Of a stretch of DNA of 64,000 nt, positions 1-64,000 are shown one piece after another (the stretch's first letter is position 1; the number at the start of each line of letters is the position of its first letter). Under the pieces are notes generated by a model, which saw nothing but the letters and a program-made list of their open reading frames with translations, had not been told where the DNA came from and made no database searches. The stretch is from a virus (Duplodnaviria > Caudoviricetes), in IMG/VR virus record IMGVR_UViG_3300033073_001126, positions 2,881 to 66,880 of that record; one strand, written 5' to 3'. The translations under genes and the position numbers were made by a program.

Positions 1-3000
1 TATGCCTCCTGGGCTTGCTTCTGAACGCCCTCCCCGACAAACACAGGCTCGCCTCCGACAGACTGCCTCCATCCGTCCTTCGTGTACACCATCTTCCTTG
101 GAGAGCCTCCCGTGATTTGAGGAGGCAGTTCCACCTCCGTTCCTATTTCGGGAGTGGCGGAAGGGGCTTGTGGCTTAGGAGTTTCTTCTTTAGAGGCGGT
201 AGGCTTTGCGGCGCTCTTCGCTTCGTTATCAAGAGTAAAAGCATCCGTCCAAATAGTTTTACCATTGCCAAGGTCAATCTCAAATTTCATATCCTTGCCA
301 ATCATAACTTGCTTGGAAATCTGCCTCTGCTGGCCCTCCCACATTACTACATCGCCTTTCTTATATTTGGCTTCAGCTTGTGGCTTTGGTTTTTCTTCTT
401 TAGCAACAGGCTTCCTTTCCTCTTTCTTTGGAGCGGGAGGCTCAGGCTTCTTCTCCTCTTTAGGAGCAGGCTTTACAGGGGCTGTTGGTTGCTTTCCTTC
501 GGCTGGCTTTGGGCTGACTCGTTCCTTGCCTTTAGTGCCCCTATCAGTCTTCTTTTGAGTTTTTGAAGTCCTTGCTTCGGCTTTTCTTCCTTGCGAATAG
601 TATTCATAGTATACGGTATTTAATGCTTCCTGAAGTTGTTCTATCATAGCATCAGCATAGGGATTGCCCTTTTGCCTTGCTCTCAAATCAGCAATAGTTG
701 CCTCAACAAACAACTTAAACTGAAGAAGGTCTTTCTCTGCCGTCTTTTCTGTAACGCCCTCGGACAGGATTCTGTCAACGCCTTCAGTCATATTCTGACC
801 GATGATGTCGTCAACAAATCCCTGCTTGTCAAGAGTCATATCCGGGGAGAGGCTTTCAACTTGCTCCGCCTGCTCTTGTAGCGTTTCTGTAACTTGTGCC
901 TTGTTCCGCTTGATGTCCACATCCACCATTACAGGCTCTGTCCGTATGGTTCGTGTTTCTCCTTGCAGGGCAATAGTGTTTCCTTTTTCATCCCGGATGA
1001 TTTTGAATGGCTCTCCATTTACAATGGCATTGTCATCATCAATCACCTCTACCTGATACTCGGTTTGTGTCTTTTCTTTTGGAGTGACAAGCCTTCCTCC
1101 TATGCCGGCAAGACCTCTCTCATCAAGATCATAAATCTTGGTGTCGGTTTCAACGGATATCTGTCCCCCAGGCGAAATAGTTACAATGCCCTTCTCCCCA
1201 TTCACAATGACAAAGTCACCATCCTTTAATGGGGTTGGCTCTTCAGCCACTTGTTCTTCGGTGGCTACTTCCTCCGCAGGAGCAGCCTCCTCAGCAGGAG
1301 CAGCAGGAGCAGCTTCTTCTTGCGGCCCAAGTCCCAGCATCTCCTGCATCAAGGCATTGTCCTCTACGGGAGCTTCCTCCGTTGCAGGAGCAGTTTCAAT
1401 TGGGGCTTCTTCTGTTGCGGGAGGCTGAGGCGGAGGGAAATCTGGATTGACGGTTTGAATAACGGGAGCCGTGGTTCTTAACCCCTCTCCAAGACCAGCC
1501 TCTATTCCTGTAGGCTCTGGCTGAATCCCCTTCTCAGCCATATATTGCTCAAGGCGTTCCCTTATGGCATCCTTCTCCTTGCTATCCGGGAGTTGTGCTA
1601 TGCCATCATATGCACTCACCACCTCATCATCCGTGAGTTCAAGTGCATCATTAAGTTTTCTGTAACGCTCCCTAATCTGTCCCTCTGCTTCCGGGTTGGC
1701 TTGGATGGCACTCTCCATAGCCTTGTTGAGATTGTTGCGCTGAATGAGTTTGTCATCCGTCATCACAACACTCGCATCAGGACGCTGCGTAACCTTGCCT
1801 ATTTTAGGGGCTTCAAACAAGGTTCTGTCCATAGCGGACTGAATCGCCTGGCCGCCTCCTGTAAGGCCAAGACCGCCAACAAGGCCACCTACAAATGCTT
1901 CTGCTCTTTGATTTCTTGCTTCAGGAGTAAATATTTCATTAGGCAACTTATCAAAGAATGCTTTTGTTGTAGAAGACTTGGCAGCAGCTTTTCCTACTTG
2001 GCCCGTAAGCTCTTGCCCGTACTCTGTTATGGCCTCTCCAGTTCCTACACCTAATAATGCAGCTCCTTGAGCAAGCCTTCTATTTACATTTTGACTAAGC
2101 AGCCAATCACGCATTGCCTTGTATCCGCCCTTACTTGCAATACCCTTACTTACAAGCCCAGCTCCAGCATATTCTAAGGCAGATTGAACTCCTGCGTTTA
2201 TTTGAGAAACCACAAAGGCATCATCACCATTTGCAATTGCCTGCTCAGGAGAAATGCCTTTTTCTTTTGCTATTGCATCCACCCCGTCTTTATATACTTG
2301 AGGAAGTGTTTGCATATATGTACTTCCGCCAAATGTCAATATAGATGGAATGATTTGCATAGCCGCATCCCCTACAGTATAAAGAACCGATTCGGGTATT
2401 TTCCTGTACTCGCCTTTGTTTATGGATTGAAGAACGCTTGTCTGTATATTTCTTTTAGTAATTTCATCTTGGAATGTGTTCTGAGCAGATGTGGCATTTT
2501 CGTACATTTTCTGCCCTGCTTGTTCCATCATCTCCTGCCTTTTCTCATAAGGAAGATTTGCCATTGGGTCTGTAGCTGCCTGCGTTTGGGCAAAATATCC
2601 AATAGTAGAAAGGATATTTTTAGCTATTCTTTTGCCGCCTTCCGCCCAAGAGCCAACAACATCACCGGCCCATTCTACATCGCCTCTCTCTTTTCTCCTC
2701 TTCTCTTGCTGCGCCTCAAAGCCTGTGCTTCCCATTAAAGCTGCCTTTTGCTGCTCCTTTGTGGCTTTAGCAAAACCCCTTTGCGCCCTTCTCTGCTCTT
2801 CGGCAATAGGGACATCTTCAAAGGCTAATTGTTGAGCCTTGAAAACTGGGCTTATACGCTCCTGTTTTTGTTGCGCCTTAGATTCAAATACCGCAGGAAC
2901 GCCTCCGAAGGTTGCGCCCAATGTTGGAGTCATTCCTCCGTACTGAGCCTCAAGCTGTGCATCGTATTCAGGACTACCTACAGCAGGCTGTGGTTCGGGG

Positions 3001-3302
3001 ATGTATGCTTCCTCTTCCTCCAAAGAAGGAACTTCCATAAATTCTTGTTTTGGAGCGGGTTGCTGCTTAGGGGCGGGAGCAACTTTTTCTGGGGCATACT
3101 TGTAGATGAACTCATCCTGATCTAAAGCCCAGTTCTTTTTAGTTGCATAGTCGGCAACCTTTTGAAGGACATTATCATCATTAAGCAATTTGCTCTCCCA
3201 TTGCTTGTAGGAAAGTTTGGCGGTAGCCGTCCTTGTAGCAGGATCGTTTAGTAACTTTCTATAAAGGTCAAGCCTTTCTTTGTCATCTCTAACTTCTGCC
3301 AT
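1..3302 (-). CDS. Giant internal-virion / large polyvalent-type protein, N-terminal part (open at left window edge)
   Basis: Not in the ORF track. Manual translation from ATG at 3302 (MAEVRDDKERLDLYRKLLNDP...) gave 1100 codons with no stop up to base 1. It has Ala/Gly-rich segments (EAFVGGLVGGLGLTGGG) and Pro/Glu/Lys-rich linkers, and follows the cargo and ring genes. Confidence 0.8.
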   Translation of the reverse strand, partial: MAEVRDDKERLDLYRKLLNDPATRTATAKLSYKQWESKLLNDDNVLQKVADYATKKNWALDQDEFIYKYAPEKVAPAPKQQPAPKQEFMEVPSLEEEEAYIPEPQPAVGSPEYDAQLEAQYGGMTPTLGATFGGVPAVFESKAQQKQERISPVFKAQQLAFEDVPIAEEQRRAQRGFAKATKEQQKAALMGSTGFEAQQEKRRKERGDVEWAGDVVGSWAEGGKRIAKNILSTIGYFAQTQAATDPMANLPYEKRQEMMEQAGQKMYENATSAQNTFQDEITKRNIQTSVLQSINKGEYRKIPESVLYTVGDAAMQIIPSILTFGGSTYMQTLPQVYKDGVDAIAKEKGISPEQAIANGDDAFVVSQINAGVQSALEYAGAGLVSKGIASKGGYKAMRDWLLSQNVNRRLAQGAALLGVGTGEAITEYGQELTGQVGKAAAKSSTTKAFFDKLPNEIFTPEARNQRAEAFVGGLVGGLGLTGGGQAIQSAMDRTLFEAPKIGKVTQRPDASVVMTDDKLIQRNNLNKAMESAIQANPEAEGQIRERYRKLNDALELTDDEVVSAYDGIAQLPDSKEKDAIRERLEQYMAEKGIQPEPTGIEAGLGEGLRTTAPVIQTVNPDFPPPQPPATEEAPIETAPATEEAPVEDNALMQEMLGLGPQEEAAPAAPAEEAAPAEEVATEEQVAEEPTPLKDGDFVIVNGEKGIVTISPGGQISVETDTKIYDLDERGLAGIGGRLVTPKEKTQTEYQVEVIDDDNAIVNGEPFKIIRDEKGNTIALQGETRTIRTEPVMVDVDIKRNKAQVTETLQEQAEQVESLSPDMTLDKQGFVDDIIGQNMTEGVDRILSEGVTEKTAEKDLLQFKLFVEATIADLRARQKGNPYADAMIEQLQEALNTVYYEYYSQGRKAEARTSKTQKKTDRGTKGKERVSPKPAEGKQPTAPVKPAPKEEKKPEPPAPKKEERKPVAKEEKPKPQAEAKYKKGDVVMWEGQQRQISKQVMIGKDMKFEIDLGNGKTIWTDAFTLDNEAKSAAKPTASKEETPKPQAPSATPEIGTEVELPPQITGGSPRKMVYTKDGWRQSVGGEPVFVGEGVQKQAQEA

Positions 3303-3307
3303 AAATT

Positions 3308-4960
3308 TTAATATCCTAAATCTACTTCTCCGCCTTGAATTTCATCTACTGTTGTCTCCGGGCCACGCTTTCTACGCTTCTTTTGTTGCTCCATTTCAAT
3401 GTGCTTTTTGATTTCGCCAGCACTTGATTCTGGAATAAACATTTTTACGCTTGGTCTTTTTGCTACATCCCCCTCTTCTCCAGTGTACATATTGGCCGTT
3501 ATCTCATAGCCCGTTTCTTTGGTTACCCCAGATGGTTTCTTTTCTTTTTTGGATTGAGCAATAAGAACTTCGGCAGTAGCAGGAGGAATCTCATCTCCTT
3601 TTTTTATCCGAGTCCAGTTTTGCCTCACTCCGTTTTTGTAATATGGCCCTTTTTCATTTCCCCCAAAATAAAGGTCTTTATCTGCAAAATATAAAGTCCT
3701 TTTTGTAGGGTTGGCATAGTTAAAACCAGTTTTTAGCAAATAGCCGCCACCGGATTGCGGGATTATGTACTCAGCCAATTTGCCTTCATCATAGTTCTGA
3801 AGCAACCTTACTTTTTTGTTTGCTGGATGCACATACTCTTTTTCATATGAATATGTGACATCATTTTTACCACCAACATCACCCGTTTGCGTTTGTGGTT
3901 GCGGGGTAAATACGCTTTTCTTTGTTTTTGGGTTGACCGAATATCCCAAACTTTCAATATTAAATTCATGCGACCCAACTCCTGCCGGAGTGGCAATGCT
4001 CATTGTGAATTGCTCTGAAGCACCTCCGCCAGCACCTCCCTTTCTTGGCAATTGCGCCTGTTGTCCGTACTTAATAGTTCCATACTTGCCAAACGCATTC
4101 TGAACAAACTCTTTTGCCGCTTGCTCCTCTGCCAGGTCTGGCCTTATCATCATAGGACTTCCTGTGGCAGGATCGTAAAAAGTGCGGTCGGTTTGATATT
4201 GTTTAGCACGATTGGAAGACCACACCTGGAATGCATTCTGCATATCAGGGTCGCTTTCAATAAGATTCTTGGCCTCAACCCCGTTAACCCCTGTTACTAC
4301 AGGAACATCAGCCCCTAATACGGGGTCATATTGTTTTTGATATTCAAACAAAGGGCTTACGGCAATAGTCTTTGTATTCCCATTCTTGTCCCTAAATGTG
4401 TATTGCTGTAATTTGTATTCCTTGCCCTTTTTACCAATAGCATCAAAGTCAATTAGGTCTGGATTGTTGAGTGCTTCAGCAGAAAACACTTCCGGCCCAG
4501 TTAATTGCGACTTGGTTTTGGCCCAATTATGAACATAATCACGGGTTGTTTTTAAATACTTCTTGCTTAAATCTTCTGCTGTTTTTAATAGGCTTTCTTT
4601 AAGCTGCTTACTTGTTTCGGCCCGTTGTATGCGCTGCCTATTCATTTCATTGACATAAGTGTTGACTTGTTGCCTCGGAACACTTTGGTCTTTTGCCAAC
4701 TCTAACCCAGCCTGAACATCTTTTTCGTCTTGCGGCTTAATGACGTGTTCCCACATATCAGCACCTGTGGCCGCATCAAACTTAGGCACATATTTAGCCT
4801 CTTCAGCAGCCTTCTTTGCTGCAAGTTCAGCAGCCCTCCTTTTGGCTTGCTCTTCTAATGCATAAGCCCTGTCAGCCCTCCTCTGCTCATTAACAAGCAA
4901 AGGCAGCATCTCATTCTTGAGAATGGTTTTGGATATGGTTCCCGATGTTTCCTGTGCCAT
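3308..4960 (-). CDS. Putative internal virion (cargo/ejection) protein, 550 aa
   Basis: Long ORF with a helical Ala/Glu/Lys-rich N-terminus, lying between the ring genes and the giant gene as in crAss-like virion modules. Function is inferred from position. Confidence 0.5.
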   Translation of the reverse strand: MAQETSGTISKTILKNEMLPLLVNEQRRADRAYALEEQAKRRAAELAAKKAAEEAKYVPKFDAATGADMWEHVIKPQDEKDVQAGLELAKDQSVPRQQVNTYVNEMNRQRIQRAETSKQLKESLLKTAEDLSKKYLKTTRDYVHNWAKTKSQLTGPEVFSAEALNNPDLIDFDAIGKKGKEYKLQQYTFRDKNGNTKTIAVSPLFEYQKQYDPVLGADVPVVTGVNGVEAKNLIESDPDMQNAFQVWSSNRAKQYQTDRTFYDPATGSPMMIRPDLAEEQAAKEFVQNAFGKYGTIKYGQQAQLPRKGGAGGGASEQFTMSIATPAGVGSHEFNIESLGYSVNPKTKKSVFTPQPQTQTGDVGGKNDVTYSYEKEYVHPANKKVRLLQNYDEGKLAEYIIPQSGGGYLLKTGFNYANPTKRTLYFADKDLYFGGNEKGPYYKNGVRQNWTRIKKGDEIPPATAEVLIAQSKKEKKPSGVTKETGYEITANMYTGEEGDVAKRPSVKMFIPESSAGEIKKHIEMEQQKKRRKRGPETTVDEIQGGEVDLGY

Positions 4961-4964
4961 TTAT

Positions 4965-5705
4965 TTATCCGTGTCTATAGCCTCTAATGCGTTCCATTGT
5001 CTTGACAATTGTAGGAATCTTAGTCCTATACTTGCTCTGAAGCGCAAATAAATATTCCTTCTCGTATTCCATCTTGGCAACTTGCCATCTGGCATCCCCC
5101 TTCAAATACCAGTACTTGTAGTTGAGCCAGTATTTAAGGGCAGAGATGAACCAGGGATGTATACAAGTATCCCCGGATGGTGTGATGCAATTGGTGTAAT
5201 AGCGCAGAGTTAGATTTCTGAATCGAAATGTAGGAGAGGTAATCATTAACCTCTTATCAAGATCAATTGTTACATCGCCATAATCCCCTCCATTTCCGTA
5301 GGCATCAATCGCCCCATTTGTTCCCCATCCCATTCCATAGCCATAAAGGCCGCCCCAATACCATACATTGTTTATGGTACTCTGTATTACAGGAGCAAGG
5401 TCTGGCTGCCATTTGTGGTCTGTCACCCTATTGTTTATGGCAAGCCCCTTTATGTAATGGCCCACTTGGGTTCCAATGCTTATATAGTCGTAGTAATCTG
5501 CGGGAAGCCGGACAATGTTATATCCCATTTTAGGGAGTTCGTAAAACTGCTCCTTGTCCCTATCCGGAATGAGTGTCTTAACATCCTTCTGCATTGCCCT
5601 TACAAAATCAAGAGCAAATGACTGCATCCTAAATTGCTGGTTCGCCGGGAGTTCCATCTCCTCAAGCGTAACCCCAACTATCTCATCTACGGTTTGTGTC
5701 AGCAT
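4965..5705 (-). CDS. Putative tail ring / head-tail adaptor protein
   Basis: 246 aa with VRLPADYYDYISIG and NLTLRYY-type motifs resembling crAss-like ring proteins; one of three consecutive 200-250 aa genes. Confidence 0.55.
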   Translation of the reverse strand: MLTQTVDEIVGVTLEEMELPANQQFRMQSFALDFVRAMQKDVKTLIPDRDKEQFYELPKMGYNIVRLPADYYDYISIGTQVGHYIKGLAINNRVTDHKWQPDLAPVIQSTINNVWYWGGLYGYGMGWGTNGAIDAYGNGGDYGDVTIDLDKRLMITSPTFRFRNLTLRYYTNCITPSGDTCIHPWFISALKYWLNYKYWYLKGDARWQVAKMEYEKEYLFALQSKYRTKIPTIVKTMERIRGYRHG

Positions 5706-5708
5706 ACA

Positions 5709-6335
5709 TTAAGCAACATTGGGGTTTTCATCAGATAGCATATCAGCCTTCCTTCCAAAACGCTGAATCATAAGAGGCATCACCTGATTGATAATTAGCA
5801 AAGCCTGCGCCTCCGTTAAGGTGGCATCATTAGCAACGGCTTGCGTTACATTTATATATTGGAACTTAATCAAATCCTGGCAGGCTGGGAGGACATAAAC
5901 CTTCTTAGCCGCTACGGAATAGAAATACTTGCCAGCCCATTTAATTGTTGAGCCGCCACGAATGTTCTCATAGTTCTCAAAGCTGATGAAGGCAAGCTGC
6001 CTCTTCCCCTTGTAGTCGGCATCAGCGATGGTCACCCTTACCACTCCCCTGTTCTTTGGGAGAGGCAGATAGTTTTCGCTAAGGGCGGCATACTTGTACC
6101 CGGTAAAGTCGGGAGTCTGAACAATTGGCAACTGATATGTGACAAGCCATTGCCCATTGACAGTAGATTGGTTCTCGGCCTTGTAGTTCTCAAAGTATTC
6201 CTGTCTTGCAACATTGGCTGCGGCCTCCCTCACCAATGCTTCCACTTCCCGAACATCTATCCCCTCTGTAGTTGGCCTTCCGGCCATAAACATAAGGACA
6301 ATCTGGTTGGCAATGTAATTAATGTCTAAAGCCAT
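5709..6335 (-). CDS. Putative tail ring / adaptor protein
   Basis: 208 aa (YLPLPKNRGVVRV motif); size and synteny match crAss-like ring proteins. Confidence 0.55.
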   Translation of the reverse strand: MALDINYIANQIVLMFMAGRPTTEGIDVREVEALVREAAANVARQEYFENYKAENQSTVNGQWLVTYQLPIVQTPDFTGYKYAALSENYLPLPKNRGVVRVTIADADYKGKRQLAFISFENYENIRGGSTIKWAGKYFYSVAAKKVYVLPACQDLIKFQYINVTQAVANDATLTEAQALLIINQVMPLMIQRFGRKADMLSDENPNVA

Positions 6336-6338
6336 TTC

Positions 6339-7067
6339 TTAGAGGATTTTATCATTCATAGCATTACCACTCTGAACCAGGACACCATTGGAAAGGTTGA
6401 AGCCAAGGTTCGCAACTGTGCCGTAAACAAGATTGTCAAGCTTGTCTTCACTCCAGTCAATCCCGCCTCCCGGAGGAATCACAACCACTGGCAATGCCCC
6501 AGTCCCATCAATAAAAGAGAAATCAACGGGGTTAGGCAGAGTTAACACTCTCGCTCTAATGCTGCTTATGGTAGCATAAGGGACTATCTCATAAATGAGC
6601 ATAGAAGCCGGGCTATCGGCAGGCGAGCCTATCCTTCCCAATGGCCTTGTTTCCACGGGAGGGATTACAGGGTTGTTGGACATCATCAGAAACTGATTGT
6701 CCGGCACAATGTTTACAGGGTAGTACTTGTCGGGATTGCTTGTGTAAGCCACTTCCAAGGAAAGCACAAGGTCAATGGTGCGATTGTACACATCCTGCGC
6801 TCCAAGGACATCTGCATACCTTGTTCCCTGAATAGCCATTGTGTAATACAATTCAGCAATGGCATCAGCAGTAGCGGTGGTTGCTTCTGGATATACCGAG
6901 GAAGATGGCCTTCCCGGAGCATACTGAGCAAGGTTGCCTCTCAGCCTTTTATAGAGATCAAGCTGGGCGACATTTATGGCATTCTTAATTTCCTCCGCAC
7001 TCTTATAATAGCCGGAGGCATTAAGGTAAGTGAGTACGGTGGTGACAAGTCTTTCAAGAACTTCCAT
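6339..7067 (-). CDS. Putative tail ring / adaptor protein
   Basis: 242 aa; N-terminal LNASGYYKSAEEIKNAINVAQLDLY resembles the crAss-like adaptor N-terminus (NK..GY.tp.eFN..a..AQ). Confidence 0.6.
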   Translation of the reverse strand: MEVLERLVTTVLTYLNASGYYKSAEEIKNAINVAQLDLYKRLRGNLAQYAPGRPSSSVYPEATTATADAIAELYYTMAIQGTRYADVLGAQDVYNRTIDLVLSLEVAYTSNPDKYYPVNIVPDNQFLMMSNNPVIPPVETRPLGRIGSPADSPASMLIYEIVPYATISSIRARVLTLPNPVDFSFIDGTGALPVVVIPPGGGIDWSEDKLDNLVYGTVANLGFNLSNGVLVQSGNAMNDKIL

Positions 7068-7148
7068 AGTGGGTGCAAGTTACGATTTTTTAGAGAAAAG
7101 ATTGATGGCAAATTTTTTATGCAGAGCAGTTTTGTGGCATAGTTGTTT

Positions 7149-7163
7149 TACATTTGGGGCATG
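7149..7163 (+). promoter_or_regulatory. Bacteroidetes -7 promoter element directly before ATG (TACATTTG-GGGC-ATG)
   Basis: Exact TAnnTTTG at 7149-7156, 4 nt, then ATG at 7161. Confidence 0.65.
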
Positions 7164-7820
7164 GAAAAAGAAATAGCAATCCCCGCTGAAATCAAAAACG
7201 ATGAGTTGTATGATAGGATTATAACTACAATCCATCTGTTCCCATCGGAAATAAAAACGGTACTTGAGGTCGGGGCTTCAAGCGGAGATGGAAGCACAGA
7301 AGCATTGATTGTTGGGATGTCTAAGCTTGAGAATAAGAAATTATACACCATTGAAGCCAACCCTTTTCGTTATGATAATCTTGTAGAGCGTTATAAAGGA
7401 ATTGATTGGATTAAGCCATTGAATGGCTCTTCCGTAGGCATTGATGAATACATGAGCGAAGAAGATGTAGCGTTTTTTTACAATAACTTTCCAACACAAC
7501 TAAATCAATACCCATTAGGAATAGTGCTTTCTTGGTATGAGCAAGAGATTCTATCAATTGCCAAATGGCGCATACCAACAAATGTTATTGATACTATTGA
7601 GCCGCCCGATATGGTTCTTCTTGATGGCTCTGCATTTACTGGGAGTGCGGAATATCAAAAGCTTTGTGGTAGTAAAATCATTATTCTTGATGACATCCTT
7701 GACATTAAGCACTATCACTCTCATCAGGCATTAAGAAAGAACAAGCTATACGAATGCTTATTCTGCAATCTTACGCTCCGCAATGGATATTCTATTTGGG
7801 TTAGAAAAGATATTATATGA
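7161..7820 (+). CDS. Class I SAM-dependent methyltransferase (Methyltransf_24-like)
   Basis: Motif I VLEVGASSGDGS, acidic TIEA after strand 2, DMVLLDG and IIILDD. Start moved to ATG 7161 (MEKEIAIP). Confidence 0.75.
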   Translation: MEKEIAIPAEIKNDELYDRIITTIHLFPSEIKTVLEVGASSGDGSTEALIVGMSKLENKKLYTIEANPFRYDNLVERYKGIDWIKPLNGSSVGIDEYMSEEDVAFFYNNFPTQLNQYPLGIVLSWYEQEILSIAKWRIPTNVIDTIEPPDMVLLDGSAFTGSAEYQKLCGSKIIILDDILDIKHYHSHQALRKNKLYECLFCNLTLRNGYSIWVRKDII

Positions 7821-8863
7821 AAATCAACATTGCTATTTCGGCTTACAATAGACCAGAGTATTCTCAAAGATCGCTTGCTGCTATTATTGGTGCTAAAGGG
7901 TTTTCTCCCGACAAATACAAAATCTTTTGCGCCATTGATTGCCATGAGGACGGCTCACACAACCCAATGGTTAGATTCGTTTATGAATCTTTTGGCATAT
8001 CGCCTTTTATAGCAAAGAGCAAGCATGGGTGCAATTACACAGTAAAGAGAGCATTGAAACTCGCCTGGGAGGATAAGCCAGATTTTGTCTTGATGATTGA
8101 GGATGATATCATCATCTCTGACGATGCGCTTCAATACATTGAATGGGCGGCAGAGAAATACAAGGACGACCCATCTGTTCGCACCGTGGGATTGTGGGGG
8201 CATAATAATGGGTATAAGTTAGGCGAGCCGCTTTCCACCAAAGAATTTGGCAAGGCAATGAGACAAAACTATTTCACTTGCTGGGGGTGGGGTACATGGA
8301 GCGATAGGTGGGAAGAGATGAAAGAAACTTGGACTACAGGAGATGATTCTCACGATACCTCATGGGATGTCATTATGAGTAGCCGCCTCGGTGAAAGGGT
8401 TGAAATATTGCCTTCTATATCTCGTGCTTACAATTGCGGCGAACATGGAGGCACTCACAGAGGTAGGGCGTGGCCTGGGCTTGTGGCTTCAGGTCTTATT
8501 GACCCGGATGCCGCAATAGAATACTGGGAGCATACCGAACGAAAGCGTGATGCGGATTGGCCCGTCTATGTCATTCTTGGTCGCTTTGGCGACATATATA
8601 TGGTGTGCAAGCAATTAAAACAGCCATCCATCATTTGCTGTATGTCCCAATTCGCAAAAATTGTTTATGAACTATTCCCTGAAAATCAAGTATTTGAGGT
8701 TTCAAATGAGTATAGCGGAGATCCGGTAAGAGCCGTTTCTGTTTGCGAAACAAAGTGGCCTAACAAAAAAGTAATTCTTTGCCAGCAGGATGGGCAAGAC
8801 CCAAGACTGGTTGTTCCATTCAGAAGTTTTCAAGCATTCCAGGAATACTATGCACAACTATAA
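7817..8863 (+). CDS. Glycosyltransferase, GT-A fold, with C-terminal GT9-like N-domain
   Basis: AYNRP, IEDD (DxD-like), CWGWGTW.DRW and SRAYNCG motifs of GT-A sugar transferases; C-terminal VILGRFGDIYMV resembles the GT9 N-terminal LGD motif. Confidence 0.75.
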   Translation: MKINIAISAYNRPEYSQRSLAAIIGAKGFSPDKYKIFCAIDCHEDGSHNPMVRFVYESFGISPFIAKSKHGCNYTVKRALKLAWEDKPDFVLMIEDDIIISDDALQYIEWAAEKYKDDPSVRTVGLWGHNNGYKLGEPLSTKEFGKAMRQNYFTCWGWGTWSDRWEEMKETWTTGDDSHDTSWDVIMSSRLGERVEILPSISRAYNCGEHGGTHRGRAWPGLVASGLIDPDAAIEYWEHTERKRDADWPVYVILGRFGDIYMVCKQLKQPSIICCMSQFAKIVYELFPENQVFEVSNEYSGDPVRAVSVCETKWPNKKVILCQQDGQDPRLVVPFRSFQAFQEYYAQL

Positions 8864-9887
8864 AAAAGCCATTATTGCTCTTGATGGGTCATCAAGCAAG
8901 ATTAACAACAAGTCAATACTGGTAAATATTAGGTATGCCCTAAATGCCCTTCACATACCATTTGAGGTATACAAGCCACATACCGATGGCTTTGTAAAAC
9001 TCCGTGATGATATGAATCAGGAAGACACTTTGTACATCCTAAACGATAGTCTTCAGTTCCATTTGTGCAATCAGCCCAACATTCTCATCGCCCGTAGCGT
9101 TCCTTGGGTTCAGGCAACCCCTAAGCCTACAACCATAGGCGTGTTTAGCCAGGAAGTGGTAGCCTACGAGTTCTCGCAACTGATAGCCTGCATTGCAAGG
9201 AACAAGCCAGTAAGGCAGCATTACGATTTGAATGCCGCTACCACATACATTCTTGTCAACGAGTACCAGACAAATGAAACGCACACGATGGGCCGCTATG
9301 GGTTAGCCGCCTTTAGCTGGAGCAACTTGATGAAGCATGATGTCCACGCAAGCCTTCTGTTGCACACCTCCGATGGATGGCCGCTGGTAAATGATATGTT
9401 GCAGGATGGTATTGGATGCTTTTCTCATCCCGACGACATCCTGATAATTATCAACCGGGACATCTGCCTTGTTCCGGAAGCGACAGCCATCCTTAGAAAC
9501 TATATGGACACGCACAACATTGATGCTTGTTATGCAAAGAGGGTGGACTGCCATACTGAAGGGCTTCTTAAATTCAAGGACATTTATAAATATCCGGAAT
9601 ACGAAGGCATTGATTTGTTTGCTTTCCGCCCTAATGCCGCCTGCATCTCAGAGTTGATTAATGTCCCGCTAAAACTTGGCCGTGTTGCCTGGGATAACTT
9701 TTGGGCCGACAGAATAAAGAACAAGCTCCCTTATAAAATCTGTTATCATTTGCCTCACGGCTCAGAGTGGACAACACCGGCCGGCTTTGATGACAATAGA
9801 TACAATATGTCCGTAATAAGCGAATTCTCAAAGCCTGGATATCTCGGCACAGAGAATTACGAGGAGTATTTTAAGGATGTCCAGTAA
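8850..9887 (+). CDS. Putative glycosyltransferase (GT9-like C-domain plus GT-A-like domain)
   Basis: Start ATG 8850 (MHNYKK). YILNDSLQFHL resembles GT9 DSGxxHLA; C-terminal half has INRDI, GIDLFAF and LGRVAWDN motifs. Confidence 0.55.
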   Translation: MHNYKKAIIALDGSSSKINNKSILVNIRYALNALHIPFEVYKPHTDGFVKLRDDMNQEDTLYILNDSLQFHLCNQPNILIARSVPWVQATPKPTTIGVFSQEVVAYEFSQLIACIARNKPVRQHYDLNAATTYILVNEYQTNETHTMGRYGLAAFSWSNLMKHDVHASLLLHTSDGWPLVNDMLQDGIGCFSHPDDILIIINRDICLVPEATAILRNYMDTHNIDACYAKRVDCHTEGLLKFKDIYKYPEYEGIDLFAFRPNAACISELINVPLKLGRVAWDNFWADRIKNKLPYKICYHLPHGSEWTTPAGFDDNRYNMSVISEFSKPGYLGTENYEEYFKDVQ

Positions 9888-9897
9888 AAACAAATAT

Positions 9898-9922
9898 AGC
9901 CACCCTCTTTTGAAGGGTGGCT
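9898..9922. terminator. Intrinsic terminator between convergent genes
   Basis: Perfect 9-bp stem AGCCACCCT / AGGGTGGCT with 7-nt loop; U-rich tail on the minus strand. Confidence 0.7.
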
Positions 9923-9946
9923 TACGCTCAATGACAGTTCTAAAAA

Positions 9947-10192
9947 TTAGCCAGCGAGGGTTGATGCAGAGACTGCGGCCAGAATACCGGTTACCGAAGC
10001 CTTTACATAAGCGATGCCCACGGTGCCATTAGCATTGCTATAGGCAAAGGTAGAACTTGCTGTTGTTCCGGTTTTTGAGGCAAGAGTAGTCCACTCAATA
10101 TTGTTTGAGTCATAAGCAATAAGAGCAGAACCGCCAGTTACAGATGCACCCGAAAGAGGTGATACAGTGGTTTGCATTCTAAGAATAGCCAT
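9947..10192 (-). CDS. Small Ala/Ser/Thr-rich protein, possibly a virion decoration protein
   Basis: 81 aa from ATG 10192 (MAILRMQT); has its own TATTTTTG element at 10217-10224. Confidence 0.5.
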   Translation of the reverse strand: MAILRMQTTVSPLSGASVTGGSALIAYDSNNIEWTTLASKTGTTASSTFAYSNANGTVGIAYVKASVTGILAAVSASTLAG

Positions 10193-10254
10193 TGAGATAA
10201 TGTTTTTAGTGAAGCCCAAAAATACGAAATTCTCAAATGATGCTCTAAAAAATT

Positions 10255-12477
10255 TTACCCCGTCCTCCTGCGAAGGAATGTGCCTTTGGGGAAAAGCCTC
10301 CCAGCAAGGCTCATTGGCCTATCAGCAACAAGAAATGGATTGTTGTATTCATTAATGTTGAACTCATAAAAATGCACCATTATGGTGGACATCGTGGCAT
10401 CGCTCTTTGTCCTGTCCGTAATATCAAACTGCATATTGTCGTTTATGTTGTTCAGAAACGGATAACGCAAAGGCTCTTCAGCAATATTGTAAGTGTGGTC
10501 GCCCAAATGAAGCGCATCCCCACGAAGGAAGTCATTAAAATAAGTTGCGCCCCTGCGGACGGCATCAGAGCCTTGCCCCTCCCCTCCGGTGTGTATGCCG
10601 ACAGTGTCCCATTGGCTTTGCGTAGGACTTGACTCATTAAGTATCTCGGCCTCCCTAAGAAGGAAGCCTCCATAGCCCCTTGCGTGGAAGAAGTTCTCAA
10701 CACTTATGCTTGTGTTGTTTTCAATCACTACAGGCATACTATAATACACAGCCGTCATTAGCAACTGATCCAAGTCTGCATTCATATCTGGGGAGCGGTG
10801 CAGAAAGGACAGGAATATCGAAGGAGTGGCGAAATAGCCGGGCATATCGTTCCCAGTCATAAGACGCTCCCTCCGATTCTGCTCTTCATAAGCCTTGTTG
10901 TAATAAAGCTTTCCCGTAATAGCCATTCTTGACCCCTTAGTCTTTGTGCTGGCTTTTAAGTATGGGTCAACTCCAAGTGCGCCCATCTTCCCATTGGTTG
11001 GGGCTTTGATGCCTCGCCTTGATGTGGTTCTATTTATGAATTGTGCAGATGGTTCCCAGGTTCTTTCAACCGGGCCTTTTGGGTCATCTCTCCAACCCAC
11101 CATTGTCCGCTCTTTTGGGTCAAGCCAATAGAAATAGCCGGTACGGATTTTATCCTGCACTTCCTTCGTGTCGGCACTTCGTTTTAGTGCCTGAAGGATG
11201 GTAACATCAAAAGGGCAATGCTCATTAAGGCTATTAAAGGCATCAGCAGGAGTGAATGGGTTTTGGCGGCATTCTTCTGCGTAAAGGTCATCAAGTCCAG
11301 CCTCAAGCAATTGCTGGCGGTCACGCATCAGTTTCTCTTTAGCCCCAATCCTCTCATCGTGTCCGTGCCTCTGCATCCACTCCCATTGCTCATCATCTGG
11401 ATAGTCTACAATGTCATTACCATAGGCATCTGTCCATCCCGGCAATCCCATATAAGCCGGGAGAAAAAGGCTGATGAGTTTGTTGGTGGTGGTGGGATAT
11501 TTGCCATCCTGCCTTGTTTCTATGTTGGCCTGCTCATAGAACTTTTGGAATTCTGCACCTCCCTGGTCGCCTTCTTCCGTTGTTGTAGGGAAGAAAGCAA
11601 ATCCCCTCTTGCGGCCATTAACCATCAAGGCTCTCACCTGTTTTGACCACCACTTGGTAATCTGCACAAGTACCCATTTACCTCCTTCATCCGCAAAAAG
11701 GCCGTTAAGACGCTTACCATCCCATCCTCGTTTGGTCAATGCACGAAGCCTGATTGAACCTCCGAGTGCTTTGGAAACGCTGGCAGTTTTCTTAGTTTTC
11801 GACTGCCGCTCCGGTGGCTCTACAAGAAGCAGTTCGTTTTTGTTCATCCTATGTACAGGAATCAGCCAAATAGGGAGAGCATTTACAGGCTTGGCAATGA
11901 GTTCATCAAAGTTCTCATCAGCAAGTTTTTGGTCGGAAGATGAAAGTCCTATGTTCTGCCTCTCAGCACGAATGGCAAGCCAGAACATAATGAGGTGACC
12001 CCAAGTGGATAAACCCTCCTGTCGGCCCTTCAGATAGACAACACCGAGTTCCTTGTGGTGCTGATATACATTCCAGCAGAAATGTAAAATCTTTCTCTGC
12101 CTTTCCCGATACTCAAGGAAGCCATCGTTCGTTTCAACTGCCGGCCTCCAATAGTTTAACCCGAAATACATCCAAGGGTTTATCCAGGTTAGGGTTCCAC
12201 GGATGTACACCCATTCTCCGGAATGGAATATCTTTTTGATTTCCTCCTTGATGAATTGTTGCTGAAGAGGAGTGTAGTGAATAGAGCCATCAGTTTGTAT
12301 CTGGCTCTTTTCAATGGACATATATTCAGGTATGGCAGTCCTCTTGTACTTTGCCTTTGGATCACCGTACCCTGGGACAATGGTTAAGTCCTCCGGGATG
12401 GGCGGAGTAATGCATTTGAGATTCCAGATTGTCTCCTCAATGCGTTTATTCTTTAATTCTGAATTCTTTCCAAGCAT
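10255..12477 (-). CDS. terL: Terminase large subunit (crAss-related type)
   Basis: Walker A-like YLKGRQEGLSTW, Walker B LFADEGGKW, coupling PTTTEE, RNase H-fold nuclease GVDPY, IENN and KSDATMS; 740 aa. Confidence 0.92.
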   Translation of the reverse strand: MLGKNSELKNKRIEETIWNLKCITPPIPEDLTIVPGYGDPKAKYKRTAIPEYMSIEKSQIQTDGSIHYTPLQQQFIKEEIKKIFHSGEWVYIRGTLTWINPWMYFGLNYWRPAVETNDGFLEYRERQRKILHFCWNVYQHHKELGVVYLKGRQEGLSTWGHLIMFWLAIRAERQNIGLSSSDQKLADENFDELIAKPVNALPIWLIPVHRMNKNELLLVEPPERQSKTKKTASVSKALGGSIRLRALTKRGWDGKRLNGLFADEGGKWVLVQITKWWSKQVRALMVNGRKRGFAFFPTTTEEGDQGGAEFQKFYEQANIETRQDGKYPTTTNKLISLFLPAYMGLPGWTDAYGNDIVDYPDDEQWEWMQRHGHDERIGAKEKLMRDRQQLLEAGLDDLYAEECRQNPFTPADAFNSLNEHCPFDVTILQALKRSADTKEVQDKIRTGYFYWLDPKERTMVGWRDDPKGPVERTWEPSAQFINRTTSRRGIKAPTNGKMGALGVDPYLKASTKTKGSRMAITGKLYYNKAYEEQNRRERLMTGNDMPGYFATPSIFLSFLHRSPDMNADLDQLLMTAVYYSMPVVIENNTSISVENFFHARGYGGFLLREAEILNESSPTQSQWDTVGIHTGGEGQGSDAVRRGATYFNDFLRGDALHLGDHTYNIAEEPLRYPFLNNINDNMQFDITDRTKSDATMSTIMVHFYEFNINEYNNPFLVADRPMSLAGRLFPKGTFLRRRTG

Positions 12478-12883
12478 CGTTCTTTTTCCGAAGTGCTTCC
12501 CTCATCTCTGCAAGGAACTTTTCAATTATGCTTTTGCAATGTAATACTCTTCCGCTGTTCTGCATATTCGGCAGTTTCCTGCTTAGTCTATCCATTGCAT
12601 TGAACATAGCCATCATTTCTTTCTTGGCCTGGAATGCTTTCCAGTCCCTTTCAAGAATGCTGCTATATGGGAATGCCCTCAACCCTTTTTTGAATAAAGG
12701 CTTACCCACTTCATATTCAAGTGTGGGATGGATGTATTCCTTGCTCTCGTTCACCATTTTCATATGAGCCTTCCCCTCCTCCACTTTCACCACCTCCCAT
12801 TTTGCGGTAGCGTACAGCCCTTTGAGGTAGATAAAATCTCCTTCTTCTATCCGCTTTGTCCGCTTCGGCGTAGCCCTTTTCAT
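12446..12883 (-). CDS. Hypothetical protein
   Basis: 145 aa ORF in operon orientation, abutting terL. Confidence 0.55.
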   Translation of the reverse strand: MKRATPKRTKRIEEGDFIYLKGLYATAKWEVVKVEEGKAHMKMVNESKEYIHPTLEYEVGKPLFKKGLRAFPYSSILERDWKAFQAKKEMMAMFNAMDRLSRKLPNMQNSGRVLHCKSIIEKFLAEMREALRKKNDAWKEFRIKE

Positions 12884-13124
12884 CTTTAACTCTTTTTAAA
12901 ATCCATTGCGTTTTGCTCTCCTTGATTAGGATGAAGCACCCACGATACATATGCTTTATGTACTTGCGGAATTCCACATGAGTTTTGCTGACAAATGTGG
13001 CTTTGCTCACAGGAACAAGATAGCCGAGAGGTACATCCCATAGAACTCTGCTTAGTATTATGAACTGTTCCCGCTTAGGCTTCCTCCGCTTCTTTTGCTT
13101 TTCCTTTACGATTGCTACTTTCAT
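12717..13124 (-). CDS. Hypothetical basic protein
   Basis: 135 aa ORF; the 3' third overlaps the next gene, so its extent is uncertain. Confidence 0.4.
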   Translation of the reverse strand: MKVAIVKEKQKKRRKPKREQFIILSRVLWDVPLGYLVPVSKATFVSKTHVEFRKYIKHMYRGCFILIKESKTQWILKRVKDEKGYAEADKADRRRRFYLPQRAVRYRKMGGGESGGGEGSYENGEREQGIHPSHT

Positions 13125-13638
13125 TGTTCACCTCCCTAAGAGCTGCTTCAAGTGCGCCCTCGCCAAAGTCGCTTTCTATCTTACCAGCATTAAAGTCTGC
13201 TTCGGCAACCTCATTCTTCTTGAATAGGTCATCGGCAAGTCTGCGGATTTCATCCATTACCGGCTTCAGCTTTAGGCTATTGTCAATCTTCACTTTGTAC
13301 GAAGAGTTCTCGTTGTTGGCTTTCCCTTCGGTGCCTGGCGATTCCGGGCTGCGGATGGACTCACAAACATTGTGGTACATCATCACCATAGACCAGTATG
13401 CCTCGGCTTTCATATTGAATAGGAAATATTCCTTGCTGGCTTCACGAAGAGTATCTTCACTCAGAGAATATCCCATCCTCCGTGTAGTTTCCGCCACCCT
13501 GCCCTCCCAGGTCAAACTCAGCGGAATCAAGTCTGAGTAGATTAACTCCACCCACGGTTTCGCCCTTTCTGATATTCTCTCTGAATTTTGAAAGGAGGTA
13601 TTTGGCCCCTCTGAATGTATTTTCTTTGACTTCGCCAT
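13075..13638 (-). CDS. Hypothetical protein, candidate terminase small subunit
   Basis: 187 aa helical protein shortly upstream of terL; function from position only. Confidence 0.35.
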   Translation of the reverse strand: MAKSKKIHSEGPNTSFQNSERISERAKPWVELIYSDLIPLSLTWEGRVAETTRRMGYSLSEDTLREASKEYFLFNMKAEAYWSMVMMYHNVCESIRSPESPGTEGKANNENSSYKVKIDNSLKLKPVMDEIRRLADDLFKKNEVAEADFNAGKIESDFGEGALEAALREVNNESSNRKGKAKEAEEA

Positions 13639-13909
13639 TCTCTATTTCTTTTAGCAATTTTTCATACATCTCCATAAGCACCGGCAATGCTCCAATGAGG
13701 AAACTATCGCCTGTGCTTCCTATGCCCGTAGCTACAAGTACATTACTTTTTCGGACATAAATTTCGTAGCATTTAAGCGTCTCATTAAAGACTCTTCGCC
13801 AACTATCCTTGGAAGGCGGTAGATGTATATTCCCATCTGGCTTCCTTCCATCCCCTGCCTTACCCTTGGCTTTGACCTTGTCTTTAGCAGCTTTTTTGTT
13901 ATCCTCCAT
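13457..13909 (-). CDS. Hypothetical protein
   Basis: 150 aa ORF; overlaps the downstream gene by 182 nt. Confidence 0.45.
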   Translation of the reverse strand: MEDNKKAAKDKVKAKGKAGDGRKPDGNIHLPPSKDSWRRVFNETLKCYEIYVRKSNVLVATGIGSTGDSFLIGALPVLMEMYEKLLKEIENGEVKENTFRGAKYLLSKFRENIRKGETVGGVNLLRLDSAEFDLGGQGGGNYTEDGIFSE

Positions 13910-14036
13910 GATCGTTTTAGTTCGTGAAGATGGGCATATGGGTAGAACTGGATTCCCTGGGAGAAGAACTCATCAAACTGATAAAACCGAAATCTCCCAA
14001 CCCTGTGTTCATTGTAGTAAAGCCAAATGTTTGGAT

Positions 14037-14258
14037 TTAAAACTCTCCCGACCTCCATATCACTATTGCACACGGCTCCTTGTCTGTTGCATCAAGAAAA
14101 TCATACTCAAATCTGCCAGAGATTCCTTCCAGCCTTCGCCATCTGCAAAAAGTACTTCGGAGGCTATCGTAGTGTCTTGTTGTAAGTCCGGGAAAGACGA
14201 CATACTTGACATTTTCTTTAGCAAAGCCTGAAAAGTCATATTTGACCGGCCTTCCCAT
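14037..14258 (-). CDS. Small putative DNA-binding protein
   Basis: Likely start ATG 14258, MGRPVKYDF..., resembling small GRPxKYxF-type phage proteins. Confidence 0.5.
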   Translation of the reverse strand: MGRPVKYDFSGFAKENVKYVVFPGLTTRHYDSLRSTFCRWRRLEGISGRFEYDFLDATDKEPCAIVIWRSGEF

Positions 14259-14293
14259 TTTTTTCCTTTCCTTGAAAAGCGGGACATCCTTTT

Positions 14294-14935
14294 TCACTTT
14301 ACTGGCTTTTTCTTCACATATGTCATCTTTGAGGCATCCTCCCCGTGGCACAGCACCATTCTTTTGCGGACAAGAAACCCTCCATTCCACCCCAGGCGAA
14401 CATTGCTTTCATCCCCCCAAAACAAAATGGTTCCTTCGGGAAAATGTTCATTCTTGCCCACAACCTTGCCCCTGTCTGTGTAGTATTCCCGGATGTGCTG
14501 AGTTGGCTTCTGCATTGTGTCATAGCTTATCAGTTCGATGTTGGGAATAATCAACCCAGAGGCAGACCTTGCGGTTTCAATGGGTTGGCAGTAGATGTAC
14601 TCTCCCACCATATTCCCATCAATTGAGATGATGCTTTTGGGAAGAACCAGCAGATGGCCGTCAATCTTAGGCATATGCCCCCGATAAACGGAGTGCGCCT
14701 CAGAAAACCAAAATGTAGCCTTCTTCCCTACATACTCCTCGTTGTTTTCGCCCGATAAGGGAGTCTTAACTATGGTTCCTTCCTCACATAGCCCATTCGT
14801 TTCATTGTATATATTCGATGGGCTATGCAGCAATAGAGTGCCATACTCAATAGTATCCTTGTAAATCCCGGTGATTTCAACAAGGTACTCCCTTACCGGA
14901 CGAAGCGATTCGGTATATGGTGTAACAAATGCCAT
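14294..14935 (-). CDS. GroES-like protein (tandem degenerate Cpn10 domains)
   Basis: GEYIYCQPIETARSASGLIIP...RGKVV resembles the GroES mobile loop; a second beta-rich half precedes it; adjacent to a bona fide groES. Confidence 0.6.
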   Translation of the reverse strand: MAFVTPYTESLRPVREYLVEITGIYKDTIEYGTLLLHSPSNIYNETNGLCEEGTIVKTPLSGENNEEYVGKKATFWFSEAHSVYRGHMPKIDGHLLVLPKSIISIDGNMVGEYIYCQPIETARSASGLIIPNIELISYDTMQKPTQHIREYYTDRGKVVGKNEHFPEGTILFWGDESNVRLGWNGGFLVRKRMVLCHGEDASKMTYVKKKPVK

Positions 14936-15207
14936 TACAGGATGCAGTGAATGTCAAATTCCCTCATAATGAGGTATTCGGTTTTGTTGAATTCGGCTCT
15001 TGTTCCCGATCCACGGGTGTAGAGAACTTTGTCCCCCACTTTAACCACCTCAACATTGTTGCCTATGGCAATAACCTCTCCCTGCGGAGGGGATTCTTTT
15101 GCGGTGTCAGGAACGGCAAGGATGCCCTTCTCATCGTAAAACTCAGCGGCCTTCTCCGGGAGGACAAGAACCCTGGTGTCAATCATCGTAACCTTCGGAT
15201 GCGTCAT
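14935..15207 (-). CDS. groES: Co-chaperonin GroES (Cpn10)
   Basis: DTRVLVLPE, GILAVPDTAKESPPQGEVIAIG, VKVGDKVLY, YLIMREFDI; 90 aa. Confidence 0.9.
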   Translation of the reverse strand: MTHPKVTMIDTRVLVLPEKAAEFYDEKGILAVPDTAKESPPQGEVIAIGNNVEVVKVGDKVLYTRGSGTRAEFNKTEYLIMREFDIHCIL

Positions 15208-15213
15208 AATATA

Positions 15214-15594
15214 TTAATAAATGATTTCTGCTAAATCTGGAGGAGTGTAGTTTTCTGATTTCATCACTTTCCCATCCTCTCTGTATATCGGATTGCCGTC
15301 TTTGTCAAGCTTTGACATATTGCTCCGATGAACTTCATCAAAAAGGGCTGGGAGTTTGTCAGCAATTCCATACTCAATTGCCGTGCCAATCAGAATGTAA
15401 AGACAGTCCGTGATAGCATCAGCAACATCAACAAGGGTTCCGGTAGTTCCTGCCTCAAACAATTCCACCACCTCCTCGTCAAGAAGGCGATGCCTCATAA
15501 TTGTCCTATCAATTGGTAGGAATCTTGTCTTGTCTGCTATTGGGTGCTTGAAAGCTTTGTAGAACTCCAACACTTGATTGACTTGTCTTTCCAT
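15214..15594 (-). CDS. MazG-like nucleotide pyrophosphohydrolase (PRA-PH / DR2231-type)
   Basis: EEVVELFEA...VADAITDCLY, VHRSNMSK, DGKVMK motifs. Confidence 0.88.
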   Translation of the reverse strand: MERQVNQVLEFYKAFKHPIADKTRFLPIDRTIMRHRLLDEEVVELFEAGTTGTLVDVADAITDCLYILIGTAIEYGIADKLPALFDEVHRSNMSKLDKDGNPIYREDGKVMKSENYTPPDLAEIIY

Positions 15595-15610
15595 AATTCT
15601 GCGTAGCGCA

Positions 15611-15641
15611 CAAAACTATGGCAATATTTTCACAAGTCAAA
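15611..15641 (-). promoter_or_regulatory. Bacteroidetes sigma promoter (-33 TTTG / -7 TAGTTTTG) for the mazG-groES genes
   Basis: Minus strand TTTG (15641-15638), 19 nt, TAGTTTTG (15618-15611). Confidence 0.65.
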
Positions 15642-16050
15642 CTTTCTTTCTCTGCGCCTTTGTTATTTCTGCGTGGCACTCTTTGCAAACCACCTCCAAA
15701 AGGGACACATCTTCAACAAACAACCTCTCGCAAAATCCCGGCAAATCAGCATACGATTTAAGGCTGCCCACGGGAACAATGTGGTTTACTTCGACACTCT
15801 GCCTAACAAGCATTTTGCTGCACTTGCAACACTTGTAAAGAGTTCTTATCCTTCCCCCAATGTTGCATTTTACTGTCGCTTGCCGCAGAGCCACTTGAAA
15901 TGGCTTCCACCAGCGGCTAATGTTCCTTAGCCCTGCCCTAATTTTGCCCATATGCTGGCTTTCGGTTTCGGTGGCATAGTTCCGGGTTCGCTCCACCCTT
16001 ATGGTTTTTGGCTTAGTAGCCCTCTTTTTACTTTTCGTAGATGATTTCAT
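15637..16050 (-). CDS. HNH-family endonuclease
   Basis: YKCCKC...VEVNHIVPVG...LEVVCKECHAEIT; start moved to ATG 16050. Confidence 0.8.
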   Translation of the reverse strand: MKSSTKSKKRATKPKTIRVERTRNYATETESQHMGKIRAGLRNISRWWKPFQVALRQATVKCNIGGRIRTLYKCCKCSKMLVRQSVEVNHIVPVGSLKSYADLPGFCERLFVEDVSLLEVVCKECHAEITKAQRKKV

Positions 16051-16420
16051 TAGGGTCTGGGATATAAATGCCAAGCTCCGTTACTGCAAAGGTGCGAATT
16101 TGCTCAATGTATTCGTTCATCTCAATTGTGTTCAGAGATGTGGTTGACCTAACAAACATCTGAGGCTTTTTGTCAGGTACATCTTTAGCGTATTTGAGAA
16201 ACATCCGCTGCATAAGCTGATGAGCCTCATCTTTAGTAAAGCCGGTCTCTTCGCTGAGGTAGGCAAGCACAACTCCCCAGTAATACCGTGATTGGGCAAG
16301 CGACCTCGTTGGCTTGCTTTTTTTTAGGGAAAGCGCAAATGTCCCCTTGAGGTTCTTGAGGATGGAGAAGAGTTTCCTTTTGTCCTCCTCTTTGTCAAAG
16401 TTAATTAGTAGGTCTATCAT
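16028..16420 (-). CDS. NinB/Orf-like recombination protein
   Basis: RSLAQSRYYWGVV...EAHQLM...STTSLNTIEMNEYIEQIRTFA is typical of the NinB/YbcN family. Confidence 0.7.
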   Translation of the reverse strand: MIDLLINFDKEEDKRKLFSILKNLKGTFALSLKKSKPTRSLAQSRYYWGVVLAYLSEETGFTKDEAHQLMQRMFLKYAKDVPDKKPQMFVRSTTSLNTIEMNEYIEQIRTFAVTELGIYIPDPNEIIYEK

Positions 16421-16863
16421 TTTTTCCGTTTTACTTTTTTTGCCGTAATTGCTTCTGGGCTTCGGTAGGTGTCCCCAGGTTTCATATAAAGCCGCAGAAA
16501 GGAAAGGGGAGGCGGGTCTGCGCTACGCAACATAGTCCTTTGCCAGTCCACTCTTTGAAAATACTCCTCAATCGCTTTATAAGCCTCTGTTTTTTGTCCA
16601 ATGACTTCAGAGTCATAAAATTCTTTTGCGTGTCTTATGCTCAATGTTACAAGCCTCATTTTTGATTTGGCAGACAGAATGGATTTCCAATTTGTAGAAT
16701 GCACACAATTATCAACCAATTCAAGCAATTCATTGCGCTCTGCCATAAATTCCTCATCATCCAGGTATTCATGCGGAGGCTGGCAAATGTAGGCATAGCA
16801 GAAAGTGTGGAGAATATCCCACTTTCGCTGGTCTATATCAGAAAGGGGCTTCTCCATTTTCAA
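16417..16863 (-). CDS. Hypothetical protein
   Basis: 148 aa ORF coupled to neighbours by overlaps. Confidence 0.55.
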   Translation of the reverse strand: MKMEKPLSDIDQRKWDILHTFCYAYICQPPHEYLDDEEFMAERNELLELVDNCVHSTNWKSILSAKSKMRLVTLSIRHAKEFYDSEVIGQKTEAYKAIEEYFQRVDWQRTMLRSADPPPLSFLRLYMKPGDTYRSPEAITAKKVKRKK

Positions 16864-18700
16864 TTGCTATTGCAAGCTGGTTTGATTCAAATGCCTCTAT
16901 CCTGCTGTAGAAATCCTTCACCTTCACTTCGCCATCCAGCGTGTTGCCCACAACATAGCAGTCGTTGTTCCAATTTGGAACAGGTACGGGATCAACCTTT
17001 GGGTCGAAGCGGATGGTTTCATACCGGCCATTGTTGAAATTCCACTTGAAGAAAGCCTCCTCCCCTCCCTTGCCAAGGTGCTGGAACTTTACCTTCAATG
17101 TCTTCACCCGGACAAAGTCCAAGTCCATATCACGGACAACTCCCAAAATGTGATAGGCCATATCAAACATTTCGCCTCCGCCTTTGATGTCGTAAGCATC
17201 CGGCATCTGGTATGTGTTTGTACCCTCAATCTTTTTCATCTTCACAGGATGGGCAACCAGATAGACAATGCTTTTAGTCCTCTTGCAGAAAATGTCAATT
17301 TCGTTTAGGTAGTCAGAGGTGTAATCATTCACCTGTTTGTTTGCGCTCTCCTTCAGCCGGGTTTTGTTGTACGGATCAATCACAAACACCTTAACCCCTT
17401 TCCGCCTAACAAGCTCCTCAAACTTTTTCAAAATCTTGTGGAGGTCATATCCATCCTCAAATTCCACATGGAGGAAGTTCTCTCTGTAAAACTCCTTCGA
17501 TGCACGGAATGCGGATGATTTGATGTGCTGTTCGTTTTTTGGCCTATAGCCAAGAATCTTCCGGATTATTTTGTCTGCGTGGAGATAGTTTGGCTTGTTC
17601 TCAGGGGAGGCAAATGCCGTTTTCATTCCGTAGCGAAGGGCATACCCAAGGCAGATGCTATCTACAAACTCACTCTTGCCTGATCCAGGAGGGCCGGTGA
17701 TGATGGAATACTGACCAGGCTCTATGGAATAGATGTCATCAATAGCCTCCATTCCTGTGGTGTAGCCTTTTGGAGAGCCGTTCAGATAGAAGTTCTCAAG
17801 GTCATATTCAAAATCATCAAGGGTTTGGATGTTTTCCAAGGGGAACTGCGTGGCATTGTCAATGGTTGCCGCCAATGCCTCCTTGCCGTATTTAACCAAA
17901 TACTCATTGGCATCCTTGCAATCCTTGAAATCAACCAGCCAGCATTTCTCCATCCCAAACCTCCGAACCAGTTCCTGCTTTCCGTGATTGCCCGGCTCAT
18001 CATTGTCAACGGCAAGGTATATCCGCTCTTTGTTCTCAAAGTAGTGGTAGTAGTTGTCAAGATACTGAAGGTTGATGCTGCTTGTGCCATCGGGTCTTGG
18101 AAGGGTGAAGCCATTTGGAACGCTGGTTACATTCTTCACTCCGGCTTCAACATATGCCAGGGCATCCCATTCTCCTTCCACAATCACACAGGATGGCTCG
18201 TGGAGGATGCTGTCAAGATTGTACATAATCAACTCGCATCCCTTCTCAAACTTGAAGTCCTTGTTTGGGCCACGATATTTGATGTTGACAAGCTCCCCCT
18301 GGAACTTGTAAGGAAACTCCATCACCGGAACCTCCTTCTGCGCCTTCGGCATCCATTGCTGGCTGATGTTAATTCCCATCTCCTCAAGGGTTGTCTTACT
18401 GATTCCACGATCATTGAGGCTGTGCGTTGCCACCTTCTCCGGGATGAAAGGCTTTTCGGTGCGTGGCTGTGGCTTGGAATACTCTTTCGCATCCCGCTTT
18501 TTCTTGAATGTGTGAAGCTGCACCTTTTCCCCGCAGTGGTTGCAATGGCCGAGGCCAAGTTCCCAGTTTACGGACATACACTTTTGGCTTTTGTTCTTTG
18601 CGCTTCTGCTTTCGCTGCAAAGAGGGCAAGTCCAAGCGGTTGCGCCCTGCTTTATGCCGTGGATGTTGTACTCGTCAATTTCAAATCCGTTAATTTCCAT
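16838..18700 (-). CDS. Primase-helicase (T7 gp4 / Twinkle-like: Zn-binding, TOPRIM, SF4 helicase)
   Basis: CPLC...CNHC zinc domain; VEGEWDAL and LAVDNDEPG TOPRIM; GPPGSGKS Walker A, IDPYN, LVAHP; 620 aa. Confidence 0.93.
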   Translation of the reverse strand: MEINGFEIDEYNIHGIKQGATAWTCPLCSESRSAKNKSQKCMSVNWELGLGHCNHCGEKVQLHTFKKKRDAKEYSKPQPRTEKPFIPEKVATHSLNDRGISKTTLEEMGINISQQWMPKAQKEVPVMEFPYKFQGELVNIKYRGPNKDFKFEKGCELIMYNLDSILHEPSCVIVEGEWDALAYVEAGVKNVTSVPNGFTLPRPDGTSSINLQYLDNYYHYFENKERIYLAVDNDEPGNHGKQELVRRFGMEKCWLVDFKDCKDANEYLVKYGKEALAATIDNATQFPLENIQTLDDFEYDLENFYLNGSPKGYTTGMEAIDDIYSIEPGQYSIITGPPGSGKSEFVDSICLGYALRYGMKTAFASPENKPNYLHADKIIRKILGYRPKNEQHIKSSAFRASKEFYRENFLHVEFEDGYDLHKILKKFEELVRRKGVKVFVIDPYNKTRLKESANKQVNDYTSDYLNEIDIFCKRTKSIVYLVAHPVKMKKIEGTNTYQMPDAYDIKGGGEMFDMAYHILGVVRDMDLDFVRVKTLKVKFQHLGKGGEEAFFKWNFNNGRYETIRFDPKVDPVPVPNWNNDCYVVGNTLDGEVKVKDFYSRIEAFESNQLAIAIENGEAPF

Positions 18701-18706
18701 TTGCTA

Positions 18707-19573
18707 TTAGTCAAAGTATTCGTAAACGATTTCATAGGTGCTGTCAGGATTGCCCGAAACAATGAGGTCGTATTCCTCCCTGGTTGCGACTTTCACCCTA
18801 TCCGGGAAATCCGTGTCAAAGTATTTCACCTTGGCTTTTCTGCCAGGGAATTGCTTTGTAGGTGCGGCGGCAAAGTTATTTCCTTTCGGCTCAAAGAATC
18901 CCTGATAGTTCATCGCCATTGAATGCTCTACAATTTCCATTGCTCTTTCAGGATTGCCTTTAGAAATTTTCCAAAGACGATTTATCATAGTCTGGATTGA
19001 TTTAGAACCAGCATACTTCTGCTTCTTTTCAGCCTTGTATTCAAGCCACTCTGCTACGGCTTTGTCCAATCCTCTGTAATCAATCTGGACATTTTCCCCC
19101 TTGGGGGATAAAGGGGGATTATTCTTATTTCTTTGTTGTATATCTTCTTTCTTTAATAGGTGCTCACCATGAGCATCGGACCGGTGCTCACTATGTACAT
19201 CGGTAAGTTCATCCCGGTGCTCACTATGAGCATCGGTAGAATACATCAAAGGAGGGGGGGTTAATAAAGAATAGTCATAAACTATATACCCCTTGCTGTC
19301 AAATTTCCCATCTTTTTTTATTAAATCCGTTTCGTACATATACCCAAATCGCTTCATCTCATCAAAGCATCTGTCAATTGTTCTACGGCTTACTTTCAAC
19401 CTATTTTGAAGATCTTTTTTTCTTACTACCCAATCTTCAGGAAGCGACAAAATAAAAATCAATATGCCACGAGCTTCTATAGTTATTCGATTATCCTGAA
19501 TAACATCATTGCCGACAATGGTAAAGTTTTTTGTTCTCTTAGAACGCCTTACTGGTTCATTTCCGTTATTCAT
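18707..19573 (-). CDS. Phage replication initiator (lambda O-like, N-terminal HTH)
   Basis: NFTIVGNDVIQDNRITIEARGILIFILSLPEDW N-terminus; C-terminal WLEYKAEKK...SMAMNYQGFFE; internal repeats; directly upstream of the primase-helicase. Confidence 0.8.
   Translation of the reverse strand: MNNGNEPVRRSKRTKNFTIVGNDVIQDNRITIEARGILIFILSLPEDWVVRKKDLQNRLKVSRRTIDRCFDEMKRFGYMYETDLIKKDGKFDSKGYIVYDYSLLTPPPLMYSTDAHSEHRDELTDVHSEHRSDAHGEHLLKKEDIQQRNKNNPPLSPKGENVQIDYRGLDKAVAEWLEYKAEKKQKYAGSKSIQTMINRLWKISKGNPERAMEIVEHSMAMNYQGFFEPKGNNFAAAPTKQFPGRKAKVKYFDTDFPDRVKVATREEYDLIVSGNPDSTYEIVYEYFD
19159..19236. repeat. Three 21-bp iteron-like direct repeats inside the initiator gene (candidate origin)
   Basis: GGTGCTCACCATGAGCATCGG (19159-79), GGTGCTCACTATGTACATCGG (19183-203), GGTGCTCACTATGAGCATCGG (19216-36); internal palindrome TGCTCA-N3-TGAGCA; adjacent AT-rich tract. 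Confidence 0.75.
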
Positions 19574-19577
19574 ATTT

Positions 19578-19898
19578 TTAATAGTTTATTTCAGGGAAAA
19601 ACTCTTTTTCATTGGCAAAGGCATACCAAAACCTATTAATCTCTGGCTTGCTTTTTTCTCCAAGAATCAATACTCCTTGATTTACAAGCGATTCGCAGAT
19701 TCTTTTAATCTGCTTCTTAGACCAATAGGGCCAGGTTTTTTGCGTAGAAGGCAGAACCAATAATGCCCATGTTCTGCCATCATAAAAATTCCTGTTGTTC
19801 GCAATGTCGTGCACAATAAAATGCTGGAGTGAGTTGATAATTATAGCCTCTGGCAGACCATACTTTTCAGCGTGATAAATATTAAATGAATGGTACAT
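19578..19898 (-). CDS. Winged-helix protein resembling the N-terminal domain of phage replisome organisers
   Basis: HSFNIYHAEKYGLPEAIII...DGRTW...PYWSKKQIKRICESLVNQGVL...NRFWYA; 106 aa, no C-terminal domain. Confidence 0.65.
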   Translation of the reverse strand: MYHSFNIYHAEKYGLPEAIIINSLQHFIVHDIANNRNFYDGRTWALLVLPSTQKTWPYWSKKQIKRICESLVNQGVLILGEKSKPEINRFWYAFANEKEFFPEINY

Positions 19899-19900
19899 AA

Positions 19901-19989
19901 AATAAAAAATCCTTTGCTTGCTGTTCGGGGTAGGAGTCCCTACTAAGCAAACAAAGGACAGTAATGTTTTAAGAACGCTGCTCCTACCC
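19901..19989 (-). promoter_or_regulatory. Structured leader (terminator/antiterminator) of the replication operon
   Basis: On the minus-strand RNA, UCCUUUG...CAAAGGA stem plus U-tract; upstream GGGUAGGAG is perfectly complementary to CUCCUACCC inside that hairpin. Confidence 0.55.
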
Positions 19990-20007
19990 AGCGGCCTTTC
20001 GGCTCTG

Positions 20008-20040
20008 CAAAGATAAGCAGACTTATTTCACAATAGCAAA
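20008..20040 (-). promoter_or_regulatory. Bacteroidetes sigma promoter for the replication operon
   Basis: Minus strand TTTG (20040-20037), 21 nt, TATCTTTG (20015-20008). Confidence 0.7.
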
Positions 20041-20042
20041 AA

Positions 20043-20585
20043 TTATTTCTCCCAATAAACCTCCTCTCCCCTCCTGTAATGCTTCAGGTAATCTTTGGCA
20101 GCTTCCTGAACAAAGTGCTTCTCCTTGTAAATCACATAGTTGTTAGGAAGCGCAGCGTACTGTCCGCTGTTAAGCTGAATGAGCGAAAGAGGCTTATGCT
20201 CTGAGGGATAGCGTGAATAGCCGTCCTTCCAATCAATAACAAGCCCCGTGTGCCTCCCCTCCTCCTTAATGGGCCGAAGAACGCTTGCCTCAAGCCCCTC
20301 CAAGAACGGCATAAAGACAGCCTCTATGTCCTCCCCCATCCCTGCCCAGGGCATCAAATGCTCGTAGCCGTGACGGAAATTATCCGTACAAGAGATGGCG
20401 TGAAGAGGCAATCCGCTCCAATGCGCCCCCGATTCCAGCAGGACATGGCAGGAGAGTGTTTGATACTCCCGGCAATATATCCCATGCCACACAGCCCTTG
20501 TCGTTCCCTGTGGCATATTCGGGCCGAGGAACTTGTTGTTCACATTCACATAGAAATGGAACGGAAGGGAGGCGTGTTTGGGCAT
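20043..20585 (-). CDS. Conserved phage protein of unknown function
   Basis: 180 aa with LLESGAHWSGLPLHAI, EHKPL and QYAALPNN motifs, recalled from uncharacterised aquatic phage proteins. Confidence 0.6.
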   Translation of the reverse strand: MPKHASLPFHFYVNVNNKFLGPNMPQGTTRAVWHGIYCREYQTLSCHVLLESGAHWSGLPLHAISCTDNFRHGYEHLMPWAGMGEDIEAVFMPFLEGLEASVLRPIKEEGRHTGLVIDWKDGYSRYPSEHKPLSLIQLNSGQYAALPNNYVIYKEKHFVQEAAKDYLKHYRRGEEVYWEK

Positions 20586-21475
20586 TAACGCTGATAAAGT
20601 TTAGGGAAGAGCTGCATAAGAAGCGGCTGATTGCCCCATCCTCCTGCCCTGCGAGGCATAACGGCCCTTGGCGGCCTACGAGCCACAGGACGCTCTGTAA
20701 TCACTTCCTCCTCCATTACGGGTTCTTCCATAGGTGCTGATTCAGGAATGCTTACAGGGCGCATTACAGGGGATACAATCTCGGAAGGGGCAATGCTTGG
20801 AAGAACCGTTTGGCGGGGAGCAATAGGCTCCACCTCTTCGGACATTGTGCGTTTAATTACGGGAACTGGTTTAGGCTTAGGCTTTGGTTTTTGAACCGGA
20901 GATATTGACCCATATTTCTTCTCTCTCTCTATCCTTTCCTGTGGAGTTAGCATAGAAACGGGTTTGACGGCAATGGGATCGTATTTGAAAACCTCAACAT
21001 CATCGCTAACAAAAGGACTTTTATCCTCATAAAAACTTAATATGGTTGGATTTATCCTTCTGTCATAGAGCATCATTGGCGCATCTACATTTAGCACCCC
21101 ATGACTAAGTTCCCTTTGGTTAAATTTATTTTTATCTATATCCTTTCTATAAATAGGAACTTTGCCTACTCCGGTTACTGTTTGTTTTGCATTATTTTTT
21201 ATAATATCCTGGGCCGGATAGTTTTTTATTTTTTCATCGTACTCACGACTTTCTTTATCCAATTCAAAAAAAGGGTCTTTCAAAAGATTTTTCCCATAAT
21301 CCGTTTTGGTGTAATCCCTAAATTTATATGGGGTTCTGCTTTTTTTGTAAAAATTCTCAACGGCTATGGCATTATTATACAAATCCAACGAATCCTGCGT
21401 TGTAGGTTTATTAAAATTAGCCGCTGCCGCTTTTAGCCTGCCTCCTGGGCCGCCTTTGAAATTATTGTCTGCCAT
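20585..21475 (-). CDS. Hypothetical protein, possibly virion cargo
   Basis: 296 aa; TTQDSLDLYN motif and Pro/Glu-rich tail; has its own -7 promoter element. Confidence 0.55.
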   Translation of the reverse strand: MADNNFKGGPGGRLKAAAANFNKPTTQDSLDLYNNAIAVENFYKKSRTPYKFRDYTKTDYGKNLLKDPFFELDKESREYDEKIKNYPAQDIIKNNAKQTVTGVGKVPIYRKDIDKNKFNQRELSHGVLNVDAPMMLYDRRINPTILSFYEDKSPFVSDDVEVFKYDPIAVKPVSMLTPQERIEREKKYGSISPVQKPKPKPKPVPVIKRTMSEEVEPIAPRQTVLPSIAPSEIVSPVMRPVSIPESAPMEEPVMEEEVITERPVARRPPRAVMPRRAGGWGNQPLLMQLFPKLYQR

Positions 21476-21487
21476 TTTACAAAATTA
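21473..21487 (-). promoter_or_regulatory. -7 element directly before ATG (TAATTTTG-TAAA-ATG)
   Basis: Exact TAnnTTTG-N4-ATG on the minus strand. Confidence 0.65.
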
Positions 21488-21499
21488 GACAATTCTGCT

Positions 21500-22525
21500 T
21501 TACATAATCTTACCATTCTTTATCCTCTTGTTCTGCACATCCACCTTGCCGTCCTCATCAAGCGTAATCAAAGCCGCTCCGTGATTCCAAGAGTTAATCG
21601 GCATATAGAGCGGATGCAGCTCGCACAGGCAGCCTACAGACCATGTAGTAATCATCTGCCCATTGATGTCTTGTTCGACATGGGACGAAGACCTGTGGTG
21701 ATGGCCACATATAGCATCAGCCTTTGCCCTCATGTAAAGCCCCCTGGCTATGTTCACAGGACTGCTTATCCCGGAAGGAAACTCATGGCCGTGGGTGATG
21801 TTTAGGCTACCAGCCTTAATTATCCGCTTGTCGCCAACAAATTCAAGAGGGAACTTTTCTCCAAGCCGCTTCCGCAGGATGTTCTCAAGGGTTATTTCCT
21901 TCAGCTCTTCCAAGTCCTGGAGGCCGCTCATCTCGCCCATCTTCTGCCAAAGGAAATGCTCAAACCTTTCATCGTGGTTCCCCATCTTAAACACCACCTT
22001 CTTCGGCTGGAGAGCCGTGAATAAAGCCTTGAGCAACTCCACGCCGGTGCGTATCTCCTCGGCAGGGTTGCGTTTGTCAGGGTCTTTCAAATACCGGGAA
22101 AGGCCGTAGAAGTCGAAGAAATCCCCACCAATGACAAGCACTGTCGGATTGTGCTGTTTGAGCCACTCAAGAGCCGCTGTAAGAGCCTCAATGCTGTGAT
22201 AGGGGCAATGTATATCAAAAAGGGCTGCAATTCGCTGCGGCCCTTCTATGATGTGTGGAGTGTATTCTTTCTCCTCGCTCTTCGGGAGATTGTACGGGTT
22301 GTACGGCCTTGGGGATTCCATTAGGTATTTTTCATTGTCTGTGCCTAACAATTTCTTCAAATTCATTCCCATTTTCCCCTCAATGTAACGCAATACATTA
22401 CGGGCATCCTCAACTCCTGAGAATAACAAGGGGTGTTCGTTGTACATTATTCTGGCGAGCTTCTTTGTAGGCAAGTCCATGCCCCACTCATCCCTGTACT
22501 TACGGGCCAATTCGCTTTTGTTCAT
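21500..22525 (-). CDS. Calcineurin-like metallophosphoesterase
   Basis: DIHCPYH, GGDFFD, GNHDER, HGHE and GHHHR metal-binding motifs. Confidence 0.9.
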   Translation of the reverse strand: MNKSELARKYRDEWGMDLPTKKLARIMYNEHPLLFSGVEDARNVLRYIEGKMGMNLKKLLGTDNEKYLMESPRPYNPYNLPKSEEKEYTPHIIEGPQRIAALFDIHCPYHSIEALTAALEWLKQHNPTVLVIGGDFFDFYGLSRYLKDPDKRNPAEEIRTGVELLKALFTALQPKKVVFKMGNHDERFEHFLWQKMGEMSGLQDLEELKEITLENILRKRLGEKFPLEFVGDKRIIKAGSLNITHGHEFPSGISSPVNIARGLYMRAKADAICGHHHRSSSHVEQDINGQMITTWSVGCLCELHPLYMPINSWNHGAALITLDEDGKVDVQNKRIKNGKIM

Positions 22526-22537
22526 TATGCAAATATA
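22523..22537 (-). promoter_or_regulatory. -7 element directly before ATG (TATATTTG-CATA-ATG)
   Basis: Exact TAnnTTTG-N4-ATG on the minus strand. Confidence 0.65.
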
Positions 22538-22631
22538 CGAAACTCGCTAATTTCCAAGCAACTAAACAAAAAAGGAGGCTAAAAGCCCCCTTCTTTACAC
22601 AATTTTTATGTTCAACAGTTCAAATGAGTCT

Positions 22632-22814
22632 TCATTTATTCATAGCCTTTTTCCGATCAAGCATTCCGGAAGGGCTTAGAAATGGGTTTAAAACGGCACC
22701 ACTCATAATGCCAAGCTTTCCCTGTGGCTTTTCTGCGGCCTTTTTGGCGGCCGGCCTTGGAACAGGAGCCACCATCTGCGGCTTCTTCTGCTGGAGTGTG
22801 TCTTTATTTCCCAT
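22632..22814 (-). CDS. Small basic protein, 60 aa
   Basis: Lys/Pro/Ala-rich ORF with its own promoter element and a downstream hairpin at about 22573-22591. Confidence 0.55.
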   Translation of the reverse strand: MGNKDTLQQKKPQMVAPVPRPAAKKAAEKPQGKLGIMSGAVLNPFLSPSGMLDRKKAMNK

Positions 22815-22826
22815 GCGGCAAATATA
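22812..22826 (-). promoter_or_regulatory. -7 element directly before ATG (TATATTTG-CCGC-ATG)
   Basis: Exact TAnnTTTG-N4-ATG on the minus strand. Confidence 0.65.
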
Positions 22827-22899
22827 AAAAGAAAAAAGGAAGCTATCAGCCTCCTTATTTCGTGTATAACCAATTAAGCAAAATGGAAAAACCCTTTCT

Positions 22900-23253
22900 C
22901 TATTGCGAATTCAATGCTATTTTCTGTTCCTCCTTCTCTATCCACTCGGCCAGCAATCCCCGGAAAATATTCTGTTTGTTGCGTTGGCCAATCAAAAGTA
23001 ACATTTTATCCCATATTTCCTGCGAAACCACAACGGAAAATTGCTTCCCTTTCTTTTCATTCATCCATTTCAAGGGAACAAAGTCCTTTTTGCGGCTGAA
23101 ATACCACTTTTTCTGACAAAGGCGGTGCTTGGTCATAGCCGAAGACACTGTTCTTGCGTACATCCCCGTGATTCGCTCCACCTCGCTGAGTGATTTGTAC
23201 TCGGCGATGATTTCAAGATTGGTGTTAAACTGATATATAGGCGGTCTGTTCAT
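22900..23253 (-). CDS. NUMOD1-domain DNA-binding protein
   Basis: PIYQFNTNLEIIAEYKSLSEVERITG...KKWYFS is typical of NUMOD1; no nuclease domain seen. Confidence 0.65.
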   Translation of the reverse strand: MNRPPIYQFNTNLEIIAEYKSLSEVERITGMYARTVSSAMTKHRLCQKKWYFSRKKDFVPLKWMNEKKGKQFSVVVSQEIWDKMLLLIGQRNKQNIFRGLLAEWIEKEEQKIALNSQ

Positions 23254-23615
23254 TTATTTATGTTGTCTATTGCTCTGTTCAAATACCAGGCAGCCTTCTC
23301 AAGATCTTCCCGGTGCTTCCATTCCCCTTTCTTCCCCGCTCTGGAGATGTACTTGATGACATTGCCGAGGCAGAAGTCAAGTTCCCAGGCTTCAATCACC
23401 TTGATGGCCTCGTAGGGATTGTCCTTGCCGCCATAATGTACAGGATGTTGTACATTGCTGCTGGGCGAGGGAGAATTGTCAATGATTTCGGAGATGATGT
23501 CCTTTTCGCCATCGGTCTTGATGGTGTTTAAAAGGTAATTCCCGTTGGGGGATACGGCGGCAAAGCCAAGCTCGTTCCACTCTTGTTCTGTCATGCTTTG
23601 TCTAAGATTTCCCAT
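23250..23615 (-). CDS. DUF3310-family protein
   Basis: VQHPVHYGG...EAIKVIEAW...FCLGNVIKYISRAGKKG...EDLEKAAWYL. Confidence 0.88.
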   Translation of the reverse strand: MGNLRQSMTEQEWNELGFAAVSPNGNYLLNTIKTDGEKDIISEIIDNSPSPSSNVQHPVHYGGKDNPYEAIKVIEAWELDFCLGNVIKYISRAGKKGEWKHREDLEKAAWYLNRAIDNINK

Positions 23616-23722
23616 ATGTTGTCTTCATTAAATTGCGGCAAGTATAAATAATTGCCGTAGAATTCTGTCGCAAAAGTTGCCAATATTTGCGACAAGAAGC
23701 CGTTCAACATTCATGCCTCTTA

Positions 23723-24034
23723 TTACCCCTCATTGTCGTACAGGATTTCTGTGTCTATTGCTGTGTATGTCTTAACGAATGCCTTCAAGTCCTGGCCGCA
23801 TTTATTCACCATAGCCAGCCTGTCCTCAACATCCATATCCTCTGCCTCCTGTAAAGCCCACATTTTGTCCAGCATAGCGGACATAAACACCTTTACAATG
23901 GCTCTGAACGCATCTTCCGTAAAGCCGGGAGGTGTTTCCGGAAACAGCCATTCAAATGTGTACAAAGCATCCTCTATGCTGACAAGAGAGCTTTCCAAAA
24001 ACTCCCCTATTTTTTGTCCTGCTTCTATTTTCAT
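23723..24034 (-). CDS. Hypothetical protein
   Basis: Start ATG 24034 (MKIEAG) overlaps the upstream stop. Confidence 0.6.
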   Translation of the reverse strand: MKIEAGQKIGEFLESSLVSIEDALYTFEWLFPETPPGFTEDAFRAIVKVFMSAMLDKMWALQEAEDMDVEDRLAMVNKCGQDLKAFVKTYTAIDTEILYDNEG

Positions 24035-24261
24035 ACAACAAGTTCGTTTAAATCTATGCCATAAGCAACCATCACCTCCTCCCAGGCATCCCACACATCT
24101 TTCTCGTCAATGTATTTCCCATTCTCGGAGGTGTCCACAATGCTTCTCAGCCTTCCAGAGAATGTCCACATAGCCAAAGCCATGTCAAGGCTTTTAACGC
24201 AACGGAGATGCGCCAGGCGATCATCCTCGTTGTCCAGATTGAATTGAAGGCAAGCTTTCAT
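24031..24261 (-). CDS. Hypothetical phage protein
   Basis: 76 aa, MKACLQFNLDNEDD...KSLDMALAMW, a pattern recalled from small phage proteins. Confidence 0.6.
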   Translation of the reverse strand: MKACLQFNLDNEDDRLAHLRCVKSLDMALAMWTFSGRLRSIVDTSENGKYIDEKDVWDAWEEVMVAYGIDLNELVV

Positions 24262-24265
24262 TGTT

Positions 24266-24760
24266 TTATTCTGTTACACTTTTTACAACATTCTTGGGGT
24301 ATTTCTTTATTCGGCTTCCTTTAAAAGCCATAGCTGGATTTAGCCAATAGACATTCTTATGCCCAACACAAGGGGCAACATACCCATAACGGCACAACTC
24401 CGTAATGGCCGCCTTATGTGTCTTAATGCTCTTCATCCCGCATTCTTCCATAAGCCTGGGAACATTCACCCATAAATAATCTTTGCCACTCTTCACCGTG
24501 TACAACATCCACATCCACACTTGCAAAGCCCTATAGGACAACCCTGCCATTATCACCCTCTCATCAGCACCATCAAACACCTTCACATACACATCCCTCT
24601 CCAATTCCACCACATTATCAACCAGCACCCCCTCATCTTCCCCATCAGGAACATACCCACTCCTAATTGCCCTCACTTTAATCACCAACCCCGAAATAAA
24701 CGGGTTGATGCCAAGCTTTTCTTCAACAATGTCCGGAGGAAAAATTTTACCGACTTTCAT
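24266..24760 (-). CDS. RepL-like winged-helix protein
   Basis: LSYRALQVWMWML...AAITELCRYGYV...YWLNPAMAFKG resembles the RepL-type wHTH with NPxxxFxG. Confidence 0.55.
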   Translation of the reverse strand: MKVGKIFPPDIVEEKLGINPFISGLVIKVRAIRSGYVPDGEDEGVLVDNVVELERDVYVKVFDGADERVIMAGLSYRALQVWMWMLYTVKSGKDYLWVNVPRLMEECGMKSIKTHKAAITELCRYGYVAPCVGHKNVYWLNPAMAFKGSRIKKYPKNVVKSVTE

Positions 24761-24830
24761 AATTCAACCCTACAAAGTAGGAAATAAATTGCCGAAAACG
24801 CAAAATATTTCCCATTTCAAGACTAAAAAG

Positions 24831-25024
24831 TGGAAAAATATTTCCATTGAAAAGTGCCATAAAAAACTATACCTCAACAACTTACAGCAAAAGTCATTTC
24901 GGATAGTATAAATACATTCCGAAGTGAACATTTGAGGCTTACCCACTACAAGATGCCTTAAATAGCTATGCCTCTTTGATTTAGCTTCTAACCTCCATTT
25001 TTTAGGGGTGGAAAAAAGTTTCCA
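24831..25024. repeat. Two copies of the palindrome TGGAAA-N4-TTTCCA
   Basis: TGGAAAAATATTTCCA at 24831-24846 and TGGAAAAAAGTTTCCA at 25009-25024. Confidence 0.7.
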
Positions 25025-25653
25025 TTTTTTGTCCTCCCCAAAAACACCCCCCTGTCCCAATTCCTCCGGAAAACAGGGAAATATTGAAACAAGCCCCCCC
25101 CCCTAAAGAATGCTTTCCCGGAATGTGTTTTAGCAATGGGGTGGGAAGGAATGCCGCCAAAAGGGAATGCCTATATGGAACTGCGTTATGGGGAATAAGC
25201 CCTAAAAAGGGAACGGCCCTCAAAGGTAAAGCCCATACGAACCTACATGATGGGGATAGCCCCCCATGCCACCCCGGCCCTGGTAGCTGGCCGGAAACCG
25301 GTTTGCCTTTAACCCGTGGCCCGGGATGGCTTGACTGCCGGTGGCATTGCTTCGAGGGCAAACCTTACCACATCAGCACCGAAAAGGGGAAATGCTTTGC
25401 AAGGTGCATCCATCGAAAGCAAGCCCTTGCAAGGCAGACATCCAAAAGGCTGATCCATCAAAGCAGAGCGGAAAGGGAAAGCCGAAAAGGGAAAGCCTTG
25501 GAAAGGTTCTTTACCGGCAAAGCATTTTTTGCGGAAAAGCCTTTTTAAGAGAAAGGAAAAGAGGGGCTTCCCCTTTCCGATTTCCTCTTTCCTCTGCTTT
25601 CCTTTCCCACTATCAAATTTTATCCGCACATCCGCGCAAAGGTTTTCCCCCTT

Positions 25654-25708
25654 TTACCATTCATCCTCTAAAACTTACCATTCATCCCGAATTTCTGAAA
25701 TTTCATCC
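25654..25708 (+). promoter_or_regulatory. Three direct repeats at 21-bp period, LytTR-type binding-site architecture
   Basis: TTACCATTCATCC (25654-66), TTACCATTCATCC (25675-87), TGAAATTTCATCC (25696-708), upstream of the first early gene. Confidence 0.6.
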
Positions 25709-25769
25709 AAAAAAGGGCTTCCATATCATTTCCGCTCCCCTCCTTTGCATCAGTTCTTTAACACATCAA

Positions 25770-26132
25770 AAAAAAACACATATGAAAAAGCACATCGTCA
25801 GAGACATCAGTAGGGACATTAATGTAATTATTGATGTCAACTATGCTGGTCACATCATCGGCATTAATTACCACATGGGAGCTCAGTGCGAAATTCCGCA
25901 TTCAGTATTAAAAGCAGATGTATCCCTTACGAATTGGGTGGTTGGTAGACTGCCAGTAAGGACATTCAGCGGCGAAAGATGGATAATTGAAAAAGTAATT
26001 GATTCTATTATTGATTTTGAATCTCATTACTGCGATCCTGCGCAATGTGCTGGATTTGAGGAGGAATATTCTATTAAAATAACTGAAATTGAGCTTTAAC
26101 ACACACAAAAAAACACATATGAAAAAGCACAT
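25770..26132 (+). repeat. 26-bp direct repeat covering the starts of two adjacent genes
   Basis: AAAAAAACACATATGAAAAAGCACAT at 25770-25795 and 26107-26132; both genes begin MKKHI. Confidence 0.85.
25782..26099 (+). CDS. Early hypothetical protein (paralog of 28059-28577)
   Basis: True start ATG 25782 (MKKHIVRD) after an A-rich leader; GINY...LTNWVVGRL motif. Confidence 0.7.
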   Translation: MKKHIVRDISRDINVIIDVNYAGHIIGINYHMGAQCEIPHSVLKADVSLTNWVVGRLPVRTFSGERWIIEKVIDSIIDFESHYCDPAQCAGFEEEYSIKITEIEL

Positions 26133-26844
26133 TCCACAAAGGGCAATTTTCCGCAAAGGAGACGTCCTTTTTGTTTTCACATTCAAAGAAACTGCCAATG
26201 GCAAAATTGCTAATGAAGGCGAAAAGGTATTTCAAACCTACTCCTATGCCCGCCAGCAGTTCGAACTTGCAAACATAGGGCACAAAATTACCTTAGACTC
26301 TTTTTTCAAGGCCGATGGGTCAGTATGCTTCGATTGCCCATTCAGTCAAAACCGGGGCTGTTATACTGCCAAATATCAGCAATATGCTGGCTTCCTTAGT
26401 TCTTTGCGCTCAATTGGCAAAAAGCATCCCACATGGGAAAGCATTCCCAAATTCAGCGAAAGCATTAAGGCTGATTTATTGCGGATGTCTGCTGGCCATT
26501 ACTCCCGATTTGGGACATATGGCGAGCCTTCCTTAATTCCGCTTGAATTAATGGCAGAACTTTGCCAGGGTTCAAAAAGCTGGACAGGATATACACATCA
26601 ATGGCTGCGAAAGCCAGAATATGCGCCTTTTCTGATGGCATCTTTGCACTCTGAAAAGCAGATGCCCTATGCTGAGAAATTAGGCTTTCGGGCATTCATT
26701 GCCACAAAGGAAGCCCTTTCAAAGCCCTTTGTAAATTGCCCTGCATCAGCAGAAGCAGGATATAAATCTACTTGCTCTGACTGTGGGCTTTGCTCCGGCA
26801 CTGCCGGCAAAGGGAAAAGGTCAATTTGGATAATGCAACACTGA
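26119..26844 (+). CDS. Cys-rich phage protein (DUF7227 / degenerate radical-SAM-like)
   Basis: CFDCPFSQNRGCY, RFGTYGEP, WTGYTHQW, LMAS, CPAS...TCSDCGLC; start ATG 26119. Confidence 0.6.
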   Translation: MKKHIPQRAIFRKGDVLFVFTFKETANGKIANEGEKVFQTYSYARQQFELANIGHKITLDSFFKADGSVCFDCPFSQNRGCYTAKYQQYAGFLSSLRSIGKKHPTWESIPKFSESIKADLLRMSAGHYSRFGTYGEPSLIPLELMAELCQGSKSWTGYTHQWLRKPEYAPFLMASLHSEKQMPYAEKLGFRAFIATKEALSKPFVNCPASAEAGYKSTCSDCGLCSGTAGKGKRSIWIMQH

Positions 26845-26929
26845 AAACATACACTTTCCCGGCAGCTTTGAAATAGGATGTCTGCAATCGAATTGAGCCG
26901 GGAAAGCCAATTTTAAACAATTCAGAAAA

Positions 26930-27106
26930 ATGGAATATACACAAAGAGAAAAAGAACTACTTGCAGCACTTGTCAGCACAGCCAAAGCCCTGGGCCGCTT
27001 AATTGATGAAACTCAGCCTGCTGATCAGCAGCCACATCCGGAATTGGATGTATTAGAAATGGCTTTTGAAGTAGTGGGCAATCATTCAAAAGAAAACTTA
27101 TTTTAA
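26930..27106 (+). CDS. Small early protein, 58 aa
   Basis: Manual translation MEYTQREKELLAALVSTAKALG...; A-rich leader. Confidence 0.6.
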   Translation: MEYTQREKELLAALVSTAKALGRLIDETQPADQQPHPELDVLEMAFEVVGNHSKENLF

Positions 27107-27128
27107 CATTCATAAACAATACAGCAAA

Positions 27129-27413
27129 ATGAAAACATCAGCAGAAACAAAACTTTTGATTGCCTCTGTAAAAGAGGTTTTCAGAAACTCAGGCAAGTAT
27201 GGGCTTGCCTGCTCAGAAAGCAATGCCGAAGCCCTGGCAGAGACAGAAGATTTCCGCCAGTGGTTACCACAGCAGACAGAGCAGCATTTTGCACAGCCGA
27301 TTGAGGAAGCCATCGAAAATGGCATTCCCGCTGATCCGCTGAGCTTGGCAAACTATGTGCTGTGGTTCTACTCAGATAATCACTTCACAACAATTGAATT
27401 TCAAGAAATATGA
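27129..27413 (+). CDS. Small early protein
   Basis: 94 aa, GCAAAATG start context. Confidence 0.65.
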   Translation: MKTSAETKLLIASVKEVFRNSGKYGLACSESNAEALAETEDFRQWLPQQTEQHFAQPIEEAIENGIPADPLSLANYVLWFYSDNHFTTIEFQEI

Positions 27414-27565
27414 GCGCAAAAGACATCTTAAATCTTGCCGGCCTTCTCAGCATTGCCGACATCAAAGCAGCCACTGATCAGAAATTGATTTATCTGATAC
27501 TTTCCGGCCACTACCTTGCAGGCTTTGCCGCCAAAGAATTGGAAAACCGCTTGTGTAGAAATTGA
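27410..27565 (+). CDS. Small early protein, 51 aa
   Basis: ATGA overlap with the previous gene; MSAKDILNLAGLLS... Confidence 0.5.
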   Translation: MSAKDILNLAGLLSIADIKAATDQKLIYLILSGHYLAGFAAKELENRLCRN

Positions 27566-27619
27566 GCCGCTCATACCAAAAGCATTTACCATACAACAAA
27601 AGCAAAACTATTTCGCACC

Positions 27620-27949
27620 ATGATTTACACAAAGCACCACGGCAAAAGCCGCCAGCAGATGGAGCAGGAACTTGTTGCCATTCTGCAAAACATCGAAGCC
27701 GCATTGGCAAACATTCAGCCCACGGTGGAAAGTTGCCAGGCATATAATGCGGCAATATCAGCGGGGCATGAATACTTAGAAATCCATTGGGATTTCCCCG
27801 AAATTGAAGGGCTTTCCACCTATTTCCGCAGATCGGTTGTCCGCAGGAACAAACTCGAAGCCTTACACAGGGCTTATGGATGGCGCCAACCATATTGGGA
27901 CTGGTTCCAGCAAAACTATAGTCCAGCAATTGAATTTGGATGGTGGTAG
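27620..27949 (+). CDS. Small early protein
   Basis: 109 aa, A-rich leader. Confidence 0.6.
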   Translation: MIYTKHHGKSRQQMEQELVAILQNIEAALANIQPTVESCQAYNAAISAGHEYLEIHWDFPEIEGLSTYFRRSVVRRNKLEALHRAYGWRQPYWDWFQQNYSPAIEFGWW

Positions 27950-28058
27950 CATCCATCCTTCCTTTCCCGTGGCGCAATGCCGGTAAGCTTTCACATCGGA
28001 ACAGGCACGGGAACCAACTTACTCCGGGAAACAGCGGCCAAACTGAATGCAAAGCAAA

Positions 28059-28577
28059 ATGGCAAATATGAATAACATCAGCATCGTAAGGGTGCAGGCA
28101 TCCGACCGAAACATCGTCCTGTTCACATCAGCAGAACACAATGTTTTGCAAGGCATCAACTATTGGCCGGGGTGCGGAGATGACTACCCGCTGAAAGATT
28201 TTCTTACCCCAGACCCTGCCCTTACCGACTGGGTGTTGAAACGGCTTCGCCTGGCGAACGAAGAATGGGTGGAATTTAGCATTGTATGCCCCGATTACGA
28301 TGAGCTCATTGAGAACATCAACACAGCCATTACCGGCTACATTCAGCACCAAGTTACCCCGCAGCACATTGCCCTGCCAATGGGGCAGATAGCCCGCCTG
28401 AAAGATGCGCTATCTCTGATGGCGCAGAAAGCAAAAGACGAAGGAGACAGCCACGCCTATTTTGATGCGACTACCTTAAAAGCATTACTTAACTACCCTA
28501 CATCCGTTTCCGTAACCCCGGAAGAGCAGGAAACCTTCTACTCCCGGCACGGTGTAGACTTCCCAGAATTTAATTAA
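28059..28577 (+). CDS. Early hypothetical protein (paralog of 25782-26099 with C-terminal extension)
   Basis: GINYWPG...LTDWVLKRL motif; start ATG 28059 in AAAGCAAAATGG context. Confidence 0.65.
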   Translation: MANMNNISIVRVQASDRNIVLFTSAEHNVLQGINYWPGCGDDYPLKDFLTPDPALTDWVLKRLRLANEEWVEFSIVCPDYDELIENINTAITGYIQHQVTPQHIALPMGQIARLKDALSLMAQKAKDEGDSHAYFDATTLKALLNYPTSVSVTPEEQETFYSRHGVDFPEFN

Positions 28578-28600
28578 TCAACAACATAAATAGCAAAGCA

Positions 28601-28930
28601 ATGAATATTTTTGAAACCCTGGGCGACATCCTACGCCCCGAAAGCACCAAAAAAACTTTCGCAATTGTGGAAACCACGGCAGAGCAGAGCCGTGGCTACA
28701 ACCGAGCCACAAAAGGCAGGGAAACCATAGCCCAGGTGGAAGCATCCTCTGCCGACCAGGCATTAGAGGAATGGCTGGCAGACAAAGCCCTTGTCTACGG
28801 CATCAGCAGAGTGCAGGAGCGGTTCATAGCCGGGTTTGTAAAAGACTCCGATGCCGATAGGTATGTATGGATAGAAGGCGACACCTCTGCCGATTTCGGA
28901 GACTACACCGTTAGTGCTGAAACAATATGA
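28601..28930 (+). CDS. Small early protein
   Basis: 109 aa, A-rich leader, acidic C-terminus. Confidence 0.6.
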   Translation: MNIFETLGDILRPESTKKTFAIVETTAEQSRGYNRATKGRETIAQVEASSADQALEEWLADKALVYGISRVQERFIAGFVKDSDADRYVWIEGDTSADFGDYTVSAETI

Positions 28931-29286
28931 AGGCAGTACTCTTTATAAAGCCCCGCAAGGGGAAGCCACACAGGGCGGAGGACTTGTCCGCCCTGGGCTT
29001 CCGCCCCGCCTTCACTCCCACTGGCATTGCCTTCGCTGTGGAAGTGTTTCCCCGGAAGGTGGATGCTTCTCTGCGGATGCTGGACATCGCCAGGCAGCAC
29101 GGCATACCCTGCCGAAGGAACGCCCCGCTGATATGGGTTGGCGACATCCGTGTTGAACTGCACGGCGGAAAAAAAGCCGCTGATCTGATACGGCTTTACG
29201 AATGGCTTCTGCCTTCTGATGCCGCCCATCCAGCAGAGCAGCCGCCCATCACAAAGCCTATTGCCGGGGAAACTGCGCCCCATTAA
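28927..29286 (+). CDS. Small early protein
   Basis: 119 aa, ATGA overlap with the previous gene. Confidence 0.55.
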   Translation: MKAVLFIKPRKGKPHRAEDLSALGFRPAFTPTGIAFAVEVFPRKVDASLRMLDIARQHGIPCRRNAPLIWVGDIRVELHGGKKAADLIRLYEWLLPSDAAHPAEQPPITKPIAGETAPH

Positions 29287-29320
29287 TTCGCAGAAAGTTT
29301 AAACAAAAAGCAAAAGCAAA

Positions 29321-29740
29321 ATGGAAAGATTTGTAAATTTTGCGGAGATGTTAGGCTCCGAAATCCCCAGCTTTGAAGTTAGGGGAAGCCTCAGCAAGCA
29401 TAGCTGGGGTGCGATAGGCGACTGTACAATAGCCTCAAAAATCAAAGGCAAAGGCTTTTATGAGGAATGGGAGTTCCTGATTTCAACTCAGGAATACACC
29501 CCATCCTTTTTGGGAAAAGCCTTTTACAACCTCCAAAAAAAGGGGGTTAATATGCACCAGTTTCTCATCAACCTTCCGGGGGCAAAGGTATTGCACAACG
29601 GATCTTATAGCATTCGTGTGGGCAATGATATCTATGCCTCTTTAAAGCCGGAGACAGCCCCCTTGGAGGATTACATTGCTTTCGTAACCGCAGCCTCTGC
29701 ATCTACGCAATACCCACCACAATTGAAAATTAAACGATAA
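29321..29740 (+). CDS. Small early protein
   Basis: 139 aa, AAAGCAAAATGG start context. Confidence 0.65.
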   Translation: MERFVNFAEMLGSEIPSFEVRGSLSKHSWGAIGDCTIASKIKGKGFYEEWEFLISTQEYTPSFLGKAFYNLQKKGVNMHQFLINLPGAKVLHNGSYSIRVGNDIYASLKPETAPLEDYIAFVTAASASTQYPPQLKIKR

Positions 29741-29744
29741 AAAA

Positions 29745-30104
29745 ATGATAAAGAACCTCACCCCCCTCGAAGTGCCATTAAGGCATTTCAGAACTGCTGG
29801 CTGGAGCGATAGCATACAGCCGGTATTGCCAGCAGCGGATTCCCGGGAACTCCCTGCAAAAAATGATACAACCCTTTGGATTGTTCCGGAGGATGTATTC
29901 AATGCCCACCCCGAAAGGGACGACCTTCTCATCCTGCCTGCTGATACGGAGCGGGATGAGAAAGGAAGGTTTCCTTTCCTCATTGGCAGAGCGGAAAGAT
30001 GTCGCAGGCTGTTTTTTGCTTACACCAAGCATTTTGGTGATGGCCACCAGCCAAAGGTGTTTACTGAGGAAGCATCAATTGAAATAATCCTTCCTGCAAA
30101 ATGA
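29745..30104 (+). CDS. Small early protein
   Basis: 119 aa in operon. Confidence 0.55.
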   Translation: MIKNLTPLEVPLRHFRTAGWSDSIQPVLPAADSRELPAKNDTTLWIVPEDVFNAHPERDDLLILPADTERDEKGRFPFLIGRAERCRRLFFAYTKHFGDGHQPKVFTEEASIEIILPAK

Positions 30105-30373
30105 ATACGACCGAAGCACAATACTGGCAGAAGAGGCACGAAGCCCTTCTTGAAATGTACATCCAGCAGAAGCAACAACTTGAACAATGGGAGGCCGGCG
30201 GCATCCTTTGGACATGGGAGGATGTCCACACCTACGCCTCTGATGAACTTGGCATCCGCCTATCTATGGAAGATTGCAAAACCATTTTAGACAATGCAAT
30301 CGGAAGTCATGACGCCAATCAGGGCATTACCTGGGACACATTCAGAAACGAAATCGAAAACTTTATCAAATAA
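30101..30373 (+). CDS. Small early phage protein
   Basis: WTWEDV...LS.EDC..IL...HDANQGITWD, a pattern recalled from small phage proteins. Confidence 0.6.
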   Translation: MNTTEAQYWQKRHEALLEMYIQQKQQLEQWEAGGILWTWEDVHTYASDELGIRLSMEDCKTILDNAIGSHDANQGITWDTFRNEIENFIK

Positions 30374-30378
30374 GCAAA

Positions 30379-30663
30379 ATGGAGAACACAGTTTATGCGA
30401 AGCTGAGGAAAGCGGAGTCTTTCTTGCAGCAGATTCCAGAGGAAATCCGCACCCTCTTCAAGTTCCAAGTGACACACACGGAAAGCGATTCCGTAATAGT
30501 GTCCTTCCGGCTTCATGCCGATGCCTATGTAGGATTCCTCGTTGAGAGGATGAAAGATGTCCGGGTAAATGAAACTCCGCTGGGGCCATATGTAAACATC
30601 AGCACAAGCGGATCGGAAATCAGCCTGCATAGCACCGGGTATTCACACACAACCCTTTTCTAA
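30379..30663 (+). CDS. Small early protein
   Basis: 94 aa, AAGCAAAATGG start context. Confidence 0.6.
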   Translation: MENTVYAKLRKAESFLQQIPEEIRTLFKFQVTHTESDSVIVSFRLHADAYVGFLVERMKDVRVNETPLGPYVNISTSGSEISLHSTGYSHTTLF

Positions 30664-30666
30664 GCG

Positions 30667-30978
30667 ATGCAGGACAACATCTGGTACATTGAAAGCAATG
30701 CCTCCCTGGGGGAGCTTGCTTACGAAGGCGAAGCCGTGCTGACAGTCTCCCTTGATTGGGAGGCTGTTGACAACGGCATCGGAGAGTACGAGTACTGGGG
30801 CAGCAAAGAGTCCCAGCACGATTGGCAGATGGAGCTTCAGGATGTGACCATCGAAGAGGCTTTCCTTTACGATGACGACGGGAACGAAATTCCTGTGGAT
30901 CTGAAAGACCCGGGCAACGCTATGCTTGTAAAATATTGGCAAGACTACATTTTTGAAAACGCTGAGTACAATGACTAA
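30667..30978 (+). CDS. Highly acidic small early protein
   Basis: 103 aa, roughly a quarter Asp/Glu, few Lys and no Arg; DNGIGEYEYWG motif. Confidence 0.65.
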   Translation: MQDNIWYIESNASLGELAYEGEAVLTVSLDWEAVDNGIGEYEYWGSKESQHDWQMELQDVTIEEAFLYDDDGNEIPVDLKDPGNAMLVKYWQDYIFENAEYND

Positions 30979-31174
30979 GGAACACAAACGCCTGGAGGAG
31001 CAGCACCGGAGAGTGCTGGCCCTCTGCAAGGAAGCCGACCTTGTTACCATCGGCATTGAGGGAGTGAGGAACTTCTATTGCATCAACGAAACTCTAAAAG
31101 GCAAGCCCGGCTATGCTGAACTCCGGGAAATGCTGAACAAAGGGTTTGAGTACTTCAAAGCCACCAAGCAATGA
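30971..31174 (+). CDS. Small early protein
   Basis: Likely start ATG 30971 (MTKEHKRL), overlapping the previous stop. Confidence 0.55.
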   Translation: MTKEHKRLEEQHRRVLALCKEADLVTIGIEGVRNFYCINETLKGKPGYAELREMLNKGFEYFKATKQ

Positions 31175-31602
31175 CGCCGCACCGTACCACCCAGCAGGGC
31201 AAGACTTCCGCCTGGAGGTCTTCCCTCCTGCTGGAGGACATCCTCCTCCGGCATCTGCAAGGCAAGACAGACCTTGCCACACACGCCTCTCCTTTCGGGG
31301 GCGTTCCAGAAGCCAAGGACTTCATAGAAGCCCTTAAAGACTTCACCCCTCATATAGAACTCACCGCAGATGGAGCGGTTCCCTACGGCCTTTACACGGC
31401 CTTCTATTGGAAAGCTTTCGGCCGATATATGTATGCCTACATTCCGGAGGTCGACTCAGCAGAGCGATACGAGGGCACCTGGGCAACCATCGCCTCCGTG
31501 GAGGAGTTCGTCCAGGAGGTACAGCATAGCGTATGGCACCAGCAATGGGAGGCCGATGTGGAATCCTACATACAACAACATCCAGAACATCCTTTCAAAT
31601 GA
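31171..31602 (+). CDS. Small early protein
   Basis: 143 aa, ATGA overlaps on both sides. Confidence 0.55.
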   Translation: MTPHRTTQQGKTSAWRSSLLLEDILLRHLQGKTDLATHASPFGGVPEAKDFIEALKDFTPHIELTADGAVPYGLYTAFYWKAFGRYMYAYIPEVDSAERYEGTWATIASVEEFVQEVQHSVWHQQWEADVESYIQQHPEHPFK

Positions 31603-31787
31603 ATCCAGCACAAACACTTGCAGTAAAAGGCGTACTATTCTGCCTCTGCACATTAGTCCTCATCATTGCCAACATTATGGTAAGTCTTACAATCCGGTGG
31701 GAGCGTGACAGGCAGTCCTATTTTTGGATGGCGGTTGCCTTCCTCGCCTGCTTAGGTGCCATCTACTTAGCCCAGAATTTCGTATGA
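31599..31787 (+). CDS. Small membrane protein (2 TM)
   Basis: Start ATG 31599 (MNPAQTLAVKGVLFCLC); two hydrophobic helices. Confidence 0.55.
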   Translation: MNPAQTLAVKGVLFCLCTLVLIIANIMVSLTIRWERDRQSYFWMAVAFLACLGAIYLAQNFV

Positions 31788-31951
31788 GCATCATTCAGGA
31801 TTACACAGCCCTGCTTCTGCTGCTGGCCATCTTTGTCAGCATAAAGAATTTCATCTCTCATTTGGATAGGGATGATCACGAAGGCGTAGCCAAGTGGACA
31901 GTAATGACCCTGCTTTTCTTCATCAGTCTCCTGTTTAGCGTCTTTGCATAG
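31784..31951 (+). CDS. Small membrane protein (2 TM)
   Basis: Start ATG 31784 (MSIIQDYTALLLLLAIF); two hydrophobic helices. Confidence 0.55.
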   Translation: MSIIQDYTALLLLLAIFVSIKNFISHLDRDDHEGVAKWTVMTLLFFISLLFSVFA

Positions 31952-32028
31952 CCCCGAAAATAGTATGCGTTTTTCCGTGTCCCATTTTGGCGGCTTTTCC
32001 GGGAAGAACCACCCGGCACAAAGGTTCG

Positions 32029-32060
32029 TTTGTAATTGTAAAACAAGTGGTTTACATTTG
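32029..32060 (+). promoter_or_regulatory. Bacteroidetes sigma promoter for the SSB-like gene
   Basis: TTTG (32029-32), 20 nt, TACATTTG (32053-60). Confidence 0.75.
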
Positions 32061-32119
32061 CACCACCCTAAGCAAATGGGAGAAATAGTTTGTTAACAAT
32101 TTAAACACAATTTTCAATT

Positions 32120-32869
32120 ATGTCTTCAAGAAGAGACGAGTTCAAGAGCGGGTCAAGCAACCCAGCGAAGCGGTTTTTGGAATGGGATTCCAATGCCGGT
32201 GGTTTTAAGTTTTACGATAAGGAAAAGGGAACAAATGTTCCCATTAAGATTCCTTTCAAATTCGTGGTGCTGAAAACCATGCACACAGTAAAAGGCTGGC
32301 ACGGCAAGTCCGAGTCCGGCATCTACGCCAATGAGGTTCCGGATATGAACCAGGTGCTGAATGTGAAATCCTTCAAGGGCGGACACATTGCTTCCGGCCT
32401 TTACCGGGACATCAAGGACAAGCTCCAGGGCGGGGTGTATTTCAAGTCCATCTATGTAATGCTGGCCGATGGCAGCGTCGCAAACATCTCTCTGAAGGGC
32501 GCATCCTGCGCTGCCTGGGGAGACTTCACAAAGAAGACCAGCAACCGCCTTCCCGATGAGTGGGTGGCTGTCACTGGGGCTACTGAGCAACGCAACGGAT
32601 CGGTGAAGTACACAGTCCCTGCGTTCGAATTCAAAGGCTCTCTCAAAGGGGAGGAGGGGCAACTTGCCGACCAGGCATATGACCAGTTGAAGGCATACTT
32701 CAACGACTACCTCACACGGAAGCCGGAAGACTCTGCTCCTTCTGAGGATGAACTCCTGCAAGAGGAGGAGGTTCCAAGCAAGACCGCCCATTTGGAAACA
32801 CCTTCCGCTCCGGCAAAGCCTATGTCGCCATTGTCCTTAGAGAATGATTCATATGAACTCCCATTTTGA
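32120..32869 (+). CDS. Putative single-stranded DNA-binding protein
   Basis: SNPAKRFLEW...KGWH...GIYANEV pattern of Bacteroidetes-phage SSB-like proteins; acidic flexible tail ending DSYELPF. Confidence 0.6.
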   Translation: MSSRRDEFKSGSSNPAKRFLEWDSNAGGFKFYDKEKGTNVPIKIPFKFVVLKTMHTVKGWHGKSESGIYANEVPDMNQVLNVKSFKGGHIASGLYRDIKDKLQGGVYFKSIYVMLADGSVANISLKGASCAAWGDFTKKTSNRLPDEWVAVTGATEQRNGSVKYTVPAFEFKGSLKGEEGQLADQAYDQLKAYFNDYLTRKPEDSAPSEDELLQEEEVPSKTAHLETPSAPAKPMSPLSLENDSYELPF

Positions 32870-32870
32870 T

Positions 32871-33380
32871 ATGAGTAACACACTTTGGAATATCACACAA
32901 GAGTTCCTTGCCCTCGCCTCCCTTATTGAGGAGGCGGGTGGCGAGGCCACCGATGCCGTAATGGAGGAACTGGCCATCAGCCGGGAGAACTTCCAGCACA
33001 AAGCCGAGGGTTACGCTCGCTTGATTCTCAAATGGGAATCAGAAATAGATGTAGCCTCAGCCGAAATCAAACGCATCCAGGCCATCAAGAAGACCAAGGA
33101 GAATGCCGTTACCCGGCTGAAGGACACGCTTCTCTTTGCCCTTCAAGCCTTCGGCCAGGAGGATGCTAAGACAGGAGTGAAGCGTTACGAAACTCCGCTT
33201 GTCAAGCTATCTACAAGGCGTTCTGTTGCCGTGGAAATCACGGATGAATCAGAAGTGCCAGACCTGTACTGGGTGGTTAAGAGGGAGGTTAGCAAGTCTG
33301 CCATCAGTAATGCTTTGAAAGAAGGGGAAGATGTCCCTGGGGCTACGCTCAAGGAGAACTACTCCGTGCAGATAAAGTAA
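32871..33380 (+). CDS. Siphovirus Gp157-family protein
   Basis: MSNTLWNITQEF...KAEGYARLI...KRIQAIKK...VKLSTRRSVAVEI...SKSAISNALKEGEDVPGA. Confidence 0.85.
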   Translation: MSNTLWNITQEFLALASLIEEAGGEATDAVMEELAISRENFQHKAEGYARLILKWESEIDVASAEIKRIQAIKKTKENAVTRLKDTLLFALQAFGQEDAKTGVKRYETPLVKLSTRRSVAVEITDESEVPDLYWVVKREVSKSAISNALKEGEDVPGATLKENYSVQIK

Positions 33381-33413
33381 ATAGAACTGTTTCATTGGTT
33401 AAAGAACAAGGTG

Positions 33414-33445
33414 AAAGGCCATCGGATATTCTGATGGCTTTTTTT
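33414..33445 (+). terminator. Intrinsic terminator
   Basis: GCCATC...GATGGC stem followed by T7. Confidence 0.75.
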
Positions 33446-33483
33446 ATTTCAAAAATGTTTTTATGTTTACGCATCACAAAGCT

Positions 33484-33672
33484 ATGACACTCAAGGTCGT
33501 TATAACATATTACGCCCACCAGGATGACTGGGACATCCAAGAGGTTCTTGATTCCCGGAAGGTGAGCGACCCAGCAGCGCAGGAAGACCTAAAGCAAATG
33601 CTGGCAGAGGATGTACAATACATCTTTCAAAATGCAGACATCTCCATCATTGAAAGCAAGGAATCAATATGA
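33484..33672 (+). CDS. Small hypothetical protein
   Basis: Start ATG 33484 (MTLKVVITYY). Confidence 0.5.
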   Translation: MTLKVVITYYAHQDDWDIQEVLDSRKVSDPAAQEDLKQMLAEDVQYIFQNADISIIESKESI

Positions 33673-33836
33673 ATGAGAAGCAATTAGAGCTGCTTAAAGA
33701 TTACATCAATCAGCGACTCCGCATCCAAAAAGAAATGCTTGCAAAGAGCAAGGACGATCAGTACCACATGGGGGCCATTATGGAACTTCTGGGTATTGAG
33801 GAACGCATCCTTCTCATACTGAAACCGCAACCATAA
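33669..33836 (+). CDS. Small hypothetical protein, 55 aa
   Basis: Manual translation MNEKQLELLKDYINQRLRIQKEM...; ATGA overlap. Confidence 0.5.
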   Translation: MNEKQLELLKDYINQRLRIQKEMLAKSKDDQYHMGAIMELLGIEERILLILKPQP

Positions 33837-33848
33837 ACCCCCAAACAT

Positions 33849-34046
33849 ATGCCGCTGAAACCAGGAAAATCGAAAGCCGTTATTTCCGCTAACATCAAGA
33901 CAGAGATGAAGTCCGGAAAGCCACAAGCCCAAAGCGTAGCGATAGCTTTGTCAAAAGCCGGGAAGTCAAAACCCGCTATTAAGGCCGCCACAATGGCTGC
34001 CCCAGCAAAGAAAATGGTGGCCGTAAAAATGATGAAGAAGAAATGA
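33849..34046 (+). CDS. Small Lys-rich phage protein
   Basis: MPLKPGKSKAVISANIKTEMKSGKPQAQSVAIALSKAGK, a family recalled from aquatic phages. Confidence 0.75.
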   Translation: MPLKPGKSKAVISANIKTEMKSGKPQAQSVAIALSKAGKSKPAIKAATMAAPAKKMVAVKMMKKK

Positions 34047-34201
34047 AGAAGCCCGGAGACCCAGGACTATACGATGCGATAAACGCAAAGCGCAAACGCA
34101 TTGCTGCCGGATCAGGCGAAAAAATGAGGAAGCCAGGCGAGAAGGGTGCGCCCACAGCCAAGGCTTTCAAGGAGTCTGCAAAGACTGCTAAGAAGAAATA
34201 A
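34043..34201 (+). CDS. Small Lys-rich phage protein, 52 aa
   Basis: Manual translation MKKPGDPGLYDAINAKRKRIAAGSGEKMRKPGEKGAPTAKAFKESAKTAKKK, a family recalled from aquatic phages. Confidence 0.75.
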   Translation: MKKPGDPGLYDAINAKRKRIAAGSGEKMRKPGEKGAPTAKAFKESAKTAKKK

Positions 34202-34233
34202 TTTCTTTTGGTGTTTTACAATGAGAAAGAAAT

Positions 34234-34260
34234 AGTGCGGTCTTTGGTCGCACTTTTTTT
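34234..34260 (+). terminator. Intrinsic terminator upstream of the LytTR operon
   Basis: AGTGCG...CGCACT stem followed by a T-tract. Confidence 0.7.
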
Positions 34261-34294
34261 TGTTTATGTCGAAACCTTTTAATTCTTTTGCCCA

Positions 34295-34795
34295 ATGGAA
34301 AATTCCTTCTACATAAAAACGAAAGGAGACAAACACATCTACCATCGAATCCGCTATCAGGATGTGGTAATGTGTGATGTCTGGGCAAGCGGGGTGAGGA
34401 TTCACCTTGCCGACAAGCCCTACTTGTGGGTGGAGGCTACAATAGAAACATTGTACGACCTCTTCTTCCGGAAGAACAAACTGTTCATCCGTGCATCAAC
34501 CGGGTTCATCGTGAACACCGAACACATTGTAACGGCAGAGCATATGCCCGATAGGGTGAAGCTTGTGCTGACAGACAAGAAGGAGGCCACCCTCCGTACC
34601 GGCCACGATTACAATTACTACATCCAGAACAATAGAAGAAAGGATGAGGCGGTAATTGAGAATACCCCCGAAAAGGATGCCATCATTCTTGCCGAGAGCG
34701 ATGTGAACACAGCCATTGCCAAAATCAAAGAGGCAACGGGAGAGAGCGTGTCACGGAAGTATATTGTGAATAGGTTTAAAGAACTGTCGCTATGA
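34295..34795 (+). CDS. Stand-alone LytTR DNA-binding domain protein 1
   Basis: RIRYQDVVMC...IHLAD...TIETL...FIRASTGFIVNTEHI...LVLTD LytTR pattern; no receiver domain; extra C-terminal helical region. Confidence 0.75.
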   Translation: MENSFYIKTKGDKHIYHRIRYQDVVMCDVWASGVRIHLADKPYLWVEATIETLYDLFFRKNKLFIRASTGFIVNTEHIVTAEHMPDRVKLVLTDKKEATLRTGHDYNYYIQNNRRKDEAVIENTPEKDAIILAESDVNTAIAKIKEATGESVSRKYIVNRFKELSL

Positions 34796-35169
34796 GTGAG
34801 GATGTGCAGATAGCCAAAGGGAAACAGGATGGAATGTCAGCCTATTTCCGTGTGAAGGAGAGCGACATCAATTTTATTGAGGCAGACAAAGACTACTACC
34901 TCATCTACCTCAATGGGAAGAGCGACTCCCCGATTAAAGTACACGGCACTATCGGCTCTGCTATGGTGCTTTTTCATTCGCTGGTAAAGCCACACAAGTC
35001 CTACCTTGTCAACATAGACCAGGTGTATTGTGTAGCCACTGATCCGGAAGATAACTATGCCAAGGTGGTGTTCCGGGATGGTACACATATCAAGTTTGGC
35101 AAGAGCAAAACTATGTACGCAGACCTAATGCAAAGACTCCACGCATATGCAGAAGAAGAAAGATTTTAG
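34792..35169 (+). CDS. Stand-alone LytTR DNA-binding domain protein 2
   Basis: DINFIEADKDYYLIYL...HGTIG...PHKSYLVNIDQV...VVFRDGTHIKFGK, canonical LytTR motifs; no receiver domain. Confidence 0.85.
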   Translation: MSEDVQIAKGKQDGMSAYFRVKESDINFIEADKDYYLIYLNGKSDSPIKVHGTIGSAMVLFHSLVKPHKSYLVNIDQVYCVATDPEDNYAKVVFRDGTHIKFGKSKTMYADLMQRLHAYAEEERF

Positions 35170-35449
35170 CAAATTCACTTGCTTCGTGAGGGGCGTGATT
35201 GAATCCGGTGTTGTCATCCAGCACTCCGGCAAGGTGCTTCGCAATGAAGCAAAGATGCACTTCAACCGCCTGATGCATCACGCTCAGGAGTTTGAAAGGT
35301 TCCTGCATCAAGGGCTTGGCCCAGAGATGGCAGAGGCCGAGGACGACATCAACTCCGCTATCGTTGGGATGGTGTGGCAATTGTACGACCTCCCTGCGGA
35401 GGAGCGTGATAGGTTTGTTGAACACATAAACAATTTTGAGCCAAAATGA
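35147..35449 (+). CDS. Hypothetical protein
   Basis: 100 aa, overlapping both LytTR2 and the MTase start. Confidence 0.6.
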   Translation: MQKKKDFSKFTCFVRGVIESGVVIQHSGKVLRNEAKMHFNRLMHHAQEFERFLHQGLGPEMAEAEDDINSAIVGMVWQLYDLPAEERDRFVEHINNFEPK

Positions 35450-37722
35450 AATACGGATCAGTATGCAGCGGTATAGAAGCCGCCTCAGTAGCATGGGAGT
35501 CCTTGGGATGGCAAGCCCAATGGTATTCCGAAATAGAACACTTCCCTTCGGCAGTGCTTGCCCACCGATTCCCAACGGTGCCAAACTTGGGAGATATGAC
35601 ACAAATACATAATTCAGAACATTTCAATGGGAACTCAATTGACCTTCTCGTGGGCGGAACCCCCTGCCAAAGTTTCTCAGTCGCCGGCCTCAGAAAAGGA
35701 TTGGACGACACTCGTGGTCAGCTCATGCTCACCTTTTGCGAACTTGCTGCAAGAAAACGGCCTAAGTGGGTCGTCTGGGAAAATGTCCCCGGTGTCCTTT
35801 CAAGCAACAAAGGAGAAGACCTTGCAAGCTTTTTGGGACTCCTCACGGGACGGGAAATTCATCCCCCTGTCGGAGGTTGGAAAAATAGCGGAATCATCGA
35901 AGGAATCGGAAGCGCATACGGAGTCGCCTGGACAGTGCTGGATGCACAGCATTTTGGAGTGGCACAGCGGCGCAGAAGAATCTTTGCTGTCGGATACCTT
36001 GGAGACTGGCGACCTGCCGCAGCGGTATTATTTGAGTCGTACCGCTTGTCAGGGGATATTAAGGAGAGCAGAAAAAAGAGGAAAGCAACTGCCTCAGATG
36101 TTGAAGGAGGCGTTGGAGGCGGTGGCATTCCAAGGGTGAGTGGTTCATTGGATACAGAATGTGGAGGAGGAAAACTCACTCATCAATCTGTTAATAATGG
36201 ACACCTTGTTCCATCTTGGTGGAACGGAGAGCAAACTGCCGCCACATTAACCAAGCAGAATGCCAATGGAGCGCAACGGATGCCAGATAAGGATAATCTT
36301 GGGGCGGTGTTGCAACCATTAACACACGCATTCAAAGTGCGTGGTGGGTCTGAAACAGAAACCGGAGAGCAGGGAGGCACTCCTGGGAAGAAAGCCGGAA
36401 AAGGCTACCTTGGGCCAGATGAACTTGCCTTCACCATTGGCACTACGCAGGATCAACAGATAGCGCAGCCAATTGCAATCCAAGGCAACCTTATCGGAAG
36501 AACTGAAGGAGGCCCACAAGGAATAGGTGTTAGTCAAGAGGGCAATATGTACACTCTTACTAAAGCAGATGTTCACGGAGTGGCACAACCAATTGCGTTT
36601 CAGCAAAACACAAGAGATGAGGTTAGGTACATTAATGGAGATGGGTCTATTGCTGGAGCATTGTCTGCAAGTTCTGGGATGAAACAAACAAATTATGTGG
36701 CGCAACCAGTGCCTTTCCGCAAAGCAAAGAGGGCGCAGAGTAAGGATGACCACGAAACCTGGGAGCAGGATGAGAAGACAAACACTCTGAATGCTTTCGA
36801 TACAGGAGACATCCGAACTACGCAAGCCGTTGTGCAGCCAATTGCGGTGGATTTGTACAACGGAACTATTCAAGGTCAAACTACTTGCACGCTTACAAGC
36901 GAAATGGGTGTAGCAGGGCATAGTGGGCCAAAATTATTGCAACCAATTGCCGTGGATGTGTACAATCAAAGCATATCAGGAAATAAGGTTGGCATAGTTA
37001 GAGAGCAACACGGGACAAATATGAATGCCATATTACAACCAATTGCCGTGGACACTTACAACCAAACAATCAATGAGCATAGTGTTCAAACCATCCGCTC
37101 AGATGGAAATCATACAGACAGAACTGGTGCGGTGTTACATCCAATTGCCGTGGACACTTACAATCAGACTATCAATGAGCATACCACTCAGACCATTAGA
37201 GCAAATAATACTACTGAGCATATTGGGGCGGTGTTGACATCGCAATCTCCAACAATCATTGACAGAGCAGCTTTCAACCAAGGAGAGAATGCTCAGTATG
37301 ACATCAAGATTGAGGAAGGAGAAACAATGCCTTCGCTTGTTGCGAGAGGCCCACACGGAGTTGGGCAACCAAAGCCACCAACAATGGCTATTTTAGGAGG
37401 ACAACACCCAAATGCGGCCATTGGTGAGAATACTTGTCCCACAATAACTAATGCATCAGGCGCAGGAGGCGGACATATTCCTTTAGTTCCTCAACAACCA
37501 ACAATGGCCATCCGAAGACTTACACCAAAAGAATGCGAAAGGCTACAAGGCTTTCCTGATGATTGGACTCTTATCCCTTACCGGAATAAGTCGGAAGAAC
37601 AATGCCCCGATGGGCCAAGGTACAAGGCTTGCGGAAATTCAATGGCAGTTCCCGTGATGCGTTGGATTGGGCAGAGGATTCAAATGGTGGAGGGCATTCT
37701 CAAGGAATTACATAAGGAATAA
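35446..37722 (+). CDS. C5-cytosine DNA methyltransferase with greatly expanded modular variable region
   Basis: Motif I SVCSGIEA, IV GGTPCQSFS, VI WENVPG, VIII QRRRRIF, IX RRLTPKECERLQGFP, X RYKACGNS; about 460 aa of repeats between VIII and IX. Confidence 0.93.
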   Translation: MKYGSVCSGIEAASVAWESLGWQAQWYSEIEHFPSAVLAHRFPTVPNLGDMTQIHNSEHFNGNSIDLLVGGTPCQSFSVAGLRKGLDDTRGQLMLTFCELAARKRPKWVVWENVPGVLSSNKGEDLASFLGLLTGREIHPPVGGWKNSGIIEGIGSAYGVAWTVLDAQHFGVAQRRRRIFAVGYLGDWRPAAAVLFESYRLSGDIKESRKKRKATASDVEGGVGGGGIPRVSGSLDTECGGGKLTHQSVNNGHLVPSWWNGEQTAATLTKQNANGAQRMPDKDNLGAVLQPLTHAFKVRGGSETETGEQGGTPGKKAGKGYLGPDELAFTIGTTQDQQIAQPIAIQGNLIGRTEGGPQGIGVSQEGNMYTLTKADVHGVAQPIAFQQNTRDEVRYINGDGSIAGALSASSGMKQTNYVAQPVPFRKAKRAQSKDDHETWEQDEKTNTLNAFDTGDIRTTQAVVQPIAVDLYNGTIQGQTTCTLTSEMGVAGHSGPKLLQPIAVDVYNQSISGNKVGIVREQHGTNMNAILQPIAVDTYNQTINEHSVQTIRSDGNHTDRTGAVLHPIAVDTYNQTINEHTTQTIRANNTTEHIGAVLTSQSPTIIDRAAFNQGENAQYDIKIEEGETMPSLVARGPHGVGQPKPPTMAILGGQHPNAAIGENTCPTITNASGAGGGHIPLVPQQPTMAIRRLTPKECERLQGFPDDWTLIPYRNKSEEQCPDGPRYKACGNSMAVPVMRWIGQRIQMVEGILKELHKE
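35627..36139 (+). CDS. Overprinted +1-frame ORF, M.EcoHK31I beta-like methyltransferase subunit
   Basis: 170 aa fully inside the MTase gene; C-terminal LLSDTLETGDLPQRYYLS...ILRRAEKRGKQLP resembles the beta polypeptide and the post-motif-VIII segment of monomeric C5 MTases. Confidence 0.7.
   Translation: MGTQLTFSWAEPPAKVSQSPASEKDWTTLVVSSCSPFANLLQENGLSGSSGKMSPVSFQATKEKTLQAFWDSSRDGKFIPLSEVGKIAESSKESEAHTESPGQCWMHSILEWHSGAEESLLSDTLETGDLPQRYYLSRTACQGILRRAEKRGKQLPQMLKEALEAVAFQG
36127..37500 (+). repeat. Array of about 12 in-frame cassettes (roughly 30-50 aa each) in the MTase variable region
   Basis: Junction CCAATTGC (QPIA/HPIA) at 36469, 36589, 36838, 36943, 37039 and 37141, variants at about 36315 and 36706; all spacings are multiples of 3. 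Confidence 0.85.
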
Positions 37723-37761
37723 GATTCTTTTTTGGTGTTGTTAGATTTGTTTTGGAAACGG

Positions 37762-37787
37762 GGGGACTCTTAGTCCCCTCTTTTTTA
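37762..37787. terminator. Terminator between the convergent MTase and endolysin genes
   Basis: GGGGACT-CTT-AGTCCCC followed by TCTTTTTT. Confidence 0.75.
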
Positions 37788-38291
37788 TTTCACCCATCTG
37801 TAAAAACCATTTGCCACTTTGTATTCCCTCATTAGGCATCCTGCCATAGAGCGGTGGCTTTCCCTATCCCCTCTTGCATTTACATTCCCCTCAAAGGACT
37901 TGAAGAACGGCTCTTCTGGGAAGGTTTGGTACACTAAGCCTACATGACCCACCCTGCCGAGAGCCTTGTTAAACACCGTGAACAAGTCCGTTTCTCTGAC
38001 ACTTCCTTTCACGGCCTTGTCAGCCTTCGCCCAGGAGGAGGCCATTCCTCCCACTCCCTTGTACGGGATGCCGCATTTCTTCCACAGGTATATCATTGTG
38101 TAGCTACACCACGCCTGACCCGGCGTTCCCCCTGCATATCTAATGATGCTATCCACCCGTGGCCCTCTGTTGTTTACAGGGCCTTCCCGTGTGCCAATAA
38201 GTTTTCTTGCTTGTTCCTTTATGCAGCTTATTTGAGCGACACAAGAGCCGCTATAAGCAAGTGCAATCCATAGGAGAATAATGCGAGCCAT
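37785..38291 (-). CDS. CHAP/NlpC-type peptidoglycan hydrolase (endolysin) with N-terminal signal sequence
   Basis: AWCSY (catalytic Cys), GHVGLV (His), EGN; hydrophobic N-terminus. Confidence 0.8.
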   Translation of the reverse strand: MARIILLWIALAYSGSCVAQISCIKEQARKLIGTREGPVNNRGPRVDSIIRYAGGTPGQAWCSYTMIYLWKKCGIPYKGVGGMASSWAKADKAVKGSVRETDLFTVFNKALGRVGHVGLVYQTFPEEPFFKSFEGNVNARGDRESHRSMAGCLMREYKVANGFYRWVK

Positions 38292-38596
38292 AGTGTTTGG
38301 AAGTGATTGTCCTTAACAATATTGCTACGCAGCTTCCCGTTGGCTCTGTCCCCGAAGACAGCCTTGAAGAGGGAAGGAGTGTTGATGCGGAAGCCCAGCG
38401 TTCCAATCACCACCACCATGTAGTACCGGGAAGGCACGGACAGCATATCCACATACCGCCCGATAGGGTACAAAGCCGCAGCCTCATCGTGAAGCCATAC
38501 GCTGATGTAATTGTACAGGAGGAGGAATCCGAAATAGTACACCGGAGCGAGCAGCCCTTCGTGCCACTCCACCAAAAAGTCTTTTACTTTACTCAT
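38228..38596 (-). CDS. Putative holin (multi-TM)
   Basis: 122 aa, three hydrophobic segments, directly upstream of the endolysin. Confidence 0.55.
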   Translation of the reverse strand: MSKVKDFLVEWHEGLLAPVYYFGFLLLYNYISVWLHDEAAALYPIGRYVDMLSVPSRYYMVVVIGTLGFRINTPSLFKAVFGDRANGKLRSNIVKDNHFQTLWLALFSYGLHLLIAALVSLK

Positions 38597-38718
38597 TTCC
38601 CTTGTCCTCTATATTTCTTTGGCTTGCTATCTTTCGGGCCGTAGTTTTTCTGATGCTTGCCCTCCCGGCGTTTGCCGAAGGTTATTTTCGCAGATGATTC
38701 TGATTTCCCCTTTTTCAT
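38593..38718 (-). CDS. Small basic protein, 41 aa
   Basis: Manual translation MKKGKSESSAKITFGKRREGKHQKNYGPKDSKPKKYRGQGK; ATGA overlaps on both sides. Confidence 0.65.
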   Translation of the reverse strand: MKKGKSESSAKITFGKRREGKHQKNYGPKDSKPKKYRGQGK

Positions 38719-38888
38719 TTCCCTTTCATTTCTTGTAAGCCTTTTACATACCCATCCACAATGTGATGGTTGCCGCTTTTGATGTGTTCTTTCACCCAGG
38801 GAGCCATGTTCTTAGGGATGATTGCCATGTATCCCTTGGAGGTGCGAATCAAAAGCTCGCCTCCTTCCGCTTCAATATGCTTAGGCAT
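38715..38888 (-). CDS. Small protein, 57 aa, with EAEGGEL motif
   Basis: Manual translation MPKHIEAEGGELLIRTSKGYMAIIPKNMAPWVKEHIKSGNHHIVDGYVKGLQEMKGK. Confidence 0.65.
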   Translation of the reverse strand: MPKHIEAEGGELLIRTSKGYMAIIPKNMAPWVKEHIKSGNHHIVDGYVKGLQEMKGK

Positions 38889-39963
38889 TGATTCCGTAGT
38901 TTCTTAAATAGTTATGGGCATCGGCAGCATAAACGGGCTGTTGCTGGAATTGTATAGGCCCGGATGCTCCTATGTAATTATTCACGCCATCCATAGTGGT
39001 CATGCCTGTGCTCCTCCTGGGAGACGCACTACCATCAAGCTCCTCGCCAAGCTGCTTGTAGCTACGCATCATTGCGGGGCTTGTGTAAGGTGTAATGGCT
39101 CTGATGGCTTCCTGTGTTGGCCCAAGGTTCAGGGGTTGCTGTGGCTGCCCTACAGATTGGAGAGCAGAGGATGCGCCCTGAATCATTGGATTGAATTTTG
39201 TTATCTTCTCGGAACCTTCAGCTAAGTTATTGAACTTGGTCAACTTTGCCGCCTTGTTTGTCAGCTTTGCAGCCTTCGCTGTTTCTTCTGCCGCTTTCGC
39301 TGTGTCGCCAGCCTGTTCGGCTTTTTTAGCCGCTTCTGTGGCAGCCTTAGCCCCCTCTGTGGCTGACTTGATTCCTTCGCCATACCCTGCATTCCCAACG
39401 GCTAACCCAGCTACACTACCCGCAAGAGGGAGATATGTGCCTACCCCTTGAGCAAATTTGCTATTAGGAGAGCCTTGGCCTACGCCAGCCCCCACCCCTT
39501 TTGCGCCTTGCTGAATTGCTGTTCCGGTGGTTGCGCCCCCCGAAAGGATGCCTCCCGTAATGGCTCCCGCTGCTGTGCCATATCCACGGATGGAGTTCTG
39601 CTCACGGATTTCATCTTCGGTGCTGCCACCAGCCTTCTGTAAAGCCTCGTAGCCAAGGTCTGTGAGCTGGTCTGTTGCGCCCATAGTAAGCGTGTCCAAC
39701 AGCCCTTCTCCAACTCCATATGCACCTGCGCCAATATCTTTCCATATCCTTCCGTTCTTGGCAATTACATCAGGCTTTTCGTTTGGGGCATGGATGTGAC
39801 GAACCTGGCCGCCTTCCACCAATATATCAATGCCGCCATCTTTGTGCGACCGCCCCCGAAACTCTTTCACTATCTCCCACTTCCCGCCAGACATAGGCTT
39901 CTCGTCCCCCATTTTCAATGGCATCCGGGAAGAGGCAATGGATTGTGGTTTCAAGTGCATCAT
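38881..39963 (-). CDS. Putative internal virion / ejection protein
   Basis: GRSHKDGGI..VEGG motif, long Gly/Ala-rich hydrophobic stretch, Ala/Lys coiled segment. Confidence 0.55.
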   Translation of the reverse strand: MMHLKPQSIASSRMPLKMGDEKPMSGGKWEIVKEFRGRSHKDGGIDILVEGGQVRHIHAPNEKPDVIAKNGRIWKDIGAGAYGVGEGLLDTLTMGATDQLTDLGYEALQKAGGSTEDEIREQNSIRGYGTAAGAITGGILSGGATTGTAIQQGAKGVGAGVGQGSPNSKFAQGVGTYLPLAGSVAGLAVGNAGYGEGIKSATEGAKAATEAAKKAEQAGDTAKAAEETAKAAKLTNKAAKLTKFNNLAEGSEKITKFNPMIQGASSALQSVGQPQQPLNLGPTQEAIRAITPYTSPAMMRSYKQLGEELDGSASPRRSTGMTTMDGVNNYIGASGPIQFQQQPVYAADAHNYLRNYGINA

Positions 39964-39975
39964 ATTGCAAATATA
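39961..39975 (-). promoter_or_regulatory. -7 element directly before ATG (TATATTTG-CAAT-ATG)
   Basis: Exact TAnnTTTG-N4-ATG on the minus strand. Confidence 0.65.
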
Positions 39976-39976
39976 A

Positions 39977-40564
39977 TCATTCAGACAACACGGATTTCAG
40001 TCCGGTGATTGTGCCATCCGGATTGGTCATAAAGGCATTCGTAACAAGCGGCCTCTTCTGCCACAGCTTCCACCAATGCTCTCTCTTCCCTTTGCTCACC
40101 ACTATGCGGACGGTGTCAGTGATGGACAGGCTGCCCATAATGGAATCGCCGTTTGTGTAGAGCGTTCCTTGTGGTGTATAATACACCCGCTCGGTATTGT
40201 TGTAGATGATGGTGTCCCTGCCGATGGCATTCACGGGAATTGTGTAGCGGCTATTTATTTGGGCATAGGACTTCAGCCCATTGATGCGTACATCGAAGCG
40301 TTCCTTCAATGCTTTCATCTCGCCTTTCAATATTTTCTCTGCTTGCTCTTGGCTCAGAATGATTGCCGTTGTTTTGGCATTCATTTGGCCGATGGCATTC
40401 CGGGTGGTGTCCACGGAAACCTGAAGGGCAGTAGAAAGGCCAGAGATGTCTCTCCCCAGCCTTTCATTTTGCTTCCGCATTCTATCGTTATCTAACAGGA
40501 GAAGGACTAATAGAAGCAGGAACAAGCCCTTAAAAAGTAAATCATTCAATACCATCGCTATCAA
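39977..40564 (-). CDS. Putative spanin-like membrane protein (DUF6549-like)
   Basis: N-terminal TM helix, coiled coil, beta-rich C-terminus with KREHWWKLWQKR; near the lysis genes. Confidence 0.5.
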   Translation of the reverse strand: MIAMVLNDLLFKGLFLLLLVLLLLDNDRMRKQNERLGRDISGLSTALQVSVDTTRNAIGQMNAKTTAIILSQEQAEKILKGEMKALKERFDVRINGLKSYAQINSRYTIPVNAIGRDTIIYNNTERVYYTPQGTLYTNGDSIMGSLSITDTVRIVVSKGKREHWWKLWQKRPLVTNAFMTNPDGTITGLKSVLSE

Positions 40565-40793
40565 GCGTAGGCTTATTCCAACTCTTTACGAGAGCAACGA
40601 TCCGAAGCACCCCATACACCACCATTACAATGTTAAGGAGGAATTTAGCGAATGGATTCCATCCTTCAGCCACCTGGCTCATCCAACTATGCAACGGCTC
40701 GTAGAAGGCAAAGTACATCACAAGCGGAGTGTCCTTTGCTATCTCAAGCATAGTGGCTTTTATTTCAAGGATTTCTTGGATTGTCGTTCTCAT
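40542..40793 (-). CDS. Small membrane protein (holin/antiholin-like)
   Basis: Start ATG 40793 (MRTTIQEI); C-terminal TM segment. Confidence 0.45.
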   Translation of the reverse strand: MRTTIQEILEIKATMLEIAKDTPLVMYFAFYEPLHSWMSQVAEGWNPFAKFLLNIVMVVYGVLRIVALVKSWNKPTLDSDGIE

Positions 40794-40795
40794 TA

Positions 40796-41221
40796 TTAGA
40801 AGTCTGGTTTGTATTCGTAAAAGGGAGAGAGTGCCTCCGACATAACTTCCCAAGGATTCTGCTTGAGGAAATCGGCAGGAAGTGCCATTGCTAATTCATA
40901 ATAGTTGAGAGGCTTGAAATCAGAAGGCAGGCTCACCTCCGAATTCAACAGTTCTTTGTATGCTTTGCGGAATCCTTTCTCCCCTTCGGCAGTCCATTGG
41001 AAGTTCCCCTTCTCGTCCCGGACAATCTTCTGCCCTTCTTTGTAGCAGAAATCCAGACGAAGGTCTTCCGTATTCTCCTCCAATTGCTCCAAGAGGGGAG
41101 CAAATTTCTTAATGAGACGAGATAGATGCGCCACCGGCATAAGGTTGGCGGCATCGTTCACCCTGCCCATCATCTCACTAAATGAGCGGAGGGTAAGCAG
41201 TTGTTTGAATGTAATAGACAT
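40796..41221 (-). CDS. Hypothetical helical protein (possible tail-fibre assembly factor)
   Basis: 141 aa coiled-coil-like protein downstream of the fibre genes; function is positional. Confidence 0.45.
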   Translation of the reverse strand: MSITFKQLLTLRSFSEMMGRVNDAANLMPVAHLSRLIKKFAPLLEQLEENTEDLRLDFCYKEGQKIVRDEKGNFQWTAEGEKGFRKAYKELLNSEVSLPSDFKPLNYYELAMALPADFLKQNPWEVMSEALSPFYEYKPDF

Positions 41222-41228
41222 AATATAT

Positions 41229-41447
41229 TTATTTATTACGCAAATATAGTGAGTCTATGGCATTCATTATACTATCCTGCTTCATAGAAATGTGAGCCTG
41301 ACGGAGGAGTAAGTTGTAGTTGTATTCCCTCACCTCATTCAGTTTCTCATCCACCCTGGAGACAAATGCGTAGTTGCTGTAGGTAGCCCATCCAAGGAAT
41401 CCCAGAAGGATGAACAACAGCGCAGCATCGTCTCTGTCAAAGGTCAT
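41229..41447 (-). CDS. Small membrane-anchored protein
   Basis: 72 aa, N-terminal TM helix. Confidence 0.55.
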   Translation of the reverse strand: MTFDRDDAALLFILLGFLGWATYSNYAFVSRVDEKLNEVREYNYNLLLRQAHISMKQDSIMNAIDSLYLRNK

Positions 41448-41677
41448 TTCCGTGTGAACTTAACGGCTTTTGAAGCAACGGACTTCTTCCCTACGCAGCC
41501 CCACGCTTTGCGGGAGAGGGTATTTGCACAAGGAGGATTCTTGCAAGGTTTGATCCCGCTGCTTCTCGCACAATAATTGTCTCCCTTTGGAGTGCCAGGA
41601 GCAATGCTGTAACCTTTCGCTCCGAAGGAACGGGTTTTGCCATTGATGGTGGCTGTGTATTTCTTATCCCCTTTCAT
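41444..41677 (-). CDS. Small basic Cys-containing phage protein
   Basis: RSFGAKGY...NYCARSSGI...ANTLSRKAWGC, a pattern recalled from aquatic phages. Confidence 0.7.
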   Translation of the reverse strand: MKGDKKYTATINGKTRSFGAKGYSIAPGTPKGDNYCARSSGIKPCKNPPCANTLSRKAWGCVGKKSVASKAVKFTRK

Positions 41678-41679
41678 TG

Positions 41680-42069
41680 TCAGAATGTGTTAAACTTACC
41701 TTCGGCATCTGCCCAATAAATCTTGCTCACAACAAAGTCTTGAATAACTATTGGCTGATTCCATTTAGCCATATAGAAATCGTATTCACCTATGGTTCCT
41801 GGAGTGCCGCAGGGAACAATCGTTCCTGTAGCATCCACGCAAGTGTCATTGGTTGCGAGCAGGCTTACATACATTGCTCCTGGAGAAATAGGAATCTCCG
41901 TGCCGTTGATGAAAGCCCATAGGCGGTATTTCATCTTGATGTAATACCCATATTCAGGATCGCATTCGATGTCAAGCCCTGCCCAGCTTACCCACCTTTC
42001 CATTTCGGGGATGGATGGCTGATTGCTGATTTGGTAGAGGGTGTACCCGTTGTATTGTTGTGTAGGCAT
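41680..42069 (-). CDS. Hypothetical tail-region protein
   Basis: 129 aa in the fibre cluster. Confidence 0.55.
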   Translation of the reverse strand: MPTQQYNGYTLYQISNQPSIPEMERWVSWAGLDIECDPEYGYYIKMKYRLWAFINGTEIPISPGAMYVSLLATNDTCVDATGTIVPCGTPGTIGEYDFYMAKWNQPIVIQDFVVSKIYWADAEGKFNTF

Positions 42070-42073
42070 AATA

Positions 42074-42931
42074 TTAAACTTGTCTTCCTAATGCGATTTG
42101 ATAGGTTTGCACAAGATTGTATAAATCAAGTGCTTGTTGCGCTGTCAGCCCCGCTCCCATAGAAACAAATGCAAGCCGTCCATTGGATGCGGCGAGAGAG
42201 CCATTCCTGTTAAGCAGATATACGCTGACCGTGGGAGCTGCCGTGGCGGCAGAAGATGTAGCAACACTTAGGCCGTTTCTATAAAATGTGCTGCTGCTTG
42301 AACTATTACGGACGGGGCAATAAAACCCAGAAGCGTTTGTTCCGGCAGACATATAGGAAGCATTTGCAAGGTTTGGGTTACCAAACAAGGGGTTGCCTCC
42401 AGTACTCAGCCTTCCAAGCTGATATGCCTGCGCTCCGCTGCCTGAATATGCACCCATTACGATGGTTCCGTTCCCGGTAGGCGCAATGTTTAGGTAGGCA
42501 GAGAAATGCACACTGCTTGTGCTTGCAGGGCTTGTGCTTGGCGTGTAAAATGTATTGCCGTAATTACCAGCCGTAGCGGCAGTATTCTGCACACCATTTT
42601 CGCTGTATGTAATAGCCGCCCCTGTCCATGTTATTCTATACGCAGCATCAGTGTCGGCCACATTCTTTAGATTCCATTTCTGAGCCGCTCCTGTTGTGCC
42701 GCCAAGGAAGGGATAGATGGCATCGCACAAATCCCAAAGCCCTTCCCCTACCAGCCCCCATGTGAGGTTGTTGAGGGCATCCACCCTTGCTCTGCTTGGG
42801 CTATAGCCATTAGCCACCTGTGCATTTACATAGGCCATCACATTGGGGTGCAATGCCTGCGGGAATAATCCCAAGGTTACATCACCAACAGTGACGGTTC
42901 CTGCGCTTCCCCCAAGTGCTGTGTACGGCAT
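42074..42931 (-). CDS. Putative tail / receptor-binding protein with LamG (ConA-like) domain
   Basis: GLWDLCDAIYPFLGG...KWNLKN, STFYRNG and AFVSMGAGLT patterns; 285 aa. Confidence 0.6.
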   Translation of the reverse strand: MPYTALGGSAGTVTVGDVTLGLFPQALHPNVMAYVNAQVANGYSPSRARVDALNNLTWGLVGEGLWDLCDAIYPFLGGTTGAAQKWNLKNVADTDAAYRITWTGAAITYSENGVQNTAATAGNYGNTFYTPSTSPASTSSVHFSAYLNIAPTGNGTIVMGAYSGSGAQAYQLGRLSTGGNPLFGNPNLANASYMSAGTNASGFYCPVRNSSSSSTFYRNGLSVATSSAATAAPTVSVYLLNRNGSLAASNGRLAFVSMGAGLTAQQALDLYNLVQTYQIALGRQV

Positions 42932-45900
42932 CAGTTAAGATATTGAGCGGTTACGATGGAAGCAGTAATGGAGTTACTTGCATTGGCCGCACTCCATGTG
43001 GCTTGTAAATCAATAGCAAGAGTGCCCGTGGTATTTACAGACCCAGAAGTTGTAGAGTTTTGGAAGAATACTGCGCTTGCCGTAGCGGAAGATGTATTTA
43101 ATTTCCCATTGGCTGAGTATTGTAGCGTTCCGGTTGCTCCAGTCGTTCTGCAAGTAATAATAAACTGAGCATCATAATAAGCCGTAGTAAGGGAATTTGA
43201 ATGAGTCAATACTATTGACCCCATGGCCACGCCGCCTATGGTAAGATTCAAAGTGCAAGTGGGGCTGCCTGTTGAATTGTATGTGCCAGTTACAAAAACT
43301 ATTATGGTTTTGCCCTGTGCAAAAAAGTTTGCAGCAAGAGTTGCGCTTCCTGTAAGTGTGCCGAGAAGCGTGGTGGCGGTGGTTGTGTTGGCAACCGTCA
43401 CGGTGCTTGTCTGGGCGAAGATGCCGAGTGCCGTCAGTTCTGCACTCTTGGTCAGCGTTCCATTAGCATCAGAAACAATCACCCCAGACCCTGAAGTTGC
43501 GAAGTCTAAATTGCGGTCTTTTGTGATGAACTTAGTCAGGCCACTATCCTTGTATAGGTATAGGCTGCTATTTGTTCCCGATGTAGTGTCATACCATATA
43601 GAACCATTTGTGTTCCCCGTAATAACACCCGATAAAGAGGATGGAGTGAAAACCATCTGAGGCACTGATGCCGTTCCTGCCGCCATCCTAACAATACCAG
43701 CAGTTACATCAAGAGCATAGTTTGAAGTGCCGCCCGATGCTGTTAGTTGAAGCGCATAGTTTGTGCTGCTTGTACCCGTGTGCGTATTGCTCAACACCCC
43801 TGCAAAAGTGGATTGAGTTGATGTTCCATTTGCCCCACTCAATGCCACCCTAAACAATGTTTGAGTGTTGCTGGCCGCTGCTGTACTTGTGCTGCTCAAA
43901 TACAAGCCATTCCCTGCGGCAAGAGTACTCCATTGCCATTCCTGGGCATAGTTTGTATTGTTTATTGTGTTACTCGCCGCAGCCGCCGTAATGGCACTCA
44001 AGGCAGAAGAGCCACCTCCTCCTGTGGAGGCAATTGTGATGGAGCCGCCCCCATTGGTGATGGTGATGTTGCTCCCCGCAGTAAGGGTGGCTTTGGTAAG
44101 CGTGTTTCCGGTAGAGTTACCAATCAGGAGCTGACCATCTGTATAGGATGTCTGCCCGGTTCCTCCGTTAGCTACAGCAAGTGTTCCTGTCACACCTGTG
44201 GACAATGGAAGCCCTGTGGCATTTGTCAATGTTCCCGAAGCAGGAGTGCCAAGCGCACCTCCATTCGTAACAAATGAGCCAGCAGTTCCGACATTGATGC
44301 CAAGAGCAGTAAGTACACCAGTTCCTGTTGTGGTTGTAGAGGGGGCAATACCCGAACCGCCGCCAATTACAAGCGCATTTGCGGCAAGAGTTAATGTGCT
44401 TCCAATACTTGTAGTGCTGTCGAAATAAAGAATACCTCCCGATGTACCGGATGTAATTCCTATTCCTCCATTAGTTACCCCGATTGGGAATGTCACCCCG
44501 CTATCCTTAATGATTTTGCCAGTTGTGCCATTGTATACGGCGATGGCATTGGCAGTGGCTCCTGATGGGCCTGTTACATCTCCTGTTGCGCCCAATGCCC
44601 AAGAAAGTGTACCAGATGTATTAGATGTGAGGTAGTAGCCTGTTGATGCCGCAGGGTAGGCTGTAGGCAATGTATATGTTTGCGTTCCTGCTGCTGCCGC
44701 TGCCTGAAGAATTACATATCCCGAAGTGCTTCCACGGAACCTTGCGCTCCCAGATGTTCCTCCGGCAGCACCTAAATATATATTCCCTTCAAAAGTTTGA
44801 AGAGCCGTCCATGTATTTGCGTTGCCCGTGTTAAGGCTCACAGTTACGGCTGCGCTACCATCAAATGTTCCCGATGTTCCACTTAGCCCACTGCCTATTG
44901 TAAGCGGGAAAGTGGTGGTTCCCCCTCCGCCACCACCGGCAGGGACAGACCAGTTGCCTGTAGCATCAAGGTAGTAAGTATTGCCTACACCATTGCTCCC
45001 TGGGATAAGTCCTTTTGTGGTGGAAGCCGTGTCAAAGATGTCAAGCATTGCCGTCACTTGTGTGCCTGTCAAGGCAAGAGGTGTGGCTGCGCTTCCTGTG
45101 TTGTTTCCTATGATGGAATTGGCGGCGAGGTTCGCCATCTTGGCAAGAGTTACAGCCCCTGCCGTAATGTTCATTGTGCCGTCAAGGAGTGTGCCATCAA
45201 GTTGAACATCACCTTGCTGAAGAACCCACTTTAAGCCTTCATCAACGGAGCTGTCTGTAATAAGAATATATCCATCGAATACGGCATCAAGTTGAACTTG
45301 CGCTCCAATGCTCTGCCTGTATGTAATTAAGCCTCCCTTTGCGTTAAGAACGGGGGCAACAGGAACAGCAAGGCTGAGTTCCCCTGTCCCTGAATCAAGG
45401 ACAAAGTCAGCGGAAAGGCTCACCTCCTGAATGTCGCCTGGTGTAGAAGCATCCCACCTTCCAAGGAGATTCCCAGAGGTGATGGTTTGCATCTTTGTGA
45501 AGTCAACAACATTCGGCTCTATTGTAACCACCCCTTCCCGGGTCATTGTTACATCTCCTGTGAGGCTCTTGTTCGTAGGCGCATTTGAAGCATTACCTAT
45601 CCATATCTCCCCATCGTTCAGCAGATAGTTCATCTTGCTGTCAAGGGCACTCTGTAGGCCGCTGATGTTGGCAATAGGGATGCCTGTAGGAATGTCCCCA
45701 GCAACAAGCGCACGGAACTGAGGCACGGCAGCAGCCCCTGATGTAGGCCCAGCCCATACATAGTTAGCCGTTTGAGTGAGGAGGCCGAGAGTGATGGATA
45801 CGGCAGTTGTTCCTGTCACGGAGGAATTAAATATCCCGGCAGGAACACTATATGAAATCGTGTTCACCTGGCCGCCCGTAGCAGAAGCTACATTAGAAAT

Positions 45901-46890
45901 GTTTGTAATGCGACCATACGAATCCACCGTCAGCACAGGAATCGTAGAGCTGCTTCCATAGCTTCCTGCCGTTGCCCCCGATGCAGGGAGGTCGCCTGCA
46001 ACAATTGTGCGGAATGAAGGCTGACCAGTTCCTCCGCTTGACGGAGCAGCAAAGAATGTGCTTTGGGTTTGATCAATGAATGACCCGCTGATGGCTGCCG
46101 TTCCCGAAGTGAATGGCCCAGCCGTGTAGTCAAACACACTTGATGGCAGAGTGAATGTGATTTCGTTAATGGTTCCTGCCGTAGAGGCAATGTCATTAAC
46201 ATTCGCATTCAGCTTTTGAATAGCGGTGAGGATGCTGTCGCTGCTCGTAATAGTTCCTGTGGCTGCGCTTCCATTGAATCCTGTCAGCACCTTCCCTATT
46301 ACAGCCCCGTTGTTAAGGGTGGGAGTGGCGTAAGTTCCTGAGAGTTCTCCTCCTGGGACATCGGCTTTAGCCACGCCAAGGGTAGTGGTTAGGAAGGTGG
46401 AGTTATCATAGGTGATGGTTCCTCCGCTTGACTTCACATATCCTGTGCCGCTAAGGGCATCCTGCTTTGTTGCAAAGCCCGATACCAAACTTGCATTGTC
46501 CGTATATACACCAATCAGATTGGCGAAGGAGATGTCTGTAAGGGAAGCCTTATTCAGGGCGGCAGTTTTTTCCGCTGCCGTGAGGTGCTGATAGTCGCCT
46601 ACATTCAGTCCTGATAGATCATTGTGAACCCCCACATAAGTCTGGGAGTCCGCATAGGTGGTGGCAATCGGAAAGTATGGAGGCAGAGGAATGTCAAGCA
46701 GACTCCCGATGTTTATCAGAGCCGTTAATGCCTCAAGCCTTACATCATCAGAAAGTGTAGTGTCGTTCGCTGTTGTCTTCAGCGAGGACATAAGGTTGGC
46801 CTTGGGGGAATTGCCCTCGGTGACGGCTAAAGTAATAGCCGCCGCTGCCTTGGCATTGTATACCGAAATATCATCTAAGAAGTCTGCCAT
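42931..46890 (-). CDS. Long tail fibre protein, 1319 aa
   Basis: Gly/Thr/Ser/Ala-rich modular sequence with fibre-type repeats (GGTGQTSYTDGQLLIG, LTVDSYGRIT, AIAVYNGTTGKIIKDSG). Confidence 0.85.
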   Translation of the reverse strand: MADFLDDISVYNAKAAAAITLAVTEGNSPKANLMSSLKTTANDTTLSDDVRLEALTALINIGSLLDIPLPPYFPIATTYADSQTYVGVHNDLSGLNVGDYQHLTAAEKTAALNKASLTDISFANLIGVYTDNASLVSGFATKQDALSGTGYVKSSGGTITYDNSTFLTTTLGVAKADVPGGELSGTYATPTLNNGAVIGKVLTGFNGSAATGTITSSDSILTAIQKLNANVNDIASTAGTINEITFTLPSSVFDYTAGPFTSGTAAISGSFIDQTQSTFFAAPSSGGTGQPSFRTIVAGDLPASGATAGSYGSSSTIPVLTVDSYGRITNISNVASATGGQVNTISYSVPAGIFNSSVTGTTAVSITLGLLTQTANYVWAGPTSGAAAVPQFRALVAGDIPTGIPIANISGLQSALDSKMNYLLNDGEIWIGNASNAPTNKSLTGDVTMTREGVVTIEPNVVDFTKMQTITSGNLLGRWDASTPGDIQEVSLSADFVLDSGTGELSLAVPVAPVLNAKGGLITYRQSIGAQVQLDAVFDGYILITDSSVDEGLKWVLQQGDVQLDGTLLDGTMNITAGAVTLAKMANLAANSIIGNNTGSAATPLALTGTQVTAMLDIFDTASTTKGLIPGSNGVGNTYYLDATGNWSVPAGGGGGGTTTFPLTIGSGLSGTSGTFDGSAAVTVSLNTGNANTWTALQTFEGNIYLGAAGGTSGSARFRGSTSGYVILQAAAAAGTQTYTLPTAYPAASTGYYLTSNTSGTLSWALGATGDVTGPSGATANAIAVYNGTTGKIIKDSGVTFPIGVTNGGIGITSGTSGGILYFDSTTSIGSTLTLAANALVIGGGSGIAPSTTTTGTGVLTALGINVGTAGSFVTNGGALGTPASGTLTNATGLPLSTGVTGTLAVANGGTGQTSYTDGQLLIGNSTGNTLTKATLTAGSNITITNGGGSITIASTGGGGSSALSAITAAAASNTINNTNYAQEWQWSTLAAGNGLYLSSTSTAAASNTQTLFRVALSGANGTSTQSTFAGVLSNTHTGTSSTNYALQLTASGGTSNYALDVTAGIVRMAAGTASVPQMVFTPSSLSGVITGNTNGSIWYDTTSGTNSSLYLYKDSGLTKFITKDRNLDFATSGSGVIVSDANGTLTKSAELTALGIFAQTSTVTVANTTTATTLLGTLTGSATLAANFFAQGKTIIVFVTGTYNSTGSPTCTLNLTIGGVAMGSIVLTHSNSLTTAYYDAQFIITCRTTGATGTLQYSANGKLNTSSATASAVFFQNSTTSGSVNTTGTLAIDLQATWSAANASNSITASIVTAQYLN

Positions 46891-46893
46891 GCT

Positions 46894-47802
46894 TTAACAT
46901 CCGCAGGAGGAATTAGTCTCGCTGCATTGAGTTTTTAATTTGTTGTAAAAATCAATAGCCGAAGGCCAATCCTGTATCTCCATTGCGTTAAGCATCCCTA
47001 CATAGTCTGAGTAGAATTGTAGGTAGCCGTCATCGCATCTGCCACACATCACCTCCTGCAAGAACGCATACCGTTTCTTGTTAAGGCAATTGATGACATC
47101 CTCATCCACCATCACTCCTACACTGGTTTCGTACCAATCAGGATATTGATTTGCGATGTCGGCAAGGTTGATGTTGCCGTAGTAGTCGGCATAGTCAAGG
47201 CTGACAGGAGCGGCTATTAAAATAATCTGATAAATGCCCTTGATAACCACCTCATTGTTGTCAATGGTTTCTGTAGGGAAATAGAGCGGATAGACATAGT
47301 CAACATCATCCTGCTCCGCCTGACTCAAAGGAGTTTGTGTGGCATCCTCATAAACATCCCACACCCTGTAGACAGTCCAAAGATGCACTTCGCTTCTTTT
47401 CGGCCTATAGGGATCAGATGGGTCTGCTTCGGGATTGTATCCGCCTGGATTGGTGGAGGCATTGTATTCTCCCGTGGCATCAGGAACACTAACAAACAGC
47501 CCCGAAGAATCAAAGTCAAGCGTTCCTATTTTGAGAACAAGTTGCTTTGTGGTATTTGAATCTACTGTTTGCAGGAAGACAACCGACTGCCCAGGAGTCT
47601 TGACAATCGGAGAGTTACTTATTGTAACCCAAAATGCCGTAGCCTGCCCAGGCGTAAGAACAATAGGCGCATTGGCTATTGTTCCAATAAATGCCGTAGC
47701 CGCTCCAGAAGTTAGAGTGAAAGGGGTATTACCGCCTGTCGTTGTGACAAAGCTCTTGGCATACCCCGAAGTCCTAAATACTATCTGAGATTGAGCTGGC
47801 AT
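46894..47802 (-). CDS. Putative tail hub / structural protein with Cys-rich C-terminus
   Basis: DATGEYNASTNPGGY motif and C-terminal C..C...CGC, as recalled for crAss-like structural proteins. Confidence 0.55.
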   Translation of the reverse strand: MPAQSQIVFRTSGYAKSFVTTTGGNTPFTLTSGAATAFIGTIANAPIVLTPGQATAFWVTISNSPIVKTPGQSVVFLQTVDSNTTKQLVLKIGTLDFDSSGLFVSVPDATGEYNASTNPGGYNPEADPSDPYRPKRSEVHLWTVYRVWDVYEDATQTPLSQAEQDDVDYVYPLYFPTETIDNNEVVIKGIYQIILIAAPVSLDYADYYGNINLADIANQYPDWYETSVGVMVDEDVINCLNKKRYAFLQEVMCGRCDDGYLQFYSDYVGMLNAMEIQDWPSAIDFYNKLKTQCSETNSSCGC

Positions 47803-47811
47803 ATATTTTTA

Positions 47812-48660
47812 TTATGCGCCTGTAGTGGCAGCACCACCTGTAGAAACATTATTGTATCCAGCAGTCTGAAGTGCGGCTCCCGATGTCTGCACCTGAATGA
47901 TCAGGGCTTCCATATTCTCCTGTGTGGTAAACCTATAGAGCGTTTGGGATGCAAGAGAGGTGCTTGATACCCCTGTTTGCGGAGTAACTCTTATCCACAC
48001 ATAGGCAGGAAACAAACTTGAATTGTTCCAATATGTCGTTCCTGTAGAGCCACCCGAAGTAGCCACAGGAAATTGATTCATTGTAACGAATGTGAATGGG
48101 ATGTCTGTAACCGTGCCATTCGTAAGAGGCGAACCCACATCTGAAATTTGTTGAAGGCTACTCTGAGCCGGAATATTTCTTCCTGTCAGCCCATTGTTCT
48201 GCCTCCAATACCCAAGCCCGAAATTAGGAATTTGCATCTGTCCCGTGGCGGGGCCGGTTAAGGTTTGAATCCGCATATAGATGCTTTCGTTGTTTGTAAT
48301 CAACGCATAAGCTGCGGACAAAACGGAGTTTGATGCTGGCACATTTACCGCAGCACCCGTAAGAGTGAGGTGCGTGGCATCTGTAATAGTTCCTATCTGA
48401 CCTACAAGAACATAGTTTCCTGTGGTGGTGTCAGTGTAGTACAGATATTGATTAACCGCAAAATCAGTAAAGTCCGTACTGCTACCAGTAATTACATAAG
48501 TACCGGAATTGTATGAACTATAAGTACCCGTAGTAGCTACAGGAGCGGTGATTTCTTCCGTAGGAGCATTTGCCGACCCGCCACTTGCACTCTGAGCGAG
48601 AGCCGTGTTGTTGGCATTAATCCTGTAATACTTGATGGATGAAGAAGTGTAATTTGCCAT
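47812..48660 (-). CDS. Virion structural protein (paralog of 48666-49505)
   Basis: Shares ITGSSTDFTDF...YLYY...VLVGQI...THLTLT with its neighbour. Confidence 0.6.
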   Translation of the reverse strand: MANYTSSSIKYYRINANNTALAQSASGGSANAPTEEITAPVATTGTYSSYNSGTYVITGSSTDFTDFAVNQYLYYTDTTTGNYVLVGQIGTITDATHLTLTGAAVNVPASNSVLSAAYALITNNESIYMRIQTLTGPATGQMQIPNFGLGYWRQNNGLTGRNIPAQSSLQQISDVGSPLTNGTVTDIPFTFVTMNQFPVATSGGSTGTTYWNNSSLFPAYVWIRVTPQTGVSSTSLASQTLYRFTTQENMEALIIQVQTSGAALQTAGYNNVSTGGAATTGA

Positions 48661-48665
48661 ATCGT

Positions 48666-49505
48666 TTAATATCCTGCTGTTTGTAAAAATAAAACCGGGT
48701 AGTTTGCATTTACCAAAATGCCGTTATTCTCAAATGACTCGTTGGCAAACATCTTGAACAAAGTGTTTGGAACTAAGTTCTCCTCTTGCGAGTTCCCATT
48801 AGGGTCAAGCAAAGCATAGGCAAAGTTCGGGAAGGCACTTGTTGTAGCAAAAACATAATTATTACCCTCCTTATCTGATGTCTGAGGATAGTCCCAAAGA
48901 GGAGTGATGGTGTATGGCACATTAACCGGGCTTCCAATCACGGTGGGATTGTTTACCTGAGAATAGGTGGACATACTTGAATAAGTTGTATCGTTGTAGC
49001 TTGTTGGCTGCCCAGCGGTAATTCTATACTTATTCCAATTAGGAAGCCAAACCTGTGTAGAACTATTGGCAACCACAGGAATTCTCATAATCACCTGGTC
49101 GGCAACCCCAATCATAGTGCTTGTCTTTCCGCAATAAGCCGGAACGGCACTGATGTCTGCTGAAGCATTAGAAGTGAGTGTAATCTGCGTGTTGCCATCC
49201 ACATTAGCTATCTTACCAAGAAGAACCGGAGTGGCACTCGCATTGTAATAGAACATATAATCCCCGGCTACAAAGTCCGTAAGGAACGCAGTACTTGTTC
49301 CTGTTACAACGGCAGACCCTGTGGAAGCATTCGTGATTTTACCCGTAGCAAGAGTGACTGGGCTGAATACCTCAGTCAAGGCATCAGGAGAAGATGTAAC
49401 AGTTTTTGCTACGGCAATGTTGTTGGCATTTGCTTTGGCGAAAACAATTCCCGGAGCCAAATATTGCCCATAAACTATTAAGGCCGGGTTTGGGGTTGCT
49501 GCCAT
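48666..49505 (-). CDS. Virion structural protein (paralog of 47812-48660)
   Basis: VTGTSTAFLTDF...YMFY...VLLGKI...TQITLT. Confidence 0.6.
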   Translation of the reverse strand: MAATPNPALIVYGQYLAPGIVFAKANANNIAVAKTVTSSPDALTEVFSPVTLATGKITNASTGSAVVTGTSTAFLTDFVAGDYMFYYNASATPVLLGKIANVDGNTQITLTSNASADISAVPAYCGKTSTMIGVADQVIMRIPVVANSSTQVWLPNWNKYRITAGQPTSYNDTTYSSMSTYSQVNNPTVIGSPVNVPYTITPLWDYPQTSDKEGNNYVFATTSAFPNFAYALLDPNGNSQEENLVPNTLFKMFANESFENNGILVNANYPVLFLQTAGY

Positions 49506-49900
49506 AACTTCTTGTATTCGTTAGGTAAAAGTTCTATCTGCAAATCTACGAAATCTTTGTGGTTGATATTCTCTCTTACAGAGAAAGTTTCGCCATTCCC
49601 TTCCGATGTAGCGAAATCATCCAGATTGATAATGAATATGCTATCGTAAGCCGCATTTTCCAAGATGCGTTTAGCCACATCAGCCCTCTGCATTCCATCA
49701 TCTATGGGAATGATGTCCTGGTAGAGTTGCTCCATATCATTCTCATACATCCAGTTATAAAATGGCTCATCAACAAATATGATTATCGGCCCATTGTACT
49801 CCTGCCAAAGAATGGCACTCCTCATCATAGCCAACCATTCGCCATCGGAAAGAGGAAGATTCTCTTTCATCCCGATGTGTATGCCAAGTTTGGTTTTCAT
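49478..49900 (-). CDS. Short DUF6734-like (nucleotide-sugar transferase-related) protein
   Basis: LAMMRSAILWQEYNGPIIIFVDE...LYQDII resembles the DUF6734 N-terminus; shorter than typical members. Confidence 0.4.
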   Translation of the reverse strand: MKTKLGIHIGMKENLPLSDGEWLAMMRSAILWQEYNGPIIIFVDEPFYNWMYENDMEQLYQDIIPIDDGMQRADVAKRILENAAYDSIFIINLDDFATSEGNGETFSVRENINHKDFVDLQIELLPNEYKKLWQQPQTRP

Positions 49901-49912
49901 AGACCAAAAGTA
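49898..49912 (-). promoter_or_regulatory. -7 element directly before ATG (TACTTTTG-GTCT-ATG)
   Basis: Exact TAnnTTTG-N4-ATG, immediately after a terminator hairpin. Confidence 0.65.
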
Positions 49913-49944
49913 AAAAGAAAAAGGGGAACAATTTGCTCCCCTTT
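49913..49944 (-). terminator. Intrinsic terminator
   Basis: AAAGGGGA...TCCCCTTT stem with U-tract on the minus strand. Confidence 0.7.
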
Positions 49945-49967
49945 CTTAGTCCATAGTTACATACGGC

Positions 49968-50171
49968 TTACGAATAGTTCTCGTAAGTAAAAAGCAGCAA
50001 CTGATTCGCTGTCACTTGATCATTTACGGCGGCACTCTGCCTATAAAGCACCTCTTGATAAAACGCAAGAAGAATCTGCGTTTGCTGAGAAGCAGAAGAG
50101 CAGCCCCCAGCAATGTCAAACTGGAGGCTTGCTAAATACTTTTTATACAGAGTTTCCGGCGTGTCTATCAT
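49968..50171 (-). CDS. Small hypothetical protein
   Basis: 67 aa, ATGA overlap with the upstream gene. Confidence 0.55.
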   Translation of the reverse strand: MIDTPETLYKKYLASLQFDIAGGCSSASQQTQILLAFYQEVLYRQSAAVNDQVTANQLLLFTYENYS

Positions 50172-51136
50172 TCCTTAGTCCCTCTACGGGCTTTGTGGGT
50201 GGTTGTCTTGGCAGACTCGTATCCCTCACGAAGGAACTCAATTGCGTGTTCCTGGAACTCAGGACTATGGGCCGCATACTTGAAGATGTTCACGGCAGCA
50301 ATCTCAAAGTTCGGGATGCTTATCTCCTCAGCAAAGGTAATGATTTTTTTGCCGTCATACCTCATCAGTTCCTTTTCAGTAACCAAAAGCTTCTTGGCAA
50401 CAAGAGCATCATAAACAAGTTCAATCTTGCTTACATCCTCCAGGTCTTTAAGCATTTGATTTACGGCTTTCAACTGACCATCTTCCACCATCTTAATTAG
50501 GATAGCACGAATGGCTTTTGATTTGCCTACAAGGTCAGGACGGCTAAGGAAGATGCGGTCGTGAAGCATAGCCTTAGTGAGAATGTTGAGCGAATATTCA
50601 TCCAGGTCTTTGATTTTGTTGAGCAGGGCGAGTTTGGCCTCAAAGTTCTGAGTGATGCCTGTGCTATCCCTATCCGCATCAACGATTTCAAATTTCCAAG
50701 ACTTACGCTCAAGACCCGTAAGAGGGTCAATACGCATCTGCGGGTGAAGCTGAATCACAAAGAACCTTTCTCTATCTCCTACTTTGTCTCCATTAAAAAC
50801 CATTTCTCCTTGGTCATTAAACAAAGGATGGCTATACCTGGCAACGCCATTTACATCATATCCTTCCAAAAAGCCAACTTGAAACGGAGCCCTATTCCAA
50901 CGAATTGTCCAAGGAGAAGGGATGCCATGCTGCCCAATTTTCTTAACCATCCCGCTTGATGTAGGACGATTATAATCTTGACTCGTACCCTTTTGCTCAA
51001 GCACATTGAACCATAGGTTTGGGTTCAGCCTTATTTTGACAATTTGTCCAGGCTCAAGGCTAATCAGTTTTGCCTCTACCTCTTCCGGCCATGTGTTGAT
51101 TTCATAAATGCCGTCTCTGCTTGATGAAACTATCAT
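50168..51136 (-). CDS. Conserved-position protein downstream of the major capsid gene
   Basis: 322 aa helical protein; synteny as in crAss-like capsid modules. Confidence 0.55.
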   Translation of the reverse strand: MIVSSSRDGIYEINTWPEEVEAKLISLEPGQIVKIRLNPNLWFNVLEQKGTSQDYNRPTSSGMVKKIGQHGIPSPWTIRWNRAPFQVGFLEGYDVNGVARYSHPLFNDQGEMVFNGDKVGDRERFFVIQLHPQMRIDPLTGLERKSWKFEIVDADRDSTGITQNFEAKLALLNKIKDLDEYSLNILTKAMLHDRIFLSRPDLVGKSKAIRAILIKMVEDGQLKAVNQMLKDLEDVSKIELVYDALVAKKLLVTEKELMRYDGKKIITFAEEISIPNFEIAAVNIFKYAAHSPEFQEHAIEFLREGYESAKTTTHKARRGTKE

Positions 51137-51174
51137 ATTTACTTGGTTTTATGTTATATACTTCTGCAAATAAA

Positions 51175-51209
51175 CAAAAAAAGGGCCAACTTTTCAGCGG
51201 CCCTATTTT
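51175..51209 (-). terminator. Terminator after the major capsid gene
   Basis: AGGGCC...GGCCCT stem; the A-tract on plus is a U-tract on minus. Confidence 0.7.
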
Positions 51210-51226
51210 TATGTCGGAATGTCCTA

Positions 51227-52672
51227 TTAGATAATAGTTCCTCCGAAGTACAGCTTAGAAGCCAGCATCGTCTGAGCAGCGAAGTACTCGTTGTTGATGA
51301 TCTGGTATTTCATAGCACCGAAGTGAGCTGGGTCACGCTTCACGATTTGGTTCATCACCGGAGTGCCGCCTGTGGTTACAGGAGCTTTCAGTTGAAGAAC
51401 ACGGAACATCGGAGCAGTAACGGTGTAAGAAGTATTGGTCAGTTCACGAGGAACGGCCACCTGCTCTTTAGGGATGATGACAAAGGAGTTTGCCCAATAT
51501 CCGGTAGCAAGGCTGCTTCCGCCCAAATCAGGAGAGTACATAGCTTTGTGTGACCATTCGGTAGCCTCGTTCAGATTCACCTTGAACTTACCAAGGATGA
51601 AGTGACCGAGAGACTTTTTCAGACCCGGACGAACACCGCTATCATTCATCTCTCCAGAAATGTACTGAACAGCACCACCGGTCAGAGGCTGAAGGCCATT
51701 GCGCTGAATGCTCTGCATAAAAGCATAGCCACCCCACAGGTCAAGCTCAGTACCAGCACCACGGTTCTGAAGACGGATGCCGATGTCCTCAAGGTCAGCC
51801 ATCTGAACGCCACCTGGAACATAATCATCGGTCAGACCAAAAGCCTGAGCAGCAGACACGAAACCAACGGTGGTTTGCTTGCTGTTGTATGTTTCACCCT
51901 TACCAACAGTAATGGCGGCAGACTTGCGAAGCATAGCAGTCATCAGAGCATCCGCAAAAATGCGAGGTGCGAGAACGGTTTGACCGCCTTCAAGTTGGAA
52001 CATGAACGCCTGATTGTAGGTATCCTGACCAACGATGGCAGAGCCTGTAGACATATACTGGAAGTTCACGCCATAACGAGCCCATCCACGAACAGAACCA
52101 TTCGGGAAGTCGCCGTTAACATCGTTCACAGCATCCTGTGGCAGAAGGGTATCGCCAGCCTGGATTGCGGTGTCAAGGTCAACAGTGCCATTTCCGTAAA
52201 CGGTGATGGTGTGAGTTGCGCTACCGGCAGGAAGAGAAACAGCAGTAACATTGACAACAACAGAAGGGTTGTTGGCAAGTTGGAAGTTCTGTCCTACTGT
52301 GGCGTAGTTGTAATATCCGGTTGGGCCAGTAGTTCCGTTGTACTGAGTAGCGGTAACGGTAATGTCATAAGAACCGGAAGGAGTTCCTGCGCTTACGCTC
52401 ACAACAGTCAGAGTAGCGAGAACGGAATCCTGCTCTGCATGGAACACCTGGGTAGTGTTGGTCTGAACACCAACGAAAGCCTTGTTGTCCACGAGGTGAG
52501 CCATAAGGCCGTTCTCAATGATTTGACGGTCAGGATAACGGTCAAGGAGAGTCGGCCAAAAATCACGAACAAATGAAGTGCTGTCGGCGAGGCCGGACAG
52601 GAGCGCAGCATCAGCTACGGTTTGTGGGCTATTGGCTGATGAGCCGTTCACCCCGTACAATGGATTTGCCAT
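51227..52672 (-). CDS. Major capsid protein
   Basis: 481 aa, follows portal and scaffold, followed by a terminator; size and position match crAss-related HK97-fold MCPs. Confidence 0.8.
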   Translation of the reverse strand: MANPLYGVNGSSANSPQTVADAALLSGLADSTSFVRDFWPTLLDRYPDRQIIENGLMAHLVDNKAFVGVQTNTTQVFHAEQDSVLATLTVVSVSAGTPSGSYDITVTATQYNGTTGPTGYYNYATVGQNFQLANNPSVVVNVTAVSLPAGSATHTITVYGNGTVDLDTAIQAGDTLLPQDAVNDVNGDFPNGSVRGWARYGVNFQYMSTGSAIVGQDTYNQAFMFQLEGGQTVLAPRIFADALMTAMLRKSAAITVGKGETYNSKQTTVGFVSAAQAFGLTDDYVPGGVQMADLEDIGIRLQNRGAGTELDLWGGYAFMQSIQRNGLQPLTGGAVQYISGEMNDSGVRPGLKKSLGHFILGKFKVNLNEATEWSHKAMYSPDLGGSSLATGYWANSFVIIPKEQVAVPRELTNTSYTVTAPMFRVLQLKAPVTTGGTPVMNQIVKRDPAHFGAMKYQIINNEYFAAQTMLASKLYFGGTII

Positions 52673-52691
52673 TTTTTGAGAGTTTTAAAAG

Positions 52692-53741
52692 TTAAAATGT
52701 ACTTTGAACTCCGACAATCCTTAGCCCTCCGATGCTTGGGCCTTTAGAAGACACCACATCTCTTGGGTTTATTGGAGCGACATTGTTCTGGGGGACTTGA
52801 TTGTTCAGGGTTCTGTTGATGGCCTCAACCGCTTCTTTAGGGGCTGCCCTACGAGCCGCTTCCAGCATCGCCGGAATCTGACTCTTCAGCAACTCCAATT
52901 CAGCCATAGCCGTAGCAGCCTTAATGTTAGGCCACACATTGCCATTTTTGTCAAGACTCAATGGAACGCCATCACTATAAACAATATCCCGAATTTTCTC
53001 TGCATCCACCTTTGGAACATTATACCCCGGAATTCCCAGGGACAAGTCCATTGGCTTTATCGCCTCCTTCAGACCATCTTCCACCATTTGATTAAACTGG
53101 TTTTGATAGCCCTCAATGTCCATTTGGCTTTGCTGAGGCGACATTGCAGCTTCAAGTTTCCCTCTAACCTCCTGCTGTTGAGCAATGCGTTGCTGGCGAA
53201 TGCCCTCGGCTTGCCACGCAATTGCATCGTAGTCCTCTTCAGCGAGTCCAAGATTTTCGGGTATATCAAAGTCAATATCGGGATATTGCCTTCTCAAGTG
53301 CGCTTCGATGTGCCGGTCGGTCTTTGCCCAGGGGTTGGCTTCCCTGAATGCTTCCTTGATGAGTTCAAGAACAGATTTCTGCTCATAGTCCTCATTCAGC
53401 ATTTGAAGTACGGCAGGGTTTTCCAACACCTCCTTAACTTCATCTGGCATACGGTATTCAACTTGAGGCTGCTGGTTGTTGAGCCTCTCCTCCATCTCGG
53501 CCAGCTTCGCACGAAGTGCTTCTATGTCATCTTCTGCGGGAGCGGCTTGTGGGGCTTCGTTAGCAACGGGCTGCTCTGCTACTTCCTCCTGCGGGATATT
53601 GTCCTCTACAGGATTGTCATAGTCAGGGATGCTTATGCTATTAACCTTGAATGGGTTCTCCGCCAATTGGAGGTTCTCCTCCACCTGGTACTGGAGGCTC
53701 TCCTGCGGGAGGTTGTCCTGCGGCATTGCTTGTGTTTCCAT
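52692..53741 (-). CDS. Putative capsid scaffolding protein
   Basis: Acidic, Pro/Gln-rich helical 349 aa protein between portal and MCP. Confidence 0.65.
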   Translation of the reverse strand: METQAMPQDNLPQESLQYQVEENLQLAENPFKVNSISIPDYDNPVEDNIPQEEVAEQPVANEAPQAAPAEDDIEALRAKLAEMEERLNNQQPQVEYRMPDEVKEVLENPAVLQMLNEDYEQKSVLELIKEAFREANPWAKTDRHIEAHLRRQYPDIDFDIPENLGLAEEDYDAIAWQAEGIRQQRIAQQQEVRGKLEAAMSPQQSQMDIEGYQNQFNQMVEDGLKEAIKPMDLSLGIPGYNVPKVDAEKIRDIVYSDGVPLSLDKNGNVWPNIKAATAMAELELLKSQIPAMLEAARRAAPKEAVEAINRTLNNQVPQNNVAPINPRDVVSSKGPSIGGLRIVGVQSTF

Positions 53742-55923
53742 ACATTCTATCTAATTCTAATTGTATCTTTTGCAAAATTACATCAGGATTGGCAGTATTC
53801 ATAGGGTTGGCAAACGCTGCTTTAGCATATTCCCCTATTACATTGCCAATAATCTTTAGCTGCTCAAGCTTTTCCTTGCCATCCTGAGCCTGCTGATTGG
53901 AAAGCATCTGCCTTTCTGTGTTTGCCTGGTCAGCCATTTGCTGCGCCTGAGACCTCTTCACCTCATTCCTTTTCTGCTGAACGGACAAATATGCCCATGC
54001 CTGCTTCATATTGTCAATGATTTGCAGATAGGCATACTGATCCATTGTCAGCGTTCCTGCGGCAAGGGCTTGCTGTGCCTTTGAATATAGGTCTTGCCAT
54101 TGAGCATCTGTGGGCAGCGGCTCCACGACAAGATTTGGAATGCGTTCATCGGGATTGCCCGGAGGGATAGAGAATGGCTTGTTGTTGGCCACCCCCACCT
54201 CTCCGGTCTGAAGAATGTCGTACATCAGATTCTCCCACAAAGTGCAATAAAGCCTTATCTTGGAATCCATAAGTCCAGACAAAACATTATCGCTTCCCGC
54301 AAGAAGCATTTGTGTAACGGCTTTCCCTTGCTCAGGACTTACTCCACCGCCGGTATCCACTTTAGGAACACCAACAACATCGTGCAGAAGATTTATCTGC
54401 TGGAGGAGGAGATTCCACAATATCTGTAAGTTGCCGCCACCATCATTGCCTATCATGGCTATGGCATCCTTAACGGAAGCATTGTGGAATCCCTTGTAGG
54501 CAGAAGAGGACACAACCCCAAGTCCACGCTCCATAAGCGTAGTCATTAGGTCTTCGGCTGTGACATCATCGCCCTCTTTCATCGCAAGGTCAGCCAAGGC
54601 ATCCTGATCCACCCTAATCATCCAGGGCAGAAACTCCTTGACATATGTCTTAAACTTTTTGAAAGTGTCTTCAATGGCATCAATGTGCGGCTTTGCTCTG
54701 TCAATGACAGATACGGACTCGCCCCTTACCATTGAGGAGTGATGCCACACAAATGACCCATATATTTTAGAGGCATTTACCTTGAAGGCATCCTCTTCCT
54801 TAGTTACGATAGGTTGGCGAATGCCAGGCTTGACCCCATAGTCGTATAGGTAACCAGAGCCACATATGTATTTCCCACCGAAAAGGTTCTGCACCTTAGC
54901 TGTGTACACATCGCCATCTTTTCCGGGAGTCTTTTTGGAATATCCATTATAGGCCCGGCCATTCTTAATGTTGGTGTAGAGTATGTCTGTGGAGACGAAC
55001 TCAAAGTCCATGACGAGTACATAGTCAGTATAGGTGTTTGTAAAGGTGGTGAGGTAGTTGTTGCTATTTGCCGTCCACCAATAAAGCCAATTGTAGAGGA
55101 TGCTAAACTGTCCTCCACGAAGGTTGTTCAGTTCATTGTCCGTAAGAAAGTCCTGAGCTTCGATGCGGACTTGCTCAACAGGAACAGGGCGTATTCTGTA
55201 GCTCCAAACAATGTCACGCCCATCAGGATAAAAGGACATACTATGGCCACTATTAAGTGGGTCAAGCCATTCAATTTGTCTTTTGCCATTGATTCGATTG
55301 ATATAATGTCCTCTTACAGATGTAATAGCATCATCATAGTCTGCCATCCGGGCAAGTATCTCAATGTTGTTTTCATGCCCAATCTTTTGCAGAGCGAGTT
55401 CAATGTTCATCTCCTCTACAAACTGAGGCATACAATCCAGCATCAATTGCAACTCCGTATTGTCCATTGGGACTTCATCGGGAGTAAGGCCAAGTTGCTG
55501 GAGATATTGCTCCATTTGCGCTCCTTGCTGTTTTAGCATCATAGCCAACTCCATCCGTGCTTTCATATCAATGCGCTGATCCATAGCCAACGCATCTATC
55601 ATACTAACGGAGGGCTTGAATTTTTGTCTATTCAACTTTGCTACAACACTTTCAAGGATGGTTGAAGCAAGTTTCATATTGCGGCGGTCAGCCCCAAACA
55701 AAGTTTGAGAGTCGTTCGCTCCTAAGTTGTCTACGGGCTGAACCGTTCTTAAATAGGATTGGTTACCCAATGCATATTGATAGTTCTCTGCCCATTTTGT
55801 CCTTGGGAAATTGGGGCTTTCGATTTGCATCAAATGCCAAGCCTCCAAGCCCTGAGCAAAACTTTGCCCGAACTCTTTTGACTTTTTCTTTTCAAAAGAA
55901 ACGCTTAGGTCTGGTGCAAACAT
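53641..55923 (-). CDS. Portal protein (crAss-related)
   Basis: 760 aa; WAENYQYALGNQS, EEMNIELAL, C-terminal Gln-rich coiled crown; position before scaffold and MCP. Confidence 0.82.
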   Translation of the reverse strand: MFAPDLSVSFEKKKSKEFGQSFAQGLEAWHLMQIESPNFPRTKWAENYQYALGNQSYLRTVQPVDNLGANDSQTLFGADRRNMKLASTILESVVAKLNRQKFKPSVSMIDALAMDQRIDMKARMELAMMLKQQGAQMEQYLQQLGLTPDEVPMDNTELQLMLDCMPQFVEEMNIELALQKIGHENNIEILARMADYDDAITSVRGHYINRINGKRQIEWLDPLNSGHSMSFYPDGRDIVWSYRIRPVPVEQVRIEAQDFLTDNELNNLRGGQFSILYNWLYWWTANSNNYLTTFTNTYTDYVLVMDFEFVSTDILYTNIKNGRAYNGYSKKTPGKDGDVYTAKVQNLFGGKYICGSGYLYDYGVKPGIRQPIVTKEEDAFKVNASKIYGSFVWHHSSMVRGESVSVIDRAKPHIDAIEDTFKKFKTYVKEFLPWMIRVDQDALADLAMKEGDDVTAEDLMTTLMERGLGVVSSSAYKGFHNASVKDAIAMIGNDGGGNLQILWNLLLQQINLLHDVVGVPKVDTGGGVSPEQGKAVTQMLLAGSDNVLSGLMDSKIRLYCTLWENLMYDILQTGEVGVANNKPFSIPPGNPDERIPNLVVEPLPTDAQWQDLYSKAQQALAAGTLTMDQYAYLQIIDNMKQAWAYLSVQQKRNEVKRSQAQQMADQANTERQMLSNQQAQDGKEKLEQLKIIGNVIGEYAKAAFANPMNTANPDVILQKIQLELDRMYGNTSNAAGQPPAGEPPVPGGGEPPIGGEPIQG

Positions 55924-56579
55924 TACCCAGTAGTATTGTAAAGGCTTGGTTCGTAAGGATTATAAGGAGACTCATATTGGGTGTAATCGCCAATGCCTGC
56001 CACAGATGATAGTGGCATTTTGTTGGTGTTGCCTGTTGCGCCACCTCCATACCTCATGCCGGCCATAGCTCCTTGGAAGGGAGCCATAGCAAATTGTGAA
56101 ATCTGCTGCCTACGAGCCGTGTCAAGGTCGGCAAGGTTTTTCTCCCAGTAACGCTTTCTATTCTGAAGAGTAGCACCGGAAGCACCTTGAATAGCACCAA
56201 GTTCCGACTGAGCCGCTCTTTGCGCCTGCGCCCCACGGATAGCGAGATTACGCCTTGCAGCCTGCCCCTGTTGGTTTAAACGAGCAAGAGCATTCAGCAT
56301 ATTGCTACTTGAAACACCAGCCCTTCTTATGGCTCCAAGAACATCAGCCTGCTGCTGGTTAATGTTTTCAATTTCTTGCCCATAGCCGGGAGCCAAACTG
56401 CTTGCCGCCCTCCCTTGAGCCGCCGCAAGCTGCGCTTGCTCATATTGATTTAAACCCTCTGGGCCTTCAGCCAAAAGTCTTCTGCGCTCTTTGCCTTGCT
56501 GTATGGCATTTATTAAGCCCGGAGTTGACCCTGCAAGGTTTAATCCAGCCCCTATTCCCATCATTGTAGTCTGATCCAT
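55923..56579 (-). CDS. Putative small ejection / cargo protein
   Basis: 218 aa, Gly/Ala/Gln-rich with hydrophobic N-terminal GIGAGLNLAGS. Confidence 0.55.
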   Translation of the reverse strand: MDQTTMMGIGAGLNLAGSTPGLINAIQQGKERRRLLAEGPEGLNQYEQAQLAAAQGRAASSLAPGYGQEIENINQQQADVLGAIRRAGVSSSNMLNALARLNQQGQAARRNLAIRGAQAQRAAQSELGAIQGASGATLQNRKRYWEKNLADLDTARRQQISQFAMAPFQGAMAGMRYGGGATGNTNKMPLSSVAGIGDYTQYESPYNPYEPSLYNTTG

Positions 56580-56583
56580 AGGC

Positions 56584-59500
56584 TTATTGTACTATTGCTG
56601 TGTTACTCTTGATTTCTATAAAATTCAGTTTTGTAAAAACTGTGGGGTCAAATGCAAAAATAGAATATAATATTCTACTTTCCATAAGTTTTCCTGAGAG
56701 GACACCACCTGAAGAATCTACCGCTCTTCTAATAGCAGCATCCCAATCTCCTTTCCTTGAAATGTACCATTCCGGCAGGATGTAACTTTCAAGTTGAAGT
56801 GCGCTTTCTGAGTTGTCAATAACCCCGGTCTTTAGCTGAGTGGAGATGGGCTTTGGCCCATATATTTTCACCTGATTCCATTGCTTTGTAACGGCAGGGG
56901 ATTCATTTGTAATTACATTTATTGACGGATTCTTGTATTGCTCAAACAGAAAGTTATTTGGAACCGTAGGGTCTTCTACATCGGCCACGAATATCCTTCC
57001 GCCTATAAACCAATACTGCTTCGTGGGAAGACCAATTGCTCTGTCAGGATAGAGCGTAACCTCCGTGCTTGGGTTGAATAAGAAGTACTCCCGCTCCCCC
57101 TGGAATGTCTTGTATCTCTCAGAGAAAACGGCTGTGTTTACATTCACGCCCGACAGGTTGACTTCGTCCGTTACCTGGTCGTACCAAGTGATGAGAAGCG
57201 GGTTGTCATTGTATTTCTTGCGGAGGTAGTTGCCGAATGAGAATGTATTCCCAAGCCTTTCAAGCCCCGAATTAGTGTAGCGTATCATGTCATTAACGAC
57301 ATCGCTCCACCAATACACAGTACCCAAAGGAGTTTTCGTTACGCTCATCGGCCTTGATGTTCCATACTGACCAAGCAGCGGCCTTTGAGAGGCGAGGTAG
57401 GCATCCGTTGTGGCTACATTGTTGCTGCCATCCACATTCGTAAGCTGTATGGCATCGTAATAGAACGAGCTGATTCCGAATGTTCCGATGGCAAGAAGAA
57501 CTCCCGGTTCCCTCTGTGTCGCATTCGTAGTGACAAGGGATGTGATTGGGCCGTTTTCGGCAGGAGCAAGGCGGAAGTCTACAGAATTAAACTTGTTAAG
57601 GCCGTTCACTTGCGTTCCCTGTATGATTGGGCCTGAGAAACAAATGGCATTATTCAGCACTCGGCTTTCCGTGTCTTTATAGTTGGTGGTATTAACCTGG
57701 CCTATGTCCTGATTCCATTGCTCCTTCCAAATGTCAATTGGGTTCATTGAAATGAAAAACCCGTACCACCCAAGGGCATTTATTCTTTGAGTAACGCTAT
57801 TAATGACAGGCTGACCGCTGATTTGGCCTGGATTAAATATTTTGATGTCATTCCTAAATGCTCTTGTAGTTTTTAAAGCGAGACAGGTATAAGCATCTCC
57901 ATATAAATAGCCAGTTAATAGCCCTCCATTATTATTCTGTATTGCTTCCTTATATTCATCGGCAGAACAACTAAGCTGTGTCGTATAAAGAGTTTGCTCG
58001 TCAGCATTTACTTCTTGAGTAATTACAAAATTGTAGACTAATTGGGTGTAGTTATTAATGTCTGACATCATACCCCATTCGCCAATATTAGTGTTAAAGC
58101 AGGCTACAGGAAGCGTATATGGGGATATATTATGTGTATCCGTTTGATTTATAAGTTGATTTGTTGATGAATGAGTTTCAACTCCATCTGACGCCAAAAT
58201 GTAAATTTTATTTCCAACAACATTATTAACCTTGAATCTTGAATAAGGAAGATATACATTATTATCTGTTGGTTCGTTTGGAGTTATAAATCCTGGGAAT
58301 GTTGTATAGCCAGATGCAAAATAAATATACTGATTATCACCTTGTACTATAGGCTCATTAGCATTAAACTCAAGAACATACCCTTGAAAAGTATATTTTA
58401 TACTTGAATTGCCCCCATCATAAATCTCGTACATCGGCCATTGATTCTGTGGACTTTCATTAATATATGGGTTGATTCCATAATTTACCCAAGTAAAAAA
58501 CTCATCTGCTCCATCTTGATTTTTATACCACAAATACAGCGTACCTAATGATTGTTTCATTTGCACGATGTTCTTGCATTTGCTCCTTACAATATTTATC
58601 CTATCTACCCAATCTGGGAGAGAGCCTTTAATGGAAAATTTTACTATACTATTCCCTGGGTCATCAAAAATTACAGATGGAGTAATGTTAGCTGCGTTGT
58701 TTGAATTATATAATGGAATATTATACCCATATTTTATCCCGTCAGCAGTTTGCACATTTGAACGCCACCAAGGGGCCACAACCTCAACGGCATTTGAAAC
58801 TGGCTGTGTTCGACCAAACTTATCAACAAACTCTACTCCTATTGAATATCTTCCCCAAGGAGTAAATGATTTGTATTTGTATTCATAATCTGTTGAATCA
58901 AATAATGGTGTATCATTTTTATATTCAAAGATTGCCTTAAACTCAATCCCTTGAATTGGCTCATAATCCAATCGGTAATTAGCGTGGTTTACTTTATTTT
59001 GCGCCACTTCATTTGTTGCCGATTGCAATGGAACAGTATCAAAACGAGCATCAACAATATCTGCCGCTACTGTATTTTTTTGCGAAGCGAGAATGTTAGC
59101 AAATGTAAATACCCTTGTTAAACCATCGTTTTTTTGATATTTTATTTCTCTCCATACGCCATCGTTTCCATTCCTAATTACAATTACAATAGCTTTAATA
59201 AGGCTTGTGTATGTAGCGTAGGTATTAAACTCGTCAGCAGGAATAGTTATGGTAATGTTGTTATTTCCATAAGTATTCTTGCTATATGGAGCAAGGCGGC
59301 TTTCCTCGTAGTTATCATATACATAGTAATATGAATACTGAAAGCCTGTGTCTGTAATAGCCTTGTTCTGTTTTGTAAGGCTCACTCCTGGGAGGTCTGC
59401 CTCAAGCATAGGCTCAACAATAAGAGCCCTGCCGGGAGGCCTTTTAATCTGTGTATAGAACCAATCCTCTATTGGAGTGGTTGGATAGACATCTCCCGTT

Positions 59501-59949
59501 TCTCCATTCTGCGTACGAATGCCCTTCTCCACATTCACCATGCGAGGCTCGTTCACATTGTCCGTCCAATACAGCTTGCCGTCAATCCCCGTGATGGAAA
59601 CATTGTAGGCATCCCCTGATTGGAAGTTTAGCCACGAGCCGCTTACAACAGCCTGTATGGAATTGTCCGTCCCTTTGATACGATAGATGGCGTGGCTTCC
59701 GTTGCTATTGTACATAGCAAAGAACACATTCCTGGTTTCAAGGTCTGAGTACACACCCACTACTTTGTTCTCCCCCGCAGGAGCGGAGAAGTCTGTGAGT
59801 TCCTTGTTGCCAAGAACAAGCGTTCCTCCCGAAAGGTTTGTGTCATCTGTGGAAGCCCCGAAGCGGAGGTTTACAGCCATCCGTGCCTCGTTGGGCTTAA
59901 TCACCCTGTCGTCCACATCGGGATTAACCCTATCTATCCTGTGTATCAT
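56584..59949 (-). CDS. Tail stabilisation / muzzle protein (P22 gp10-like, crAss-type)
   Basis: N-terminal VNPDVDDRVIKPNEARMAVNLR, IDGKLYWTDNVNEPRMVN, FQYSYYYVYDNYEESRL, NHANY and YSIGVEFVDKFGRT motifs; 1121 aa. Confidence 0.8.
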   Translation of the reverse strand: MIHRIDRVNPDVDDRVIKPNEARMAVNLRFGASTDDTNLSGGTLVLGNKELTDFSAPAGENKVVGVYSDLETRNVFFAMYNSNGSHAIYRIKGTDNSIQAVVSGSWLNFQSGDAYNVSITGIDGKLYWTDNVNEPRMVNVEKGIRTQNGETGDVYPTTPIEDWFYTQIKRPPGRALIVEPMLEADLPGVSLTKQNKAITDTGFQYSYYYVYDNYEESRLAPYSKNTYGNNNITITIPADEFNTYATYTSLIKAIVIVIRNGNDGVWREIKYQKNDGLTRVFTFANILASQKNTVAADIVDARFDTVPLQSATNEVAQNKVNHANYRLDYEPIQGIEFKAIFEYKNDTPLFDSTDYEYKYKSFTPWGRYSIGVEFVDKFGRTQPVSNAVEVVAPWWRSNVQTADGIKYGYNIPLYNSNNAANITPSVIFDDPGNSIVKFSIKGSLPDWVDRINIVRSKCKNIVQMKQSLGTLYLWYKNQDGADEFFTWVNYGINPYINESPQNQWPMYEIYDGGNSSIKYTFQGYVLEFNANEPIVQGDNQYIYFASGYTTFPGFITPNEPTDNNVYLPYSRFKVNNVVGNKIYILASDGVETHSSTNQLINQTDTHNISPYTLPVACFNTNIGEWGMMSDINNYTQLVYNFVITQEVNADEQTLYTTQLSCSADEYKEAIQNNNGGLLTGYLYGDAYTCLALKTTRAFRNDIKIFNPGQISGQPVINSVTQRINALGWYGFFISMNPIDIWKEQWNQDIGQVNTTNYKDTESRVLNNAICFSGPIIQGTQVNGLNKFNSVDFRLAPAENGPITSLVTTNATQREPGVLLAIGTFGISSFYYDAIQLTNVDGSNNVATTDAYLASQRPLLGQYGTSRPMSVTKTPLGTVYWWSDVVNDMIRYTNSGLERLGNTFSFGNYLRKKYNDNPLLITWYDQVTDEVNLSGVNVNTAVFSERYKTFQGEREYFLFNPSTEVTLYPDRAIGLPTKQYWFIGGRIFVADVEDPTVPNNFLFEQYKNPSINVITNESPAVTKQWNQVKIYGPKPISTQLKTGVIDNSESALQLESYILPEWYISRKGDWDAAIRRAVDSSGGVLSGKLMESRILYSIFAFDPTVFTKLNFIEIKSNTAIVQ

Positions 59950-59961
59950 TCTACAAAGTTA
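59947..59961 (-). promoter_or_regulatory. -7 element directly before ATG (TAACTTTG-TAGA-ATG)
   Basis: Exact TAnnTTTG-N4-ATG; overlaps the stop codon of the giant gene. Confidence 0.65.
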
Positions 59962-62900
59962 CTGCTTATTTGCCTGCTTTACATACCTTCTCCATACCGC
60001 CTCTCCTCCAGTCTTTCCCGAATACTTTTTTTGTAAAGCCTCATCTAACACCTCCAATTTTTTAGCGACAATCTTATCCTGCTCTAAATATTGGCTCTTG
60101 TATGCCTCTCTCTCTTCCTCGGAAAAAATCTCATTGAATGGCTTGTTGACCATTTTTACCTTGCCATTGTCCTGCATCTGCTGAATCTTGATGTTTGGAT
60201 TCTTGCCAAGCAAAACTGCTTTGTAGAAATCAATACGATCCGCAGGCTTTATCCCTTTAGGGGCAATCTTATCATCAACGATTTCTACAAAAAGTTCTTT
60301 CCTATCTTTTCCTGCGCCTTTCGGAGATAGCTTTTCGTAATTCTCAAAAGCAGACTTAGCCTCTTCAGCATCTCCCTTTTCAATTGCATACACCATTCTA
60401 TCCCTTTCATGCTCGGCTTCTGCTGAGTATGGCTGGATGCTTTCTTCATAAATTCCTGTCTCATATTTTAAAGCAAGTTCATCGTTTGCAAATTTGTTTG
60501 CTCCGCTTCTTGTTGACTGCATCCACTTGGCAAACTCAGCATCATCCATTTCCTTAATGCGGTCATAATTTACCATCATTAGATTGCGGATGTACTCGCC
60601 TCTTGTTTTTGCAAACAAATAGAACTGCTCATCATTCATAGCCTTCTGATTGCCATCAATGTCTATATATGATGCGCCATTCCTTTCCGGCCTCCCGGTG
60701 GTCTGCTTCTTGTCGGAAAGCAATTGCCATAGTTTAGCATTCTCGCCTCCGCCTTTGGGAGAATAAACAATGCCCTGGCTTGCGGGAGGCAACTCCTCAC
60801 CAAGCCCATTTATAGCATTTTCATAGTTATTTCTAACAATTGGGATGGTGCGTAGAGCCTTGCCAAATAGTGTACCCCTATATTCCTTGTCAGGAATTTC
60901 CAAGCCCCTCATTACCATTTGAGCGGTCTGCTGGTAAAGGTTTGTTCCCAGCAATGGCACATATGATGTAGCAGTTTTGGCTGCCCAGTCGGCAAGTTTC
61001 TGTCCTTTATCTCCTCTTGATGCATCTAAGATTCCGGAAAGAAAAGAGTCAACTGAGGAAAGGAATGAGGTTTCAGCAACGGTTGACATTCCAAGTTGAG
61101 CCGCCGTTACAATCTTATTAATTGCCGTGTCCGTTATCTTGCCCTTATGATATTTCTCATAATCTCTCAATGCGCCTACAACCGAAAGGATGGCATTGAG
61201 AGGGGTTAACTTGTAGCTTATCCAGGTGTCGCCTATCTTGATGCTATAAGGTCTCCACCCAGTGGCCTCAAGGTCTTTATTCTTCTTGTAATCGTTATAC
61301 CCTTCAGCGGTTATTTGAATTAAAGGCTCTTCGCCTTCATCGTCACCCCCGATTCCGCTTAGAGCATAAGCAGCAATCATAGCCGTTGTTCCCAATGCGG
61401 CTTTTGTCATCAATATGGCTCTGTCATCATCAGTAAATTTCTTGATGTTGCCAGTTATTGAGCCTCCTTTAGCCGCCCTCCAAAAACCTACCGGAGAATA
61501 GTTTACGCTCTCATTGGCCACATTGGTAATGAGATTGGTAAATGGAACAGCAAATCGCAACATTGGGATGTTGTGAATGATGCTATTCATATACCTGGCC
61601 GCTACCCCAAGCGCACCTTTAGGAGGATTGTTGAAAGTTCCTTCAAGAGCAAATTCGTGGGAGTCGGCCACCAATTGATCTGGCCTATTTTGTTCAATTA
61701 AATCATAAATCCTGCGATACCGGTCAAGTTTGGCAGCCAGCTTTCTTGCTTTCTTTTGCCTTGCAGACAAAGATGCATCTGCATCAATTTCAGCAATCGC
61801 CGCATTATACTCTTCGGTTGCTTCAATTTTGGCTGCATTCATTTGCTCATCGCTTTGGGCGAGAATGTCAATTGCCTTTTGTACGGCATTATCTGATGGG
61901 TACTTATCTCTTGCATCGGATAGCGCAAGTTGATATGCCCTCATTTCACGAAGGCCGCCATAAGTAAGGGCATCGGCAGCCATCATAAAGCGCATTACAT
62001 ACTTGTAACTCTTGTATGGGCTATACTTATTAAAATGCGCCCTCTCCAAAATACCCATAGCATCAGTTCTCTGCCTAAGCGGAGACTGTCCCGTGATTAA
62101 GGTGGTGCCGGCTTCCGCAATCCCATTACCCAACCCAACAACAAGCCCCTTTAATAGGAAAGGCAAATCTTTAGGGTTTCTTACACCAACATTGAAAACC
62201 AGCAATCCCATATTATAGGTGTTGCCGAATATATTCTTTGCCTGTGTAATTGGCCCAGATAGAATTGATGCCATCCAAATAGCGGTGGCTAATTCCACCT
62301 TATCAATCCCTGCAAGGTTTGCCTGGTAATTCAAAAGGTCTACAATGGCCCTTTGCTTCGGCATCCCTTCTTTTGCATTCTGAACTTTTTCTGCAAGCTC
62401 CTTAATCGTTGCTGCATCCTTTTCGGTCAGTTCCGGGAAGCCCATTGCTCTTGCGTATTCCTCCTTGAATTTCCCTTCATCAAGGCCGCCAAGATTAGAA
62501 AGTTCTATAAGTTTCTCTTCTGACTTTTTCCTAACAGGAGTCCTCCTTAACAATCTTCTTTCAATAGAATTCAATGCATTCTTCTTCTTTTCAGTTGCTA
62601 TGCGATTGAATTCATTGTTTACTTTCTCTGCTATTACGGAGGCATCCGATGGGTCAAGCCCAAGTTTATCAACAAGGGCTTTTGTAAGAGCTTCTTTTGT
62701 GCGCTCCGCTTCAGAGTAGTGCTGCCTTATTAGTTCCCGGATTTTTACTCCAGACTCCTGCATTATTTGTTTGACATCCTTTTCGATGTCGGTAGCCATA
62801 TGTGTAGCTATCTCGGCATCTGTTGAATATCCTGATCCACCAACTTTCTTTTGGGCTGCCTTATAGGTAGATTTTAGATATGGCCTTACTTTTTTGCCAA

Positions 62901-64000
62901 AATCCTTAATCATCTCTCTGCTGAAATCGGCAAAGCTTCTGGCTCCAGCTTCAATATGATATGCGGCTATGGTGATGAGTTCCGGAGGGACACCAGTAAA
63001 AGCAAACTTTTTCAAGGCTTTCTTTGCAGCCTCATAGATTGCCTTTGTTACAATCTTATTCTTCTCACCCCATCCCTGCTTTTTATTTGCATTGGGGGCA
63101 ATAGTTTTGTCGGTGTCTGCAACAACTGACTGAATCGCTCCCTCAATTGCTTCGCCATCGGCCTTCTTGAAAGCTTTCTTTAGTTTATTTATATCCCCTT
63201 CGCTCTCCTTAAATCTCTTGCTACGCTGCTTGTCAACTTGCCTTTGGGCGAAAAGCAATTGCCCTTCAGGAGTTAGGAACTCAAACAATGAGAGGGCTTG
63301 TATTCCTTGCCCCCAATCCGTTGCTATTTCAGAAATGCCTTCAGCAACATCAACTGCATCTTGGAATTTACCTTCTTTGTTGTATTGCTTAATAAGCACT
63401 TGGGCAAGAGTAGTTCTAAATGCAGAAGGCATTTGCTTATTGGCCGTAAGAACCATTTCTTTTGCCTTCTCTTGGCCAACGGCATTAAGTATAGCATTGG
63501 CTTCAGCTACGCTTACATTGTTAGGAAGAACCTCATACATTGTCCTCTCCCCTCCTAAAGCATCCTTTACCTGATCAGAGATATCTGTAGCCTCCTTAAT
63601 TGAGGTAATGGTTTTGCGTTCTCTTATTTCGCCTTCTCCTGTTGTTGGTGGAGGAACTGGTCTTGCCGCAGGAGGAGGCGTTTCGGCTTTCTTCTGTTGT
63701 GGCTGGGCAGCCGCAGGAGGAGTTCCTATTTCTCTGCCCTGCTTCTTGGCATCATTTAAAAGGCTGTTCGTAGCACTTTCAATGTATTTCTGCCATTCGG
63801 AAATGTTTTCTCCTTTTTCTTCTAAGAAATCAATTCCCGCCTGGATGGCTTCATAAACTGTCTTCCCGGCTTGATATGATTTCAGCACGGTGGTTACAAA
63901 GGCATTCCATAGCCCGGCATTCATTGCAAGGCCGCCCTCTTTCCAATAAAGGTCTCTAAGGAATTTCTCTACACGATCCTCCTCTTTAACCGGCTTAATC
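59959..64000 (-). CDS. Giant internal-virion / large polyvalent-type protein, C-terminal part (open at right window edge)
   Basis: Frame stays open upstream of the ORF-track ATG to base 64000 (IKPVKEEDRVEKFLRDLYWKEGGLAMNAG...); AYHIEAGARSFADFS and LPD38-like C-terminal motifs (WRPYSIKIGDTWISY). Confidence 0.8.
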   Translation of the reverse strand, partial: IKPVKEEDRVEKFLRDLYWKEGGLAMNAGLWNAFVTTVLKSYQAGKTVYEAIQAGIDFLEEKGENISEWQKYIESATNSLLNDAKKQGREIGTPPAAAQPQQKKAETPPPAARPVPPPTTGEGEIRERKTITSIKEATDISDQVKDALGGERTMYEVLPNNVSVAEANAILNAVGQEKAKEMVLTANKQMPSAFRTTLAQVLIKQYNKEGKFQDAVDVAEGISEIATDWGQGIQALSLFEFLTPEGQLLFAQRQVDKQRSKRFKESEGDINKLKKAFKKADGEAIEGAIQSVVADTDKTIAPNANKKQGWGEKNKIVTKAIYEAAKKALKKFAFTGVPPELITIAAYHIEAGARSFADFSREMIKDFGKKVRPYLKSTYKAAQKKVGGSGYSTDAEIATHMATDIEKDVKQIMQESGVKIRELIRQHYSEAERTKEALTKALVDKLGLDPSDASVIAEKVNNEFNRIATEKKKNALNSIERRLLRRTPVRKKSEEKLIELSNLGGLDEGKFKEEYARAMGFPELTEKDAATIKELAEKVQNAKEGMPKQRAIVDLLNYQANLAGIDKVELATAIWMASILSGPITQAKNIFGNTYNMGLLVFNVGVRNPKDLPFLLKGLVVGLGNGIAEAGTTLITGQSPLRQRTDAMGILERAHFNKYSPYKSYKYVMRFMMAADALTYGGLREMRAYQLALSDARDKYPSDNAVQKAIDILAQSDEQMNAAKIEATEEYNAAIAEIDADASLSARQKKARKLAAKLDRYRRIYDLIEQNRPDQLVADSHEFALEGTFNNPPKGALGVAARYMNSIIHNIPMLRFAVPFTNLITNVANESVNYSPVGFWRAAKGGSITGNIKKFTDDDRAILMTKAALGTTAMIAAYALSGIGGDDEGEEPLIQITAEGYNDYKKNKDLEATGWRPYSIKIGDTWISYKLTPLNAILSVVGALRDYEKYHKGKITDTAINKIVTAAQLGMSTVAETSFLSSVDSFLSGILDASRGDKGQKLADWAAKTATSYVPLLGTNLYQQTAQMVMRGLEIPDKEYRGTLFGKALRTIPIVRNNYENAINGLGEELPPASQGIVYSPKGGGENAKLWQLLSDKKQTTGRPERNGASYIDIDGNQKAMNDEQFYLFAKTRGEYIRNLMMVNYDRIKEMDDAEFAKWMQSTRSGANKFANDELALKYETGIYEESIQPYSAEAEHERDRMVYAIEKGDAEEAKSAFENYEKLSPKGAGKDRKELFVEIVDDKIAPKGIKPADRIDFYKAVLLGKNPNIKIQQMQDNGKVKMVNKPFNEIFSEEEREAYKSQYLEQDKIVAKKLEVLDEALQKKYSGKTGGEAVWRRYVKQANKQ

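What the first reader, a model, noticed from the sequence alone, without database searches (positions are those of the whole stretch)
35446..37722. C5 methyltransferase with an array of about 12 TRD-like cassettes: candidate hyper-multispecific, shuffleable anti-restriction enzyme
Seen: between motifs VIII and IX lie about 12 in-frame modules of roughly 30-50 aa. Most carry a T/S-L/I core (ATLT, FTIG, YTLT, GALS, NTLN, CTLT, QTIR, QTIR, PSLV, PTIT) and end at a conserved QPIA-type junction encoded by CCAATTGC (six exact copies at 36469, 36589, 36838, 36943, 37039, 37141; spacings all multiples of 3). Four consecutive modules start AVD(L/V/T)YN and two are near-duplicates, suggesting recent expansion. 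Established: multispecific Bacillus-phage MTases (M.SPR, M.phi3TI, M.rho11s) carry a few tandem TL-containing target-recognition domains in this same position. Inference: this enzyme may methylate many different sequences, with the shared junction DNA allowing cassette gain, loss or exchange by recombination, giving a modular shield against host restriction systems.
Basis: partly seen in the sequence, partly recalled or inferred. Interest (0 to 1): 0.88.

Follow-up and report, generated by a model that had tools for sequence, protein, structure and literature searches.

The report
Eleven-cassette phage cytosine methyltransferase
A 67-kb uncultured phage encodes a DNA cytosine methylase whose DNA-reading part is a string of 11 exchangeable mini-modules that relatives carry in 149 different sets, so it probably marks several DNA sequences against host restriction, though no methylation has been measured.

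Summary
ORF 35446-37722 is a complete C5-MTase (PF00145, E 1e-50). Between motifs VIII and IX lie 11 tandem 32-51-aa modules (not 12), joined by QPIA-type junctions. Six in-frame CCAATTGC copies occur where about 0.09 is expected.

Relatives support the cassette idea. Among 180 relatives there are 0-11 modules, 31-58 module types and 149 architectures. One 320-aa enzyme has a single module. Orthologous modules have dN/dS 0.01-0.15. Differences from syntenic phages break at the junctions. The junction DNA word is uniform within a gene but differs between lineages.

M7 and M8 are not recent duplicates, because each has a closer copy in another phage. Multispecificity is inferred, not shown: no PDB TRD match, a weak match to M.SPBetaI, and no AF2 fold for the array.

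New here: the conserved +1-frame nested ORF (35627-36139) is predicted, for a homologous pair, to bind the methylase at the cassette and motif IX (ipSAE 0.82, best control 0.00). It is fused in frame ahead of the array in split relatives.

The phage also strongly avoids many palindromes (CTAG 0 of 111 expected), so methylation is not a complete shield.

This scan has flagged the same kind in about 88 other genomes. Verdict: a new variant of the Bacillus-phage multispecific MTase kind.

The parts
35446..37722 (+). C5-cytosine DNA methyltransferase gene (alpha chain), 758 aa plus stop
   Evidence: ORF; PF00145 at E 1.1e-50; phrog_116 at E 4e-89.
35446..36045 (+). Catalytic N-terminal part with motifs I-VIII: SGIEAA at aa 8-13, PCQ at 73-75, ENV at 112-114, QRRRR at 174-178
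   Evidence: Aligned to M.HhaI residues 17-134. Sequence shown. AF2 pLDDT is 70-92 here.
35627..36139 (+). Nested +1-frame ORF (170 aa), candidate beta subunit. It overlaps motifs IV-VIII and the linker and ends just before the array.
   Evidence: The +1 frame is open in all 83 related loci (median 162 codons, against 42 in the +2 frame), with a conserved ATG and a conserved LLSDTLE..YYLS..GIL.RAE.RGK.LP tail. A homologous pair is predicted to bind. The domain is found in frame ahead of cassettes in split relatives.
36046..36180 (+). Basic, Gly-rich linker (aa 201-245, SRKKRK...GGVGGGG). It contains the 9-nt tandem repeat at 36106-36125 and the end of the nested ORF.
   Evidence: Related phage L087 changes reading frame in this stretch.
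36181..36324 (+). Cassette M0 (aa 246-293, core ATLT)
   Evidence: HMM hit. This type occurs 77 times among the modules of 180 relatives.
36325..36477 (+). Cassette M1 (aa 294-344, core FTIG). It ends at the first CCAATTGC.
   Evidence: This type is the only cassette of the 320-aa homologue L061.
36478..36597 (+). Cassette M2 (aa 345-384, core YTLT)
   Evidence: dN/dS is 0.09-0.10 against L001 and L003. It is absent from L002, with the break at the junction.
36598..36714 (+). Cassette M3 (aa 385-423, core GALS). It ends in QPVP.
   Evidence: A rare type: 11 occurrences among the modules of 180 relatives.
36715..36846 (+). Cassette M4 (aa 424-467, core NTLN)
   Evidence: dN/dS is 0.01-0.04 against L002 and L003.
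36847..36951 (+). Cassette M5 (aa 468-502, core CTLT, starts VDLYN)
   Evidence: It is 97% identical in L002, with dN/dS 0.01.
36952..37047 (+). Cassette M6 (aa 503-534, core GIVR, starts VDVYN)
37048..37149 (+). Cassette M7 (aa 535-568, core QTIR, starts VDTYN)
   Evidence: Copies 92-97% identical occur in other phages.
37150..37257 (+). Cassette M8 (aa 569-604, core QTIR, starts VDTYN)
   Evidence: It is 73% identical to M7.
37258..37380 (+). Cassette M9 (aa 605-645, core PSLV)
   Evidence: dN/dS is 0.12-0.15.
37381..37503 (+). Cassette M10 (aa 646-686, core PTIT), directly before motif IX
   Evidence: weakest hit, 10.7-28 bits.
37504..37719 (+). C-terminal constant part: motif IX (RRLTPKECERLQGFPDDW, aa 690-707) and motif X (GNSMAVPV, aa 730-737)
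   Evidence: Aligned to M.HhaI residues 266-318. These columns are invariant in A1 and A3.

Best explanation
This is a phage DNA (cytosine-5) methyltransferase. Its target-recognition region is not one domain but a string of 11 short (32-51 aa) cassettes of the TRD-core type.

Shown:
- The catalytic motifs are intact.
- The cassettes are real repeats under strong purifying selection.
- Related phages carry any number (0-11) and many combinations and orders of the same cassette types, down to one cassette.
- Gains and losses break at the conserved junction (..QPIA..).
- The junction's DNA word is kept identical within a gene.

Inferred:
- Each cassette can dock in turn beside the catalytic cleft and read a different short DNA sequence. 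One enzyme would then methylate several sequences on progeny phage DNA and blunt several host restriction enzymes, as the 2-4-TRD enzymes of Bacillus phages do.
- The cassette does not work alone. A 170-aa protein is encoded in the +1 frame inside the same gene. It carries the 'LxDxLE...YYLS' segment that single-chain enzymes have between motif VIII and the TRD. It probably forms the constant scaffold on which the cassette sits, giving an alpha/beta enzyme.
- Cassettes are exchanged between phages by homologous recombination at the 8-12-nt junction word.
For: Enzyme:
- PF00145 at E 1e-50, with motifs aligned to HhaI.

Repeats:
- The HMM finds 11 modules.
- There are six in-frame CCAATTGC copies against about 0.09 expected.

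Cassette behaviour:
- 77 complete relatives selected only by their catalytic domain are 320-717 aa long and have 0-9 modules.
- Enzymes whose constant parts are 94-96% identical to L061 carry one, two or three different cassettes.
- Among 180 proteins there are 851 modules, 31-58 types and 149 architectures. Each window type has 3-19 different neighbours.

Selection:
- dN/dS is 0.01-0.15 for orthologous cassettes.

Junction recombination:
- HSPs against syntenic phages L001-L003 end or start at 36471, 36595, 36700 and 36839, which are junctions.
- Junction Pro is CCA in 9 of 9 cases and Ile is ATT in 6 of 6, against 34% and 48% genome usage.
- Other lineages use CCGATAGC or CCCATTGC, uniform within a gene, with an occasional foreign word.

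TRD nature:
- In L061 a single cassette, plus a basic/Gly-rich linker, is all that lies between motifs VIII and IX.
- On M.SPBetaI (L005), a Bacillus-phage enzyme known from the literature to be bispecific, the module HMM hits only the PTLT and FTVN cores. Its full score is beaten by 0 of 2000 shuffles.

Beta subunit:
- The nested frame is open and conserved in 83 of 83 loci.
- Synonymous divergence (dS) of the overlapped region is depressed.
- The L061 methylase with its nested product gives ipSAE 0.82/0.83/0.82, best control 0.00. This mark was reached by 58 of 80 solved complexes and 2 of 110 mismatched pairs. Contacts agree at 69% or more and partner pLDDT is at least 69. The interface includes cassette residues 209-248 and motif IX residues 254-268.
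- The same domain lies in frame ahead of the cassettes in 27 proteins that lack motifs I-VIII, and in syntenic phage L087.

Restriction pressure:
- The nine most depleted 4-mers of the window are all palindromes.
Against: - No methylation data exist for this enzyme, nor, in my literature searches, for any member of this family.
- Module profiles and single modules find no solved TRD (HhaI, HaeIII) at E up to 10.
- The similarity to M.SPBetaI is only 0.9-2.3 bits per hit.
- AF2 leaves the array (pLDDT about 30-40), and even a single cassette (pLDDT 25-43), unfolded.
- The complex was predicted for a homologous pair, not the window's own proteins. The constant parts are 67% identical and beta is 53% identical. 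The pass may reflect likeness to solved single-chain C5-MTases.
- The phage removes many C-containing palindromes (CGCG 1/75, ACGT 2/89, GGWCC 1/56; AGCGCT, CTGCAG and CAGCTG all 0). This would be unnecessary if methylation covered them.
- Conservation of QPIA at the protein level may be structural (it resembles the ..QPTMAI.. entry into motif IX) and not for recombination.
Confidence: 0.6

Rival explanations
1. Only one or a few cassettes are active, for example the one next to motif IX. The others are inert 'pseudo-TRDs' or a translated reserve that recombination can move into the active position. The enzyme would then be mono- or oligo-specific at any time.
For: - In the predicted complex the single cassette of L061 is held between beta and motif IX. 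Internal cassettes would have to loop out to reach that position.
- Inactive pseudo-domains are known in the Bacillus-phage enzymes (own knowledge: Lange et al. 1991).
- Heavy palindrome avoidance shows that protection by methylation is incomplete.
Against: - Every cassette with an orthologue is under strong purifying selection, dN/dS 0.01-0.15. That is hard to explain for silent copies.
- Each junction repeats the ..QPIA(V/F).. entry that precedes motif IX. Each cassette could therefore dock in the same way.
- Almost every type is found both as the last and as an internal cassette.
Confidence: 0.2
2. The cassettes act together as one long, repetitive DNA-binding surface. This would give relaxed or near non-specific cytosine methylation, or one long site, instead of a set of discrete specificities.
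For: - The units are repetitive, Gly-rich and predicted to be unstructured.
- Phages are known to use near non-specific methylases (M.EcoGII, cited in PMC12707154).
Against: - Enzymes with one or two cassettes exist with nearly identical cores, so a single unit suffices.
- Cassette types are discrete and conserved as types.
- Strong avoidance of many C-containing palindromes argues against blanket methylation.
Confidence: 0.1
3. Target recognition lies in the nested beta protein or the core. The array is a flexible spacer or has another role, such as protein docking.
For: - There is no significant similarity of modules to solved TRDs.
- AF2 predicts no stable fold.
- Beta is highly conserved.
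Against: - A spacer would not show type-specific conservation with dN/dS 0.01-0.15.
- It would not keep a T-L/I core in 10 of 11 units.
- A conserved beta cannot explain diversity of specificity.
- The cassette is the only variable element between motifs VIII and IX.
- There is a weak but non-random match to the TRD cores of M.SPBetaI.
Confidence: 0.07
4. The gene is an inactive relic.
For: No activity data exist.
Against: - The frame is intact over 758 codons and all catalytic motifs are present.
- Purifying selection acts on all parts.
- The position is conserved in syntenic phages.
Confidence: 0.03

Closest known systems
Multispecific C5-MTases of temperate Bacillus phages (M.SPRI, M.Phi3TI, M.Rho11sI, M.H2I, M.SPBetaI; Trautner, Noyer-Weidner and co-workers; cited in PMC12707154)
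   Same: - One catalytic core carries several tandem, roughly 40-50-aa T-L/V-containing recognition units between motifs VIII and IX.
- The enzyme is phage-borne and has an anti-restriction logic.
- The units are exchangeable.
- The window-family module HMM picks out only the two T(L/V) cores of M.SPBetaI.
   Different: - 11 units instead of 2-4.
- A different subfamily: phrog_116, the family of the C5 part of P1 Dmt.
- The units are separated by a conserved QPIA junction whose DNA word is homogenised.
- The 'LxEILE..KYYL' segment is in cis in M.SPBetaI. Here it is encoded in a nested +1 frame.
- No specificity has been measured.
M.EcoHK31I (naturally heterodimeric C5-MTase; beta chain encoded in another reading frame inside the alpha gene; PMC2836561)
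   Same: A small second polypeptide is encoded wholly inside the methylase gene in a different frame, and is predicted here (for a homologue) to bind the large chain.
   Different: - In M.EcoHK31I, beta is about 60 aa and is reported to supply motif IX (own knowledge).
- Here alpha keeps motifs IX and X. Beta (170 aa) overlaps motifs IV-VIII and corresponds to the segment between motif VIII and the TRD.
- M.EcoHK31I is monospecific (YGGCCR).
C5 half of phage P1 Dmt and the many prophage 'DNA cytosine methyltransferases' of phrog_116
   Same: Same catalytic subfamily: 44% identity over the N- and C-terminal parts and phrog_116 at E 4e-89.
   Different: Listed phage homologues cover only 35-56% of the query, i.e. 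the constant parts. The 11-cassette array of the window is at the upper extreme: relatives have 0-11 modules, and only one other protein has 11.
Split phage C5-MTases (catalytic half plus beta-cassettes-IX-X half), seen here as P0122, P0124, P0030/L087
   Same: Same parts: the beta-like domain, QPIA-type cassettes, and motifs IX-X.
   Different: The connectivity differs. There the array is fused to beta and the catalytic half is a separate chain. In the window the array is fused to the catalytic half and beta is separate.

Membership tests
C5-cytosine DNA methyltransferase (PF00145) | Profile match over the curated threshold | tested here: met
   173 bits against a cut-off of 22, E 1.1e-50.
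C5-cytosine DNA methyltransferase (PF00145) | Catalytic motifs in order: I (SAM site), IV (P-C), VI (ENV), VIII (Q-R-R), IX and X (GN) | tested here: met
   SGIEAA at 8-13, PCQ at 73-75, ENV at 112-114, QRRRR at 174-178, RRLTPKECERLQGFP at 690-704, GNS at 730-732. Aligned to HhaI residues 17-134 and 266-318.
C5-cytosine DNA methyltransferase (PF00145) | Transfers methyl to C5 of cytosine in DNA | not testable with these tools
   Needs expression and 5mC mapping.
Multispecific C5-MTases (Bacillus-phage type) | Several tandem TRD-sized units between motifs VIII and IX | tested here: met
   11 HMM-defined units of 32-51 aa.
Multispecific C5-MTases (Bacillus-phage type) | Each unit carries the T-L/V/I core of a TRD | tested here: met
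   10 of 11 units have a T/S/A-L/I core: ATLT, FTIG, YTLT, GALS, NTLN, CTLT, QTIR twice, PSLV, PTIT. M6 has GIVR.
Multispecific C5-MTases (Bacillus-phage type) | Units are homologous to experimentally defined TRDs | tested here: inconclusive
   No PDB TRD hit at E up to 10. There are two weak hits exactly on the PTLT and FTVN cores of M.SPBetaI, with the full score above 2000 of 2000 shuffles.
Multispecific C5-MTases (Bacillus-phage type) | Units are independent: they can be removed, added or reordered without loss of the others | tested here: inconclusive
   Comparative evidence only: natural enzymes with 0-11 units, 149 architectures and single-unit enzymes. Function of these variants is untested.
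Multispecific C5-MTases (Bacillus-phage type) | Several distinct methylated sequences, one per unit | not testable with these tools
Multispecific C5-MTases (Bacillus-phage type) | Single polypeptide with the conserved 'L.EILE..KYYL' segment in cis before the TRDs | tested here: not met
   M.SPBetaI has it in frame. In the window it occurs only in the +1 nested ORF, as LLSDTLETGDLPQRYYLS.
Nested-frame alpha/beta C5-MTase (M.EcoHK31I type) | Beta ORF lies wholly inside the alpha gene in another frame | tested here: met
   35627-36139 in the +1 frame. It is open in 83 of 83 related loci, with a conserved start.
Nested-frame alpha/beta C5-MTase (M.EcoHK31I type) | Alpha and beta associate | tested here: inconclusive
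   Prediction only, on the homologous L061 pair: ipSAE 0.82, best control 0.00, contacts agree at 69% or more, partner pLDDT at least 69. The mark was reached by 58 of 80 solved complexes and 2 of 110 mismatched pairs. The pass may reflect likeness to single-chain MTases.
Nested-frame alpha/beta C5-MTase (M.EcoHK31I type) | Beta supplies motif IX | tested here: not met
   Motif IX is in the alpha chain (aa 690-707). Beta has no PF00145 hit.

The most novel reading that the evidence does not exclude
The enzyme is a two-chain combinatorial methylase. A constant scaffold protein is encoded in the +1 frame inside the gene. It docks, one at a time, any of 11 roughly 40-aa cassettes, and each cassette alone specifies a different target sequence. 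Cassettes are traded between phages by recombination at a homogenised 8-12-nt junction word. The array can be wired to either chain: the catalytic half, as here, or the scaffold, as in L087. If so, a roughly 40-aa peptide would be a sufficient, portable DNA-specificity determinant for a C5-MTase. The phage gene pool would then be a ready library of such determinants.
Probability: 0.35. Interest if true: 0.85.

Novelty: new variant of a known kind. Interest (0 to 1): 0.6.

Why it matters
Arrays of target-recognition domains in one methylase are so far documented only for a handful of Bacillus phages with 2-4 domains; the 2025 review PMC12707154 cites only these. This family extends the principle to 11 units. 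It shows natural mix-and-match of about 30-60 cassette types, and it adds a nested-gene subunit.

If the cassettes do set specificity, three things follow:
- The family explains how uncultured phages cope with many restriction systems at once.
- It gives a direct handle on how about 40 residues read a DNA sequence.
- It offers parts for designer cytosine methylases.

It also matters for annotation. Gene callers miss the nested ORF and label these genes as plain 'dcm'.

Tried and rejected
- AF2 on the full protein with a 61-sequence alignment gave pLDDT about 30-40 for the array, so no fold.
- AF2 on the 320-aa single-cassette homologue left the linker and cassette at pLDDT 25-43. No fold search was therefore worthwhile.
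- A profile of the 11 modules, and single modules M2 and M3, found no methylase TRD among PDB sequences. My visual impression that M2 resembles the HhaI TRD has no statistical support and was dropped.
- The nested ORF product has no family in Pfam or PHROGs and no meaningful PDB hit.
Within-population cassette variation and native methylation could not be examined.
- Four literature searches found no characterised member of this family and no description of arrays this large. Trautner 1996 (PMC450048) is not held.
- 'Recent in-place duplication of M7/M8' was rejected, because each has closer copies in other phages.
- The idea that M0, M1, M9 and M10 form a constant scaffold was rejected, because enzymes exist that lack each of them.
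- A frame-0 A_AAA_AAG heptamer at 36072-36078 was considered as a frameshift site joining beta to the array. It was not pursued: a -1 slip from frame 0 does not enter the beta frame.
- The module profile searched against 1.84 billion representatives hits only 77 clusters. This particular QPIA-type cassette family is therefore narrow at that sensitivity.
Full report
**The object.** The window is bases 2881-66880 of a 66,880-bp virus record. It is a tailed phage with a large terminase, a portal and a primase-helicase. Its terminase is only about 25% identical to those of Flavobacterium and Cellulophaga phages. ORF 35446-37722 (+) encodes 758 aa. Pfam PF00145 matches at E 1.1e-50, but only at the two ends. 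The HhaI alignments cover residues 6-127 and 684-745. All catalytic motifs are present. About 485 residues lie between motif VIII and motif IX.

**The observation.**
- The six CCAATTGC copies are at the stated positions and in one frame. The window as a whole is not enriched (9 found, 5.1 expected). The gene's share of that expectation is about 0.09.
- Cutting the protein at the QP(I/V)A junctions gives units that align with each other. An HMM built from them finds 11 units in the protein.
- M5-M8 are 40-46% identical to each other, and M7/M8 are 73% identical.
- I count 11 units, not about 12. Ten have a T/S/A-L/I core.

**Are they cassettes?**
- A search with residues 200-690 found 1109 proteins, all PF00145, of 447-1324 aa. 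The best 120 carry 3-11 units, in different subsets and orders.
- To avoid bias from the array itself, I fetched 80 viral loci using only the first 200 residues. The 77 complete genes are 320-717 aa long and have 0-9 units.
- The shortest genes are decisive. With constant parts 94-96% identical to L061, L061 has one unit (the type of M1). L070 has the M0 type plus one other. L044 has the M1 type plus the M7/8 type. L069 has M9 plus M7/8. L077 has M9, M7/8 and the M5 type. No unit is obligatory.
- Pooling 180 proteins gives 851 units, 31-58 types and 149 architectures. Each of the window's types has 3-19 different neighbours.
- Orthologous units have dN/dS 0.01-0.15, at least as constrained as the catalytic domain.
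- M7 and M8 each have closer copies elsewhere, 92-97% and 81-88%. The array was therefore assembled from pre-existing cassettes, not expanded in place.

**Junctions.**
- Against three syntenic 67-kb phages the flanks are colinear at 74-87% identity. Inside the gene the matches stop and restart at 36471, 36595, 36700 and 36839, which are junctions.
- In the window every junction Pro is CCA (9 of 9) and every junction Ile is ATT (6 of 6), against 34% and 48% usage in the phage.
- Other lineages use CAACCGATAGCC or CAACCCATTGCC. Within a gene the word is nearly always uniform, with an occasional foreign word.
- The cassette bodies have diverged to 25-45% identity, so this is concerted evolution. 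It is what recombination at the junction word would produce.
- At the protein level the junction also resembles the ..QPTMAI.. entry into motif IX. Part of its conservation may therefore be structural.

**Are they TRDs?**
- Position argues yes. In L061 one unit, plus a basic/Gly-rich linker, is all there is between motifs VIII and IX.
- Direct homology is weak. There is no PDB TRD hit.
- On M.SPBetaI (L005), known from the literature to be bispecific, the family HMM hits only the PTLT and FTVN cores, at 0.9 and 2.3 bits. The summed score is beaten by 0 of 2000 shuffles.
- AF2 gives no fold for the array or for a single cassette.

**The nested gene.**
- The +1 frame is open for a median of 162 codons in all 83 loci, against 42 in the +2 frame. 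It has a conserved ATG and a conserved tail, LLSDTLE..YYLS..AC.GIL.RAE.RGK.LP.
- M.SPBetaI has the equivalent 'LREILE..KYYL' in frame before its TRDs. The window's main frame lacks it.
- Synonymous divergence (dS) of the overlapped part is depressed: 0.17-0.83, against 0.5-3.0 elsewhere.
- For the compact homologous pair (the 320-aa L061 methylase and its 151-aa nested product, alignments A3 and A4), the complex prediction gave ipSAE 0.82, 0.83 and 0.82, with a best control of 0.00. The mark was reached by 58 of 80 solved complexes and 2 of 110 mismatched pairs. Contacts agree at 69% or more and partner pLDDT is at least 69.
- The interface includes the cassette (residues 209-248) and motif IX (254-268).
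- This is a prediction on a relative. It may reflect likeness to solved single-chain C5-MTases, which itself would say that the nested product is the missing piece of the canonical fold.
- Independent support: 27 proteins have this domain in frame, followed by cassettes and motifs IX-X but lacking motifs I-VIII. In syntenic phage L087 the catalytic half stops after about 245 aa, and the nested frame runs on into the array.
- M.EcoHK31I is the documented precedent for a beta chain nested in another frame (PMC2836561). Its beta is a different part of the enzyme.

**Context.**
- The nine most depleted 4-mers of the window are all palindromes. Per strand: CTAG 0 against 111 expected, CGCG 1 against 75, ACGT 2 against 89. 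GGWCC is 1 against 56 (both strands counted). Several 6-mers are at 0.
- CCWGG, CCGG, GCWGC, GCGC and GGCC are not purged, with ratios of 0.61-1.05.
- The phage is therefore under heavy type II restriction pressure and uses site loss as well. Methylation cannot be a complete shield. The non-purged sites are testable candidates for its targets.

**Comparison and novelty.**
- The kind, several TRDs on one C5-MTase core in a phage, is established for Bacillus phages. The 2025 review PMC12707154 cites only those.
- My searches found no characterised member of this subfamily.
- Earlier notes of this scan describe the same kind in about 88 other genomes, as well as the nested ORF. I re-tested mix-and-match, the nested frame and the split forms here.
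- Verdict: a new variant of a known kind. The anatomy and evolution are well supported. Multispecificity and the alpha/beta mechanism are inferred.

Noticed in passing
window:35627-36139 (+): A nested +1-frame ORF (170 aa) lies inside the methylase gene. It is conserved in all 83 related loci and has no Pfam, PHROG or PDB family. For a homologous pair it is predicted to bind the methylase at the cassette and motif IX. In split relatives it is fused in frame to the array.
   Followed up: yes
window:1-64000 (whole window): Extreme palindrome avoidance. Per strand: CTAG 0 of 111 expected, CGCG 1 of 75, ACGT 2 of 89, CATG 64 of 355, GATC 56 of 198. GGWCC is 1 of 56 (both strands counted). AGCGCT, CAGCTG, CTGCAG and CTTAAG are all 0. 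CCWGG, CCGG, GCWGC, GCGC and GGCC are not purged.
   Followed up: partly
L087:2300-3400 (syntenic phage, contig of P0030): Here the catalytic half (motifs I-VIII) ends at a stop after about 245 aa. The nested-frame ORF continues in frame into the cassette array and motifs IX-X. The same parts are therefore wired differently. The frame change lies in the G-rich stretch equivalent to window 36100-36160. It could be real or an assembly indel.
   Followed up: partly
window:36072-36078 and 36106-36125: There is a frame-0 A_AAA_AAG heptamer inside the conserved SRKKRK / AEKRGK dual-coded stretch, and a GGAGGCGGT x2.2 tandem repeat just before the nested ORF's stop. Neither has a demonstrated role.
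   Followed up: no
L007:4001-5932 and P0124: Some relatives carry a roughly 180-aa helical, non-cassette insert (..ILREKIG..QILQSD..) inside the array, between the cassettes and motif IX.
   Followed up: no
window:34295-35449 (+): Two small LytTR-like proteins and a 100-aa ORF sit directly upstream. The 100-aa ORF overlaps the methylase start by 4 nt. This order is conserved in the syntenic phages L001-L003 and L087.
   Followed up: no
window:59959-63924 (-): A 1320-aa protein matches a DarB-like antirestriction family (phrog_10089, E 1e-20) and an internal virion protein family. It may be a second, injected anti-restriction function in the same phage.
   Followed up: no
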